A stretch of 64,000 bases of DNA from Paraspadella gotoi (Eukaryota; Animalia; Chaetognatha): positions 26,835,932 through 26,899,931 of the forward strand of contig CM119266.1 in assembly GCA_051294375.1 (NCBI GenBank). Direction: 5' to 3'. Shown here in pieces: positions 1-64,000 of the stretch. Each line of letters starts with the position of its first letter. Positions within the stretch are counted from its first letter, which is position 1. The position numbers and the translations under genes were made by a program. The notes under the pieces were generated by a model. The model did not search any database and had not been told where the DNA came from. It saw only the letters and a program-made list of their open reading frames with translations.

Positions 1-109
1 TCTGTCGCCTTGCTTTTTCCTTTTTTCCTTTTTTCCTTTTTCCCTTTTTTATTCAAGTAGATCAAATAGGAATTAGTTCCTCCACGTCTTTGCCGTCGCC
101 CTCCTCCTC

Positions 110-330
<221 letters not shown>

Positions 331-520
331 TTCGACATTTAAAGATTTCATTAACTCTCTTCGGTCTATCATTTACGTCATCGTCGCCCCCGTGTTCATC
401 GTCGTCGTCGTCGTTTTGGCCCGTCCAATTGACCAGCGCCGAAAATAGCCGTTGCGACCTCTGACGATTCGTCCTCCTGCGTCACTTCGCCCGTCTGTTC
501 CGGCTCCGCCTCTTCCGTTA

Positions 521-654
521 CCACTTACGCCGCTCCTACCGCCTTCGCCGTCACTTACGCCGATCCTACCGCCTTCGCCGCCACTTACGCCGCTCCTACC
601 GCCTTCGCCGCCACTTACGCCACTCCTACCGCCTTCGCCGCCACTTACGCCGCT
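521..654. repeat. 30-bp minisatellite, ~4.5 copies
   Basis: Unit ccacttacgccgctcctaccgccttcgccg starting at 521, 551, 581, 611 and 641 (partial). Confidence 0.95.
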
Positions 655-2029
655 TCCCCCCATTCTCTGTTTGTTTAAGTCTCGGTTTACGACGCGATTC
701 TCTCGGAGCTCGTGTCGGTCAAAAAGTCGGCCAACGGCATTTTACCCGACATAAGCTAATCCTTTGACGATGTTTAATCCTGAGCCGTGACGCCACTCAG
801 GTTAGATGATTTTCGGTGTTCGCCTGACTCTCATACTTCGTTTGTTTAGTTTTGTTTCTGTACATTGTACAATTGTCCATTATACAACATGCATGTATCA
901 AAACAAAAAAAATTACTCACTCTCCCTCCGTTTTCTTCTGTTTCTTTCCACCCGTGACCGCCAGAGGACCTGTTTAGATCGACGACCCTCGAAGGCGCCA
1001 TTCGACCCCACGACTCGACCCCCGACGACCCCTTGGGGGGCAGCGAGCGCCCCCTGCTTGGCGCAGGACCTCGTTGACCATTTGTTCCAAGAATCTGTCA
1101 ACATTGTCCGGTCGTCGTCGTCAATCAATATTTTGCCTTAGTTGTCGTAATGTTCATCGTAAAAATTGAATTTTAATGTAATCTAAATTTACGGTTAATT
1201 TATTTGTATTTACTTGAGAAAAGTTTCTGAAAAAAATATATGATTTCCTTTATCGTATTCATGTTTTTCGTTAAATTTTAATCAGCTTCATCTTTCTAAT
1301 CTTTTTTTTTTCTTTTCCTCTTCTTATTCGTCTCTGTCTCCCGGTTGTTTTGTCCAATGACGTCATCGGCTACGTCTTTGATTCGGTGGGAGAGAGTTTC
1401 GTCGTCGTCGTCGTCATCGTCGTTGTTTTGCTTTACGACGTCGTCGTCGTCTTCATCGACGCAGTCCCTCGCTTTACTTATTCACGATCGACGCTCGATG
1501 AGGTTTGATTGAACGAGGGAAAAAAAAAGATCATTCGATACTGAAAAACTCACCGTCAAATGAAGAATCCACCGTGAGTTTCATCAAAACGCGTTCACTG
1601 TATTCGAGCCTTCCTTTCTGTGACTTCCCTCGAGTTTACGAACGTCCGTCAATTCAACTAATTTGACTAATTGGCCAATTAGTCCGTTATGCGAGCAATC
1701 GAAGTAATTAATTGTGTTTTGAAACTGGCGAGGCTGCTCGCGCTCTCTTCGAGTTCTCTCTCGCGCCATAATTCAACATCTTTCCCTTCCTCCCCCCCAC
1801 AACTCGCAAAACCCGATCCCTTCCTCCTTCCTCGTTTCCACCGTCTCCCCGGACGTCGCCTAATTTACCCGGCAACAATTGTTTTTCGCAAACGCGTTGT
1901 TTCCCCCGCGTAACAACGACGGTAATCTCCTAGCAACGCGCGTCCGTCGTGGCAACGCCGGTAATTTCCTTAATTCGCGGCGTGGCTGCGTGGTTTTNNN
2001 NNNNNNNNNNNNNNNNNNNNNNTTTGCCT

Positions 2030-2129
<100 letters not shown>

Positions 2130-2145
2130 GCAGGCTTCCTCACCC

Positions 2146-2230
2146 GGGAAAAGCAATAAAGACTCACCATTCGACTCGCAGAGGTCGACGTCACGCCGTC
2201 AAGCGAGAGAGCGAAGGCTACGCGTCACCC

Positions 2231-2300
<70 letters not shown>

Positions 2301-3313
2301 AGAGAGGGAGTAATTGAGGAAAGGAGAGAAATTAAGGAGAGACTTTTCTTCTCACTTTACACGAATCGTTAAAAAGTGAAATTAAAACTTCGACTTATAC
2401 TGAAACAAAAACGCCCGTTAAAACAGATCCAAGGCCGTAAAGGAGATGAAGATTGCGGTGTGAAAAGGAAGGGAGGAATTAAGGAATTGGAAAAAGAAAA
2501 GGGAGGAAAGAAAGGAGGAGAAAAGGGAAGGGGCAAAAGGAAGGAAGCAGAAGACCCTCCAGAAGATTCTTACAATTTAATTTCTCCTGACTGAAGAAGT
2601 GGCCGACTGCCGCGAGAAAGATAAGAAGCGTCGAGGGCCTCGATCGAATCCCGACTCTGGTTTTATCTCTATCTCATTTGCATATTGCAGTTAATGAGAA
2701 TTTCGTTTCTCGAATTTTAAAGAAGGAATGAATGGGCAGAAGAGTTTTTTTTTAATGAAGATTCGCTAGAAACGAAAGGACAGAGACTGAGAGAGAGATC
2801 ATGAACTTTCATGTTTCTTTTTAAGGAGAAAAGTTAATTATATTCTACCCTTCTAATGTTTCGAAGTACGTATATTAGCGCCAAGGAACCTTGCAGTACC
2901 ATCTATTTCGAACAGATGATACTGCAATTATAAAATAATTACGCAACCTACAACCACCGTACAGACTTTCTCCTAACCCCAGTCAACGTCCAATTATACC
3001 AGGTTTGTTCATCGCTTACGAAAGCCAATCATACTTGCCAGTTGCCAATATTCTCTCCCACGTTTGCCAGTTTCTTCCACCTCCGTTTTCTCAATGAAAA
3101 ATAGTCGTTGATTTTTTCTCTTTTTTTTTTGGGCATGAGCCACAGAAAGAAAAAGAAGAGAGAGAGAGAGAGACCCAGTCCCCTGCCAAATCCACGAGAA
3201 ATTTTTGCGAATTCAATTCACTTCATTTCGTTTTTCTTTTATTCTCTTCAAAAGAAAAACTCATAAAACGAGACGTGAAGGGAGGTGAATAATATATCTC
3301 TCTCTCTTCTCTC

Positions 3314-3354
<41 letters not shown>

Positions 3355-3665
3355 GTCTCTCTCTCTGTATTTCGATACAGAAGAAGAAGCGAAGGCAAAA
3401 GAATGATGTCAAAAAGGGAAAAAAGGGGAGAGAATTGAAAACGGGGCCAAGATTAAGCGGCGGCTGATTCCTCGACAAAGAAAGGATCGGGATGAAGAGA
3501 CGAAGAAAAAACGGAAATAAATGAAAAAGAAAATGAGAGAAAAAAAGAAAGAAAAAGAAAAAAAACTATCGGGAGTTGATTTCCTCGACGTTCGAAGAAA
3601 CGAATCATAGAAAAATGAGTGAGAAACAAAAGGCGCAAAAGAAAATAAAAGAACAAAAGAATGAT

Positions 3666-3746
<81 letters not shown>

Positions 3747-5309
3747 TAAATAACGCCACATCTACGGCGACGATGGAAAACAAAAAAAATTTGAATAGTA
3801 AAAAGATAAAAAATGATAAATGGAGACGAAATAAAATGGCGAATAAAAAAGCGTCTGGCTTTTCCTTTACGGCGATCATTGATTTATCTTTCAGGTCTGC
3901 TATCAACGCTTCCCAGATCTGTCTTTCAATTATTCAAGTGGTTCTTCGTTTGGTTTGCGTTGGCTGACGTTGGCCTTTCATCATTGAAATGGCACCGTTT
4001 GCGTCGTTGACGTCATGATGTCAAGCTCTTTCATTGACGACCGCAATTTCATCAGCAACAACTTGGACGTCGATGTTGATAGTTTTTTTTTTTATTGATA
4101 CCGAGTTTTTAATTGCTACCAACTATGGTTTCTATCAATGTCACTCTTACATCTTTTTTTAGTATTTTTGTTCTTTAATTCACAGGAATTGACACAGAGT
4201 AGACATTAATTCAACGACGTCGTTTTCGTCCTCGATTTCGTTGTCGTTGTGTTGTCGACTTGATAGCTATCTGGGACTAAACAATCCTTCTTAATAGGCC
4301 TTCGTAGTTCTTATAGGTCGCGAGCATCTCGCCTTTTTCATTGCCAGAATCCTCCACAAAAAACCTTCGGTTGCCAAACATCATTACTTATTTATCCAGA
4401 GCAAGAAAGGTTTCTCCGCTGCCCCACGTCTCAGGAAATTCAGCCTTTGGTTCGCTTCGTGATACAAATACTTTTTTTTAAAAGAAACTATAAATCACTG
4501 AATTTACAAATATTTTTCTTTAAAAACTATGAAATAGCTCAATTTACTAAAAACTTTAGGGCGCCCGATTTCCGTATCGTGAAGGACCGCGTTTCTCAAA
4601 TACTGCCAGTTACGCATACTGTGACGCTGACATAGGCGCGTGTTTAATCGACGCTGCACGTGGAAAGGCGCGCCTCACGGACGACCCTGACGCGCTGCCA
4701 CAGTGCGCCGCATGCACACTTGGGCGCGGGAGGTGAGACTCGTTCAGCCATGAATATTGAAGGAAGCGACGGGAAGAAATCACCTGGGAAAGCATGGAGA
4801 ATCAAAGAATGGCGACGCATCGTTCGAAGGTTGGTGCAGGAGAAAAGCCTGAGGCCGAAGAGAAACGGAGAAAAGGGATTGAGATTCAGTAAGGATTGAC
4901 GGCTAATGATAAGCCAAGAAGACGAGGTCTAGCGTCTTTTGAGTTAAGAGAAAGAGCAATCGCTATACAATGCTATTTACTATACATACAAGTCAAAGTT
5001 GAAAAGAGATATTCTTATCTGAATCTGAGTAGAAAGGGCAGTAACCTGATCAAGTCACAAGGATGAAATTTACCGGTTTTAATTTAACGCGCAACGAGAA
5101 CAACGCATGACCTTCACCACCGATCCCAACGCATCCAATCCACTCCTCGGGTGTCGACGCGCGGAAGTTCGCCCAAACCGGCAAGTTGCATGCAAATCCC
5201 CGAGGAGTTCCTCGTCCGGATCCCGGAAAAGCAATAAAGACTCACCATTCGACTCGCAGAGGGTCGACGTCACGCCGTCAAGCGAGAGAGCGAAGGCTAC
5301 GCGTCACCC

Positions 5310-5379
<70 letters not shown>

Positions 5380-6392
5380 GAGAGAGGGAGTAATTGAGGA
5401 AAGGAGAGAAATTAAGGAGAGACTTTTCTTTCTCACTTTACAAGATCGATTAAAAAGTGAATTAAAACTTCGACTTTAACTGAAACAAAAACGCCCGTTA
5501 AAACAGATCCAAGGCCGTTAAAGGAGATGAAGATTGGGTGTGAAAAGGAAAGGGAGGAAATTAAGGAATTGGAAAAAGAAAAGGGAGGAAAGAAAGGAGG
5601 AGAAAAGGGGAAAGGGGCAAAAGGAAGGAAGAGAAGACCCTCCAGAAGATTCTTACAATTTATTTCTCCTTGACTGAAGAGTGGCCGACTGCCCGCGAGA
5701 AAGATAAGAAGCGTCGAGGGCCTCGATCGAATCCCGACTCTGGTTTTATCTCTATCTCATTTGCATATTGCAGTTAATGAGAATTTCGTTTCTCGAATTT
5801 TAAAGAAGGAATGAAATGGGCAGAAGAGTTTTTTTTTAATGAAGATTCGCTAGAAACGAAAGGACAGAGACTGAGAGAGAGATCATAACTTTCATGTTTC
5901 TTTTTAAGGAGAAAAGTTAATTATATTTACCCTTCTAATGTTTCGAAGTACGTATATTTAGCGCCAAGGAACCTTGCAGTACCATCTATTTCGAACAGAT
6001 GATACTGCAATTATAAAATAATTACTCAACCTACAACCACCGTACAGACTTTCTCCTAACCACCAGTCAACGTCAATTATACCAGGTTTGTCATCGCTTA
6101 CGAAAGCCAATCATACTTGCCAGTTGCCAATATTCTCTCCCACGTTTGCCAGTTTCTTCCACCTACCGTTTTCTCAATGAAAAAGTCGTTGATTTTTTCT
6201 CTTTTTTTTTTTGGGCATGAGCCACAGAAAAGAAAAGAAAGAGAGAGAGAGAGAGAGCCAGTCCCCTGCCAAATCCACGAGAAATTTTGCGAATTCAATT
6301 TCACTTCATTTCGTTTTTCTTTTATTCTCTTCAAAAGAAAAACTCATAAAACGAGACGTGAAGGGAGGTGAATAATATCTTTTCTCTCTCTC

Positions 6393-6449
<57 letters not shown>

Positions 6450-6745
6450 ATTTCGATACAGAAGAAGAAGCGAAGGGAAAAGAATGATGTCAAAAAGGGA
6501 AAAAAGGGGAGAGAATTGAAACGGGGCCAAGATTAAGCGGGCGGCTGATTCCTCGACAAAGAAAGGATCGGGATGAAGAGACGAAGAAAAACGGAAATAA
6601 ATGAAAAAGAAAAATGAGAGAAAAAAAGAAAGAAAAAGAAAAAAAACTATCGGGAGTTGATTTCCTCGACGTTCGAAGAAACGAATCATGAAAAATGAGT
6701 GAGAAACAAAAGGCGCAAAAGAAAATAAAAGAACAAAAGAATGAT

Positions 6746-6791
<46 letters not shown>

Positions 6792-8200
6792 TAAATAACG
6801 CCACATCTACGGCGACGATGGAAAACAAAAAAATTTGAATAGTAAAAAGATAAAAAATGATAAATGGAGACGAAATAAAATGGCGAATAAAAAAGCGTCT
6901 GGCTTTTCCTTTACGGCGATCATTGATTTATCTTTCAGGTCTGCTATCAACGCTTCCCAGATCTGTCTTCAATTATTCAAGTGTTTTCCGTTTGGTTTGC
7001 GTGGCTGACGTTGGCCCTTTCATCATTGAAATGGACGTTTGCGTCGTTGACGTCATGATGTCAAGCTCTTTCATTGACGACCGCAATTTCATCAGCAACA
7101 ACTTGGACGTCGATGTTGATAGTTTTTTTTTTTATTGATACCGAGTTTTTAATTGCTACCAACTATGGTTCTATCAATGTCACTCTTACATTCTTTTTTA
7201 GTATCTTTGTTCTTTAATTCACAGGAATTGACCAGAGGTAGACATTAATTCAACGACGTCGTTTTCGTCCTCGATTTCGTTGTCGTTGTTGTTGTCGACT
7301 TGATAGCTATCTGGGACTAAACAATCCTTCTTAATAGGCCTTCGTAGTTCTTATAGGTCGCGAGCATCTCGCCTTTTTCATTGCCAGAATCCTCCACAAA
7401 AACCTTCGGTTGCCAAACATCATTACTTATTTATCCAGAGCAAGAAAGGTTTCTCCGTGCCCCACGTCTCAGGAAATTCAGCCTTTGGTTCGCTTCGTGA
7501 TACAAATACTTTTTTTAAAAGAAACTATAAATCACTGAATTTACAAATATTTTTCTAAAAAACTATGAAATAGCTCAATTTACTAAAAACTTAGGGCGCC
7601 CGATTTCCGTAGTCGTGAAGGACGCGTTTCTCAAATACTGCCAGTACGCATACTGTGACGCTGACATAGGCGCGTGTTTAATCGACGCTGACGTGGAAAG
7701 GCGCGCGCACGGACGACCCTGACGCGTGCCACAGTGGCGCCATGACACTTGGGCGCGGAGTGAGACTCGTTGCCATGAATATTGAAGGAAGCGACGGAAG
7801 AAATCACCTGGAAAGATGGAGATCAAAGATGGCGACGATCGTCGAAGGTTGGTGAGAGAAAAGTGAGGGGAAGAGAAACGGAGAAAAGGGATGAGAATCA
7901 GTAAGGATGAGGTAAGATAAGCAAAAGACGAGGTTAGGTCGTTTGAGTTAAGAGAAAGAGCAATCGTATACAATGCTATTTACTATACATACAAGTCAAA
8001 GTTGAAAGAGATATTTCTTATCTGATCTGAGTGAAAGGGCCAGTAACTGATCAAGTCACAAGGATGAAATATTACGGTTTAATTTAAGGAAGAGAACAAC
8101 GATGACCTTCACCACCGATCCAACGCATCTCAATCACTCCGTCGAGGATTCGCCTCAAACCGGAAGTGATGCAAATCCCCGAGGAGTTCCTCGTCCGGAT
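2146..8200 (+). repeat. ~3.07-kb tandem duplication (copy 1 ~2146-5221, copy 2 ~5222-8200), probable assembly artefact
   Basis: The same sequence recurs (aaagcaataaagactcaccattcgactcgcagagg at ~2150 and ~5227). The copies differ mostly by scattered 1-bp indels and lie next to the 25-N gap at 1998-2022. Confidence 0.9.
7611..7850. other. Exon-like GC-rich segment of an unidentified gene (second copy at ~4575-4835)
   Basis: Reads VVKDAFLKYCQYAYCDADIGACLIDADVE...LVAMNIEGSDGRNHLERWRSKMATIVE on + apart from one indel. The antisense frame is also largely open with a strong acceptor. Strand and product unresolved. Confidence 0.3.
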
Positions 8201-8924
8201 CCCATCTGCGCCGACTACCGAGACCGAAAGGGTTTACGACCCCCGTTGCGCCGGAAAATCAGGCCGCGGCGTCAGAATCGGTGGCAAACTTTGGAACTGT
8301 GGCTTTGTTTTTTAATTAATTGGGAAAACAAACTTTTCGGAGCATATCATAATATGCTCCGAAAAGTGGGTGACCTGGTGGCCGGGTGGGGCATCCGATA
8401 TTGTATCCTATATAATATTTAACTATTTTGACAGTAAGACAATTTCGTTCGCTCATTTACTTTTTTCCATTTATTTAGCTTTTTTTACCATTTTATTCAT
8501 TCTGTTGCATTCGTTCGATTCCGCTTTGGATTGAATTTCTACGGTCGCCACGCCCCCTTTACCACTCCCCCTTCATTACGACACCACCTCAGTTGTTTTC
8601 TCAGTCGTCAACGACATCGCCGCTTTCTTACGCTGCAACTCTTCCGTGATCCCCGCGAGGTTGTGGTTGCACCATTCGCAGCATTGAGCTGGCGTAGTCG
8701 CGCCGTCACCTACAACAGCCGCACTGCCTGGTTTATAGAAATCCTTAAGCTTTTCTGGTCATATTAGTGCTTTATTTACGTAGTAGTAGCTTAATTTTTA
8801 TATACTTTTTAGAGCCTCATAAGCCAAAGGGAAAACAGAACGATGGACGAACAAATGTCTCCTTAAATCTCGACAGCAGCCAAGGCTAGAAAAGTGAAAA
8901 TTCATTGTGTCCATAAAATTGCAA

Positions 8925-9007
<83 letters not shown>

Positions 9008-10051
9008 AGACTGAAAACGACTACAGGGAGAGTAAATAACATGACAGAAAAGGGAAAGTCAGACAGAAACATAGAAACAGAAACAGAAAGATCGAGAGAG
9101 AAAGACAGACTCATCGAGAGACCGAGAGACAGAGACTCTGGTCGTGAAGCTGGAATGGAATTGAAAGGCCTCGTGGAAAACCAAAACGAATTCCCTCGAG
9201 AGAAACTTGGTTGGATTCTCGACGTCGACGAAGAAAATCCCTGAGAAAATACTAGCGTTGCCATTCGGTAGAAAGTCACCAATTGTCAGTTTGGGGGGAA
9301 AAATATTTTCGTTGTTTAAGATGCCATAAGTGCTATTCTTTCGAGAGTACCCTTGCATCGTTCATAAACTAGTAATAAAATTGACAATTATATAACGCAT
9401 GTACGGTATGTGATGAAGGTTAGAGTCTGGCGTCTGTAGCTGGTGTCATTCGCTAAATAATTAAAGGAATAACAATATATTTAGCTAAATAATTAAAGGA
9501 ATAACAATTTATTTTGCATAAAAAAGTTGTTGCTCAAGAAAGTGACAATGCCATCACCTCACGAAGAAAAAGGCGTCGCCTTGTGCAATGTGAATTTCTG
9601 CATCCACATTCCACAACCGTGACGTTCCTCGCGAAGCTGTCAGTCAGTCAAGTCTTTCTTCTCTCTTCGCCAGAGGACGCGAAGAATTTCGAGGCGTCTG
9701 CCAACGAAGGAGTCATTAAGAAAGGAGCCGTCTTTTCGCGGACCTCATTTGCATAATGAAGAAAACACCGACGCGGATTCCGACGCGACGGAGGGAGAAT
9801 GAGAGCGCGGCGGAGAACCCGATGACGGATGGACGGACAGACGGACAGAGGAAGGAACGCCGCTGATAATAACGCCGACTGTCGGAGCCAAAGCGAAACC
9901 GGGATCGTGTACTCTTGTTTTGTTTTTGTTTTTTTCCTTTTGATTTCGTCACTTGTTTTGGATTTTTTGAATATTTTTTTTGTAAGATAAGTCGGCTATC
10001 TTACATCTGTCTTTTCTACTCGTGTTTCAACTGATCCGTGAAATAAAAAGG

Positions 10052-10057
<6 letters not shown>

Positions 10058-10097
<40 letters not shown>

Positions 10098-10170
10098 TAG
10101 ATAGATAGATTAGATAGATAGCATAGATAGATAGATAGATAGATAGATAGAGACGAGAGAGAGAGAGAGA
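10058..10170. repeat. Compound (AG)n/(AGAT)n microsatellite
   Basis: Direct reading of the sequence. Confidence 0.95.
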
Positions 10171-11560
10171 GCACTTAGCTTTAAATGTCTCAGGCGGTGG
10201 AATTCAACGGCGGTTAACAACGGAGTTAGCACGTTATTTTCTCGTTAGAGCCAAAGGAACATCATTATTAACCAACAATAACCAACGTCTTAAAACCTTT
10301 TTTTTCTCTCTTTTTCCCCGACGGAAAATTATTGTTGGAAGAGTGGAAACGCCGCTGGCTGAGCTGAATCCGTGATGGCGGCCGACAATGGAAGAAAACT
10401 TCGCTTCGTTGGTTTTTGGCAAATTTCGGCTCCAACCCCCGAAAGACCATTTGCCGCAACGAAGCTTGAATATGCCTTCACGTATATTTCATTATGTACA
10501 TGCTACATTTTTGGCCTACTTTAGATTATTTTATATGGCGGTTTGTCTAGTTAAAAAAAAATTAACTATTAAAGGAACAAGAATTCAGCTGATCATCAGC
10601 GATTTTGCCCGATCGAATAGCGCCATCTTTCACTACTGTAACTTCACAAACTAGTATTTAATGAGATTAAAAGTTTACCGCCAGCATTAACTCAACAAAT
10701 CCTTCGTAGCGAATCTGATGTTTATGCGCCTGCTCTTTTTTGTGTGAAGTTATAGATGAGATCTTAGTGAAAATCTTTTTTATCCCGGTGGATTCATTTT
10801 ATATCTGAATATAAAGATCCTACAAAAACGGTTAATCATTTTGAATGTTCAGTTGAAAAATGTCCAAGTCGAGGAATGATATTTACTGAAAATTTGTGAA
10901 AGGATTTATTTTAATATGATTAAACAACGACTGTTGGTAGAAATAACTTATTTGTTTTTGGCTTTAAAGATCGATTGAATGGTTTATCTTTGAATTTTCA
11001 ATCGGGAAATCTGGTGAAAAAAAGACAAGTCCGTCCGTGTAAAAGGTTTTCGATGTTCTAGATCTGACAGAAAGAACAGCAAGCATTGGGCGCCGCTACA
11101 TCCAATGCCGACGACGAACCTCACGACGATGCGGACGACGACGACGACGACGACGACGACATAGATGACAACTTTAACCCCGTAAAATGATCGATCGTTA
11201 CGAACTAAAAGAGGAATTCAAATCTGCTTCTTTAACAAAATGAAAATGAATGAAAATGGAGTTTTAAGCCTTTTATCCTCGAGACCAAAGCCCGTTTAGG
11301 CTCACAGGTGTAAAGCCTAAATACGTCGTGATTTTCACAAAGTGTGAAGTTGAAGAAAAGCTGGATCTCAACGATTTTAATTTGGAACCGCGATTATCTC
11401 CTTCGTCTTTTTGCTTTTAATGTTAGGTTTCATCCTCCGAGTTAATTGAGACGGTTAAACTCGATTAAAAGCAGAAGAGTTTGGGACGAAGAACTCAAAT
11501 TCGACCGAATAAATTAAAGAGAAAAAAACTATAATCAAATAAACCGATTTTAAAAAAACT

Positions 11561-14500
11561 ATGGATCTTGACTTAGAGCCGGACGTCGATGTGTCGGAGC
11601 GGCCGACGAAACTTCTCCGCCACTTTGCGTCGATGCCGGAAATTTGTTTGAGCGACGCTGGCGAAAAAGAAGATTTCCTCACAGGTATAGAGAGAGCAGA
11701 GAGAGACAGAGTGAGAGAGAGGGAGCAGAGAGAGAGAGAGAGATAGAGAATTCAGTTTTTTCGCCCACCATTTTTATTCATTTAAAAAAAGTAAACGAAA
11801 AGGGAAACTAACCATCTCCCAATCCACCCACAAACCATCTCAACCGCATAAAAATGACATCCACTTCCCCGAAACAAATTTTTTTAATAAATAATTTATC
11901 GCCCTCGAGACTCGCGGACGGGTTTTTCCGACGACGAGGCTCGCTATCACTATCATCTTCATTATCATCTTCATTCTCATTAACATAAATTCGTCGTCCT
12001 CATTCTTTTCATTCCCTTTTCTCTCTCCCTCAAAGAGAAAGACTCGGCCCCTCCCCATCCTCCTCCTCTCCTCCCCTTCCTCTTCATTCTCGTTTCCTCC
12101 TTCGCCTCTGTCGTCCTCTACGTTTTCGACGTCGTCTCGGATCTCCTCCTGGCGACCGTCTACTTCCTCAAGCGTCACGATTGGTGGGCGCGCCTCACCC
12201 TCTTCTTCACTTTAGCGCCGGGATTCGTCGTCGCCGGCGTCTCGATAGCAATAATTCTGCGATTGCCCGGTCTACCGCCGCCGTGGCGGGCGACCGGTTT
12301 GGCGACGGCGCCGTTTCTAATGGGCCCGGCGTTCCTGCGGTTGGAGCGGTGCCGAGCGGCGACGAAGGCTTGGCGGGAAAGGCGAAAAGCGGCGACGGCG
12401 AAACGAAATGCGGCGTCGTTGCGACGAAGAAATCCTCAAACGGATTCTGGATTCGGTTCGACGCCGGAATTCGGCGCCAATTCGGCCGGCGTCACGGATC
12501 GAAACGGCGCCGGGAAATCTCATGGCTCTGTAATCGGGAAACGGTCTTCGCTGTCTTCTTTGCCATCCGACGGCGTCGCGCTTCGACATCATGACGTATT
12601 CGAACGTCAGCGGCCTGAGCCAAATGAGCCCAAGGAAATCCTTCCTTTAACTCACCAATCCAACAACTCACCCTCCATCACGGTGCCTCTCTCCGTCCGT
12701 CTCCGCGCAGCCCCTTTCGCCCTGCGTCGCCGCGTCGACGAGACTTTTCGGGATCTCTCCGTCGACGCCGACGCTGGCTCCCACGGCGTTGTTGTTCTGG
12801 AAGTGCTGCTGGAGGCGTTGCCGCAAATTCTGCTGCAGCTGTACATCATGCTGCGATCCAACCTAATCTCGGGACAACAGATCGTCACGCTGGGAACGTC
12901 GATGCTGACGGCAGTTTTTAGTCTTCAGGTTTGGTTTGGTTTGTTTGTTTTTATTTATTTTTTTTTATTATTTCATGTAAACATTCAGCAATTCTCCGCT
13001 CCGCTTCACCGACGTTGGCTCCTCCTTCTCTCTCCCTCCCTCTCTCCCTCTTCCTCATCTTTTCCCTTTCGTCTCTTCCTCTCTTTCCTCGTCCTCCTCC
13101 TCTCTTTCCTCCGTCTCGTCTCCTGCGTCTTCCTCGTCCTCGTCTCTGCCGTCAGTCTCGGGGTCATCGTCGTCCCGACGACCGACGTCGATCGCTTCGT
13201 CGTCGTCGTCGTCCTCGTCGCCGCCTTCGTCCTCTTCCTCGTCCTCGTCCTGCTGGGATCCAAGATGGCCGACGTCAGGTAGAAGGCGCTTTTTCCTCAA
13301 AGCTACGTTTTTCAATCGTCAAACTCAGCTTCTTAACAGTTTACTAGTAAATGGATGGATTCATTGAGCTCTAAGAATGCATTTTTTATCCAGGATCCGG
13401 GCCCCGTTCCTCAAAATCTTTTTGTGCTACTCGATGGCGATGGTGTTGGCGCTGACATCCGGTTTTTGTTCCGCTAATTTTGCTCTGAAAAAAGGGTCTG
13501 AGGAGAAGTCGAATAATAAGCCGCTGTTTGAAATTAGCCACGATCCTGTTAGTTTTGCCTCACCAAACTTTTCTGTTATAAATTCAACTCCGCCCAATGA
13601 TATTCTGTCGACTATTATTTTATCCAAGCTTTCTCAGTCCGACTTATTTTTTCGTAGCCTTGATGTATGCGATTTCACTCTCCTTTCCATTGGGCATATC
13701 AGTGACAACTTTAATGATAAAATGAAGGAATTTTGGAGAGAAAATGTGCTTTGTGCAACCCACATCTTTGTACAACTTCAGCATATCATTTTTGTTTCAG
13801 GGTCATGGCTGTTGGTGGAAGCAGTAGGCTTATTGGTAATAGGGATGTTGCGACTCTAATTTTGAATTCATTTCTGAATTTATGTATGTACTTTTTTGGC
13901 GAAACTTATATTCCCTCCTGCAATAAAAGCATTTTAGAATAAATTACTTATTAATAAATTACTTATGATTGTAACCCCAAGAAATACATTTCTAATCCAG
14001 GACACGCACTACGTTTATCAAAACCTTTTTGTGCTACGCGCTTTGTTTGACGTTGGCGCTGACTTCCGGTTTCTGTTCTGCCAATTTCGCTCTGACAAAA
14101 AACAATGAGAAGTGGAATTTCTTAAAAGCGTTCAAGCATCGCGTCGATCCACGAGACTCCGCGACGCAAGGATCGAAACAGGATCCTTCAGCGGATTCGA
14201 GGGAACTGTTTACCGTTTCTCTAAACTGGCGGCGAGATCACGTCAAAGCTAATTCAACTCGGTCCGTTGCTACCACACGAAGCCAAATTTGGACCCGAAC
14301 GAGCCTTTCGTCGTCAAACGTCACTCAGTTTCACACTTCACTCCTCGTTCCAAAGATCCCAGACGGAACCGATTTCACCGACAACGTCCCGATCTTCATT
14401 TATCGCGACCTCAACAAATGTGACGAGCATTTCCTCTCGCGCGGCGGCGCCTTCGTCAATGACTTCCGGTCCTGGCTCAGCGCCGGCGACTTATTCGCCA

Positions 14501-14601
14501 ACGTAGCAGAGTTTTGGGCGGAGAACGTCCTCTGCGCGGTGCACTTGTTCGCGCCGCTGGAGCGCCTCGTCTTCGCGTCGGGGGCGTGGCTGTTTGTTTA
14601 G
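11561..14601 (+). CDS. XK-related multi-pass membrane protein (Xkr/CED-8 family); exons 11561-11684, 12036-12928, 12989-13278, then 13394-13859 (A) or 14001-14601 (B)
   Basis: Exons join in phase with GT-AG introns. The translation has XK hallmarks: LYVFDVVSDLLLA..YF....WWARLTLFF..PG, then LEVLLEALPQILLQLYIML, and FWxENV in the last TM region. The start codon is uncertain. Confidence 0.8.
13394..13859 (+). CDS. XK-related gene, terminal exon copy A
   Basis: Acceptor ttttttatccag|G in phase 2 matches the donor at 13278. Reads IRAPFLKIFLCYSMAMVLALTSGFCSANFAL...EFWRENVLCATH...GSWLLVEAVGLLVIGMLRL*. Confidence 0.7.
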
Positions 14602-14664
14602 GCGGTGGGCGTGGCGGTGATTGGAGCTTGGAGAATCGACGGGAAGCTTGGTTATGCTCGATGA
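14001..14664 (+). CDS. XK-related gene, terminal exon copy B (TAG at 14599-14601; homology continues to TGA at 14662-14664)
   Basis: Acceptor tttctaatccag|G in the same phase as copy A. Reads TRTTFIKTFLCYALCLTLALTSGFCSANFAL...EFWAENVLCAVH...GAWLFV*AVGVAVIGAWRIDGKLGYAR*. Confidence 0.7.
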
Positions 14665-15690
14665 TGTCAATAATAAGTTGTCGTATATGAGTTTTCTTCC
14701 CATTAGCAATCTTTTTATGTGAATTCAATTTTGGTATATTCGAAACAGCGAAACATTCTTATTGTTACGTTCTTTAAAAATCGAGTCAACCCTGCGTTCA
14801 ATTTCTTAAATAAAGGGCAAAGAAAAAACCAAACCTCCATTATTTTTCTGAAGTCGGTAGAGATACTGGAGCTGGAGAAAAGTTCACAGGTCTTTCGTAA
14901 AACTACACAAAAAAAACTCACCGAGACATTCGTTCACAACGGACCCCTCTCACGTCGCTCACATCGTTCACGGCTTCGAATCTCACTTTAAATTCCCTAA
15001 TTTCCTTTTTTCCTCGTGAAACGAGTTTCGCTTTTAAGAGAATTTAATTTCGTGAATAAAACAACCCTCGAGTTTTAACTTCAATTACTGCGGGCGGGGA
15101 AAAGGGAAAGGGTTGGGTAGGGTAAGGGGTGGAACAGAGGGCGTGGTAAGGGATGCAAAGGGCGGCGGAGGGGGGCGGGAGGCGGGAGTTCCTCATTTGG
15201 AGCCGAAATGAGAAAAAAAATTGAATGTTTTTTTTTCTTTCCAAGTTTTTATGATTTTTTTTTTAAGAGGATTTTTTCGAGCCGTCGGGTCGTAAGTTAG
15301 TAGTGGAAAGGGAAGGAAAGGGTCGTATAACTTACAAGAAAAGTGGTGAGAAATGGTAAGGACGAAAAAGTTTTTTTTTTTTTTCAAAGAGAGAAATATT
15401 ACTAATCAGGTGAAGAGGATAATTTAAGAGTTGAATGGTTTGCGTCTAAAAAAAAGAAAAGGAAAAGAGACGCTTAGAGACGGTGCTACGTAGTATGTTG
15501 GGCGGGAGGATCGAATTGAGATGATGGGGGGAGACTCCGAGAAAAAAAAAAAGGGGGGGGAGAAAGAAAAAACCCTCTGCGTCGAGACTAACGACGACTC
15601 TAATTAGCTGAAAGTCAATTCTATGATTGGGAGAAACGCGCGAAAAGGATGGATGTGAGAGAGAGAGAGAGAGAGAGAAGAGAGAGGAGA

Positions 15691-15726
<36 letters not shown>

Positions 15727-16199
15727 TTCCTTTGATTTTTGTCCCGTTTTGATTTTTTTTTTAACGCCAGAGGAACGACGACGATAACGACGACGACGAC
15801 GACGATAACGCCCGACTGCCCGACGTCTCCGGGAGAATCTCTGGGCTGCCATCTGGTGTCTGGAAATGTAAACAAAAGATTTGATTCTATTCTCTCGTTC
15901 TCTATTCTCTTCCCCTCCCCCTCTTTCGATATTCACTTCGTGAAGAGAAGAAGAATAAAAAAAAGTAGGGAAGTGAATCTTTTCACGGAGTTTTTCGGAC
16001 CGTGACGACGCGACTCGGTTCGACGACGCCAGGTGTCGCATCGGCGCCGCGCCTTCCCTCTGGCGGGCGGGAAATAAATGAAAGAAATAAACAAAACAAA
16101 CAATGGGGAAGGAGAGGGAAAAAAATTCGACGTCGAATGGAAGCTGAGGTCAAATTGGAAGCTTTAGGGCTTTGTATAGGAGATCTGTGGTGGTTTTAT

Positions 16200-16279
16200 T
16201 TTTTTGTCTCACTCTCCATCTCTCTTTCTGTCTCTCTTATTCTTTCATATTTCTCTCTCTCTTTTTTTTCTCTTTCTTT

Positions 16280-16334
<55 letters not shown>

Positions 16335-17170
16335 CTCGCTCTCTCTCTCTCGTTTCAGGTTTCATATTCTCGCCGATGCCAACCGAGTCACCCAATGACC
16401 TCTCACTCATTCATCTATACTTCACCTTCAAGTCTCGAGTCTGTTTCGTCATTTCTTTTCTTTCCTCCACCCAGCCTTTCTCCTATCCGTCTTTTCCATC
16501 TCTTTTCCTCTTTTTCACTCTCCCTTCCTCCTTTTCTTTCTCCTTTCTTTTTTTTTCCCTTTCTTTCTCCCTTCCTCCTTTTTTTTCCTTCTTTTTTTTT
16601 CCTCTGCATTTTTTTTCACCTTTCCGCATTTTTCTTATACATATTTCTTCTTTCCTTCTTTTCTTCTTTTTTTCCTCCTTTTTTTTCTTTGCTTCTTTTT
16701 TTCACCTTTCCTCCTTTTCGTCTTTTCCTCCTTTTTCTTATACTTTTCTTCTTTCTTTCTTCTTTCTTCTTTCTCCTTTTTCCTTTTCTTCTTTTTTTCA
16801 CCTTTCCTTTTTTCATATTTTCCTCCTTTTTCATATACTTTTTTCTTCTTTTCTTTTTTTCCTTCCTTTTCCTTTTCTTCTTTTTTTCACCTTTCCTCCT
16901 TTTCTTATACTTTTTTTCTTCTTTCCTTCTTTCTTTCTTTTTCTTCCCTTCCTTTTTTACTTCCTCCTATTTCTTTTCCTCTCCTTCACTATTTCCTTTT
17001 CTTCCTCTTTTTCCCTCCGTCAAAAAAAGGTTTCTCGCTTCGCTCCTCACTTCACTTTCGCGACTTCACTTCACAAACCTTTTCCATGTCTATTCTTACT
17101 CTACTTAATCCTTTTTCACCTTTCTCACTTTCATTATCCCCATTTTTCTTCCTTCCCTTTTCTCCTCCCC
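16200..17170 (+). repeat. ~1-kb polypyrimidine low-complexity tract
   Basis: Almost only C/T on +; it generates the spurious F/L/S-rich ORFs 16002-17108 and 16172-17233. Confidence 0.9.
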
Positions 17171-17562
17171 ATTTCCGTCAACCGACCCCCAAAGGAGAAT
17201 CGAAACCGAACCGTCGCTGAGCAACGAACATGAATTGAAAAAAAAATTGAAACCGAAAAATATGAAATGAAAACGACCGACGACACCATTAATGCTTTCG
17301 CTCGTTTAGGCAAAGAGGAAATAATAATAACTTCATATCTTTTTTTTCTATTTTTAATTTTACAACTTTTTTTCTTCTCAAGATAGAGAAAAAAACGTGT
17401 TATTTCAAAAGCGAGATTTTTTTTGATGAAAAAAGAAGAAAGAAAAAAAAGGCGAAAATGAGCGACGATAAAAAAAAAATTGGCAATCAGTGGGACTGGG
17501 AGGAGGAGGGGAGGGAGAGAGAGAGAGAGGGAGAGAGAAGAGGGAGGAGAGAGAGAGAGAGA

Positions 17563-17621
<59 letters not shown>

Positions 17622-20600
17622 GTTTCCGATTTTTGGAACTGATGTGGAAAGAGAGAAGATTTAGTACTCAAGAGTAAAAGAAGCGTTAATAGTTCGTGGG
17701 GGTTCGCCCTTCAAGACGATCATCCCTTTATCTGGCCCAGTTACTAGAGATATTACGATTTTAAAAGTTTAAAAAAGTACTATTTAATTATTAAAAGCGG
17801 AAAAAAAACAATCATCACGTCATTTTAAAGTTATTCCTGGTAAGGAGTAAAAACAAAATTAATCGAAAAATTAACAGACCATCTTACCATCAACGGAATG
17901 GACTATAAACGGACTTGGTTGGCCTAGTGATGTGATTGCTCGTCTCCTTCACGAATCATCAGAATACCGACGAATCACAGACCTTACTTCAACCTTAGAA
18001 TGACCAATGACCGACAGAGGAACCGACGGAGGGATTGATGGTCAAAATTGCTAAGAGAACTCGAGGCATTCACCTCTACACCCGAACTCAAGAAAGAACT
18101 CTTCTTCAAATAATTATTGAACCATTTAATATTGTCATCACCTTTGTCTTAACCTTTGTTATTCGTGTCATCGTATTACCTATGTCATCACCCTAATCAT
18201 TGTCCGTCATTAATAAACTATTGTCAACCCAAATACTTGCCACTTATTATTTACCCTCGTTATTTGACTAAACGTCAACGTTACTATCGACCGACCGACT
18301 AAAAAAAAATTTAGTCCCTCCTCCTTCTTCGAGGGACGAGAAAGAAAGAAAGAAAATTATGGTCTCTTTTTTTTTCTGCTGACGACGACGACAACTACGA
18401 CGACGACGACGACAACTACGACGACGACAAAGTTTCCAAGGGTCGTTGGTCATCGGGCTCCATCATCCGGGTGTCGCATTCCAGGTCCATGGCTCAGAGG
18501 CCATTCGTCTTTGCTTCCTTCTTTTTTTTCCCTCCTTTTTTCTCCTTTCCCTGATTTTTACCAGCGCTCGTTTTCCATTTTTATCTTTTACCTTTTATTT
18601 TACTGGGATTTAAGCAGTAAGGTTAATTTTGCCACAGTTATCTTGTCAACATTTAAATTTAAAATTTGTTTATTTAATTTTTTTCCCTATTTTTTTTGGT
18701 GGGGGCGTCATTTGCCTGTTCTGAGAGCATCGCTTTTTCAACGCTGTTCTCTCGCGTTGTATCCCTGTTTTTCCGCATCTTCTTTTTCCGCATCTTCTCT
18801 TTTCCTCGTTTTTGTGAGGCTTTCGCTTTTTGAAAGGTTCGTCATTTTTTTTCTTTTGTTTTGGTCATGAGAAAGAGACGTGAGCAAGAAATATGTCTTT
18901 GAGAAGGTCAGGCAAATTTTGGAAGGCTGAACGGACAAAAACAATATGAGCAAAAGTACAGTGCATGTACAAAAATTCAATAATTAATATATATTATATG
19001 AAGACAAAAACATGCTCATTCCTCAAGTTTCATTTTCTGTTCGCCAATACGTTTACGATTTGCTTAAGCCACAGCGGCAAACGTTGTCGGGCCAATATGC
19101 CCAAGGAATTGCGTGAGTATAGACCAAAGTATTACCTTTTTGGCTAAAGAGTAAAAAACGTGAGAGAAGAAAGTGAGTGAGTAAGCGAAAAAATATACGA
19201 AAAAAATTCACCGCATTTTAAACTTCGGATCAACACGTCTCGTGGGCGTGGTCTCTCCCCAGCCCAGGCGTCGCTTTCTTCTCTTGATCGTTGCCGTTTT
19301 GTTTAATGAACTGAGCTCCTCGAACGAATTGGCTTTTATGCGTCGCTACTTGAAGTTGAACAGAAAATGTGTCAATTCACAACGAAGTATAACGTTTGTC
19401 ATTACAACTTTTTCGCTGTTTATTTTCAAAATGAATTCATTACCTCATACCATCTCATTTCGATTGTATTTCTTATCAAATTTACGAGAGTAGCAATGTG
19501 ATTGTGCATATAAGTCCTCAGTATAAACTATGGAGTAATGATGTAAATTTCGTTCCCAGAAATAAACAACGCTCCTCGCGGCTACGTTCTGCAACGCCAT
19601 CTCTCTTCACTACATAACCGTCACAAGCGGCGATCGAATCGTCATTTGATGTCTTGAATCTCTTTGGACTCAATCATTTTCTTCTCCCTCGACTTTAAAT
19701 GCTGCCGAGGCGATTAAACCATCGCTGTCCGTCGTCGTCGTCTCGGTTGTCGTCGTCGTCGTCTCGGTTGTCGTCGTCGTTTACGCGCCCGAGTCGTTGC
19801 CAAGGAGATCGAGCTTTCAAGGTCACCGCGGGAGAAGTGAGAAAAAAAAAGACGTTTACTGACGATTAGATGTGATCATTGGGTTTGTGATGAGATATTC
19901 GGAAGTCTGAGAGAATCAGAACTTGAGAGGATGTGATAATTAAACAATCGTCGTATCATATATACTTTATATAGCTAGAAAAAACGATTTTGGAAATTAT
20001 TCATTGATCAAATAATTACGATTTTTTTTTCTCAAGTTTAATTTTTCCGACTTTGAATGATTCACGCGGTTCGGCCGAGCCGTAGTCGCCCCCTTTCGCT
20101 CCTGCCGCTGCCCCCGTCTCTACCGCCGCAGACGCAGCCGTCGCTTCCGCTGCTTTGACTTTCGATTTCCCGATTAAGTTTCATTTTCTCATTTCGCGAA
20201 GAAAACTCGGAATGCGGAATCGAGGGTTTTTGTTTTTGTTTTTGTTGTTTGTATTTTTTTTTATCGGTATTGCAAGTGATTTTGTTTTTCATATTTTAAA
20301 GCAATTTGTATTGGTGCGTTGTTCTTGTTTTGTTTTCTTCTTTTTTTATCGTTGGATTATTATCTGGTTTCTTAATAAATAAACCCCTAAAATGACGCCA
20401 CGCCCACGCCAACGGGCATTTTCCTTCGGCCTCGTCCTTCCAGCGTCACGCCCGAGTTGTGACGCTGGAGAAGGCTCCGCCAACTCTTCGTCACTAATCG
20501 CTACGCAAAGGTTTCTCCGATGCAGATTTCCGTGTCGCAGCCGCCGCCGCGCCGCCGCCGCCGGGCCGCCGCCGCCAACTGTTGATGGGTCTTTTTTGCT

Positions 20601-20941
20601 GACGAGGCGATAATGATTCGCTGAAACTGCTTTCGTGGTCGTCTCCGTCGTCGCCGGCACCTGTTTGGCACCTCGTGTGGATGACTTTGCACCTGTCCGC
20701 AACCGACAACCGACTGTTTCGATCCTTAACGCTCTTCAGCATTCGGCAGTGTTCGTGGGCAATCGAATATATTTTCGTTATTCTCTGTACTTATTCATTC
20801 CTTTGTTCTTTCCTCCGTTCGGTCATTTGTTCGCTTCCTCGTTACATTTGCGTTTATTGAGTCCATCGTTCTTCTCCTTGCCTCTCCCCCCCCCTCGGAA
20901 CGGGCGGGGCCCCGCGCCTCCTCTTTCCGATATTCACACGT

Positions 20942-21030
<89 letters not shown>

Positions 21031-22955
21031 AGAGAAGAAGACAAGAAGATGCAAGAGAAGAATAGAGAACTGTTTGGTGTTTCTTCGATTTAGTTCGTCA
21101 ATCTAATTTGCATATCAATTTATTCATTTGTTATAACTTGTTTTGGGCACGATGTACATTTTAGGGCGTTTTACTATTATTATTAACCACCACCTTGTTC
21201 ACCTTCTTACCTACTTACCTACTCAACAAAGGAAGAAAATCGAAAAAAAAAGAAGAAAAGAATACGAAAGAGAAGAAAAGAAGTATTTCTCATTCTGTCA
21301 CCTGCTGAAAGAACCAATAAAACTTTGCGCGTCTTCACTCAGATGGAATCCAGACCCGTAAAAGAAAAGGTGTCGTCGTCGTCGTCGTCGTCGTTTCCGT
21401 AAACGCCGCCTCGGTCTCCAGTAATTGATTACACTTCTTCCCAGACAATAATTTTTCTCAGACTTTCTGGGGCAGGTGGGAAGGTGCTTGAGACGCTGGT
21501 GGAAGGTGCTCGAGGCGCTTGTAACAGGTGCTTGCCGAGCAGGTGGGAGGAGCTCGCCATGCTTGAAGGAGAGTATTGCGATAATGTGGGGAAGTGCAGG
21601 AGAAAATAAATTTATTGCACGGAAATCAAATGGTTTTTCACTTGGCACAGTAATTCCCATAATAAAAATTTACATAAGATCTTAATTATACTCCCTATGG
21701 TTGAGGTTTAAAGAAGAAATGATATTCCTATTTTGTTGCATGAATGATAAATAATGCCATGGGAGTTTAATTGTAAGAGATGGATTCATGAAATATTACT
21801 AATTGAGATTGAATTCATCAATCTCATTTTCATATAGTAGTAAAGCCCATTGTCCATTGATTTATGACCGGAGCCCCACTTTTATTCAATTACTCATTAA
21901 ATGCGTTTGGTTCCCGCTCTCAGTTGGAGCGATTTAGAAATTGAAATTTAATTTGAGCCACATTCAACGTTTTTTGGATGGTTTGGCGCTTTGTATCGCC
22001 ACACTTATAAAGCATTCCAAACATTAATCGGCAGAGGAAGAAAGTTTCAAGCCCGTACTTACGTATATTGAGCGAGCTGAACATCCATCGTCGGATAGAC
22101 CCCTTACCTTAGCATCGTTCCCCTCATTCTGGTCGGGTCGGCGAGTTATCGACAGCCGAGGAAGAATATTTTCCTCAGGTGAAGTTCGCAACGACGGATA
22201 TTTAATCGAACGGCGACAGTTTTCCGCCGGAAAAAGGGAAACCGGCGCCGAAACCAACGCCCGGCGCCCCCGTCGACGATACAACGACGACATTTCCAAT
22301 TACAACTTCAATAACGACGACAACGACGAAGACGGCGGGCGAGGCCTTTAACTTTAAGTGCATCATTTTCGGTTTCCTTTTCAACGTCACATGGAAGAGG
22401 AATTAGTTTTTACGACGAACTGTCGTCGCTTCATAACCGGGAATTCGTTGTCGTCGTTGAACTCGTCGTCGGCAACGACATTACCCTTTTCATTTCCTTT
22501 ATTCCCTTTGAAAATTGTACTGTCGTCGTTGATGGCTTCGTTGTCGTCGTCTTCGTCGTCGTCGTCGTCGTCGTCGTTTGCCCATTTTCGTCCCATTTCC
22601 ATCGAAAAAAAGGGGAGGGGGAATATCAGCTAGGCGCGAAATGAATAATTTGCCTAAAAAGGAAATATGCATATTTTAAAATGCAAAAAAAGCCAGAGTA
22701 TAGTCTCCGGTTTTCGCCGGTTTAACCTTATTTATATTTAATATTGCTTGATATATTGAAGGATAAAGGATAAACATTTAATTTTCTTTATTGTCTTATA
22801 TGTTCTCATATTTTTCAAAATATATTTTCTACCTTTGCGCAAACCTTTTTTAAACTACACCACAACTGTCGAGATAATATATTATATCATCTCAGGAGTA
22901 TCAAGCAAAGGATCGGGGACTCGGGCGATTTCCACGGAAATGGAATAGCCGAATC

Positions 22956-22993
22956 CTGATTGGTCAAGCTTGGAACCGGAATCGACCAATCAG
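22956..22993. promoter_or_regulatory. Pair of oppositely oriented CCAAT boxes forming a perfect 10-bp inverted repeat
   Basis: CTGATTGGTC (22956-22965), 18-bp spacer, GACCAATCAG (22984-22993). Confidence 0.35.
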
Positions 22994-24274
22994 CTTGCAG
23001 AATCATTCGAACTGTCAATTTAACCCACGTCGCCGAACCATGAGTTTTTCCTTAAATGATATGCAAGGAAAGCAATCTTTGAATTTAATTTTTAGTCACC
23101 AGTCGGTCCTTTATCGAGCTATATTTTTTTGATATAAATACATAAAAATAAAATGTTTTATAAAATCCAATATATCGAACAGTAAATTTTTTTTTATGCC
23201 TGCAACTGTTACGCTACGCCATTTTTGGCGTCCTATATACCTGATCGAAGCCCTCATAAAATGGTAGGCGAAACTTTGGCATCATAATACCCTGGTGGGA
23301 AAAGTTGGCAACAACGACACCAAGTACAACAACATGCTTGACTCAGTCGTAAAATTCGAGCGCTACTTTGGTATGTAGCGAAGCGCTCCCTTCGCGCCGG
23401 CGTTTTTCGTCTCGCCGCTCATCGTTCCGCGCCGATGTTTTTGCCCTCCCTCCGCCGGGCGTCCCTACGTCGTCGGCGCCATTGTTCCACTGGCTGCGCG
23501 GGCGGCGATTTCCGTCTCTCGCCTCCATTCATAAACTTTGTTGGCCTTTTGTTCCCAATCGTCGAGTCTTTTGTTCGAAATCTCCGCCTCGACATGGCGA
23601 TTCTAAAAGTCGTCGACAGATGGCGACTAGACGTTCGTTGAGGACGACGACGACTAACGAAGAACGATGACGGCGACGTTGAGGACGACGATGACGCGGA
23701 CGACGACGTCGACCGTGATTTTAAAAAATCCGGAGAAATCGAGCGTCTCTCTCGCATTCTACGTAACTTATAAAAATTTGTCTTTAGGCGAGTTTCAATA
23801 TAATTTTTTTTCCAACGTCTTTGTCAATTTTAAACTTTGTACATAGTTTGTACAACTCTGTATAATGTGTATAATGTGTATATAGTGAATATAGTTCGCT
23901 CTGATTCCATCTGCGATGAGTTATAAAGTTTTCTTATTCTAAAAATGGCTTTGCATCCGAAGGTCTCAATTCTGAAAGGTTCCCAGCTTTAATTTTAGTT
24001 TTAATTTAGTTTTATTTTTTTTGCGTTCTTGGGCTTAGGTATGTGTATTACACAAAGGAATTCCCTTTAAGCTTTATTTGTATTTGTTTTTTTTTTTTTT
24101 GTTGTTGTTGTTTACAGTTTGAAATTTAGGTTGAGATTGTTTCTAATCAAAGCATTTTCATTTTTCCTTAATATTTTTTCCAACCAACTCGTTAAAAAAT
24201 TGGCCAGGTGTCCGCTTTTATTAAAGAATGGCGCATAAATCGGAAATTAATTTGAATTTCAGAAATTGGAGAGT

Positions 24275-24317
<43 letters not shown>

Positions 24318-24626
24318 GAGAGAGAGATTAAACTTACTAATTTAGCGACTGTAATCAAGCTCGTCAATTGCGCATTCATCAAAAGTGTTGGCGATCGTTG
24401 CACCTGAGCCTAATAATGGAGGCGAGGTGGCAACTCGCTTTATTAGCAATTACCGAGCGAATTTGACAAGTTTAAAAACTAGGGTTCGTAATCACGCTTT
24501 CTCGAGCCATTGGTGCGCAAGTAAAGGTCAATGTGCGCTAGAATATTCCGTTTTCAGGCTCTGCGCTTTATAAATAATAAAAATTCAACCACGAACTCTC
24601 CCTCTTTCCCATCCCGCGTCTTCCAG

Positions 24627-27600
24627 CGCACCTTCAAGTGCAAAGACAACGGAATCTCGACGGAGGTCCTGGCCAACAACCGCTACATGACCCTGCGTTA
24701 CCAAAGCAACCCCCACGCCCCAGGGCGCGGCGAGCGCCGGGGATTCAAGGCCGTTCTCACGGGTGAGTATTCGACGGAAAGTATATATGGTTGGAGCCGG
24801 GTGAGGGAAATACAAAGGGTAAAGTTACCGGCAAGTAAAAAAGTTAGTACTTCATTGTTTTATTGGGTTGCTAATCTCTTTATCGCGCGAGAAAATTAGA
24901 GCGCTTGATCGTGCGTGGGAAGCCGCGTACCTTGGACGCTAAGCGAGTTTGCTCTTGATGCAAGGAAAATTATGGGGGGGGAAAAGGAGGAGGGGAAAAA
25001 AAGGAAAATGAAATTGCTTCATTCGTGAATTAATAAGTCGTTCTGTCGCGAGGGCAATTTTTATGAGCAAAATTATCCGTAATTTAAGTTTAAGCATAGT
25101 TACCGCTAAGTTTAACTCCCTCCGCCCCTCACCTCTGCCTCCCCCTTCCACTTTAAGCCTACGAGACTTTCGGCATCTGCAGCATGTCCAACCACAAGTG
25201 CGAAAACGGACTCTGCATCGACGACGACCTCACTTGCGATCAGATCAACCACTGCGGGGACAACAGCGACGAGGCGCCCAAGCTCAACTGCGTCGGTGAG
25301 ACTGAGGAGGAGGAGGAGGAGGAGTTGTTGAGAGGGTCGTTAGATTGAAGTATTCTTTTACCGGGCAATACTCTCGACCGTGGTGGCCCCAGGACTGTCC
25401 AGTGTAGAACTGTGTACTGGGAACTGGAGTTTCATTGAAAAGAGAAAAATCCCAGCCCGCCGAAATGTGAAGCAAGAGTTAAAACGATAGTTTCACTGAT
25501 TAAATAGAATTTTGGATAATTAATATTCCCGTTGGAGAGAAGAAAAAAGAAATGGGAATGACTTCCGTCCCCATTCACGCCTTATGGTCTCCTTTGGATT
25601 CGTGAAAATTAGTTCAGAGACAGACGCTCAAGACAAACCTTTATGAAATCCATCCTATTTTTCATAAATTATCAGTTTTCTGTTTTACCTCCTAGTAACC
25701 TTAAAAAGGTTTATTTTATTGTTAAATGCTAATTAAAGAGTCAAAAACTTTATTTAACCTCCCGACAAACGTCACTTTGTCCATCTCCCAAGTTTAACTG
25801 TCAAAAACAATTTTTAACTTCCCCCTTACATCACCTGATCACTTAGTTTCTAAACTAAACTAACTCCCATCTTTCCCCTACGCCGGGGGGCCCGCTCCCA
25901 CCTTCTCTCTGATTTACCGCCTTCTCTTATAAGCCTAACCTCTTCCCCATCCCCCCCTCATATCCCGACCCCCGAATTCAACTTCCCGGCAGAAAGAGAT
26001 CGGGAAGGGGCGGACGACCAATTAGATGAAACGGACAGGTGGAAAATTGGAGGAGGAAAAAAAAAGATGTGGGAATCGTGGGGAGAGGGGCGTGGCGTGG
26101 CGTAGGAAGGGAATGTAGGTGTACGTAGATCACTGAAAGATTCTTTTTTGGGAAAAAATAATTTCGTCCTTACTTTTTTATTTTGATGTCTTCTCGTTTT
26201 GAGCGCGAGATGTTCTTCTCCATTTCGTTAACATTTCCTGGTGCCTGCGCAGCCTCGAACTGCCTCGAACTGGTGAGATCTGAATAGCGGCGTTATTCTT
26301 TGACCCTTTTGCACATGCCTTGGTGACCCTCCTGCTGGTGTCCAGTCCACCTACCATCCCGCGTTCGTTCACGTGGCCGTCCTGTGCGCGCGTCCGAATC
26401 GCCTTTTCGCCTTCGGAATTTTTATGCGGACAAAAAAGGAAAGAAAGCACGCATCCCCTTTTGACTCCCCCCCCCTAAATTCAACCGGCGGCGAGAGACC
26501 CAAACATTCCGGACCGTTGACCTTTTCGGGGTCACCGACCCACCCCATGACCTCATCTCCTTACCTTTTTTTTACGTGTTCAGATTGGGTTTATTTTGTC
26601 GCTCTGCGCCGAGAGGTCAGTTCCGCTTTTAATCTTTTCGCTCGGATACTCTTTAACGTTCTGGTTCCTGCTTAAGAGATTTCGCTTGTGTTTTGTTCTG
26701 CTCCGGAAACGAGGTAGGTTTTTTGGTTTTTTTTGGTAAGCCATTCTCTGGTCCTTTCTAAATTCTAGCCACCTCCTGATATTCCAGGTTTCATTGACAA
26801 ACAACCTGGGGTGTCTGTTTGCCTCTTCATCTTTGCTTTTTGCCTTCATTTGCTCGAGGTCAGTGAGGCCATTTTCATTTCTTTATTTTTTTAACCTGAA
26901 ACGTCCTTTCCTATTTCATCTTTATTCGATTCGTGTTTTTTTTTTTTTTTTGTCCCAAAAATTCGTGAAAATCTCATTCTTCATTCTTTAGCCAAATAAA
27001 TCTAGACTTTGAAAAGAAAAGGCTACAAAAAAAAGCGACATCACACATCTTCACAGTCTTCACAGTCTTCACAGTCCTCAATATTAATCCGGCATTTCAA
27101 AAAGATCCGTCGTCCACGAATCTCCCATCCATCCCAGTACCTCGCGCAATCTCTTCCCTCCCTTGAAATATAACCAGCCGCAACCCTCTCAAGCGTCGCC
27201 TCCCCCTCCCCCCTTTTAGACCCCCTTGAACCCGGAGGGACCCCGGTTCGAAACCCAATTCCTTTGCCGGTTCGAGTGACAACTCGGTCGAGAAGAAAAG
27301 ACTGACGAAAAAAAAAAATCCAATTTAAACTGGAAATCTTTTTTTTGGTTGAGAGGAGAAAGGCGAGTGAAAATAATTTTTTTTTAAAAGTTACTTTTTA
27401 TTCAAACCGTTAAATGTATATTACATAATTACTATAATTTTAATTACTCGCTGCTTTTTTTTTTATCGCAAAAAAGATTAATCTGTAAAGAAACGAATAA
27501 GTGTAATTCAAAAACGAAAACTAACAAAAGAAACTTGTGAATAAAGAACAAAAATATAAACAAATATTACGAAAGATACTAGAATCAAGACGAGACTTAT

Positions 27601-30600
27601 AGTCAACAAAACAAAAAACGTTCGAGATTAAAGTTCACAAGAAGTCGAAAAAGAGAATTTTCCTGACGACTACTATTTTAAGTCGCTCTTTCTCTGGTCT
27701 AATTATGGCAGTTTCATTTCCTTCGATCCTTGGTTTTCCCTAACGCAACATAACACTGGAGCAAACCTTATCTAGCCTCAATCCCCCTTTTCCCAACACT
27801 TATTAAAGTCTAACCCCTATGTCTTCCTGGCCCCGTCCGGCCCACCCACTTTTTCCCCCCTTCTCCCCAACTCTCTCTCAATCTTTTCCTTTCTCTCCCT
27901 TCCCCATCAACTTCTTCCTCTCCAACATCAACCTCCTCCTCTTCCTATCGAGCACCTCCAACTCCTCGTCGATCTCCGTGATCCTCTTCCGACTTTTTTT
28001 ATCGAGATCTTCGAGATTCCCGTCGACGCCGTCGTCTTCGGTCGGCGTCACGTCACCATCGTCGTCGTCCTCGTCGTCTTTCTCCGCCTCGCTCCGCGCC
28101 AACGCTTCCACTTGATGGCGCAGCAGCTTCCGGTAGGATTTGCCCATAAACTTTCCCTCGCGCGCCTCAATCTTCCCGGCGTCAATGGCAGCGGCGATGG
28201 AGGCCGGAGTGAGAACTGGGCGTCGAGAGAATCGGAATTAGAAAAGCACAGTTGTCATTGGGCTAAATTGAACACGATATTACACATTCGCTGACTTATT
28301 AATAACAATAAATAAGACCGGCAGAGGGTAAATTCTATAGTCAAAACTCGGTAAAGAACTTAAAGGTTCAAGGTTAAGGGTAAAGGATTAAATTAAGCCA
28401 TCCACAAAGGCAAAACATGTTATTATCAAAAAATCCGAATGGGCAAAAGGTAAAATTTAGCCGAAACCCTTCGTTTACTCCACCCTCAATCTCCACTCGA
28501 TTGCCGCCAATCTGACCTGGAAATTCTGTGACGGCGTTTTTCTCGCTGATCGTCGCGCCTTTGTCCGTCCACTTGGCCTCTTTCTTGTTTTTGGCATCCC
28601 CGTTTTCGGCCTCCTTTACGTCTTTAGTTGCTTTTGAGTCTTTAGCTTCAGTTTCTTTGGCCTTATTTGGGTCCGTTTTCCCTCCAATCTCGCCGGCCTC
28701 CACCAACTTTTGTACTTGATCTCGCAACAGCTTCGTATACTGTTTGCCCATGAAGTTGCCTGAAAACAATTGGTAATATTGAACATTTAAGATTTTAATA
28801 ACTGGGGTTAAATACTTTTTAAAACTAAAATTATTGTTGACCGACTTTTAATCGTCAGTAACTTTTCTTACACGATCACCGGCCAAAAAAAAAAATAACT
28901 GCTACAACTACCACTGCAGACACATAAACTCCCGCCAAAACTTACCGACCCTTGACTCGAGCCGGCCGTCGGCGATGGCGGCCTCCACATCTTCGTTGGT
29001 CAAAATCGAAAATTCCTTGACGGCGTTTTTGGCGCTGATCGTAGCGCCCTTCTCGTTCCACTTGGCGTCGGAGGACATGACGAGAAAAGGAGAGGGCGTG
29101 TCCGGACTAAAGGAGACGTCGCGAAACTAGAGGACGAATTCGAGGGAAAACTAAAAAAATATAAATTTAATTACGTGTATATTAAAATTTTAAATTAAAA
29201 ATTTTGATAAAAAGAAATCAAATGATTAAAAATGATTAAAAGTCAATTAGTTAAATTAAGCTGATAAATTTATAAACTGGTTCAATCTATTTCCAATTAT
29301 CTTCGACAAAAAAAAGAAATCTCAGTTCAAAATCCAAGGTCGATTAAAAATGCTGCTCCGATGAACGAATGATCCTCTTCTTTCACAGACGAAATTTTTT
29401 CAGGATTGAATAAATAGAAAAAAAAAGAATAACCACGATCGAGGCTCTGACTGTTCACAAAAAATTTAAAAGAAGTCAAAAATTTAAAAGAAGCCTTTTT
29501 TAAGGTGAAGGGAGTATGGTGGACTAAAATCCACCAACCGTTCATCTGCGGCNNNNNNNNNNNNNNNNNNNNNNNNNNNNNNNNNNNNNNNNNNNNNNNN
29601 NNNNNNNNNNNNNNNNNNNNNNNNNNNNNNNNNNNNNNNNNNNNNNNNNNNNNNNNNNNNNNNNNNNNNNNNNNNNNNNNNNNNNNNNNNNNNNNNNNNN
29701 NNNNNNNNNNNNNNNNNNNNNNNNNNNNNNNNNNNNNNNNNNNNNNNNNNNNNNNNNNNNNNNNNNNNNNNNNNNNNNNNNNNNNNNNNNNNNNNNNNNN
29801 NNNNNNNNNNNNNNNNNNNNNNNNNNNNNNNNNNNNNNNNNNNNNNNNNNNNNNNNNNNNNNNNNNNNNNNNNNNNNNNNNNNNNNNNNNNNNNNNNNNN
29901 NNNNNNNNNNNNNNNNNNNNNNNNNNNNNNNNNNNNNNNNNNNNNNNNNNNNNNNNNNNNNNNNNNNNNNNNNNNNNNNNNNNNNNNNNNNNNNNNNNNN
30001 NNNNNNNNNNNNNNNNNNNNNNNNNNNNNNNNNNNNNNNNNNNNNNNNNNNNNNNNNNNNNNNNNNNNNNNNNNNNNNNNNNNNNNNNNNNNNNNNNNNN
30101 NNNNNNNNNNNNNNNNNNNNNNNNNNNNNNNNNNNNNNNNNNNNNNNNNNNNNNNNNNNNNNNNNNNNNNNNNNNNNNNNNNNNNNNNNNNNNNNNNNNN
30201 NNNNNNNNNNNNNNNNNNNNNNNNNNNNNNNNNNNNNNNNNNNNNNNNNNNNNNNNNNNNNNNNNNNNNNNNNNNNNNNNNNNNNNNNNNNNNNNNNNNN
30301 NNNNNNNNNNNNNNNNNNNNNNNNNNNNNNNNNNNNNNNNNNNNNNNNNNNNNNNNNNNNNNNNNNNNNNNNNNNNNNNNNNNNNNNNNNNNNNNNNNNN
30401 NNNNNNNNNNNNNNNNNNNNCTTTTTCTATTCTTCTTGTCTAACTATACCAAATAAATAATATTTTTTATAGTGAAGACGAATCCCCATTAAACCTTTTT
30501 CACCCCTAAATCTTAATGCGTAATGCAATAGTTTTTATTCACTATACTTACTATCATCCGCAGAGATATCGCTCGTTCCAAAATTCTCTTCCTCCCTCGA

Positions 30601-30996
30601 TCTCTCGGACTCACTCGATTCCTCACCTCTCCACCTCCGTCGAATAAACTTACCCTCGAATTTCCCGAACCTTGTTTCTTCCACCCGCCCTTTTCTCTTC
30701 CCAATTTCCCCCTCGTTTCCATGCCGACGGCCTCAGTGTTGCCATGGCATAAGAATTACGAAGGCGGTGCCTTTTTAAACATCACAGTGCGTAAGTATCA
30801 TCTCCAATTTTTTTTTTACCCCACTCACTCAAGCAAGAAAGTAAACAAAGGACACCAGACCAGAATGTCGAGCTTTAATCGCAAGTTAATCTTGAGCATG
30901 AGAATCGTGCCGTAATTCGTGGACTAGTCGGTTTTAATTTGTATCGAGATGTTAAATATTATTTGAATAATCTTTTCCTGTCTCTTAATAGTATAT

Positions 30997-31055
<59 letters not shown>

Positions 31056-31637
31056 TTCATGCCTAGTTAGTTAAATATTAATAAATGATTGAGACCTTAA
31101 AACTATAAACATGAAATGCCTTTCGCTTAGACTATCGAACCGCGCATTTCGCTTGAATCATTCCGAAATTAGCAAATATCTCATGTCATGGCTTTGAAAT
31201 AAAAATCGTAATAGTAAATAACGAATTCTATTCCCCTAGAAATGATATTTAGTGTGTTTATAAATGTTGTTTCCTTCATACCCTGCGAAAGAAAGATTTC
31301 TAGATTTGTTTTTACTATTTCGGTAGAATTTGAGCATTTTAATGTTTGCATTTTTCACGTAGTAGACAATAGTGAAAATATTCTTCATTTAGGTTTAGCA
31401 CAAGTTTATATCGAAATAGTCAATACATACCGGAACACTCAACTCTAAATGTTATGAAATAATTGATTAAGATAAAATCACTTCCATCGCGAGTTTGAAA
31501 TTTTATAAGATGTGGAAATTCTAAAGATACGTTGGGTGTCAGATTGCAAACTGCTATTTGAATAAGTCTTTTATTATTTTCTATTTAATTTTTGTTACCT
31601 TTTAAATTAGTCGTGACTATTTTTTGAATTTCCGCGT

Positions 31638-31694
<57 letters not shown>

Positions 31695-34600
31695 CTCTGT
31701 CTGTTGTCTGTTCGCTCGCTCTCTATCGACTTCAATATAAACCTATTTATTAATTTGCTCGTTGTCCTGTCATGTGCTCATTGTAATAATTTAAACGTTT
31801 AAACTTCGTGATTTGTAACAAGACCGTCCTTTCCTGTCAATTTAAACCATGTTGTAAATAGCCCCTCCTATGATACTATAATTTCCTTTTATAATATATT
31901 ATTATTAGGTATCCAGCGGCGTAAATACGGTGCCTTGAATATCTTCGTGTTAGGAATTAATTATACGTAGTAGTGACGTCACGGTTTTCGTCGTTTTTAT
32001 TTTTTTAAATTTTTAGTAATATTTTAAATTTTACAAGTAAAAGTCTTCATTTAAATTTTTTTTAGTATCCATTCATATTTGCTCATTCTTTGGTTATGGG
32101 AAATAAATAAACGTCATTTATTAATCGGTGTTTATGAAAACTAAATAGAGGGCGTAGGTATTGTAGAAACGATGCTACGAGATTTACCCCCCCCCACAAA
32201 AAAATTAAAAAAAGGAGCCATCTACTCCGAGTAAAAGAATATCTCTTTTTTTCTGCATGAATTTCCGAAGAATTTTTTTTTCTTAGTACAGGATGTCGTG
32301 ATATTACGTGCCAAAAGTACTTGTCGCGCACGCGTGTGTGCGAACACGTTCCTCTTGTTCCCAGGACACGCGCACCAAGAAAGAAAGGGAGAAAAAAATC
32401 CGAACTTTTTTCCTTTTTCGCCCTTCTCACTCTCTCTCACGATCCCGGATAAGAATGATACTAGAATCTCTTTCTCTCTCCCTCTCTTTCTCTCTCTCTC
32501 TCTCTCNNNNNNNNNNNNNNNNNNNNNNNNNTCATCTCTTCTCCTCTCGTCTCTCTCTCTTCTCTCTCTTCGCGTCCTCTCTCTTTTCTCTCTCGACTCT
32601 CCCCTCATCTTTCTCGCTCTCTTTTCGCTCCATCCTTTGATCCTCGTTCTCTGCTTGAATCTCTCATCTCACCACCTAACTGCACTCACCTCTTTCTCTC
32701 TCTTGCGCTCTCTCGTCTCTTCTCCTCGCACATCTTCTTCTCTCGTTCCCTAGCGATACCCTCTGGCTTCTCCTCGTCTCTTCTCCCGACGCCCTACTTT
32801 CATTTCTTCTCTCGCTCATCTTTCCCCTCACTACTCACAAATATACGACTTCACGCCCTTTCCCCCAACCTCCTCAACACTCGGATGAAAATACACAATA
32901 TGAGACCCGACGGACATCTCGCGTCTTCACGCACACATCCAAACGCTGTCGTTCTCCTCTTCTCCCCCCCTTAAAAAACGAAGAGCGTAGAGGACAACGC
33001 AGTACCATACGGGGGCGCTCTCTCTGTTCCTCTATCTCTCTCCTGATCTCTCTCTCGCTCTCCTCTCTCTCCTATCTTCTTCTCCTCGTTCTCTTTTTTT
33101 TTTTCTCTCTCTTTTTTTATCTCTCTCACTCTCTCCACCCGAAAAGTCGATGGGAACTTATTATAGGATGACAATACAATTTTCCTTTTTTCGCAACATA
33201 GGTCTTCAAAAAAATAAGGATTTTATACACGTATGACGGAATTTGGGTATGTCGTTTTACCAGTTTATAAAGTTATATTTTCTAAGCAATAAAACCTGTT
33301 TAAAAAAACTTTTAAAAAGACATTCAATTATATTCATGAACAACAATACTATTGGAAAAAACTCTCAAAGTTAATAATTAATCTTTTAAAAAAGTTTTTC
33401 CTAATCTTTTCTCCTCCTCGCTTTTTACTCTGCATTTAGATATTGAGTGTAATAAAAAAACTGAAACGAGATTCAAAAAACTTTAAAACCCTTTTTAGCA
33501 GCGGTTGTCTCTACTCTTACTTCCTTCCCAACATTAATTCGTGATCGGGGGAACTAGCAATCGGATTGACATCGATTAACCTACTAGAGGAGAATAAGTA
33601 GCACTTCCCTTTTTTTTAACTCAAACATTTTGGCCTCTAATTTTTTTATTCTTTCTTCTTCCAATCCCACTTTTATCTCTCTTTTCCGCCACTCTTCTTT
33701 CCATCTTTTCATCGTTTTTTCCCCCTTTTTTCTTTCCCTTTCTTTTCTTTTTCTCTTCCTTTTTTTTCTTTCTCCACTTTATTTCGGTTTCTTATTTCTT
33801 TTCCATCAAGCTTTTTTTTGTTTTTTTCTCTTCTGTTCGATTCATTTTTCTATTTTATTGTCCCTTTCTTGTTGATCCTAATATCGTTTCTTCTTTTTGT
33901 TTTTCTCTTTTTTTTTTCTTTTTTTGTTTTTTATTTCTTTTTTTAGTTTCCTTTCCACCCATTATCCTTTTTTTTTTGCTTTTTTTCTGTCCTCCTCGGA
34001 ACCCGCAACAGGCCTTAATTGCGTCGGCCACCCCCCCACCCCCCTTGTATTTCTGCTCGGTATTTTTTTGTGTTTCTTTTTTGTATTTTATTTTCTACCC
34101 TTATTATTTTTTTTTCTTATTCTTATTTTCTTTTTGTCCTTGTTTCTCCGTCTGCTTCCTTTCCCCTCACCCTCTCGTACCCCTAATCCTTTTTCCCTTC
34201 TTTTTTTTTCCCTTCCCTCTCCCCCTACTTTTCCCCCCCCTCTCTCTCCTCCTTTACCCTCCTTTTTTTTCTATTCGCCTTTTTCTTCCTCGGCACCGGT
34301 CTTCCCCCTTCCCTTCCTCTTTCCCCTCTTATCCTCCTATTTTGTTATCTTTTTTCCTTTTTCTCGTTCCTTTTCTCCTCCTCTTTTTCTTATTTCTCCT
34401 CGTTCCTTTTGTTTTTCCTTTTCACTCTCCTCTTCTCCCTCTCTACATCACAATATCACGACTTCACGCCTTTCCCCCCACCTCCTCACTCGGATGAAAA
34501 TCACAATATGAGACCCGACGACATCTCGTCTTCACGCACAACATCACCTGTCGTCTCCCCTTAAAACGAAGAAAAGCNNNNNNNNNNNNNNNNNNNNNNN

Positions 34601-37425
34601 NNNNNNNNNNNNNNNNNNNNNNNNNNNNNNNNNNNNNNNNNNNNNNNNNNNNNNNNNNNNNNNNNNNNNNNNNNNNNNNNNNNNNNNNNNNNNNNNNNNN
34701 NNNNNNNNNNNNNNNNNNNNNNNNNNNNNNNNNNNNNNNNNNNNNNNNNNNNNNNNNNNNNNTTTTTCTCTCTCTCTCTCCACCCGAAAAGTCGATGGGA
34801 ACTTAATATAGGAATGAAAAATACAATTTTCTTTTTCGCAACATAGGTCGTTCAAAAAAATAAGATTTTATACACGTATGACGGAATTTGGGTATGTCGT
34901 TTTACCAGTTTTATAAGTTTATATTTTCTAAGCCAATAAAACCTGTTTAAAAAAACTTTTAAAAAGACATTCAATTATATTCATGAACAACAATACTATT
35001 GGAAAACTTCAAAAGTTAATAATTAATCTTTTTAAAAAAAGTTTTTCCTAATCTTTTTCTTTTGCCTCCTCGCTTTTTTAACTCTGCATTCTAGATATTG
35101 AGTGTAATAAAAAAAATGAAACGAGATTCAAAAAAAAATTTAAAACCCTTTTTAGCCAGCGTTGTCTCTACTCTTACTTCCTTCCCCAACATTAATTCGT
35201 GATGCGGAACTTGCAATGATTTGACATCGATTAACCGTACTAGAGACGATAGTAGACTTCCCTTTTTTTTAACTCAACATTTTGGCCTCTAATTTTTTTA
35301 TTCTTTCCTTCTTCCATCCCAACTTTTATCTTCTCTTTTCCGCCAACTCTTTCTTTCCATCTTTCTTTCTTTTTTTTCCCCCTTTTTTCTTCGCCCAACT
35401 TGAAGTAGGACCCGAATTGGTGGNNNNNNNNNNNNNNNNNNNNNNNNNGAGAGGGAGAAGAGGAGAGTGAAAAGGAAAAACAAAAGGAACGAGGAGAAAT
35501 AAGAAAAAGAGGAGGAGAAAAGGAACGAGAAAAAGGAAAAAAGATAACAAAATAGGAGGATAAGAGGGGAAAGAGGAAGGGAAGGGGGAAGACCGGTGCC
35601 GAGGAAGAAAAAGGCGAATAGAAAAAAAAGGAGGGTAAAGGAGGAGAGAGAGGGGGGGGAAAAGTAGGGGGAGAGGGAAGGGAAAAAAAAAGAAGGGAAA
35701 AAGGATTAGGGGTACGAGAGGGTGAGGGGAAAGGAAGCAGACGGAGAAACAAGGACAAAAAGAAAATAAGAATAAGAAAAAAAAATAATAAGGGTAGAAA
35801 ATAAAATACAAAAAAGAAACACAAAAAAATACCGAGCAGAAATACAAGGGGGGTGGGGGGGTGGCCGACGCAATTAAGGCCTGTTGCGGGTTCCGAGGAG
35901 GACAGAAAAAAAGCAAAAAAAAAAGGATAATGGGTGGAAAGGAAACTAAAAAAAGAAATAAAAAACAAAAAAAGAAAAAAAAAAGAGAAAAACAAAAAGA
36001 AGAAACGATATTAGGATCAACAAGAAAGGGACAATAAAATAGAAAAATGAATCGAACAGAAGAGAAAAAAACAAAAAAAAGCTTGATGGAAAAGAAATAA
36101 GAAACCGAAATAAAGTGGAGAAAGAAAAAAAAGGAAGAGAAAAAGAAAAGAAAGGGAGTCGGCGCCGTCGTCGGCTTCGTCGTTCTCGTCATCCTCCTCG
36201 TCATCCTCATCGTCTCCGTCATCGCCTGTTGCTTGTGTCGTTCCCGTTTCTCTCCGCACGATGACAGGTGAGTCTCCATTCGATTCTCCTCTTACGCCTG
36301 TATCACTGTGTTACAGCCTGATCCCAAGCTCAGGGACTGCTTATATTGAACGGTTCTATCACTATCTCTTAACCATTATTTTTGTCTCTGCAATTCCTTT
36401 CATTCGTTTGTTAATTCGTTCGTGAATTAATTAAGTTATTACTTTATTCAATTATCCCTTGTACTCCATCCGCACATTCTTTCCCTTAATTCCATTCATT
36501 CAATAGTTCTCCCTCTTCAGTAAGCAAACCAACTCTTCGAACGCAAGAAGGGATATTTTTGCGATCGATTCTTTTGATTCGTCGTTTTTGTTCTTCCTCG
36601 CTTTCCCTTCAATCTCCTCTTCGCCTCCGTCCCGCCTCTACACCCCAGTCATTCATACCCATCCCCCCATTTCCATCTAATTACCTCCCCCCCAATTCGC
36701 TCCTCCTTCCTCCACCCACAAATCCCTTTCCCATCCCGCGATCCCCGCTTTCTCTCTCCCCAGGTACGAAGACAGTCCCGGCTTGGGCTTCGGCTACGGA
36801 GGGGAACGCCTCTTCGGCGTCCTCCAAGGAACGGCGCCCGTCGCCGGAGGCGCCGAGTTGCCCAAGACGACGACGACGGCGACCGCGCCCCCTCACGTAG
36901 TGACCAACGACGCCGGTAACTGTGGTGATGCTTTGGTTGTATTTTTGAGCGTTCACTTGAAAATGTAAATGGGTGGATTCGAACGCGAGACCTTCCTCGT
37001 CTCGAGAAGAAACCGCGATCGCCGAACCGCGGCCGGAGTTAACGACGCGTGGCCACGCCCCCTTTGTCATCGTCGTCGTCGACGTCGCGTGCGAAGACGA
37101 GAAGAATATCGCAGTCGCTGTATTGACTAATTACTAATAATCGCTGTTTAGTAAAGGAAAAGTAAATAAAAAAAGGCCACTATATATATTTTTCCGCAAT
37201 ATTTAATTAAGGGGAAAAGATTAATTTCGTGAGACGCGGAGAAAAAAATGCGGAAAAGGGAAGCGTCTGAATTATGAAAATCCAGTTAATGGCGCATGAA
37301 AAGCAACGTTAATGGGTCCGTTGGTCCCGTCATTTGTTCCGCGACCAGACTCGGACGTTGATGCTAATTTCCTGTTGGTTGCTGGTTTTTGCCGCAAAAT
37401 GAAAGTTGCTGCGCCTCATTCCCTT

Positions 37426-37476
<51 letters not shown>

Positions 37477-37641
37477 AACTCTCTCTCTCTCTCTCTCTCT
37501 CCTCCTCTCTCTCTCCTCTCTCTCTCTCTTCGCATCATCTTTCTTGAACAACGTTCATGCACTTCACTTTTTTATGCGCTTGCTGGGTGATCGTCTTATG
37601 ACTTATGTCCTACTCGACCCTCTTCTCTCTCCTCTCTCTCT

Positions 37642-37689
<48 letters not shown>

Positions 37690-39289
37690 CACAGTACCTG
37701 ACCTAAAATCGATCTGCTTAAGACCTGAGCAACAACAAAAACACAATTTGTTCACCGCGATTTTCTTCGTTCGTATTGTCTGTCTTATTGAGACTTATTC
37801 AGACACAGATAGTCGTCTCATTTCTCCTGGCTTTCTCCCCAAGGAGTTTTCTCTCACAACCTTTTTTTACTCATCGCCGGTGTTAACCTCTAACCATTAT
37901 TCTTCCTTCCCCCCCCNNNNNNNNNNNNNNNNNNNNNNNNNCCACCAATTCGGGTCCTACTTCAAGTTGGGCGTCGGCGCCGTCGGTCGGCTTCTCGTCT
38001 CGTCATCCTGCCTCACATCCCACTCGATCTCCGTCATCGCCTGTTAGCTTTGATCGCCTCCCCGTTTCTCTCCGCACGATGACAAGGCGAGTCTCCATTC
38101 GATTCTCCTCTTACGCCTGTATCTCGGTGTGTTACAGCCTGCATTCCCAAGCTCATGGACCTGGCTTATATTGAACGTTCTATCACTATCTTCTTAACCA
38201 TTATTTTTTGTCTCTGCAATCCTTTCAAATTCGTTTGTTAATTCGTTCGCTGAATTAATTAAGTTATTACTTATTCAATTATCCCTTGTACTCCATCCGC
38301 ACATTCTTTCCCCTTAAATTCTATTCATTCAATAGTTCTCCTCTTCATAAGCAAACCAACTCTTTCGAAACGCAAGAAGGGATTATTTTTGCCGATCGAT
38401 TCTTTTGCATTCGTCCCGTATTTTAGCTCCTCTTCCTCGCTTACCTTCAATCTCCTCTCTCGCCTCTGCGTCCCGCCTTCTTACACCCAGTTCATTCATA
38501 CCCACCCTTCATTTCCATCTAATTACCCCCCCCATTCCCCTCCTTCCTCCACCCCACAAAATTCCTTTCCCAATCCCGCCGATCCCGCCTTTCTCTCTCC
38601 GCCAGGTACGAAGACCAGTCCCGGAACTGGGCTTCGGGCTACGGATGGAACGCCTCTCGGCGTCCTCCAAGGAAACGGCGCCACCCGCTCGGCCGGCAGG
38701 CGCCGAGTTGCCCAAGACGCACGACGACGGCTCGACCGCGTCCCCCCCCACGTAGTGACCAACGACGCCCGGTAACTGTGGTGCATGCCATTTACGGTTT
38801 GTATGTTGAGCGCTTTCACTTTGAAAATTGTAAATGCGCGTGGATCGAACGCGAGACCTCCTCGTTCGAGAAGAAACGCGATCGCGAACCGCGCGATCTG
38901 AGTTAACGCACCGTGCCACGCCCCTTTGTCATCTCGCGCGACGTCGCGTGACGAAGACGAAAGAATATGCAGTCGCATGTATTGACTAATTTACTAATAA
39001 TCGCTGTTTAGTAAGGAAAATATGTAAATAAAAAAGGCCACATATAAATAATATTTTCCGCATATTTAATTTAAGGGAAAAAGATTAATTTCGTGGAGAC
39101 GCGGAGAAAAAAAGCGGAAAAGGGAACGCCTTGAATTATGAAAACCAGTTAATGGCGCATAAAAGCAACGTAATGGTCGTTGGTCCGTATTGTTCCGCGA
39201 CCAGACTCGGACGTTGATGCTAATTCCTGGGTGTTGCCTGGTTTTTGCCCGCAAATTTGAAAATTGCTGCCCCTCATCCTCTTCTATTT

Positions 39290-39335
<46 letters not shown>

Positions 39336-39341
39336 AACTCT

Positions 39342-39386
<45 letters not shown>

Positions 39387-39499
39387 TCGTTTGAACAACG
39401 TTCATCACTTTTTTTTTTATTGCGCTTTGTCTGGGTGATTCGTCTTATGACGTTATGTCCTATACGACTCTCGTCTCTTCCTCTCCTCTCTCTCTCTTC

Positions 39500-39544
<45 letters not shown>

Positions 39545-41069
39545 CCCACAAGTACCTGAACCTAAAAATCATCAGCTTAAGACCTGAGCAACAACAAAAA
39601 CCAATTTGTTCACCGCGATTTTCTTGTTTCTCGTCCTCAAGACCGTATCTTCCCCAACGACTTCGTTAAGTGAGTAGTGTTTGCCGGACTGCAGCTTGAG
39701 TGTTCGCCCAGCACCGTAAAAGTTCTAGTTTCTTGTTCTCTTTGTTTACTTTCGTTCGTATAGTCTGTCTTATTCAACTTATTCAGACACAGATAAGTCG
39801 TCTCATTTCTCCTGGCTTTCTCCCCAAGGAGTTTTCTCTCACAACCTTTTTACTATCATCGCCGGTGTTAACCTCTAACCATTATTCTTCCTTCCCCCCC
39901 CTCTCTCTCTCTCTCTCTCTCTGCCCTACGCGATCGTGTTTACGATTGGCATAAAGAAAGTCTTTAAGACGCCGGCGTCCTCCCCCAGCTCACCGCTGAC
40001 GATGATCTGTCGAGAAAAGGTGAAGATGCCCGCAATTTGTGACTTGGCAGGCTGTGAGTTCACGGCTTATTATTCGCCCGTCTCGTTCTCAGTTCCTGTT
40101 ACTAAATATAGAAACATTAACTCTCTAGTTGTTGAACGTACAGTCGTACACCTTGAACGAATGGCCGTTCTTAATATTCGGTCCAACTGATTACCCGACG
40201 TCTGGAAATAAAAGCACTGTCAGACAACGAAATAAAGGCCTGTTGTTTAGAAGGTTCTTTATCCCGCGCTTCGCCGAATCCACATTCGATTCCAAAAACT
40301 TTTGGCTAATCCTTTTGGCAAAAAGGCCAAAAAAGCCTATAAATCTTTCCACATTTTATAGATATCATCACTTGTTCGCGATCTGAGAGGGACAGGGCCA
40401 CGAACGCGGTTCGGTTCACTAATCTGCGTAGCAGTCGGAACGCGAGGTTTTTTTTTCTTTGCTTACAACATTTAACATTCAGATTCTTTGCTAGAGCCTA
40501 TGCTGGAAAAAGGAAAATGATTTGGCGTTTACCTCGACAATAATAATGATATCGTTCGGATTATATATGACGCCATTCTACGATAATGTTTATAACTGTT
40601 TTCCAATCCACATTCTTCTCAATTCTCAACAGGCTCCGCTCTGGTGTCCGCCTATCAGCCGATTCCCGGAGCCTCTGCACCGCATCCACCGTTTCACGCA
40701 GCGACGGCGCCGCATCCCAATGAGGCGCCGCCGGCGTATCCAAGCGCCGCGGGTAAGTCAGTCACGCGGTTGGAAAATTCCCGAAAAGAGGTGAATTTTT
40801 GTTTCCCGATATAATAGAGGAAAAAAGCGACTTGTATCCATCTAGTGTTTTTTGGTCGTCCTGTTTAATTCATTGTCTGTCTCGATGTACAGTGAAAACC
40901 GAGTAACTTAAAATGAAATATTTCATTTAAATATGTAAATTTAAAAATGTAAATTTAAAAATGTAATCAGGTGTTCGCTGTAACCAAAAAACTAAAAAAG
41001 TAAAAAAAGTGCGACGCGAACTGTGTAGGATTTTTTGCATGAAATTTTCTGTTTGACACTTTTTTTGTA

Positions 41070-41113
<44 letters not shown>

Positions 41114-42150
41114 GTCTTTCTATTCTTTAATCGGGTTTAATCGTAGTGATTCCCGCCGGATACATCTTCATTTCCTCGTCTAAATCGACCCGATGATAAC
41201 TTGATTAACGGTACAATACTTCTAAACCGAATAACGCAATAATTCCTATTTTTATTGACTCTCCATATTTTCTAATTTGGCTTCAGTGGGCAATAAAAAC
41301 TGCACAGCGCTAGAGACAGAGAAATATTTTGCACTATTACTTAAAAACAAATGATTGTGAGGATTAGTGCACTCACCTTTAAAAGGCTTTACTGCTTTTT
41401 TCTTTGTTTTCAAATTAACTTATTAATGTATTCATTAACTAATAACAAGGCGCGAAATTTTTTTTTCCTATATCGAAAATAACGATAGATTTTACTTGAG
41501 AATCAAGTTGATTATAAAAGATAATATTACATGCTTTCAGTCTATGTCATGACGCATGCCATAGACAATAGACATTTCTAAAGTTCAGAAGTTGTACCGA
41601 TGTCGCGAATCTCTCACTTATTCGTCTAGCAAGACTAAAGGTAACTAACTAAATAACATTTTTCAACAAAAACAATCCGCATATAATTACCGATGGACAG
41701 TAAAAACAACTTTCAATCGCAAAAAAGAAAAACTGTGAAGCGCTAATCACCCTTTGCTGACCGCGAAAGATTCTCCAGAATCGGACGACGCCGACGAGGA
41801 AGAAGATGACGACGACGACGACGACGACGACTTTTTCTCTTTGGGCGAATCCCAACTCACAGACTTCGGTTTCGCTTCCCTTCTGTTTCCTTCTCCGTTT
41901 TTCGGCGTCGACGCCAGGAGCGGCGCGGATCTAGAGAGCCTGCCGGTAGAATCCAAGCGACGCCTTCGTTGGGCGTCCTCGTCGTCGTCGCGATCCTCGT
42001 CTTCTTGTCTAGACGTCCTCGATGAAGTCGTCGAGAGCGTCGTCGATGGGATGAAGATGATCTTCTCCACTTCTTCCACATCCGCGTCCACGTTCATGAT
42101 CTTGAGATCGTTGTGAGCCTTGAGCAGAGAGGACAATTAACAGTCCGAGC

Positions 42151-42199
<49 letters not shown>

Positions 42200-42379
42200 A
42201 TCCGAGGCTAAACAAATGAAAAAATTTTATAAATGACGCGTGAAAAAAAAGAGTTCGGACTTTGATCGCTAGAAAGCGCGGGACGTTGATGTCCATTTGA
42301 AGGCCGTCGGACGTCTGCCCAGATGCAAGTTGGTCACTGCTTTTCTCCTTCTATTATCTCGCTCAGTTAAAAATTTCTC

Positions 42380-42464
<85 letters not shown>

Positions 42465-45084
42465 TCTATTCTCTGCCCTTTTGTCAATATTTCTAGGGCT
42501 TTAGCGTGAAAAGCTATGGCGATGTCAACGAAGTGTTGGAGCGTCGACTGGAGATCCTCCAACTTTCGTCGCTCGAACTCGACGAGAGAGTCGGCCATCA
42601 ACAGCTCCACTTCCTTCGTGTTTGCCGTCGCCTGGATGGGCGAAGGAAAATTCATTTTCAAAGTCCATTTCGTTGTGCGAAGTTTACTTTAAGTTTCATG
42701 CTAATTCGAAGGAGAATTTTAAACCTGTCTCAATTCTTCTCGCGCTTGCATAATGAGATTCTTGTTAGTTGGATTTTTGTCGCGAATTCTTTGCAGATGC
42801 TGATATTTGGACTTTTCTCTATTTAGTATTCCCACATGATCTCTGAAAAAAAATTCAACGAGACAACTTATTTCAATCAAATTAGTAACAAAAAGTAATA
42901 ACAATAACTACTGTGGCAGCGCTACTTAAAACTGCATCGTCTCAATGGCTGAGCAGGCTAAATCATGTCTATTCAACCGTGCGTCCCGATTTCAATCCCT
43001 GGGTGTCCCGGTTCTGGCTTAAATTTGACGGAGCCGTTTTAAACATGCCAGTAGGTATGATACCCCGCGCTCCCGTTGCCATACTACGATGTTTCAAACC
43101 TGAGATCATCTTTGGCATTGCGACAAACGGCTTCGTAGTTCCGCATTGGAGCCAAGACCAAACTCTCTAGTCTCCGGACGCGAATCTCTCGAAAGTCCTC
43201 GACAGCGGCGACGTTCTCGGCGAGGCGCTGCAGGGCGACGCCTGTGGAGGCGTTGACTGTTTCGGCGCGAGAGAAGGCGAGGAGGATGGCGCCGAGCCGG
43301 TCGCCCTTGTCACGAAGCTTTGATCGTTCCAAAGGAAGATGAAACCATGTCTTATTCATCAAAAACATTTTCAAAAACATATCTTTTTAAGTCCTATTTT
43401 AAAAGAAAGAAAAGTATATCATCAATATGTATTAAAAAATATTATACATGGTGACAATTTTACAAGCGCCGGTAAAAAAATGTCATTCTATTTAGATTTG
43501 AAAGGGCTTTCAGAAGATAATAATATTAATATTATTTTATTTCAAATTTCTTCAGAAAACTTACTGAAAGTAAGATTTTAAAAGCCAACTTTCTCCACTC
43601 ACTGTCTAGGCATATCTTAACTGATCAATATAAAATTTGAACATATAAATTACTTTAATATTCTCTACTCAACTAATTTTAAAATCAATGAATTAACCAC
43701 TGGTTTGCAAATGACAGCGTTTTTTTACCGGCGCTTGTAAAATTGTCACCATTGTACATTAATTTTAATAAATATTGAAAATAGTGTATAAAAATAGGAT
43801 CTTAACTGCAATTATCCTAGTATCACGTTATAATCGATTGTAGGAGGTAGAGTGATAGAATAGAAAGAAATTAAATTCTTTAGCAGTTGGCAACCTTTGC
43901 CTGTTCCTTGGCTTCGTCGGCGAAGCAGCGGCACATCTTGCCGAAAAACTCGTCAACGACGTCGACGCGGCTCCGCGTGAACTTCGTCTGCTCCTCGCTG
44001 CTCTGAAGTCGCCAGTGGCTGCAGAGGGAAGTGTCAAGACCGAGGAGGCGGTGGCGACGTCGGAAAATGGATGAAGTGGAGGCCGAGGCTTGCTTTGATG
44101 AGGAGGGGGAGCCGGCCGAAGGGAAGTGACTTTTGGATGACGTCGGCGATTTGTCGCCCTAGTTTGCGTAATTAAAACCATTATAACGAATAAAGTATGA
44201 AAACCAAGTCTTCTACCAAAATTGACACGTGCCTGTCGCCATTTTTTCAAAGCGCTGATTAAGGGCGATCCGGTCGACGTCGAGAGAGGGGCTGACCGCG
44301 GCGCGACGCTTTCGCTGCGAACGCGACGACGCTGAGTTTGTGAGACCAGCGCCGATTCATCGAGAGACTTTGAACGTCGCTCCAGCGTCTGCGATCGAGA
44401 CGGTTGTCTCATCGGACGTTCCGTGTTCTTTGGTCGTTGTTGTCGCGGACGTTCGTGTGGTTCTTCCTGTTTACCGAGAGTTCTTTGAGGAGTCATCGTC
44501 CGCTGAAGAACCGAAAACTCTTTGCCAAGAAAACTTTCGTATGTGAATTGAGCGTCGTCCTCCACCAAGTTACGGATAATTGGGACTGGCACTTTCCTTT
44601 AAAAAAGTAACAATATCGTCCACGTTTCATTGAATTTTATTTTATTTAACTTTTTAACTTTCTTACTTGGATCCGCCTTCACTCTGATCGCCGCAATTGA
44701 AAAAGTTGAACTTTTTGTTCGCAAACATTTTTTTTGTCGTTTTTTCTTGATTTGGTAGATTTTTTCGGAGTATCTTCAACTTGTATTACTAACTGCTACG
44801 ATTTATTTAATTACACACAAAATTTCGCGTCGATTCTCACTTTATTTTTTAGTATTAATGATGATTTAAAAGTATTAACAACGAAACCGGTCCATTATTG
44901 CAAGTTAAAATTGTGAATTTGGATTTCTTCAGGTGACTTCGACATGCTGCTGCCGCCGCCCTATTCGCCTCAAGCCATCGGGGTCACCGTCACTTACGCC
45001 GTAGCTACGGACGCCGCGGAAACGACGATCGGTGACGCCACTACGATGGTGACCGCCACGGCACCACCGGCGGCGCAAATTTGA
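24627..45084 (+). CDS. Type I membrane receptor, CUB + LDLa + TM + PPxY tail (MIG-13/LRP12/LDLRAD-like); 5' exons not located. Exons 24627-24762, 25158-25295, 30737-30790, ~36158-36267 (5' part scrambled), 36764-36915, 40633-40752, 44933-45084
   Basis: CUB C-terminal half: RYMTLRYQSN...GFKAVLT. LDLa: CSMSNHKCENGLCIDDDLTCDQINHCGDNSDE. TM: VGAVVGFVVLVILLVILIVSVIACCLC. Tail contains PPAY and PPPY. Splice phases are compatible wherever both ends are visible. Confidence 0.7.
27878..29078 (-). CDS. 237-aa protein with two ~60-aa tandem domains, an acidic linker and a C-terminal coiled coil; exons 29078-28946, 28759-28517, 28215-27878; nested antisense in a receptor intron
   Basis: Three exons join in phase 1 with canonical gtaag/gtcag donors and cag acceptors, giving an open ATG-to-TGA frame. 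The repeats AKWNEKGATISAKNAVKEF... and AKWTDKGATISEKNAVTEF... are 36/60 identical by hand alignment. Confidence 0.8.
29553..30420. other. Assembly gap (868 N); other gaps at 1998-2022, 32507-32531, 34578-34762, 35424-35448, 37917-37941
   Basis: N runs; four of the six are exactly 25 N. Confidence 1.
33735..36157. repeat. 709-bp inverted duplication (33735-34443 vs 35449-36157), probable chimera or misassembly
   Basis: The ORF track gives identical translations on opposite strands. The inverted copy begins at a 25-N gap and joins directly into the middle of the TM exon. Confidence 0.9.
36158..39900 (+). repeat. ~1.9-kb tandem duplication (36158-37916 vs ~37972-39900), second copy rich in indels
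   Basis: The TM exon and the YEDSPGLG exon recur at ~37972 and ~38606 with many single-base frameshifts. The copies are separated by a 25-N gap. Confidence 0.85.
41747..44598 (-). CDS. CIBAR1: CIBAR/FAM92 family BAR-domain protein; exons ~44598-44233 (uncertain), 44158-43895, 43317-43100, 42842-42725, 42631-42479, 42118-41747; start not defined
   Basis: The translation QTKFTRSRVDVVDEFFGKMCRCFA..QAKLRDKGD..AVEDFREIRVRRLESLVLAPMRNY..NREKSK..NPTNKNLIMQAREEL..FERRKLEDLQ..F..I.IAFHAKALE follows recalled FAM92A motifs in order. Confidence 0.8.
43447..43754. mobile_element. MITE (~308 bp), TA-flanked, Tc1/mariner-type, in a CIBAR intron
   Basis: ta|CATGGTGACAATTTTACAAGCGCCGGTAAAAAA ... TTTTTTACCGGCGCTTGTAAAATTGTCACCAT(T)G|ta; no ORF. 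Confidence 0.85.
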
Positions 45085-46985
45085 ACACGGACCTACCAAA
45101 GAAAATACTAGAAGTGGAATTGAGGCTTTTTATCATTTGCGACGTCGTGCTTGTCGTTCACGGTTTTTGTCCTTTTGCACGACCAAAATCTCTCTCATTC
45201 CTTTTTAGTTTTATTCTTTTCCTTTTAATCAAATCACGTATAAAACCAACTCGGATGAAACAATCGTCTAGTTAAATATAGGTACAAATTTTAAATTAAG
45301 TTTGATAAGATATGAGCGTTAGTATTTGTATAGCAGGGTCGTTTATAGTACTTGAATAGAGCAAATAAACAAAATTTCTTCTTTATAATTACGTTTTTTC
45401 ATCCTAGAGTTTTGTATTTCCTAACCCAGAGAAATGCTCGTTTGAATAACTGAAATACTGTTATAACGCATTTTGTCTTCGTTCACCGTTTGTATTCGAT
45501 GTTGATACAAAAGTCAATATTCGTCTCATGTTAAGTTTTATGTTATCTTTTGTAAAATAGGAATGTGGAATCTACAATTGAGGCTTGTCCAATTCAAAAT
45601 TAATCTTTGTACTGATTGTAAACTTTAACTACAGTTCAGACTTGGGAATTAGGAATGTTGATATCTCAATATCAATTGTAAATATTACCATAAGAGCATA
45701 AATAATTTATATCTTTCATGTAAAATGTCTTCAAGATCTATTGATATCATTGCCACCGCCTTAACTAATCCATTCCATTCCATTTGCATAAGTAAGAAGT
45801 AAATATTTACTTAGCTAATAAGTAATACTGTAACAAGGCAAATTAAAAAAAATACTTATTTTTACGCATTATTTCTTTCTTCTAAAAATTGTATTATGTC
45901 ACCTAACGAGAGTCTATATAATGCCTCTTTTATTAAAAAATAACCGCAAAGATTCGTTTTTTCTACGCTGTAATAAATTACTCAGTGTTTGCTTTTGAGT
46001 GTTTTTAAATTGAGAATCGTAATTTCAGACTGATATGAATAATAATATCCCAGTGTTTCTATTCTTCCTATTTTTTTCAAAAAAATTAAATTGAGACAAT
46101 CATTAATAACAAAAATCAAGGTTTAGTTACGTACATAACTACATAGTGAAGAGCATTCTGCGAAAATTGCACCAAAAACATTTTTTATAAAAAATTTTAA
46201 AAGGAAATATCAATTGATGTAAAATTTGTGAGTAAGTATTTTTAACCGACAATGCAACCAAACGTTCCCACCCCGTAAAAAAAAAAACTCAAAAGACTGA
46301 AAAGTAAATTTATAAATTTTACTTACAATAAGACTCATCTGGACTAAAATATCATCTATTCTCTCACAAAAATAATTTGTTGGTGCTATACGATACCGGG
46401 GGCCTGGAGAGCTAGCTCGAAGTCCGAACTGTCTACCCGACCAGCAATGTAAGCATAAGTGATACTATAATATACTTCGACCCGGAGTCTGGAGTTTGAG
46501 GTTTTTTTAGTTCAGAGAATGAAACTCTAAACGCGATGTTCTTTTGTCATTTTGGTCCTGAACGCATCCTCTTCTTGCGGAGTCGTTCCCTCTAGTGACG
46601 CCAAAGAAATTAAATGACTCACCCGGGACGTCGGCAAGCTTATTAAAAATTAAAATACTTAAAAAAATTGGGACGCGGAAATTTCCGGGAAAAGTCAACA
46701 TTAGACATTTATTATGGCCTTGCCTCTATTTGCCGTTCTGGCTGAGTATCTTAAAGTACTTTAAATTTTTCAGATTTTTCAGATGCGAGCAATTGTTGAT
46801 ATAATCATGATTCATTGACAAATGTATGCTGCAATCCTTCGCTTCTACTACAAGGAGTGGCTGTAACTGTCTCTGTGAATTTTTCACACTTTATATCTTA
46901 AATTCAAACTTCATGTTCTACACTACAGTACATTTTTATGTAAGTTTGATTAAACCTGTTTCATCTACCAGTATCTGCTTGAGCA

Positions 46986-48413
46986 ATGGAGGATAACAAC
47001 GCCGAAGTCTTCGTTCCCGCGTCAGGATCGCCAAGATCTCGGAGATCCCCTCAAGGCTCGCCAGGGCGCCGCGCAACGAGCGACCCGCTTGTCGTTTACA
47101 AAGCGGTCATCCTCATCGCTGGTCCTCAGAAGGGAACCCGGTTTCGCCCGCTCTCCTTGGACATTCCCAAGCCCCTCTTCCCCGTCGCCGGGCAACCTAT
47201 GATCAAGCATCACATCGAAGCTTGCATGAAAGTCCCCGGCCTGCGGGAAATTCTCATTATCGGCTCCTTTCAACCGGGAGACGCCATCGCCAAGTTCGTG
47301 CAACAAATGCAGCAAGAGTTCCACGTTTCCATCAGATATTTGCAAGAGTACACCTCCCTCGGCACAGGCGGCGCCATCTACCATTTCCGCGATCAAATCA
47401 TGTCCGGCAACCCGGAGGCCTTTTTCGTTATGAACGCCGACATTTGTGCCAACTTTCCACTCGTTGACGTCGTCAACTTCCACAAGAGCATAGCTTCGAG
47501 ACGTTTCGAGGCCGACGGAGCCCCTTCGGACCTCGGCGTCATGACCATTCTCGGAACGGAAGCCACTCCCGCACAGGCCTCCAATTACGGCTGCATCGTC
47601 GCCGACAAGCAAACGCATGAGGTGCTGCACTATCGCGAAAAGCCCGAAACGTTTATCAGCTCCACCATCAATTGCGGCGTCTACCTCCTCAATCGCTCCA
47701 TCTTCGGTCTCATCAAGGAAGTTCTTATCGATAACCAAGACGAGCAATACAGCATGATCGTGGACGGAGTCATCCCCTCGTGCTCTCCCCCGGAGTGCAT
47801 CTCCCTCGAGCAGGATATATTTCCGATTCTCGCTTCCTCCAAATCTTTCTTCGTTTGCACGACCTCTCTTTTCTGGTCCCAGCTGAAAACTCCTTCCGCC
47901 GCCGTTTACGCGAATCGTCACTACTTAAAGTTGTTTCGCGAGCTCTCGCCCGCGCGACTTGCCGCCAGAGGCGACGGCGACTGCGGTCCCACCATCTTCG
48001 GGGACGTGATCATCCATCCAACGGCGAAAGTTGATCCATCCGCGGTTCTGGGACCCAACGTGACGATCAGCGCTGGCGCGGTAATCCACTCGGGGGTCCG
48101 TATCCGGGAGTCGATCGTCCTCGAAGATGCGACCGTTCATGAACACTGCTGCGTTCTTTACACCATCATCGGTTGGCGCGTCGTCGTCGGCGCCTATAGT
48201 CGCATCGAGGGAACCCCCGTTGATCCTGACCCCAATAAACCCTTCGCGAAGATCGAATGCAAAAATCTTTTTAACTCCGAGGGTCAGCTCAATCCTTCCA
48301 TCACCATCCTCGGATCCAACGTCGTCGTGCCCCCGGAGGTCGTCATTCTCAACACCATCGTTCTCCCGCACAAATCGCTGTCTGATTCTTACAAGAATCA
48401 AATCATTCTTTGA
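46986..48413 (+). CDS. GMPPA: Mannose-1-phosphate guanyltransferase alpha (regulatory subunit), intronless CDS
   Basis: 475-aa ORF with KAVILIAGPQKGTRFRPLS.D.PKPLFPVAG.PMIKHHIEAC, LGPNV hexapeptide repeats and the C-terminus SITILG...VLPHKSL..SYKNQIIL typical of GMPPA. Confidence 0.93.
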   Translation: MEDNNAEVFVPASGSPRSRRSPQGSPGRRATSDPLVVYKAVILIAGPQKGTRFRPLSLDIPKPLFPVAGQPMIKHHIEACMKVPGLREILIIGSFQPGDAIAKFVQQMQQEFHVSIRYLQEYTSLGTGGAIYHFRDQIMSGNPEAFFVMNADICANFPLVDVVNFHKSIASRRFEADGAPSDLGVMTILGTEATPAQASNYGCIVADKQTHEVLHYREKPETFISSTINCGVYLLNRSIFGLIKEVLIDNQDEQYSMIVDGVIPSCSPPECISLEQDIFPILASSKSFFVCTTSLFWSQLKTPSAAVYANRHYLKLFRELSPARLAARGDGDCGPTIFGDVIIHPTAKVDPSAVLGPNVTISAGAVIHSGVRIRESIVLEDATVHEHCCVLYTIIGWRVVVGAYSRIEGTPVDPDPNKPFAKIECKNLFNSEGQLNPSITILGSNVVVPPEVVILNTIVLPHKSLSDSYKNQIIL

Positions 48414-49102
48414 AGTGAGAAGACTAAAGCCGGTTTTCATTCGTAAACTATGAAACTTAAAATTTAAAACAATTTTTCGAGGATTCATCTACTAGTCAGT
48501 AGTCTACGCAGTCAAAACAAATTTTTTATCGCGACTTCCAGATTTGCACCGGATATTATGTTATGGAACAGTTAAAAAGCTCATAAATTTTGTAATATAT
48601 CTTCCTTTGTTTGTTTTTGTTTTTTTAGTTTTTAATTATTTTAGGTTTTATACTAAATTATATCGAATTATGGAAAGATTAATTTGGCTCTATTATGTTT
48701 GAGCTTCTTTTGGTATTATGGAACTCACCATATTATTTACGCGATTATTGTTGTTGAAAATAGCGCTTTCGCGGGAGGCGTCATCAAAATGACGATGCCA
48801 TTTGTCTATTACATTCGTGTTTTAAGTCTTAACATACATAAAAATTAAAGTTTTCATGGCACATATCTGAAAAAGAAGGTGTTTGAACAATTCCATAATA
48901 AACAACTAATTGAATGTACTTGAAGATCGCACACATCTCTTAGCCTTTTTTTAATTTAGTCCCTTTAATGACCTTTGAAAAGATGCCGAGGTTTAAATGT
49001 TAATAATAGCTAAATTTGTTTACATTATGAAGCCTATAAAGTTGATTTTCTAATCATAAACCAATTTATTATTTTATTGTTTTCTAGTATATCTTAGCAA
49101 AA

Positions 49103-50362
49103 ATGTCGGGTACTTACGCCAGCAGCGCTAAGGGCTACATCATTTTCACTGGGACTTCTCATCCTGACTTAGCCAACAAAATAGCTAATCGATTGGGGAC
49201 GGGACTAGGGAAAGCCTCAGTCTATCAAAAAGCGAACAAGGAGACAATCGTCGAAATCGAAGAGTCCGTCCGAGGAAAAGATGTCTTCATCATCCAAACG
49301 GGATCCAAGGATCCAAACAACTACATCATGGAGCTCATGGTCATGACGTACGCCTGTAAAACGGCTTCGGCAAAACGCATCGTTGGCGTGATTCCCTATC
49401 TTCCCTACTGCAAGCAGAGCCAGATGCGAAAACGCGGCTCCATCGTCTGCAAACTTTTCGCCGAGATGTTGGTCAGATCCGGTCTGACGCACGTCATCAC
49501 CATGGACCTCCATCAAAAGGAAATCCAAGGCTTCTTCAACGTCCCCGTCGACAACTTGCGCGCCTCTCCTTTTCTCATTCAGTACATCCAGGAACAAATC
49601 CCCGACTGGAGAAACGCCGTCATCGTCGCCCGATCTCCTTCCGCCGCTAAGCGAGCGACATCTTACGCCGAGCGAATTCGGCTTGGCATTGCCGTAATCC
49701 ACGGCGAGAACAAAGAAGCCGAGGCGGACGAGCAGGACGGTCGTCACTCCCCGCCGCCCTTTGACGAGGCGGAAGCGGTGGTGCCTCCGCTCCGTACCTC
49801 CAACCTCGGCCCAGAATCCGCCGCCCCTAACTTTGACGCCATCAACGAGAGAATCCAGCGATCATCCTCGACCCGTACGAGATCCGTTTCGGTGTCCGGA
49901 TGCACCAACGCCTCACGCTCTGAACCCTCCCAGCCCTACCGGCCGTCCCTTGTGGAGCCGGGCAACTTCTTCGCTCCGTTTCCACTACTCGTGGCCAAGG
50001 AGAAGCCGCCCATCAATGTCGTCGGCGATGTGGGCGGCAAAATCGCCATCATCATCGACGACATAGTCGATGACGTCGGCAGCTTCATCGAGGCGGCAGA
50101 GATTCTTAAGGAGCGCGGCGCCTACAAAGTCTACGTGATGGCCACCCACGGCCTGCTTTCAGGAGACGCCCCTCGGAGACTCGAGGAGTCCTCGATAGAT
50201 GTCGTCGTCGTCACCAACACCGTCCCGCACGAGGTTCAGAAGATGCAGTGTCACAAAATCAAGACAGTCGACATCGACGTCATGCTCAGCGAGTCGATCA
50301 GGAGGATTTACCACGACGAGTCCATGTCCTACTTGTTCAGGAATATCTCAGTTGACGATTAA
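49103..50362 (+). CDS. PRPSAP: Phosphoribosyl pyrophosphate synthase-associated protein (PRPSAP1/2), intronless CDS
   Basis: 419-aa ORF with [49 protein letters not shown] and [26 protein letters not shown], all typical of the associated protein rather than catalytic PRPS. Confidence 0.93.
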
Positions 50363-50736
50363 AGGCGCGAATGGTCGATCCCAGTCTGAATCTGGTGTCA
50401 TAATTCGGCAGCTTTAAAGTTTAAACCCAAAACCGAAAGCGCTTAATAAAAGATTGACTTCCAACTGATTGCTTAATGCTTAATGCCGGCTTATCATCAG
50501 CTTTGGAAATTATTGTAACCATTTTACTTTTAAGTTGCCTTTACGAAGTAGAGTACGGTTTTGTGATCATTTCTTTTATCATCGATCTAAAAGAAACGAT
50601 CTTTATTTTTGCCTGGCGATTTTTTTCTTGGCCAGTTGGTTTTTCATTTTTGGCGCAATCAAAAATTAAAGTTTGATGGAGATTTTATGATTTTAGACGT
50701 ATAGTTGATGTAATAGTAGTAATATTTACTTTTATC

Positions 50737-52385
50737 TACAGAAGGCTTCATATTACAGAATGAGATACCCGTTTTTTGTAAGAAAACTACTGGATCAAAT
50801 TCATTGAAATTTGGTATGAATGATCCCTAAGTGAATACAAATAGAAATATCGAGGCTAATTTCAATATTTGACCACTGAGCCGACATATGGGCCCCCCGG
50901 GGGGTCACCCATAGGAGAAAAAAATGATTAGATTTTTAAAAAAAAATTTTAAAATTATTTTTGTTATGAACAGTTACACAGACGTTTACTCTTCCATAAA
51001 AACGTATTTATTAGGTACCACAAAATGATTGGTTTACCCTAATTTTCAGCTTCATGAACATCAGCTGTTCAAGTCAGAGGGTCCAGCCCCAGGGACCTGT
51101 ATCTCTTGTCAGGGGTTGAATATCAAAATCATAAATTTCGATCAGGTAGTTTGGTGGGAACAGATTATGGTCACAAAAACGGGTACCTCATTTTATAATA
51201 TGAAGCTTTCTGTACTAGATATAGAATATAGATGTTACATTTCCAGAATGTAAAATTTTAAAATAATGAAATTGGAGTAGCCATTGCCGATAAAATTTAA
51301 ATGCTAATGTATACAGCGTTAAAATAATCTATCATGAGCATAGATTATAGTATTAAAATATTTTTTGTCAAAAATGCTTTCTTCAAATTTTTTGATGGAT
51401 TCTGATAGAGCATAAAAAGTTAAACAAGAAATATAATTACAGCTTTTTCTTAGCAAAAATCTAAAAAAAATGATTAAATCATCGAAAGTCTAAAATATTT
51501 AAAATTCCTCAAAAAAATTTTTGGCCTTTCCTATATATAAACAAATATTAAAAAATTAATTACTAGGGTTTAGAGCCATATAAGAAATTTTGTCCATTGA
51601 AAGTATACTTAACAAGTTTGAGCAAACAATGTCAGATCTGCCCACGATCATTATCGGTAATTAATTAATTAATAATCAAATTATTCAAGTTAATTAATTA
51701 ATTAGGCAATTAATTAATTAAATGATCCCAAATGTTTGTTTTTAGGTTTTTTCGACACTAACCACGACAAAAGCAATGACGACGATAAGAATAATGCCGA
51801 TAATGATTGACTTGATTTATTGACGGATTAATTAATTATTTGATTAATTAATACATCCTGAATTTACATTTGATATAAAAGGAAAAATAAGCATAATCAA
51901 TTAGTGAATCAGGTTTTTTGTTTTTTTACATTTAAACTCATTTCCACTAAGACGATTCCATCGAAACTTGATTTCCAGCTTAATCACACACTTTCCTACC
52001 CACATATCAAATTCAAGGTCAATCGCACCATCCACGCATGAGCAATTGGTGTTCAAATAGTGAAATATATTTTGTTGTTTTTTCCATTTAAACTCTTTTC
52101 CACTCAGACGATTCCATCGAAACTTCATATCTAGCTCAATCACACACTTCCCTACCCACACACAAAATTTCATTCAAATCCATCCATCCAATCACGAGTA
52201 ATTGGTGTTTTTTGCTAAGGTGGGATGGACGGACGGACGGACATCATTTTTTTTGCATAATTTATCATAATTCGATATTCTGACATGATATAAGGGTGTC
52301 CGACAATATTGAGGGGGCGGACCGACGGACCGACAAAGTGAATTATAGAGTAGGGATCTGCTGATAAGCAGATCCGACTAAAAAT
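50737..52385 (+). mobile_element. Composite of non-autonomous transposon remnants with a Helentron/DINE-like 3' end
   Basis: A ~42-bp imperfect inverted repeat (50737-50778 / 51174-51214), a segment shared with 54338-54942, a ~157-bp direct repeat (~51930, ~52087), (GGAC)n at ~52226-52243, and the terminal hairpin GGATCTGCT-gata-AGCAGATCC (52354-52375) followed by GACTAAAAA. Confidence 0.5.
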
Positions 52386-52768
52386 GTAGAAATTTTCGTT
52401 TGATCATTTACTCGCTCTAAATTTTTGACTCGCCCCATTGAGTGCGGCTACCCCTAATTAGAGCTAATAAATATTTTTTTGCGATTATATATTACATTTG
52501 AACAATGGGGGGAGGAAAGGGAGCATCAAAGGAGGAAAACGGTCTTTCTTTGATATAATCAATAATTATTATTCATCATGAACGCTTTTTTTGTTCAAGT
52601 CCTGTGACATTTTTGCAATGTGGAATATGTCTTTGTGATTTCTTGATTAGTTACAAAAAGCGCTTACCTTTCGAACATTCTAGAAAATTATGGCCCTCAT
52701 ATATTTTCGATAATTCAAAGCTCGAATCAGTTCTCTGACATTAACTTTTACTGTTTCTTTAACCGGAT

Positions 52769-55700
52769 ATGGCTGGGGGCACCATGGGTCCGTTTTCAAT
52801 GGCTGTTCACAGCGGCACCAAGTTCATCAACAGCCGACCGACCGGCAAAATTATGGGCTCCAACAAATACCTTTGGTACGACGGTGATAAGCTCGGAGAC
52901 GGAGCTACTGGAACGGTTTTTGTTGGTAAAAATATTTTCAAAATGTTCCACTCTGCTTTCGGCCTGTCACTCATCTCCAGATTGTTTTTTGGTTATTTTT
53001 TACCTTTTAGGTAGGAAGAAAACGTCAGGCGATCTGTATGCCATTAAAACTTTCAATGAATCGTCTCGGAGGCGCTCATCTGAAGTCCAGGTAGCGTTCA
53101 CTTTAAAAATTTAAAAATTTTATTAAGTCTAAACTAATGTTACATTGTGTTAAGATGCGTGAATTTGAAATGTTGTCCAAGCTCGATCACATCAACATTG
53201 TCAAGTTTTTCGACATGGAAAACGAAATCGGGTAAGAAATTGTCTTATTAATAGTATTTATCTAATTATAACGACGTGCGGCGTTCTAGTATTCTGAAAA
53301 ATTCTCGAAGTTTTTTTTTTTTTAGTTTTTTGAAAATTCCCTTTGATCCAGGAAAAACTCGCGCGTTTTGGTTATGGAGTTGTGCACTGGTGGTTCTCTC
53401 TATAGCATTCTAGAACACCCGGCCAACCAATTCGGTCTGGAAGAGTCAGAATTTCTTCTGGTTTTAAAACACGTTACTAACGGAATGAAGCATCTCAGGC
53501 AAGGGCCTATATTCTGAAAGAAAATACTTGTTTTTACCTCCTCAGCTGGTAATCTCTTCATCCTTACTTGCTTACAGGGACAAGGGTATCATCCACCGCG
53601 ACCTTAAACCCGGAAACATCATGAGGTTCGTCACCGAATCCGGGGAATCCATATACAAACTGGTCGATTTTGGCGCCGCCAGAGAATTGGAAGACGAAGA
53701 GCAATTCGAAAGCCTTTACGGGACCGAAGAGTATCTTTATCCTGACATGTACGAATCGGCGGTGCTCCAGCATCGACACTTCAGCAAGCGTGGATTTGGT
53801 GCGCAGTGCGACTTGTGGTCCTTAGGCGTTACTTTTTATCACGCCGGTGAGTGGGGATGGGATAAAGATGTAATTTATTGAAAGAAAATGACGTTGCTTA
53901 TCTCTATTGTCTCCTCCAGCGACCGGAAATCTACCCTTTCGTCCCTTCGGCGGCCGAAGGAATCGACTCATGATGCATCACATCACGACGAAGAAAGAGC
54001 CGGGTGTAATTTCCGGCGTGCAGCGGCGAGAAAACGGCCCCGTCGAGTGGTCGAGGAATCTTCCTTCTACGTGCAGACTGTCGCTCGGACTCAAGGTTAA
54101 TTGGCTTTACTAGTTGAAAATATTTTTTTAATTGCATATTTAATAAGTACTTTTTAGCTTTGGATCTATATAGTATAGTAATAATATATAATTAAAATCA
54201 TAACAATAACAATAACCTCCTCAACAAAAGGAATAAAAAAACAGCACAGAAGGACAGCATTAAAAAAATTATTCATTTAATCATAACAACTATGTCATTA
54301 TCTTGTAAGAATGATGGAGGCCTTAAACCACCAAAGCTAGCGTAGCCGACCAAATTCAAATTTTAATGGGAACAGCATTAAACTAAACCATTATTGGTAT
54401 TAATTATTGTGTTAAAATATTTTTTTGCAAAAATGTTCCGAACCATGAGTAATTCGCTAATTAATATTATTATATTGTTATATAATGTCAAAAATTTTTG
54501 GAGATATTTTAAGTTTTTTTAATTGATTCTGATAGAGCTTAAAAAGTTAAGCAAAAAATATAATTACAACTTTTTAAAATTTTGATGTTTTATTACTAAA
54601 AATTAGTAAAAACTGTTAAAATCATCGGATGATAATGATGATGATTTTTTAAGGTTTTTCTCAATTTAAACCCACTTATCATCAAAATATTGAAAAAGAA
54701 TTATATTTGTGTAGACAACTTTTTATAAGCTATCTGAATCTGCTTTTAAAAATACAAAATGCAAAAAAAAATTTTTGACATTTCCCATCTATAAATAAAT
54801 ATTAAAAAATTAATTACTAATGCTTCTAGCCATTTTAGAAAATTTTGGTCCATTGAAAGTTTTCTCAAAAATGTATGAAGTTTCATTTGGAAAGGTTCCC
54901 AAATCAAACTTCTGACCCACCCCATTGACGAAGTTTGGCTCTACCAAAGCCTGTCCAAAGTCAGGGGCAAGATAGCTTATTTATTAAATGAATGGATAAT
55001 TTTTATATTGGTTGTACCAATTTCATAAAATTCAGCTCCTTGTATTTTGATTCTGGGCGGAGTACAATATAGTATTCCCCGATCTAATACTTAAGGGAGT
55101 GGTCTTTTCATACAATTGAAACATTATACCACTTCATTGATATTCCCTGGGAGTGAATAAACGAGACTGTGAGAGAGTCTTGATTAAAAGCTTGCAGGGA
55201 CCTGCTATGTCATTATCTTGTAAGAATGATGGAGGCCTTAAACCACCAAAGCCTGTCCATTGTCCAAAGTCAGGGGCAAGATTGCTTATTTATTAAATGA
55301 ATGGATAATTTTTATATTGGTTGTACCAATTTCATAATATAATTAATGTATTAAATAAAAAAAGATTACCGCTAAATGATCGTGAGCAAATCTGTCGTTG
55401 TTACAACAAACTTTTTTTAGGCGTTAATACGAGATCTTCTTGCCGGCATGCTGGAACCGGACGGAGCGAAGATGATGAAATTTGATCAATTTTTTGAATT
55501 TGTTAACTACATAGTCGAAATAAAACCGATACACGTTTTCAGGTACCACAATATTGTCTACAGCCTCCGACTGCCTCCGTGTAGTTTTGCATTAATAGGA
55601 AATTAACCTTTCATCAAGTCTTTTAATTTCTTCTCTTCAGCGTCGCAACCGGCGACTTTCTTCGGATTTACAGCGGTATTGGAAGTCATTCCCCTTATTC

Positions 55701-58700
55701 TTACCCCAAGGTAGTGTTTTTAAACGTAATTTGGCTTTGAAACATAACTCTCATTTTTTGTTTCGTCTGTTTAAATTACACAGGGCCCTTACACGGCCAT
55801 TTCATCGCCCGATCAACCCATTAACGATTCCATGCTTTCGGCAAGCTCCATGCTCTCGTTACAATCGCGCGTTGTCGCAAATTTGCAAGACGCTATCGCC
55901 AAACAGACAGACATCTCGGCCAATGATCAATTTCTCATTTTTGACGGTATAGTCGTGAATCGTTTTTGTCGTCACTGGTAAAACTAAAAGGAAATTAATC
56001 ACCGTTTACCGATAGGAGTTTCGTTGGACGCGGGACCCATCAAACGTTACGACAAAGACGACGACTTCTCATTTAGTGACGCCTTCGCGGATTCCATCTC
56101 GGAGGGACTTCTCGCAAAAACACAGGTCTGTACAGGAAATGGATATTGTGTTTCGTCGTGTGATATAACCTTCCGTTTTGTTTTCATTATCAAGATGGAC
56201 AATCCCATATTCGTTTTACCCAAATCTGTGGATGTAATTCAATTGGCCAATTCCGTTCTTCCGCCTTGGAATGATTACGTTCCGGAAGTGGATCTTCATA
56301 AAGACTACCAGCTTGCAAAACAATATTGTTCGGTACGCTGTTTTTAGAATGGCCAAATTTTACTCTCTCGAACTAGGATAAAAATGTACTCCTTTACAGG
56401 TTATGTACGGATACAGTCGCCAGATGACGCGTTGCGTCAAGGTTCAAAAATTCCTTGTCATTGTTCAGAAGATCATGGCTAGATCAATAAAGTCCTCCGT
56501 GGAGAGAATCAAGAATTTTTCGAACAATTTTAAGTGGGTTTGTTAAATGTAATTATTTTCTCATAGCTTCTTAGTCAAGATAATTTTTTTCTCCAGGTCC
56601 AAGTTGGATCTAATCTCAATGTCGATTCATTACGCGCAGACTTGGTGAGTTAATGGCTCTACATGGTAAAAATTTTACAAGCGCCGGTAAAAAACGCTGT
56701 CATTTGCAAACCAGTGGTTATTTCATTGATTTTAAAAATTAGTTGAGTAAAAAATATTAAAGTCTTTTATGTGTTCAAATTTTATATTTATCAGTTAATA
56801 TATGCCTTGACAATGAGTGGAGAAAGTTGGCTTTTAAAATCAGGTTTCATTTTCCAACTCACTGTTTTAAATTCAATTTTCTTTTCAACTTTTAGCACTT
56901 TTTTAAACAAAGTATTTTTTAAGATATTAACAATATTAATATCCTCAGAAAGCCCTTTAAAAAATGAAGAGAATGATATACTTACGAAAGCTGTAACATA
57001 AAAATTAAGCTACCTTGGTTCAATTAAGAGAGTCAAAAGTAAATTATTTAAAATTTAAAATTTTGTTTTAAAATATGACTTGTTTAAATTATTATTTAAT
57101 ATTTATATAAGTATCATGAAAGAGCCTGAGAAAAAAAAATTTAAAATAGCCAATCATAATTTGATAAAAATGCTGATTAAGACTCGAACCCAAAAAGTCG
57201 AAACATGTCCCTTTATTAAAAATAAATCGTTGTAACACATTCAAAAACACTTTGTTTCCTCTAAATACCAAATAACAACGAAAAAGAAAGGATTATCACA
57301 TGTAACAGATAAAAATCTTAAATTTACCCTCCAGCTATTGATTTTTGGAAAGATGTCTCGTTTTTGAGTATCCTTATTAAATTAAAGCTGGGCCGGTTAA
57401 ATTTTATACTACAGTTTTCGTAAGTACGTCATTCTCTTTAGATTTGAAAGGGATTTCAGAGGATATTAATATTATTTTGTTTCAAATTTTTTCAGAAAAC
57501 TTAATGAAAGTAAGAGAAAGAAATTGAATCTAAAAAAAGTGAGTTTAAAATTCAGAGACAATTTTTAAATCCATCTTCCAGCTATCATTGCTGAGGCATA
57601 TCAAAGTCGATTCTGATAAAATTTGCATATATAAATAGTTTAGGTTTTTACTTTTAAATTCATATTTAACATTTAAAAAATCTTCATGGGTTTGCAAATG
57701 ACAGCGTTTTTTTACCGGCGCTTGTAAAATTGACACCATGTAAGCGTTGAGGATACATTTCAAAATTCCTAAAGCAATTTTATTTTCCTATGAAAGTCAT
57801 CAAACGTTGTTCTCCATCCGTGATTTTTCCCGTGTGGCCCAACCTCAGAAAAACGGAACGTGCGACACCCTCAAACAGATCAATAGTGATTTCGGGAACC
57901 TCGAAAAACACTGGAGGACGGTGAGTCAATTTTCTCTTTATCTCACGACGTTCCCTCCGCCTTAACCGCCTTACTGCTCGACGACAGTTCGAGAACCTCG
58001 TTGCCCGCCACATTGAGGTCGCGAGCAATTGCTGCCAAGTTCCCCCATCGACCGGTGGCTGCAACGTCGACACGCCCTGTACTAACACCATCACGGCCAT
58101 GATTGAGGAGACCTCTTGCATTATGAACGACTTTAAGGCGAGTGCCAAGTTTTTCTTTATTTTTTGAACCTAAACAATAAAGATTTTTAAAAAATATATT
58201 TGGTTATTCAGACGGATAAAAAACATGGGGGGCAAGAAGGAAAGGAGCTCCCCTTTAACACTGAGCAAATTCACAAGTACGATAAGCACAACCTAAACGC
58301 CCTCAGAGAGAAAGCATGCTCTCAATTTAAGGACCACTGCTACAGACGAACGTTAGAGTCTCACGATTATTTTAAGGTATATGTACTAATAAATTACTTT
58401 TATTATTAGTTAATTTATATAAATTACCAATTAGTAAACTTTTTTATAAAACAGATTTGTCCCATAAATTTTGTGATTTATAAATTCAATATCCGACAGA
58501 CGTGGTACTCGGGCGCATTGAAATACGTTAGTTCGGTGGAGACGCAGGTTTCTCCGGCAAAAATAGCGTTGGAGGCGATGGAGATTGCTTTGACGCGTAA
58601 TTTGGATAAGTTTCTTGTCGAACTGAGCCATGTTCAAAAGTATGCAGAAAGAGTTCTCGCCGCCCAATACGATTTTATTGGCTAGTGGGTGGTGCCCAGT

Positions 58701-59177
58701 TTTGTCACGTCGCCTTCCCTTTCTTCAGTCAATTTTTGAAGGCGTCGACGGGCAACTTACAGCTCAAGGGAGACCAACGATCCGACGAAGAAAAGATGCT
58801 CCGCAAGGCGTCTGCTCTGATGGAAAAATTGGCAAAAGATAACGAAAGGTTTCTTAAATGTTACATGTTACGTATGCTTTGTATTTGTGCGTAATTATTA
58901 TCTTTATCATTAGACTTGCTAAGTAGGTTACTGAAAATAATTTTTTTTCTGATTCAGGAATAATCGTGTCGTCGGCGAGAACAACGACCTTCTGCAAAAG
59001 ATGACAGATTCTTTGAAGGGACTCGAAGTGGTCGACTCGGGTGCCGCCGGCGCTTACGCCATCGGCGGTGTCGACTCGGACGCTGCTTTCTACGCCGACG
59101 GCGCCGGAATGCTCTTGTCACGGCGCTGCCACGTCTTCGGTCGCAGAGACTCGGACTCAGTAAATAGAGACCAGTGA
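52769..59177 (+). CDS. TBK1: TBK1/IKK-epsilon family Ser/Thr kinase (kinase, ubiquitin-like and scaffold domains), multi-exon
   Basis: Spliced translation: [110 protein letters not shown]. Stop at 59175-59177. Confidence 0.92.
54338..54942. mobile_element. ~605-bp insertion with a 7-8 bp target-site duplication in a TBK1 intron
   Basis: accaaagc flanks both sides (54330-54337, 54943-54950). The uninterrupted sequence occurs nearby at ~55206-55340. Confidence 0.65.
56662..57740. mobile_element. 1.08-kb TA-flanked foldback element with long imperfect inverted arms, same TIR family as the 43447 MITE
   Basis: ta|CATGGTAAAAATTTTACAAGCGCCGGTAAAAAACGCTGTCATTTGCAAACC ... GGTTTGCAAATGACAGCGTTTTTTACCGGCGCTTGTAAAATTGACACCATG|ta; arms approximately 56662-57020 and 57385-57740. 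Confidence 0.85.
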
Positions 59178-60383
59178 AGAAAACTTGATTCTTTTCACCT
59201 TGATCGAAACTAAAAATCTGCTCTAATAACATATGTCAACTTTGGTTATCTGTGATATATGGTTCATTTGTCATTACAATATTTTCGTATGAAAAGCTTC
59301 AGTTATAAAATATTCTGATTATTGTAGAAGTCAATATTCAATTGTGAAGCTTTGAACTACAAAGTATTTATTGTGGAGTTTATAATTTGCTAAATACTTA
59401 GCCTATCCGACAATAACTAAGAAAAGTGAAAAGATTTTTTTATGTACATATATGGTGTTCTGAATACACGTAGTAGTAGAGCCTAACAATTATTAAAGTC
59501 TACTCATTTTACGATTTACAAAATAATATTAATAATTTAAATCAACACCATTTGAATTGGGCCGAAAGGATTTGAAATAACTCGAAGATTTATTTTAACT
59601 TTGAGGGATTTCCTAAAGCTTACGTAGCTAAGGGATTTCACAATCTTGTTTAAATGAGATAAATAGCTAGTTTTATTTTGATGTGAAACAAACATTTCAT
59701 TTAAGTAGACGTCATTTCCGATAGTTTTTTTTTTGTTTTTAATAATTAGATTTTGACAGTATACACATTAAAATTATTTTAACCTCAATAACATCTTCAA
59801 TTTTAAAATTTAATCCCTTTACTGAACTAATTTGACTAACTAACAAAACTAAACTAAACTAAGCTGACTAACTAAACTGATTTGTCATTATTTAAAAATA
59901 AAATTTCCGTTGCGTAATTCCTTCGATACTTCGTCGAGTTGCGCTTTTGTCCCCCGACGATGACTAACGCCCCGCGTGGACATAGATTATGCTAATGAGG
60001 TTACGATGTAGCACCAACTCCCACAACGTCGATGTGCTTCGGAACATTGTTCCTTATTCTCTTTATAGATTTTCTTGTCCTTCGAGTTTTTAACGTTTTA
60101 ATTCAGCTTTTCTAACTCCCGCATCAAAGCAGTGGTCTCTTAGCTGGAGCTCGTTAAAATTTATTTATTAAATAATTATTACGTCAATGCATTGTTGTTA
60201 TTTTATTTAATTCCGAAGGCTTCTCGTATTTTTAAATGACAGATACGTGACGTCGACTCGTTTTATTTCCCTTCCTTTTCCGTTACACATGATTTTTTTT
60301 TTATTTCCAGTAATAAAAAAAAATTAGACAATGAATTTTAAATATATGTATTTATCATAAACGATAAATCTCCACCGACTCCG

Positions 60384-62972
60384 ATGGCAGATTCCGACGC
60401 ATCGGCTTCCGCCAAGACTGACGCCGTCCTGGTTGCCTCTTCGGTTTCTTCGACCGGCGCACCGTCGTTTAAAGTCGTCCGCGGAATGCGTCTAGAGGCG
60501 AGGGACTTCGGCGGCCTTTGGTATCCAGCCAAAGTCATCGAAGTCGACGAGGACGAGCAGGTGACTAAGCACTGTAAGCACACTAAGCAGGCTCCTTAAT
60601 CGCCCAAACTATGCAGTATTTATCAATGCCCCAACCTTATGACTTTTAAAAAGGAAGCTCACGTCCACTTTGAAGGCTGGAGCGCTCGCTTCGACGAAAG
60701 GATTCCTATCGGCGGCGATCGGCTTCGCCCTTTGCTGCGGCAGTCGCAACGGCGGGACTCGGACAAGGCTGTGGGCGCGTCGTCCCTTAATTACGATTTC
60801 GACGTCGGTGCGGTGGTGTTGGCGCGATGGACCGACTGCCGCATGTATCCCGCCAAGATTCAAGTAGTCAACGCCAACTCTTATGACGTCGTTTTCTACG
60901 ATGGATTTAAGAAGACCGTTCAGGTTGGAACTGTCGACGTTTCGTTGTTTACTTCCGTTACGTTTGCCTTTGGTCGCTTTTAGCCATCTATTATTAATTA
61001 ACTGAGATTTCCTCCACCTCTTTCCAAGGCCACAAACGTGAAACCCATGACAAAGGAGGCACGTCGCGAGTTTAGTCTCCCAGACGACCGCGTCGCCGCC
61101 GAGGCCTGTCTCTTCGGCGAGAGGAAGAAGTCCTTCAAGGCGAAGTCGGCAGCGACGAGCGGGACAAGGAAGGACGTCCTTATCGACGAGGACGGCGAAA
61201 AAAAAGGAAAAAAGCGGAAACGAACGGTGACTCTAGAATCTCCGGGCGATGCGGAGGAAACAATCGTCGCCACTCTCGATCCCAGCGAATCGGAAACCGG
61301 CTCGCCTTCTATCCTTCCACAGCCTTTCAACCTCCAGGCCAAGAAAGGCCGGGGAAGGCCGCCTTTAGTCGACAGAGAGGGCGCGGGGGGGATCAAGCGC
61401 GCCAAAAAGGATTCTCACGGACCTTCTGAGTCAAATGACGACGATGTCTCCAGGGACGAGTGGCGTTGCGCCATAAAAGAGTGTGGAAAGTCCTTTCGGA
61501 AAGAATCGCTCTTGAATTATCACTTAAAGTACTATCACCACGAAGAGAAAGCGACGCCAGCTGGAACGTCGGCGCCATTCAAAGGTACATCGGCGTCGGA
61601 ACCCAAAACACCGATCACGATGTCGACGACAAAGACGAAAACAGAACTTAAATCAGAGGACCGCCAATCGACTCCGCTTCTCTCTTCAACACCTTCGTCA
61701 GCCATAGACCCGCCGCCACCGCCTCCGTCGAGGAAACGAAAACGAGACGTTTCCCTTAACTCTGAGTCGACACCTCCGTCGGCGGCGGCCGTTCCCTCGC
61801 CGCTATCCGTTACCGCGTCCACGTTGAGCGACGACGACGAGACCTTCGAATTTGTTACGCCGGCCCTCGTAGAAGCCGACTCCGCACCCTCGCCTCTGAA
61901 GTTGCCAAACGACGTCCTCGGTCCTGACGATCGCATTCGGTGCGTCTGCCAGATTCACGAGGTCACTCCGGAGTCGGGAAGGATGTTAAAGTGTGGCAGG
62001 TGCCAGACGTGGCAGCATTCTATGTGCTTTATTCTTCCTGAGGTATTAACTTGGTAAAATTTTGATGGGCTTGCAATCTTACCTTTCCCGAAATTACCAT
62101 TGTTTCCTCAGGACGAAGACGATGAATCGTATCTCTGCTATGTCTGTTCACACCCTCCTGGAATACGCGACAGCAAGCGCCGCCTCGAGGAGGTAGAGGA
62201 CTATCTCTTGTCTGGCGAGTTGACGCGTCTTCCCCGTCCCGCTCCTACATCCGCCGCCGGAGCCCTCATTCCATTATCCCTTGATACTCGGCCTCGAATC
62301 ACCTACGGAAAGAACGATGGCGCTGGGGACGCGAGCTCCTCCAGTTCAAACTCTCTCGACAATCTCGCCGCCGTCAATTTGAGGGGCCACGAATCCCAAG
62401 CGGGATTCTTTAAGACGGTGGGAGCGGCGGTCAACGCCGTTGCCGCTGATGTCAGACGAGTGGAAGACTGTCTTCATGGCACCAAGCTGAGAATGCACAG
62501 GCTAAAGGCTCTGGTCGACAGCAAATTGCAGCCACCGGCCAAAGAATACCGTCCGACGACGTCATCCGATTCCAAGGATAACGATAATACAGTGACCCTT
62601 CGTCCCGAACCAGACTGGGCGGCGTTGTTGACAAAAAGTGCCGAAGAGATCGGCGTCACTCATGACGCCCTCGAACGCCGTTTGGACGCGCTCGAGGCGG
62701 AGATGGACGCCGCGGAGGAGATTTGGGACGCGTCCGACGAATTCGTATCATTGCCTCCAGGCAAGAGACCGCGACCTTCCGTCGACGCTGGCGGTGATCG
62801 GGCGAACGACACCAGCGGTTCTACACCGCCTGTGGCTGGGCAAAAGGCTCTCGGGGATCGCAGCAAAGAAGAAGTTGAGAACACGTTGCGCATCAAACGC
62901 GCTCTTCGCGGTCTCGTCGCTGATTTGAATACGGTTCAGCGGATAGCGTTTTTGAGAACGGTCAAAGAATGA
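60384..62972 (+). CDS. PHF20: PHF20/PHF20L1 (MBD-R2)-like chromatin reader; exons 60384-60560, 60654-60923, 61029-62042, 62112-62972
   Basis: Two Tudor-like domains (LEARDF..LWYPAKVIEVD..VHFEGWSARFDE; VLARWTDCRMYPAKI..YDVVFYDG), an AT-hook KKGRGRPP, a C2H2 finger CAIKECGKSFRKESLLNYHLKYYH and a PHD CVCQ..CGRCQTWQHSMC..YLCYVC. Confidence 0.88.
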
Positions 62973-63140
62973 TTGGTAAAGAAGAAAGTAACTTCCGGAT
63001 ATACGTTTTTTTTTCTGAATCTGACCTACCGTTGGATATTTGTTTTTTGTTTCATCCAGCAGAATAAATGTGAATAGTGTTAAATTTTAAATTGTGTTAT
63101 TTTCTGGTTCAGTTTCGGCAGTTTTTTTTTCTCGGCTAAA

Positions 63141-63939
63141 ATGGTTGATCCGTTCAAGAATCAACAATCCCCACCGCCTCCGATTGGGTTCGCTACCCAA
63201 CCTTATCCGAACCAGGCCCCTCCGCCCTATAACACCGCCGCTCCTTATCCTGCGGCTGCTCCCTACCCAGGGGCCGTTCCATTTCAAGGGGCCGCAGGAC
63301 CTTTTCCTGGAGCATCTGCGCCCTTCCCGGACGCTCCGGGGGTTCCTCCGACAAGGCCGCCTTTTCCACCTGGTAAGTTATTTTTATTTAATTATTAATT
63401 CTAAGGACTTAGGAAAAAATTTTCCTACTCTATTCCTATAGTCAAGAAAAATTTTATTTAAATATTCGCTTATGAAATTTATTGTTTTTAATTAAAATTT
63501 AAATGTCAAATTGTATGTTATAATCATTCATTACAGTATTACCACCAATGCGACTATCTAATTTTAACCGTAAGTTGACTTCCGAATATTTCTCCTTAAT
63601 TCTCTGGGGAATTCTCCGTATTCACTGACAAATTAGATAATGGCCCGTTTTCTGCCGTGACAGTGTCTCCTTTTCGCTCGTAGTTTAGGTCAACGATAAA
63701 CACAGAATTTGCGGTGATTCCTCTAACACGTTTTATTAATACTAATATACTACGCCTCCTTTAGTCAGCCGTCGACAACTAATCCAAAGATTTCTTGCAT
63801 GGTCTTCTTACATTTTTGTCGTAAACTATCTCCTCTTCCCCAGCCTCGTCTGATATGTACGGTTCTAACGACGATGGAGCCCCGCTCAATAACGCCGAGA
63901 CGGGCGCTTTTGGCTTCTCCGAGAAAACCATCAGAATGG
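63141..63939 (+). CDS. Protein lifeguard / TMBIM (GRINA/FAIM2-like), first two exons (63141-63372, 63844-63939); continues beyond the window
   Basis: Pro/Tyr/Gly-rich N-terminus followed by FGFSEKTIRMG, the motif preceding TM1 in TMBIM1-3. Phase-1 GT-AG intron. Confidence 0.75.
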
Positions 63940-64000
63940 GTAAGATTAAATGCAAGAGTTTATTTGCTTGTGCCATAAGGAATGACTAAAACTTAAACAG

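Follow-up and report, generated by a model that had tools for sequence, protein, structure and literature searches.

Gene structure and internal repeat

The window, a 64-kb stretch of DNA, carries on its minus strand an unannotated gene of three exons, the spliced coding sequence of which (714 nt) reads in frame into a protein of 237 amino acids that contains no cysteine. Exon 1 (28946..29078) begins with the ATG at 29078-29076 and holds codons 1-44 and the first base of Gly45, after which comes the donor GTAAGT of intron 1 (28760..28945; 186 nt, 32% GC). Exon 2 (28517..28759) encodes the end of the first repeat, a K/E-rich, disordered linker and the first third of the second repeat, and is followed by the donor GTCAGA of intron 2 (28216..28516; 301 nt, 39% GC). 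The remainder of the second repeat, an acidic linker and a basic, charged C-terminal helix are encoded by exon 3 (27878..28215), which ends with the TGA at 27880-27878. Both introns are of the GT..AG type and in phase 1, and both acceptors consist of an AG preceded by a pyrimidine tract. The coordinates of the gene, the three exons, the 237-residue product and its repeats had been part of the original prediction, and re-splicing restored the frame as proposed. In the list of open reading frames the gene is visible merely as pieces of 56, 131 and 89 amino acids, as had also been remarked, and a single copy is present in the window. Small intron-split genes can slip past annotation, as this one did.

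The two repeats, or domains, span residues 4-63 (28704..29069, minus strand) and 105-164 (28100..28580, minus strand) and are identical at 36 of 60 residues. Local alignment of the two halves of the protein scored 188, against 36 +/- 5.9 in 500 shuffles (z = 25.8). At the DNA level 121 of 180 positions agree but just 31 of 60 third positions, which indicates that the duplication is old. Intron 1 lies inside the first repeat at SRV^GNF and intron 2 inside the second at EFP^VLT. These are non-equivalent places, and the internal duplication came before both introns, in agreement with the proposed order of events.

Genomic setting

There is no N between positions 2023 and 29552, and the gene together with the roughly 26 kb that lie 3' of it therefore forms one ungapped contig, which also carries an XK-related gene and an LDL-receptor class A exon (25157..25345, plus strand; Pfam Ldl_recept_a, E=4e-8) belonging to a plus-strand gene. 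On the other side an assembly gap of 868 N (29553..30420) lies 475 bp upstream of the start codon, so that the promoter side has no sequence join to what follows. The gene may lie antisense in an intron of a receptor gene, as was originally suggested. The LDLa exon is real; the sole candidate for an exon further downstream falls partly within a perfect inverted repeat of 709 nt beside N gaps, in the region of 33.7-36.2 kb. The gene content of the window is of animal type (LDLa, XK-related, FAM92), and a scan of the window against Rfam gave no match. In composition the coding sequence (54% GC, 70% at third positions) is close to the neighbouring GMPPA-like (55/69%) and PRPSAP-like (55/71%) genes, and the introns, at 32-39% GC, are AT-rich, as is the local non-coding DNA. 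The gene is thus physically integrated in host sequence and is not a contaminant contig, and it has eukaryotic gene features, namely two GT-AG phase-1 introns and a host-like GC3.

Predicted structure and fold

AlphaFold predicts each repeat to be a beta-alpha-alpha-beta-beta-alpha winged HTH. The block of domain 1 from residue 11 to 60 has a pLDDT of 91-94, and the model of domain 2 (pLDDT 88, pTM 0.70) has the same fold. The elements of the domain model are the strand E12-14, the helices H15-21 and H27-36, the strands E41-46 and E49-55 and the helix H56-68. The coiled-coil-like tail that had been noticed behind the acidic linker is present in the model as a single long helix (residues 191-233; 27893..28021, minus strand), with a block pLDDT of 90-96 over residues 201-230. 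This helix is probably a coiled-coil dimerisation element, and the basic runs KKSRKR and RKRRR within it may serve as nuclear localisation signals.

It was originally suggested that the fold might be MerR/XPA-C-like, and this agrees with the AlphaFold models and with the structural matches. Among solved structures the best Foldseek superposition of the domain model was with the Rad14/XPA DNA-binding domain (5lcl_A; probability 0.97, TMq 0.63, E=0.22); over 60 columns the rmsd was 2.0 A and the identity 20%. The top matches among the viral models of BFVD were phage MerR-like HTH, Excise and AlpA family proteins (TMq 0.6-0.72, rmsd 1.4-2.5 A). No Foldseek match reached E<=1e-3, the best being 0.0099. 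With the full two-domain model as query, weak matches to winged HTH proteins alone were obtained (MarR, PadR, SarS), since the orientation of the two domains is undefined. A TFIIF-alpha winged helix that came up in a sequence-profile search of the PDB was set aside as non-significant (E=0.22), and the remainder of that search was coiled-coil noise.

In searches of Pfam, NCBIfam, PHROGs and PADLOC the window protein gave nothing at threshold and no match to an HTH family, and its prokaryotic relatives, described below, likewise gave nothing at threshold, their matches being coiled-coil noise and sub-threshold hits to HTH_17 and excisionases. The family is thus absent from these curated libraries. 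The sub-threshold matches to HTH_17 recur, in 10 of 78 family members (best E 0.0035), and lend some weight to the MerR-like assignment; one archaeal-type member matched phrog_2907, an excisionase, below threshold (E=0.022), and coiled-coil Pfam models matched many family members weakly. A Pfam scan of the window protein and the family members for XPA_C gave no match.

A widespread prokaryotic family

The original prediction had pointed to a family of small prokaryotic hypothetical proteins with a similar pattern, and this family proved to be real. Its members are uncurated, hypothetical stand-alone proteins of about 112 residues with the motif WxxKGATLS...GNPW/Y..LLR followed by a coiled coil, or, as a fuller pattern, W-x-[RK]-KGATLSDK[TS]A-x-x-E[FY]GLT ... 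[HY]GNP[WY]-x-[RK]L[LI]R-x-EVE and a coiled coil. The window protein alone as query reached E=4e-3 against 5.8e9 proteins. A profile made from eukaryote-type sequences only (A2, nine two-domain proteins) retrieved prokaryote-type members at E=3.2e-10 to 1e-8 from 1.84e9 protein representatives, and a single-domain profile (A1) gathered 1,558 clusters at 90% identity.

A scan of GTDB with a narrower prokaryotic alignment confirmed a family member in at least 153 species, which belong to the archaea and to 10 or more bacterial phyla. Archaeal carriers include Methanophagales, Methanoperedens, Methanosaeta and Halobacteria, and bacterial carriers include Chloroflexi, Desulfobacterota, Planctomycetota, Acidobacteriota, Actinomycetota, Cyanobacteria and Rokubacteria. 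Examples are proteins from MAGs of Streptosporangiaceae, Rokubacteria and Methanosarcinales, and a genomic match in the chromosome of Desulfonema magnum (NZ_CP061800.1) was confirmed by tblastn. The prokaryotic genes are found in variable surroundings that resemble mobile elements or defence islands (IS110, serine recombinase/PRiA4_ORF3, BREX PglZ). When 84 prokaryotic loci were searched for a conserved operon partner, none occurred in more than nine loci, and no conserved integrase partner was found beside the family genes in them. A scan of IMG/VR with the prokaryotic alignment found no relative, and a scan of bacterial and archaeal genomes with eukaryote-type patterns gave no match. None of the libraries searched has a model for this sizeable family, whose clusters number more than 1,500 and which extends over archaea, many phyla of bacteria and some eukaryotes.

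Relatives in marine eukaryotes and age of the introns

Eight full-length two-domain relatives, 46-51% identical to the window protein, were found in contigs of marine metatranscriptome type. All eight are colinear with the spliced frame and have no insertion or deletion at the junctions. Between the window protein and its orthologues the domains are 65-71% identical (71% for domain 1) and the linkers 12-16%. The relatives are spliced and polyadenylated: they occur both as intron-free, partly polyadenylated contigs, one of them (P0144) with a 3' poly(A), and as intron-containing genomic fragments. The 5' end of the transcript-type contigs did not match the calanoid copepod spliced leader (PMC4664967).

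P0141-P0143, three fragments of genomic DNA from relatives, break off at the point of intron 1, and P0142 equals the transcript-type P0007 exactly over residues 1-45 before diverging. Three others (P0136, P0138 and P0140) are equivalents of exon 2 and run into intron sequence after '...KEFP'; P0136 is identical to the transcript-type P0002, and P0138 to the transcript-type P0134/P0135 (the P0005 cluster), up to the position of the window intron, where each diverges. An equivalent of exon 3 is found in a relative as P0139. In two more distant genomic homologues (L004 and L005) an intron corresponds to intron 2 in both position and phase; they lack intron 1, which is therefore the younger of the two. 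Intron 2 is thus widely shared and intron 1 confined to closer relatives. Together they date, in a short series, the gain of introns by a gene that presumably had none on arrival.

Apart from the two-domain proteins there is a clade of single-domain eukaryote-type proteins with RGG tails, referred to below as group ii, and one protein (P0145) has two units of domain and coil, giving at least three eukaryote-type architectures. The A2 search returned 175 clusters at E<=1e-3; among the 150 representatives listed, a couple of dozen look eukaryote-type by their sequence and the others prokaryote-type. No named eukaryotic protein was among the matches listed from the collection of 5.8e9 proteins, which could in part reflect a failure to annotate a small intron-split gene. 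A scan of JGI metagenomes with the two-domain alignment confirmed nothing.

The eukaryote-type 'EFPxLT' differs by one residue from the prokaryotic 'EFGLT'. In an unrooted NJ tree of the domain of about 60 residues, the two-domain clade had 74% bootstrap and formed one clade with group ii at 67%. Identity between the window repeats and the prokaryotic subgroups is 40-53% throughout, so that no donor lineage can be named. Members of group ii, which retains the prokaryotic GNPY motif, reach 62% identity with archaeal-type proteins and have the exact 12-residue motif GNPYYKLIRSEV in common with them.

Origin of the gene

We consider it reasonably probable (about 60%) that the window holds a real, conserved, spliced animal gene of old prokaryotic origin, with a product that is a tandem winged-HTH DNA-binding protein. 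Since the domain is otherwise almost confined to bacteria and archaea, an old transfer into marine animals, followed by domestication, is a good candidate for the origin of the gene. The transfer is probably old, as two-domain relatives and a single-domain clade occur in several marine eukaryotes. This changes the original proposal: prokaryotic homology and integration stand, but a transfer into this animal alone does not, as relatives, some of them sharing its intron positions, are found in other marine eukaryotes, and the choice between vertical and horizontal inheritance shifts to a deeper node. A literature search on horizontal transfer in copepods gave nothing specific. We infer the direction of transfer from distribution and diversity.

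The history that we would propose starts with a gene for one domain and a coiled coil, which would have passed from a prokaryote to an ancestor from which a group of marine eukaryotes descends and acquired eukaryotic features there, the single-domain form surviving with RGG or acidic tails. In one lineage the domain would then have been duplicated in tandem, after which intron 2 and later intron 1 would have been gained, and the gene would since have been kept under purifying selection. The protein might enter the nucleus by means of its basic runs and form a dimer through the C-terminal helix, thereby offering up to four HTH domains to DNA, and could work as an architectural protein or as a factor that recognises particular DNA sequences or structures. 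DNA binding, dimerisation and a nuclear role are inferences. That a mobile-element-associated prokaryotic MerR/Xis-like HTH with a coiled coil was captured only once, and gave rise to a conserved, expressed family of nuclear DNA-binding proteins, with two-domain forms and one-domain forms that bear RGG tails, in a clade of marine animals or other marine eukaryotes, is a more specific claim that we make tentatively, at somewhat under even odds.

It is also conceivable, if unlikely, that the family arose in eukaryotes or long predates animals and was inherited vertically with heavy loss and poor annotation, prokaryotes being recipients or ancient relatives, so that the window gene would be an ordinary lineage-restricted nuclear protein. 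The three or more eukaryote-type architectures, which come from several samples, and the occurrence of intron 2 in divergent genes keep an ancient eukaryotic origin with heavy loss tenable, and the unrooted tree of modest support and the place of the eukaryotic XPA C-terminal subdomain in the same fold class fit it as well. However, members in archaea and in 10 or more bacterial phyla (at least 153 species), set beside a couple of dozen sequences that look eukaryote-type in the 150 listed representatives and no named eukaryotic protein among the listed matches, speak against it, as does the failure of the Pfam scan to match XPA_C. Nor would a divergence as old as the root of cellular life be expected to leave the single-domain eukaryote-type proteins so close to archaeal-type members, with an identity of up to 62% and GNPYYKLIRSEV in common.

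Transfer may instead have happened twice or more, independently for the two-domain proteins and for the single-domain proteins with RGG tails. The GNPY motif of group ii and its identity of up to 62% to archaeal-type proteins, compared with 40-53% for the two-domain group, point that way, and the prokaryotic genes do lie in mobile contexts (IS110, serine recombinase/PRiA4_ORF3, BREX PglZ); yet 'EFPxLT' is common to both eukaryote-type groups and a single bipartition unites them in 67% of NJ bootstraps, and we regard independent transfers as distinctly improbable. Least of all do we believe in an artefact, whether through contaminating bacterial DNA, an error of scaffolding, a pseudogene or a fortuitous pattern of open reading frames. 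An 868-N gap 475 bp upstream, an artefact-like perfect inverted repeat of 709 nt nearby, the missing annotation of the gene and the absence from the protein collection of the two flanking proteins checked could all raise that suspicion, but the complete gene, with some 26 kb 3' of it, shares one ungapped contig with animal genes, the two consensus GT-AG, AT-rich introns restore a frame colinear with eight full-length relatives, GC3 matches that of host genes and conservation is domain-specific. Contamination and chance were rejected on the contig, the GC3 and the pattern of conservation. If the single capture outlined above is correct, the gene would be unusual in that a DNA-binding factor, and not an enzyme, was taken up horizontally and became fixed in animals.

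Comparison with known systems

Like the prokaryotic family, the window domains conserve the W, KGAT(I/L)S, A, E, LT, G and LLR positions, have the same predicted fold and are followed by a C-terminal coiled coil, the window helix aligning with the heptad-rich tails. Where the prokaryotic proteins are single-domain and of about 105-120 residues, the window protein has two tandem domains in 237 residues, long disordered charged linkers, spliceosomal introns and an animal genomic setting; 'FMGKxY' replaces 'HGNPW' and there is one extra residue in EFPxLT. The two-domain protein is a derived architecture of that family.

The C-terminal subdomain of XPA, MerR and Xis share the 'putative DNA-binding domain' fold class (SCOP a.6.1). 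With MerR and the excisionases (Xis, AlpA, HTH_17) the window domains have in common the predicted beta-alpha-alpha-beta-hairpin-alpha topology and the nature of a small DNA-binding-type module with prokaryotic kin in mobile-element contexts, whereas the family members fall below every curated threshold and, unlike MerR, have no effector-binding C-terminal domain. The likeness to the C-terminal subdomain of the XPA/Rad14 DNA-binding domain is one of fold and not of demonstrable family membership, and the window sequence, free of cysteines, has no zinc-finger subdomain.

Genes that passed from prokaryotes to animals and later gained introns have been described in, for example, bdelloid rotifers, nematodes and arthropods, and most of the described, well-supported transfers are enzymes. 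Like these genes, the present one is integrated, has a host-like codon composition, has gained introns, is conserved in kin and, judging by the transcript-type contigs, is expressed in relatives. Unlike most of them it encodes a small, internally duplicated, putative DNA-binding protein, and if its prokaryotic origin holds, regulatory or architectural proteins too could be domesticated, by way of duplication and stepwise gain of introns, and be conserved in several marine lineages.

Results

Reading the minus strand of 27800-29130 gave three exons, at 29078-28946, 28759-28517 and 28215-27878, which join in frame into a 714 nt coding sequence for a product of 237 aa. The gene has one copy within the window, and the mechanical ORF list contains it only as three fragments. 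Both introns are in phase 1, with donors GTAAGT and GTCAGA and, in each case, an acceptor AG after a pyrimidine tract. The two repeats of the protein (residues 4-63 and 105-164) are identical at 36 of 60 positions, and the alignment score between the two halves was 188, as against 36 +/- 5.9 for 500 shuffles (z = 25.8). At third codon positions the repeats share only 31/60, which indicates that the internal duplication is old. Since each intron is present in one repeat only, both postdate the duplication. The original prediction, a model's reading of the sequence alone, had proposed this spliced gene, its repeats and this order of events; the gene model and the repeats held in every detail, and the late gain of the introns was borne out.

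The only N runs near the window gene are at 1998-2022 and 29553-30420, so that the gene shares one ungapped contig with animal-type features, namely an XK-related gene (11984-13279, plus strand) and an LDL-receptor class A exon (25157-25345, plus strand; Pfam E=4e-8). Further along the scaffold, also on the plus strand, are FAM92-, GMPPA-, PRPSAP-, kinase- and Tudor/PHD-type genes, and the gene content around the window gene is animal. The coding sequence has a GC of 54% and a GC3 of 70%, compared with 55/69% in the GMPPA-like and 55/71% in the PRPSAP-like neighbour, and the introns (32% and 39% GC) resemble the surrounding non-coding DNA. The shared ungapped contig, the host-like GC and GC3 and the AT-rich introns make contamination or mis-scaffolding of this segment very unlikely.

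Several other features of the window were observed. The GMPPA-like gene (475 aa, 46986-48413, plus strand) and the PRPS-associated-protein-like gene (419 aa, 49103-50362, plus strand) are each a single uninterrupted ORF, which is unusual among animal genes, and their GC3 of about 0.7 matches that of the window gene. Two adjacent plus-strand ORFs, 13377-13859 and 14029-14601, resemble each other both in their signal-peptide-like starts (…LALTSGFCSANFAL…) and in their ends (…FW(R/A)ENVLCA.H.F…SG.WL.VEA), and could be paralogous exons, arranged in tandem, of a membrane receptor. Microsatellites of the (CT)n/(GA)n type occur in great number throughout, showing as SLSLSL/ERERER ORFs, and an Rfam search of the whole window gave no RNA family at the gathering threshold.

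It had also been proposed that the gene is nested in a receptor intron. The upstream plus-strand LDLa exon is real. Downstream, the sole candidate for a receptor exon (36101-36268), transmembrane-like and picked by eye from the translation, overlaps a 709-nt inverted repeat. Nesting is therefore best described as possible. The repeat is perfect (100% complementary, arms 33735-34443 and 35449-36157, 1005 nt apart), flanks N gaps at 34578-34762 and 35424-35448, and is probably an artefact of assembly, palindromic in form. Beside 25-N gaps, the stretches 36.1-38.0 kb and 38.0-39.9 kb contain similar ORFs in succession (for example 36559-36900 and 38389-38775; 36681-37070 and 38509-38919 on the minus strand), which suggests either a tandem duplication that has since diverged or haplotypes that were collapsed.

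When the spliced product was searched against 5.8e9 proteins, eight full-length two-domain relatives were found (214-236 aa, 46-51% identity), all from JGI or Logan short contigs, together with weak matches to prokaryotic-type proteins of about 112 aa. The contigs of one relative, P0005, come from JGI sample 3300019005 and run ERR1719193, which we take to be Tara Oceans eukaryotic metatranscriptomes. When 1.84e9 cluster representatives were searched exhaustively with HMMER, a profile built solely from the nine two-domain proteins retrieved just 175 clusters at E<=1e-3; the list is headed by the two-domain cluster, exon-like fragments and eukaryote-type single-domain proteins, and prokaryote-type proteins enter it from E=3e-10. 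The fragments correspond exactly to exon 1 (P0141-P0143), exon 2 (P0136, P0138, P0140) or exon 3 (P0139) of the window gene. P0136 is identical to the relative P0002 over 67 residues, P0138 to P0134/P0135 of the P0005 cluster over 71, and P0142 to P0007 over 45, each up to a window intron position and then continuing into read-through sequence. The same genes are thus seen both as intron-containing genomic copies and as intron-free transcripts, which is direct evidence for the existence and the splicing of both introns in sister species.

Two more distant genomic homologues (L004 and L005-L007, from JGI 3300055727, 3300055527 and run SRR28961193) are without intron 1 and have an intron at the codon and phase of window intron 2, indicating that intron 2 is the older. 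L005, a metagenomic eukaryotic contig, has MITE-like inverted-repeat sequences at 3680-4100, just downstream of the homologous gene. In an NJ tree the first repeats of all species cluster (68% bootstrap), so the duplication predates the divergence of the two-domain species; second repeats form no clade. Identity between the window protein and its orthologues is 65-71% in the domains, 42% in the coiled coil and 12-16% in the linkers, a domain-focused conservation of the kind expected for a working protein under purifying selection.

Other eukaryote-type members have a single domain. P0144, P0146, P0147 and P0233 carry a long RGG/acidic tail behind a single domain and a coiled coil, and P0200 has a K/E-rich tail. 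Poly(A) terminates the P0144 contig (L014/L015), and a genomic copy of the subfamily (P0286) was found on L008 (34% GC), where the adjacent ORF, read from its translation, appears to be an exon of a split ClpX-like gene. The single-domain proteins have retained the GNPY motif of the prokaryotes, and with it an exact GNPYYKLIRSEV, and reach 62% domain identity with archaeal-type members. Like the two-domain group they read 'EFPxLT' at the site of prokaryotic 'EFGLT', and they join that group in 67% of NJ bootstraps. The divergent P0145, on JGI/Logan contigs about 1 kb long, contains the [domain + coil] unit twice; here the unit as a whole was duplicated independently, not the domain alone. None of the eukaryote-type proteins found had a name or an NCBI/UniRef source.

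The prokaryotic pattern described in the original prediction proved real, as a single-domain profile retrieved 1,558 clusters, those listed being nearly all 108-114 aa. Among the matches listed, members were without a precomputed Pfam domain and 'hypothetical protein' where named, with named sources including MAGs of Streptosporangiaceae, Trebonia, Rokubacteria and Methanosarcinales. Pfam, NCBIfam, PHROGs and PADLOC have no model for the family, and a pattern scan of IMG/VR found no member. A GTDB scan of one genome per species gave at least 153 confirmed loci. Archaeal carriers include at least Methanophagales/ANME-1, Methanoperedens, Methanosaeta, Methanomicrobiales and Halobacteria, and bacterial carriers at least Chloroflexi, Desulfobacterota (among them the complete Desulfonema magnum chromosome), Myxococcota, Planctomycetota, Acidobacteriota, Actinomycetota, Gemmatimonadota, Cyanobacteria, Rokubacteria and Methylomirabilis. 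In every prokaryotic member the domain is followed by a heptad-rich helix, an order common to the animal protein.

The neighbourhoods of 84 prokaryotic loci were compared (L001, L009 and L011, and 81 more from L010, L012, L013 and L016-L095). No neighbour family occurred in more than 9 of the 84, and hence no conserved operon partner was found. The commonest neighbours were SEC-C-motif, PRiA4_ORF3 (once fused to a serine recombinase), HATPase_c_4/HTH, CXC-rich, DUF6398 and BREX PglZ proteins; IS110 transposase, RecD2, NYN and BrxA were also nearby. These variable neighbours point to stand-alone genes in mobile-element- or defence-island-like islands. In P0342 a HATPase_c_4 protein is fused to the family domain, as is an N-terminal domain without an assigned family in P0198.

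Discussion

The window gene is a real, unannotated and conserved animal gene. Transfer from a prokaryote to a eukaryote is favoured by the breadth of the prokaryotic family set against the few eukaryote-type clusters seen, by the lack of any named eukaryotic protein among the matches listed, by the mobile contexts of the prokaryotic genes, and by the closeness of the single-domain eukaryote-type proteins to archaeal-type members. It is made uncertain by an NJ tree that is unrooted and weakly supported, by window repeats that are equidistant (40-53% identity) from all prokaryotic subgroups, and by a gene type that is evidently missed in annotation. The event is old irrespective of its origin, as it came before the duplication of the domain, the gain of both introns and the split between several lineages, and a recent acquisition by the window species is accordingly rejected. 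The original prediction of a domesticated prokaryotic transfer was largely right, with three corrections: the transfer is ancient and common to several lineages, its direction is likely rather than proven, and the nesting is no more than possible.

An AlphaFold2 model of the window protein, with an 83-sequence alignment as input, had block pLDDT above 90 in both repeats and below 50 in both linkers, with a single helix at residues 191-233 (90-96 over 201-230). A domain-only model (pLDDT 88, pTM 0.70) has the order strand, helix, helix, beta-hairpin, helix. Foldseek gave no match at E<=1e-3, as expected for a domain of only about 60 residues, and the fold matches are thus without statistical significance. 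Of the solved structures, the DNA-binding domain of Rad14, the yeast XPA, superposed best (5lcl_A, probability 0.97, TMq 0.63, rmsd 2.0 A), and winged helices of the MarR, PadR and SarA types ranked around it. The leading matches to predicted viral structures were phage proteins annotated as MerR-like HTH, Excise, AlpA or PrtN (TMq 0.6-0.72, rmsd 1.4-2.5 A), and 10 of 78 family members matched HTH_17 below threshold. On these fold matches and sub-threshold hits the predicted domain is placed in the MerR/excisionase/XPA-C structural class, in agreement with the MerR/XPA-C fold first guessed for it, and in no curated family.

As modelled, the window protein is built of two prokaryote-type MerR/Xis-like domains and a coiled coil. 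In the most likely mechanism its C-terminal helix would form a coiled-coil dimer, and the basic runs KKSRKR and RKRRR may serve in nuclear import. The one-domain prokaryotic proteins presumably dimerise likewise to bind DNA, and a dimer of the animal protein would bring together four HTH modules for putative DNA binding.
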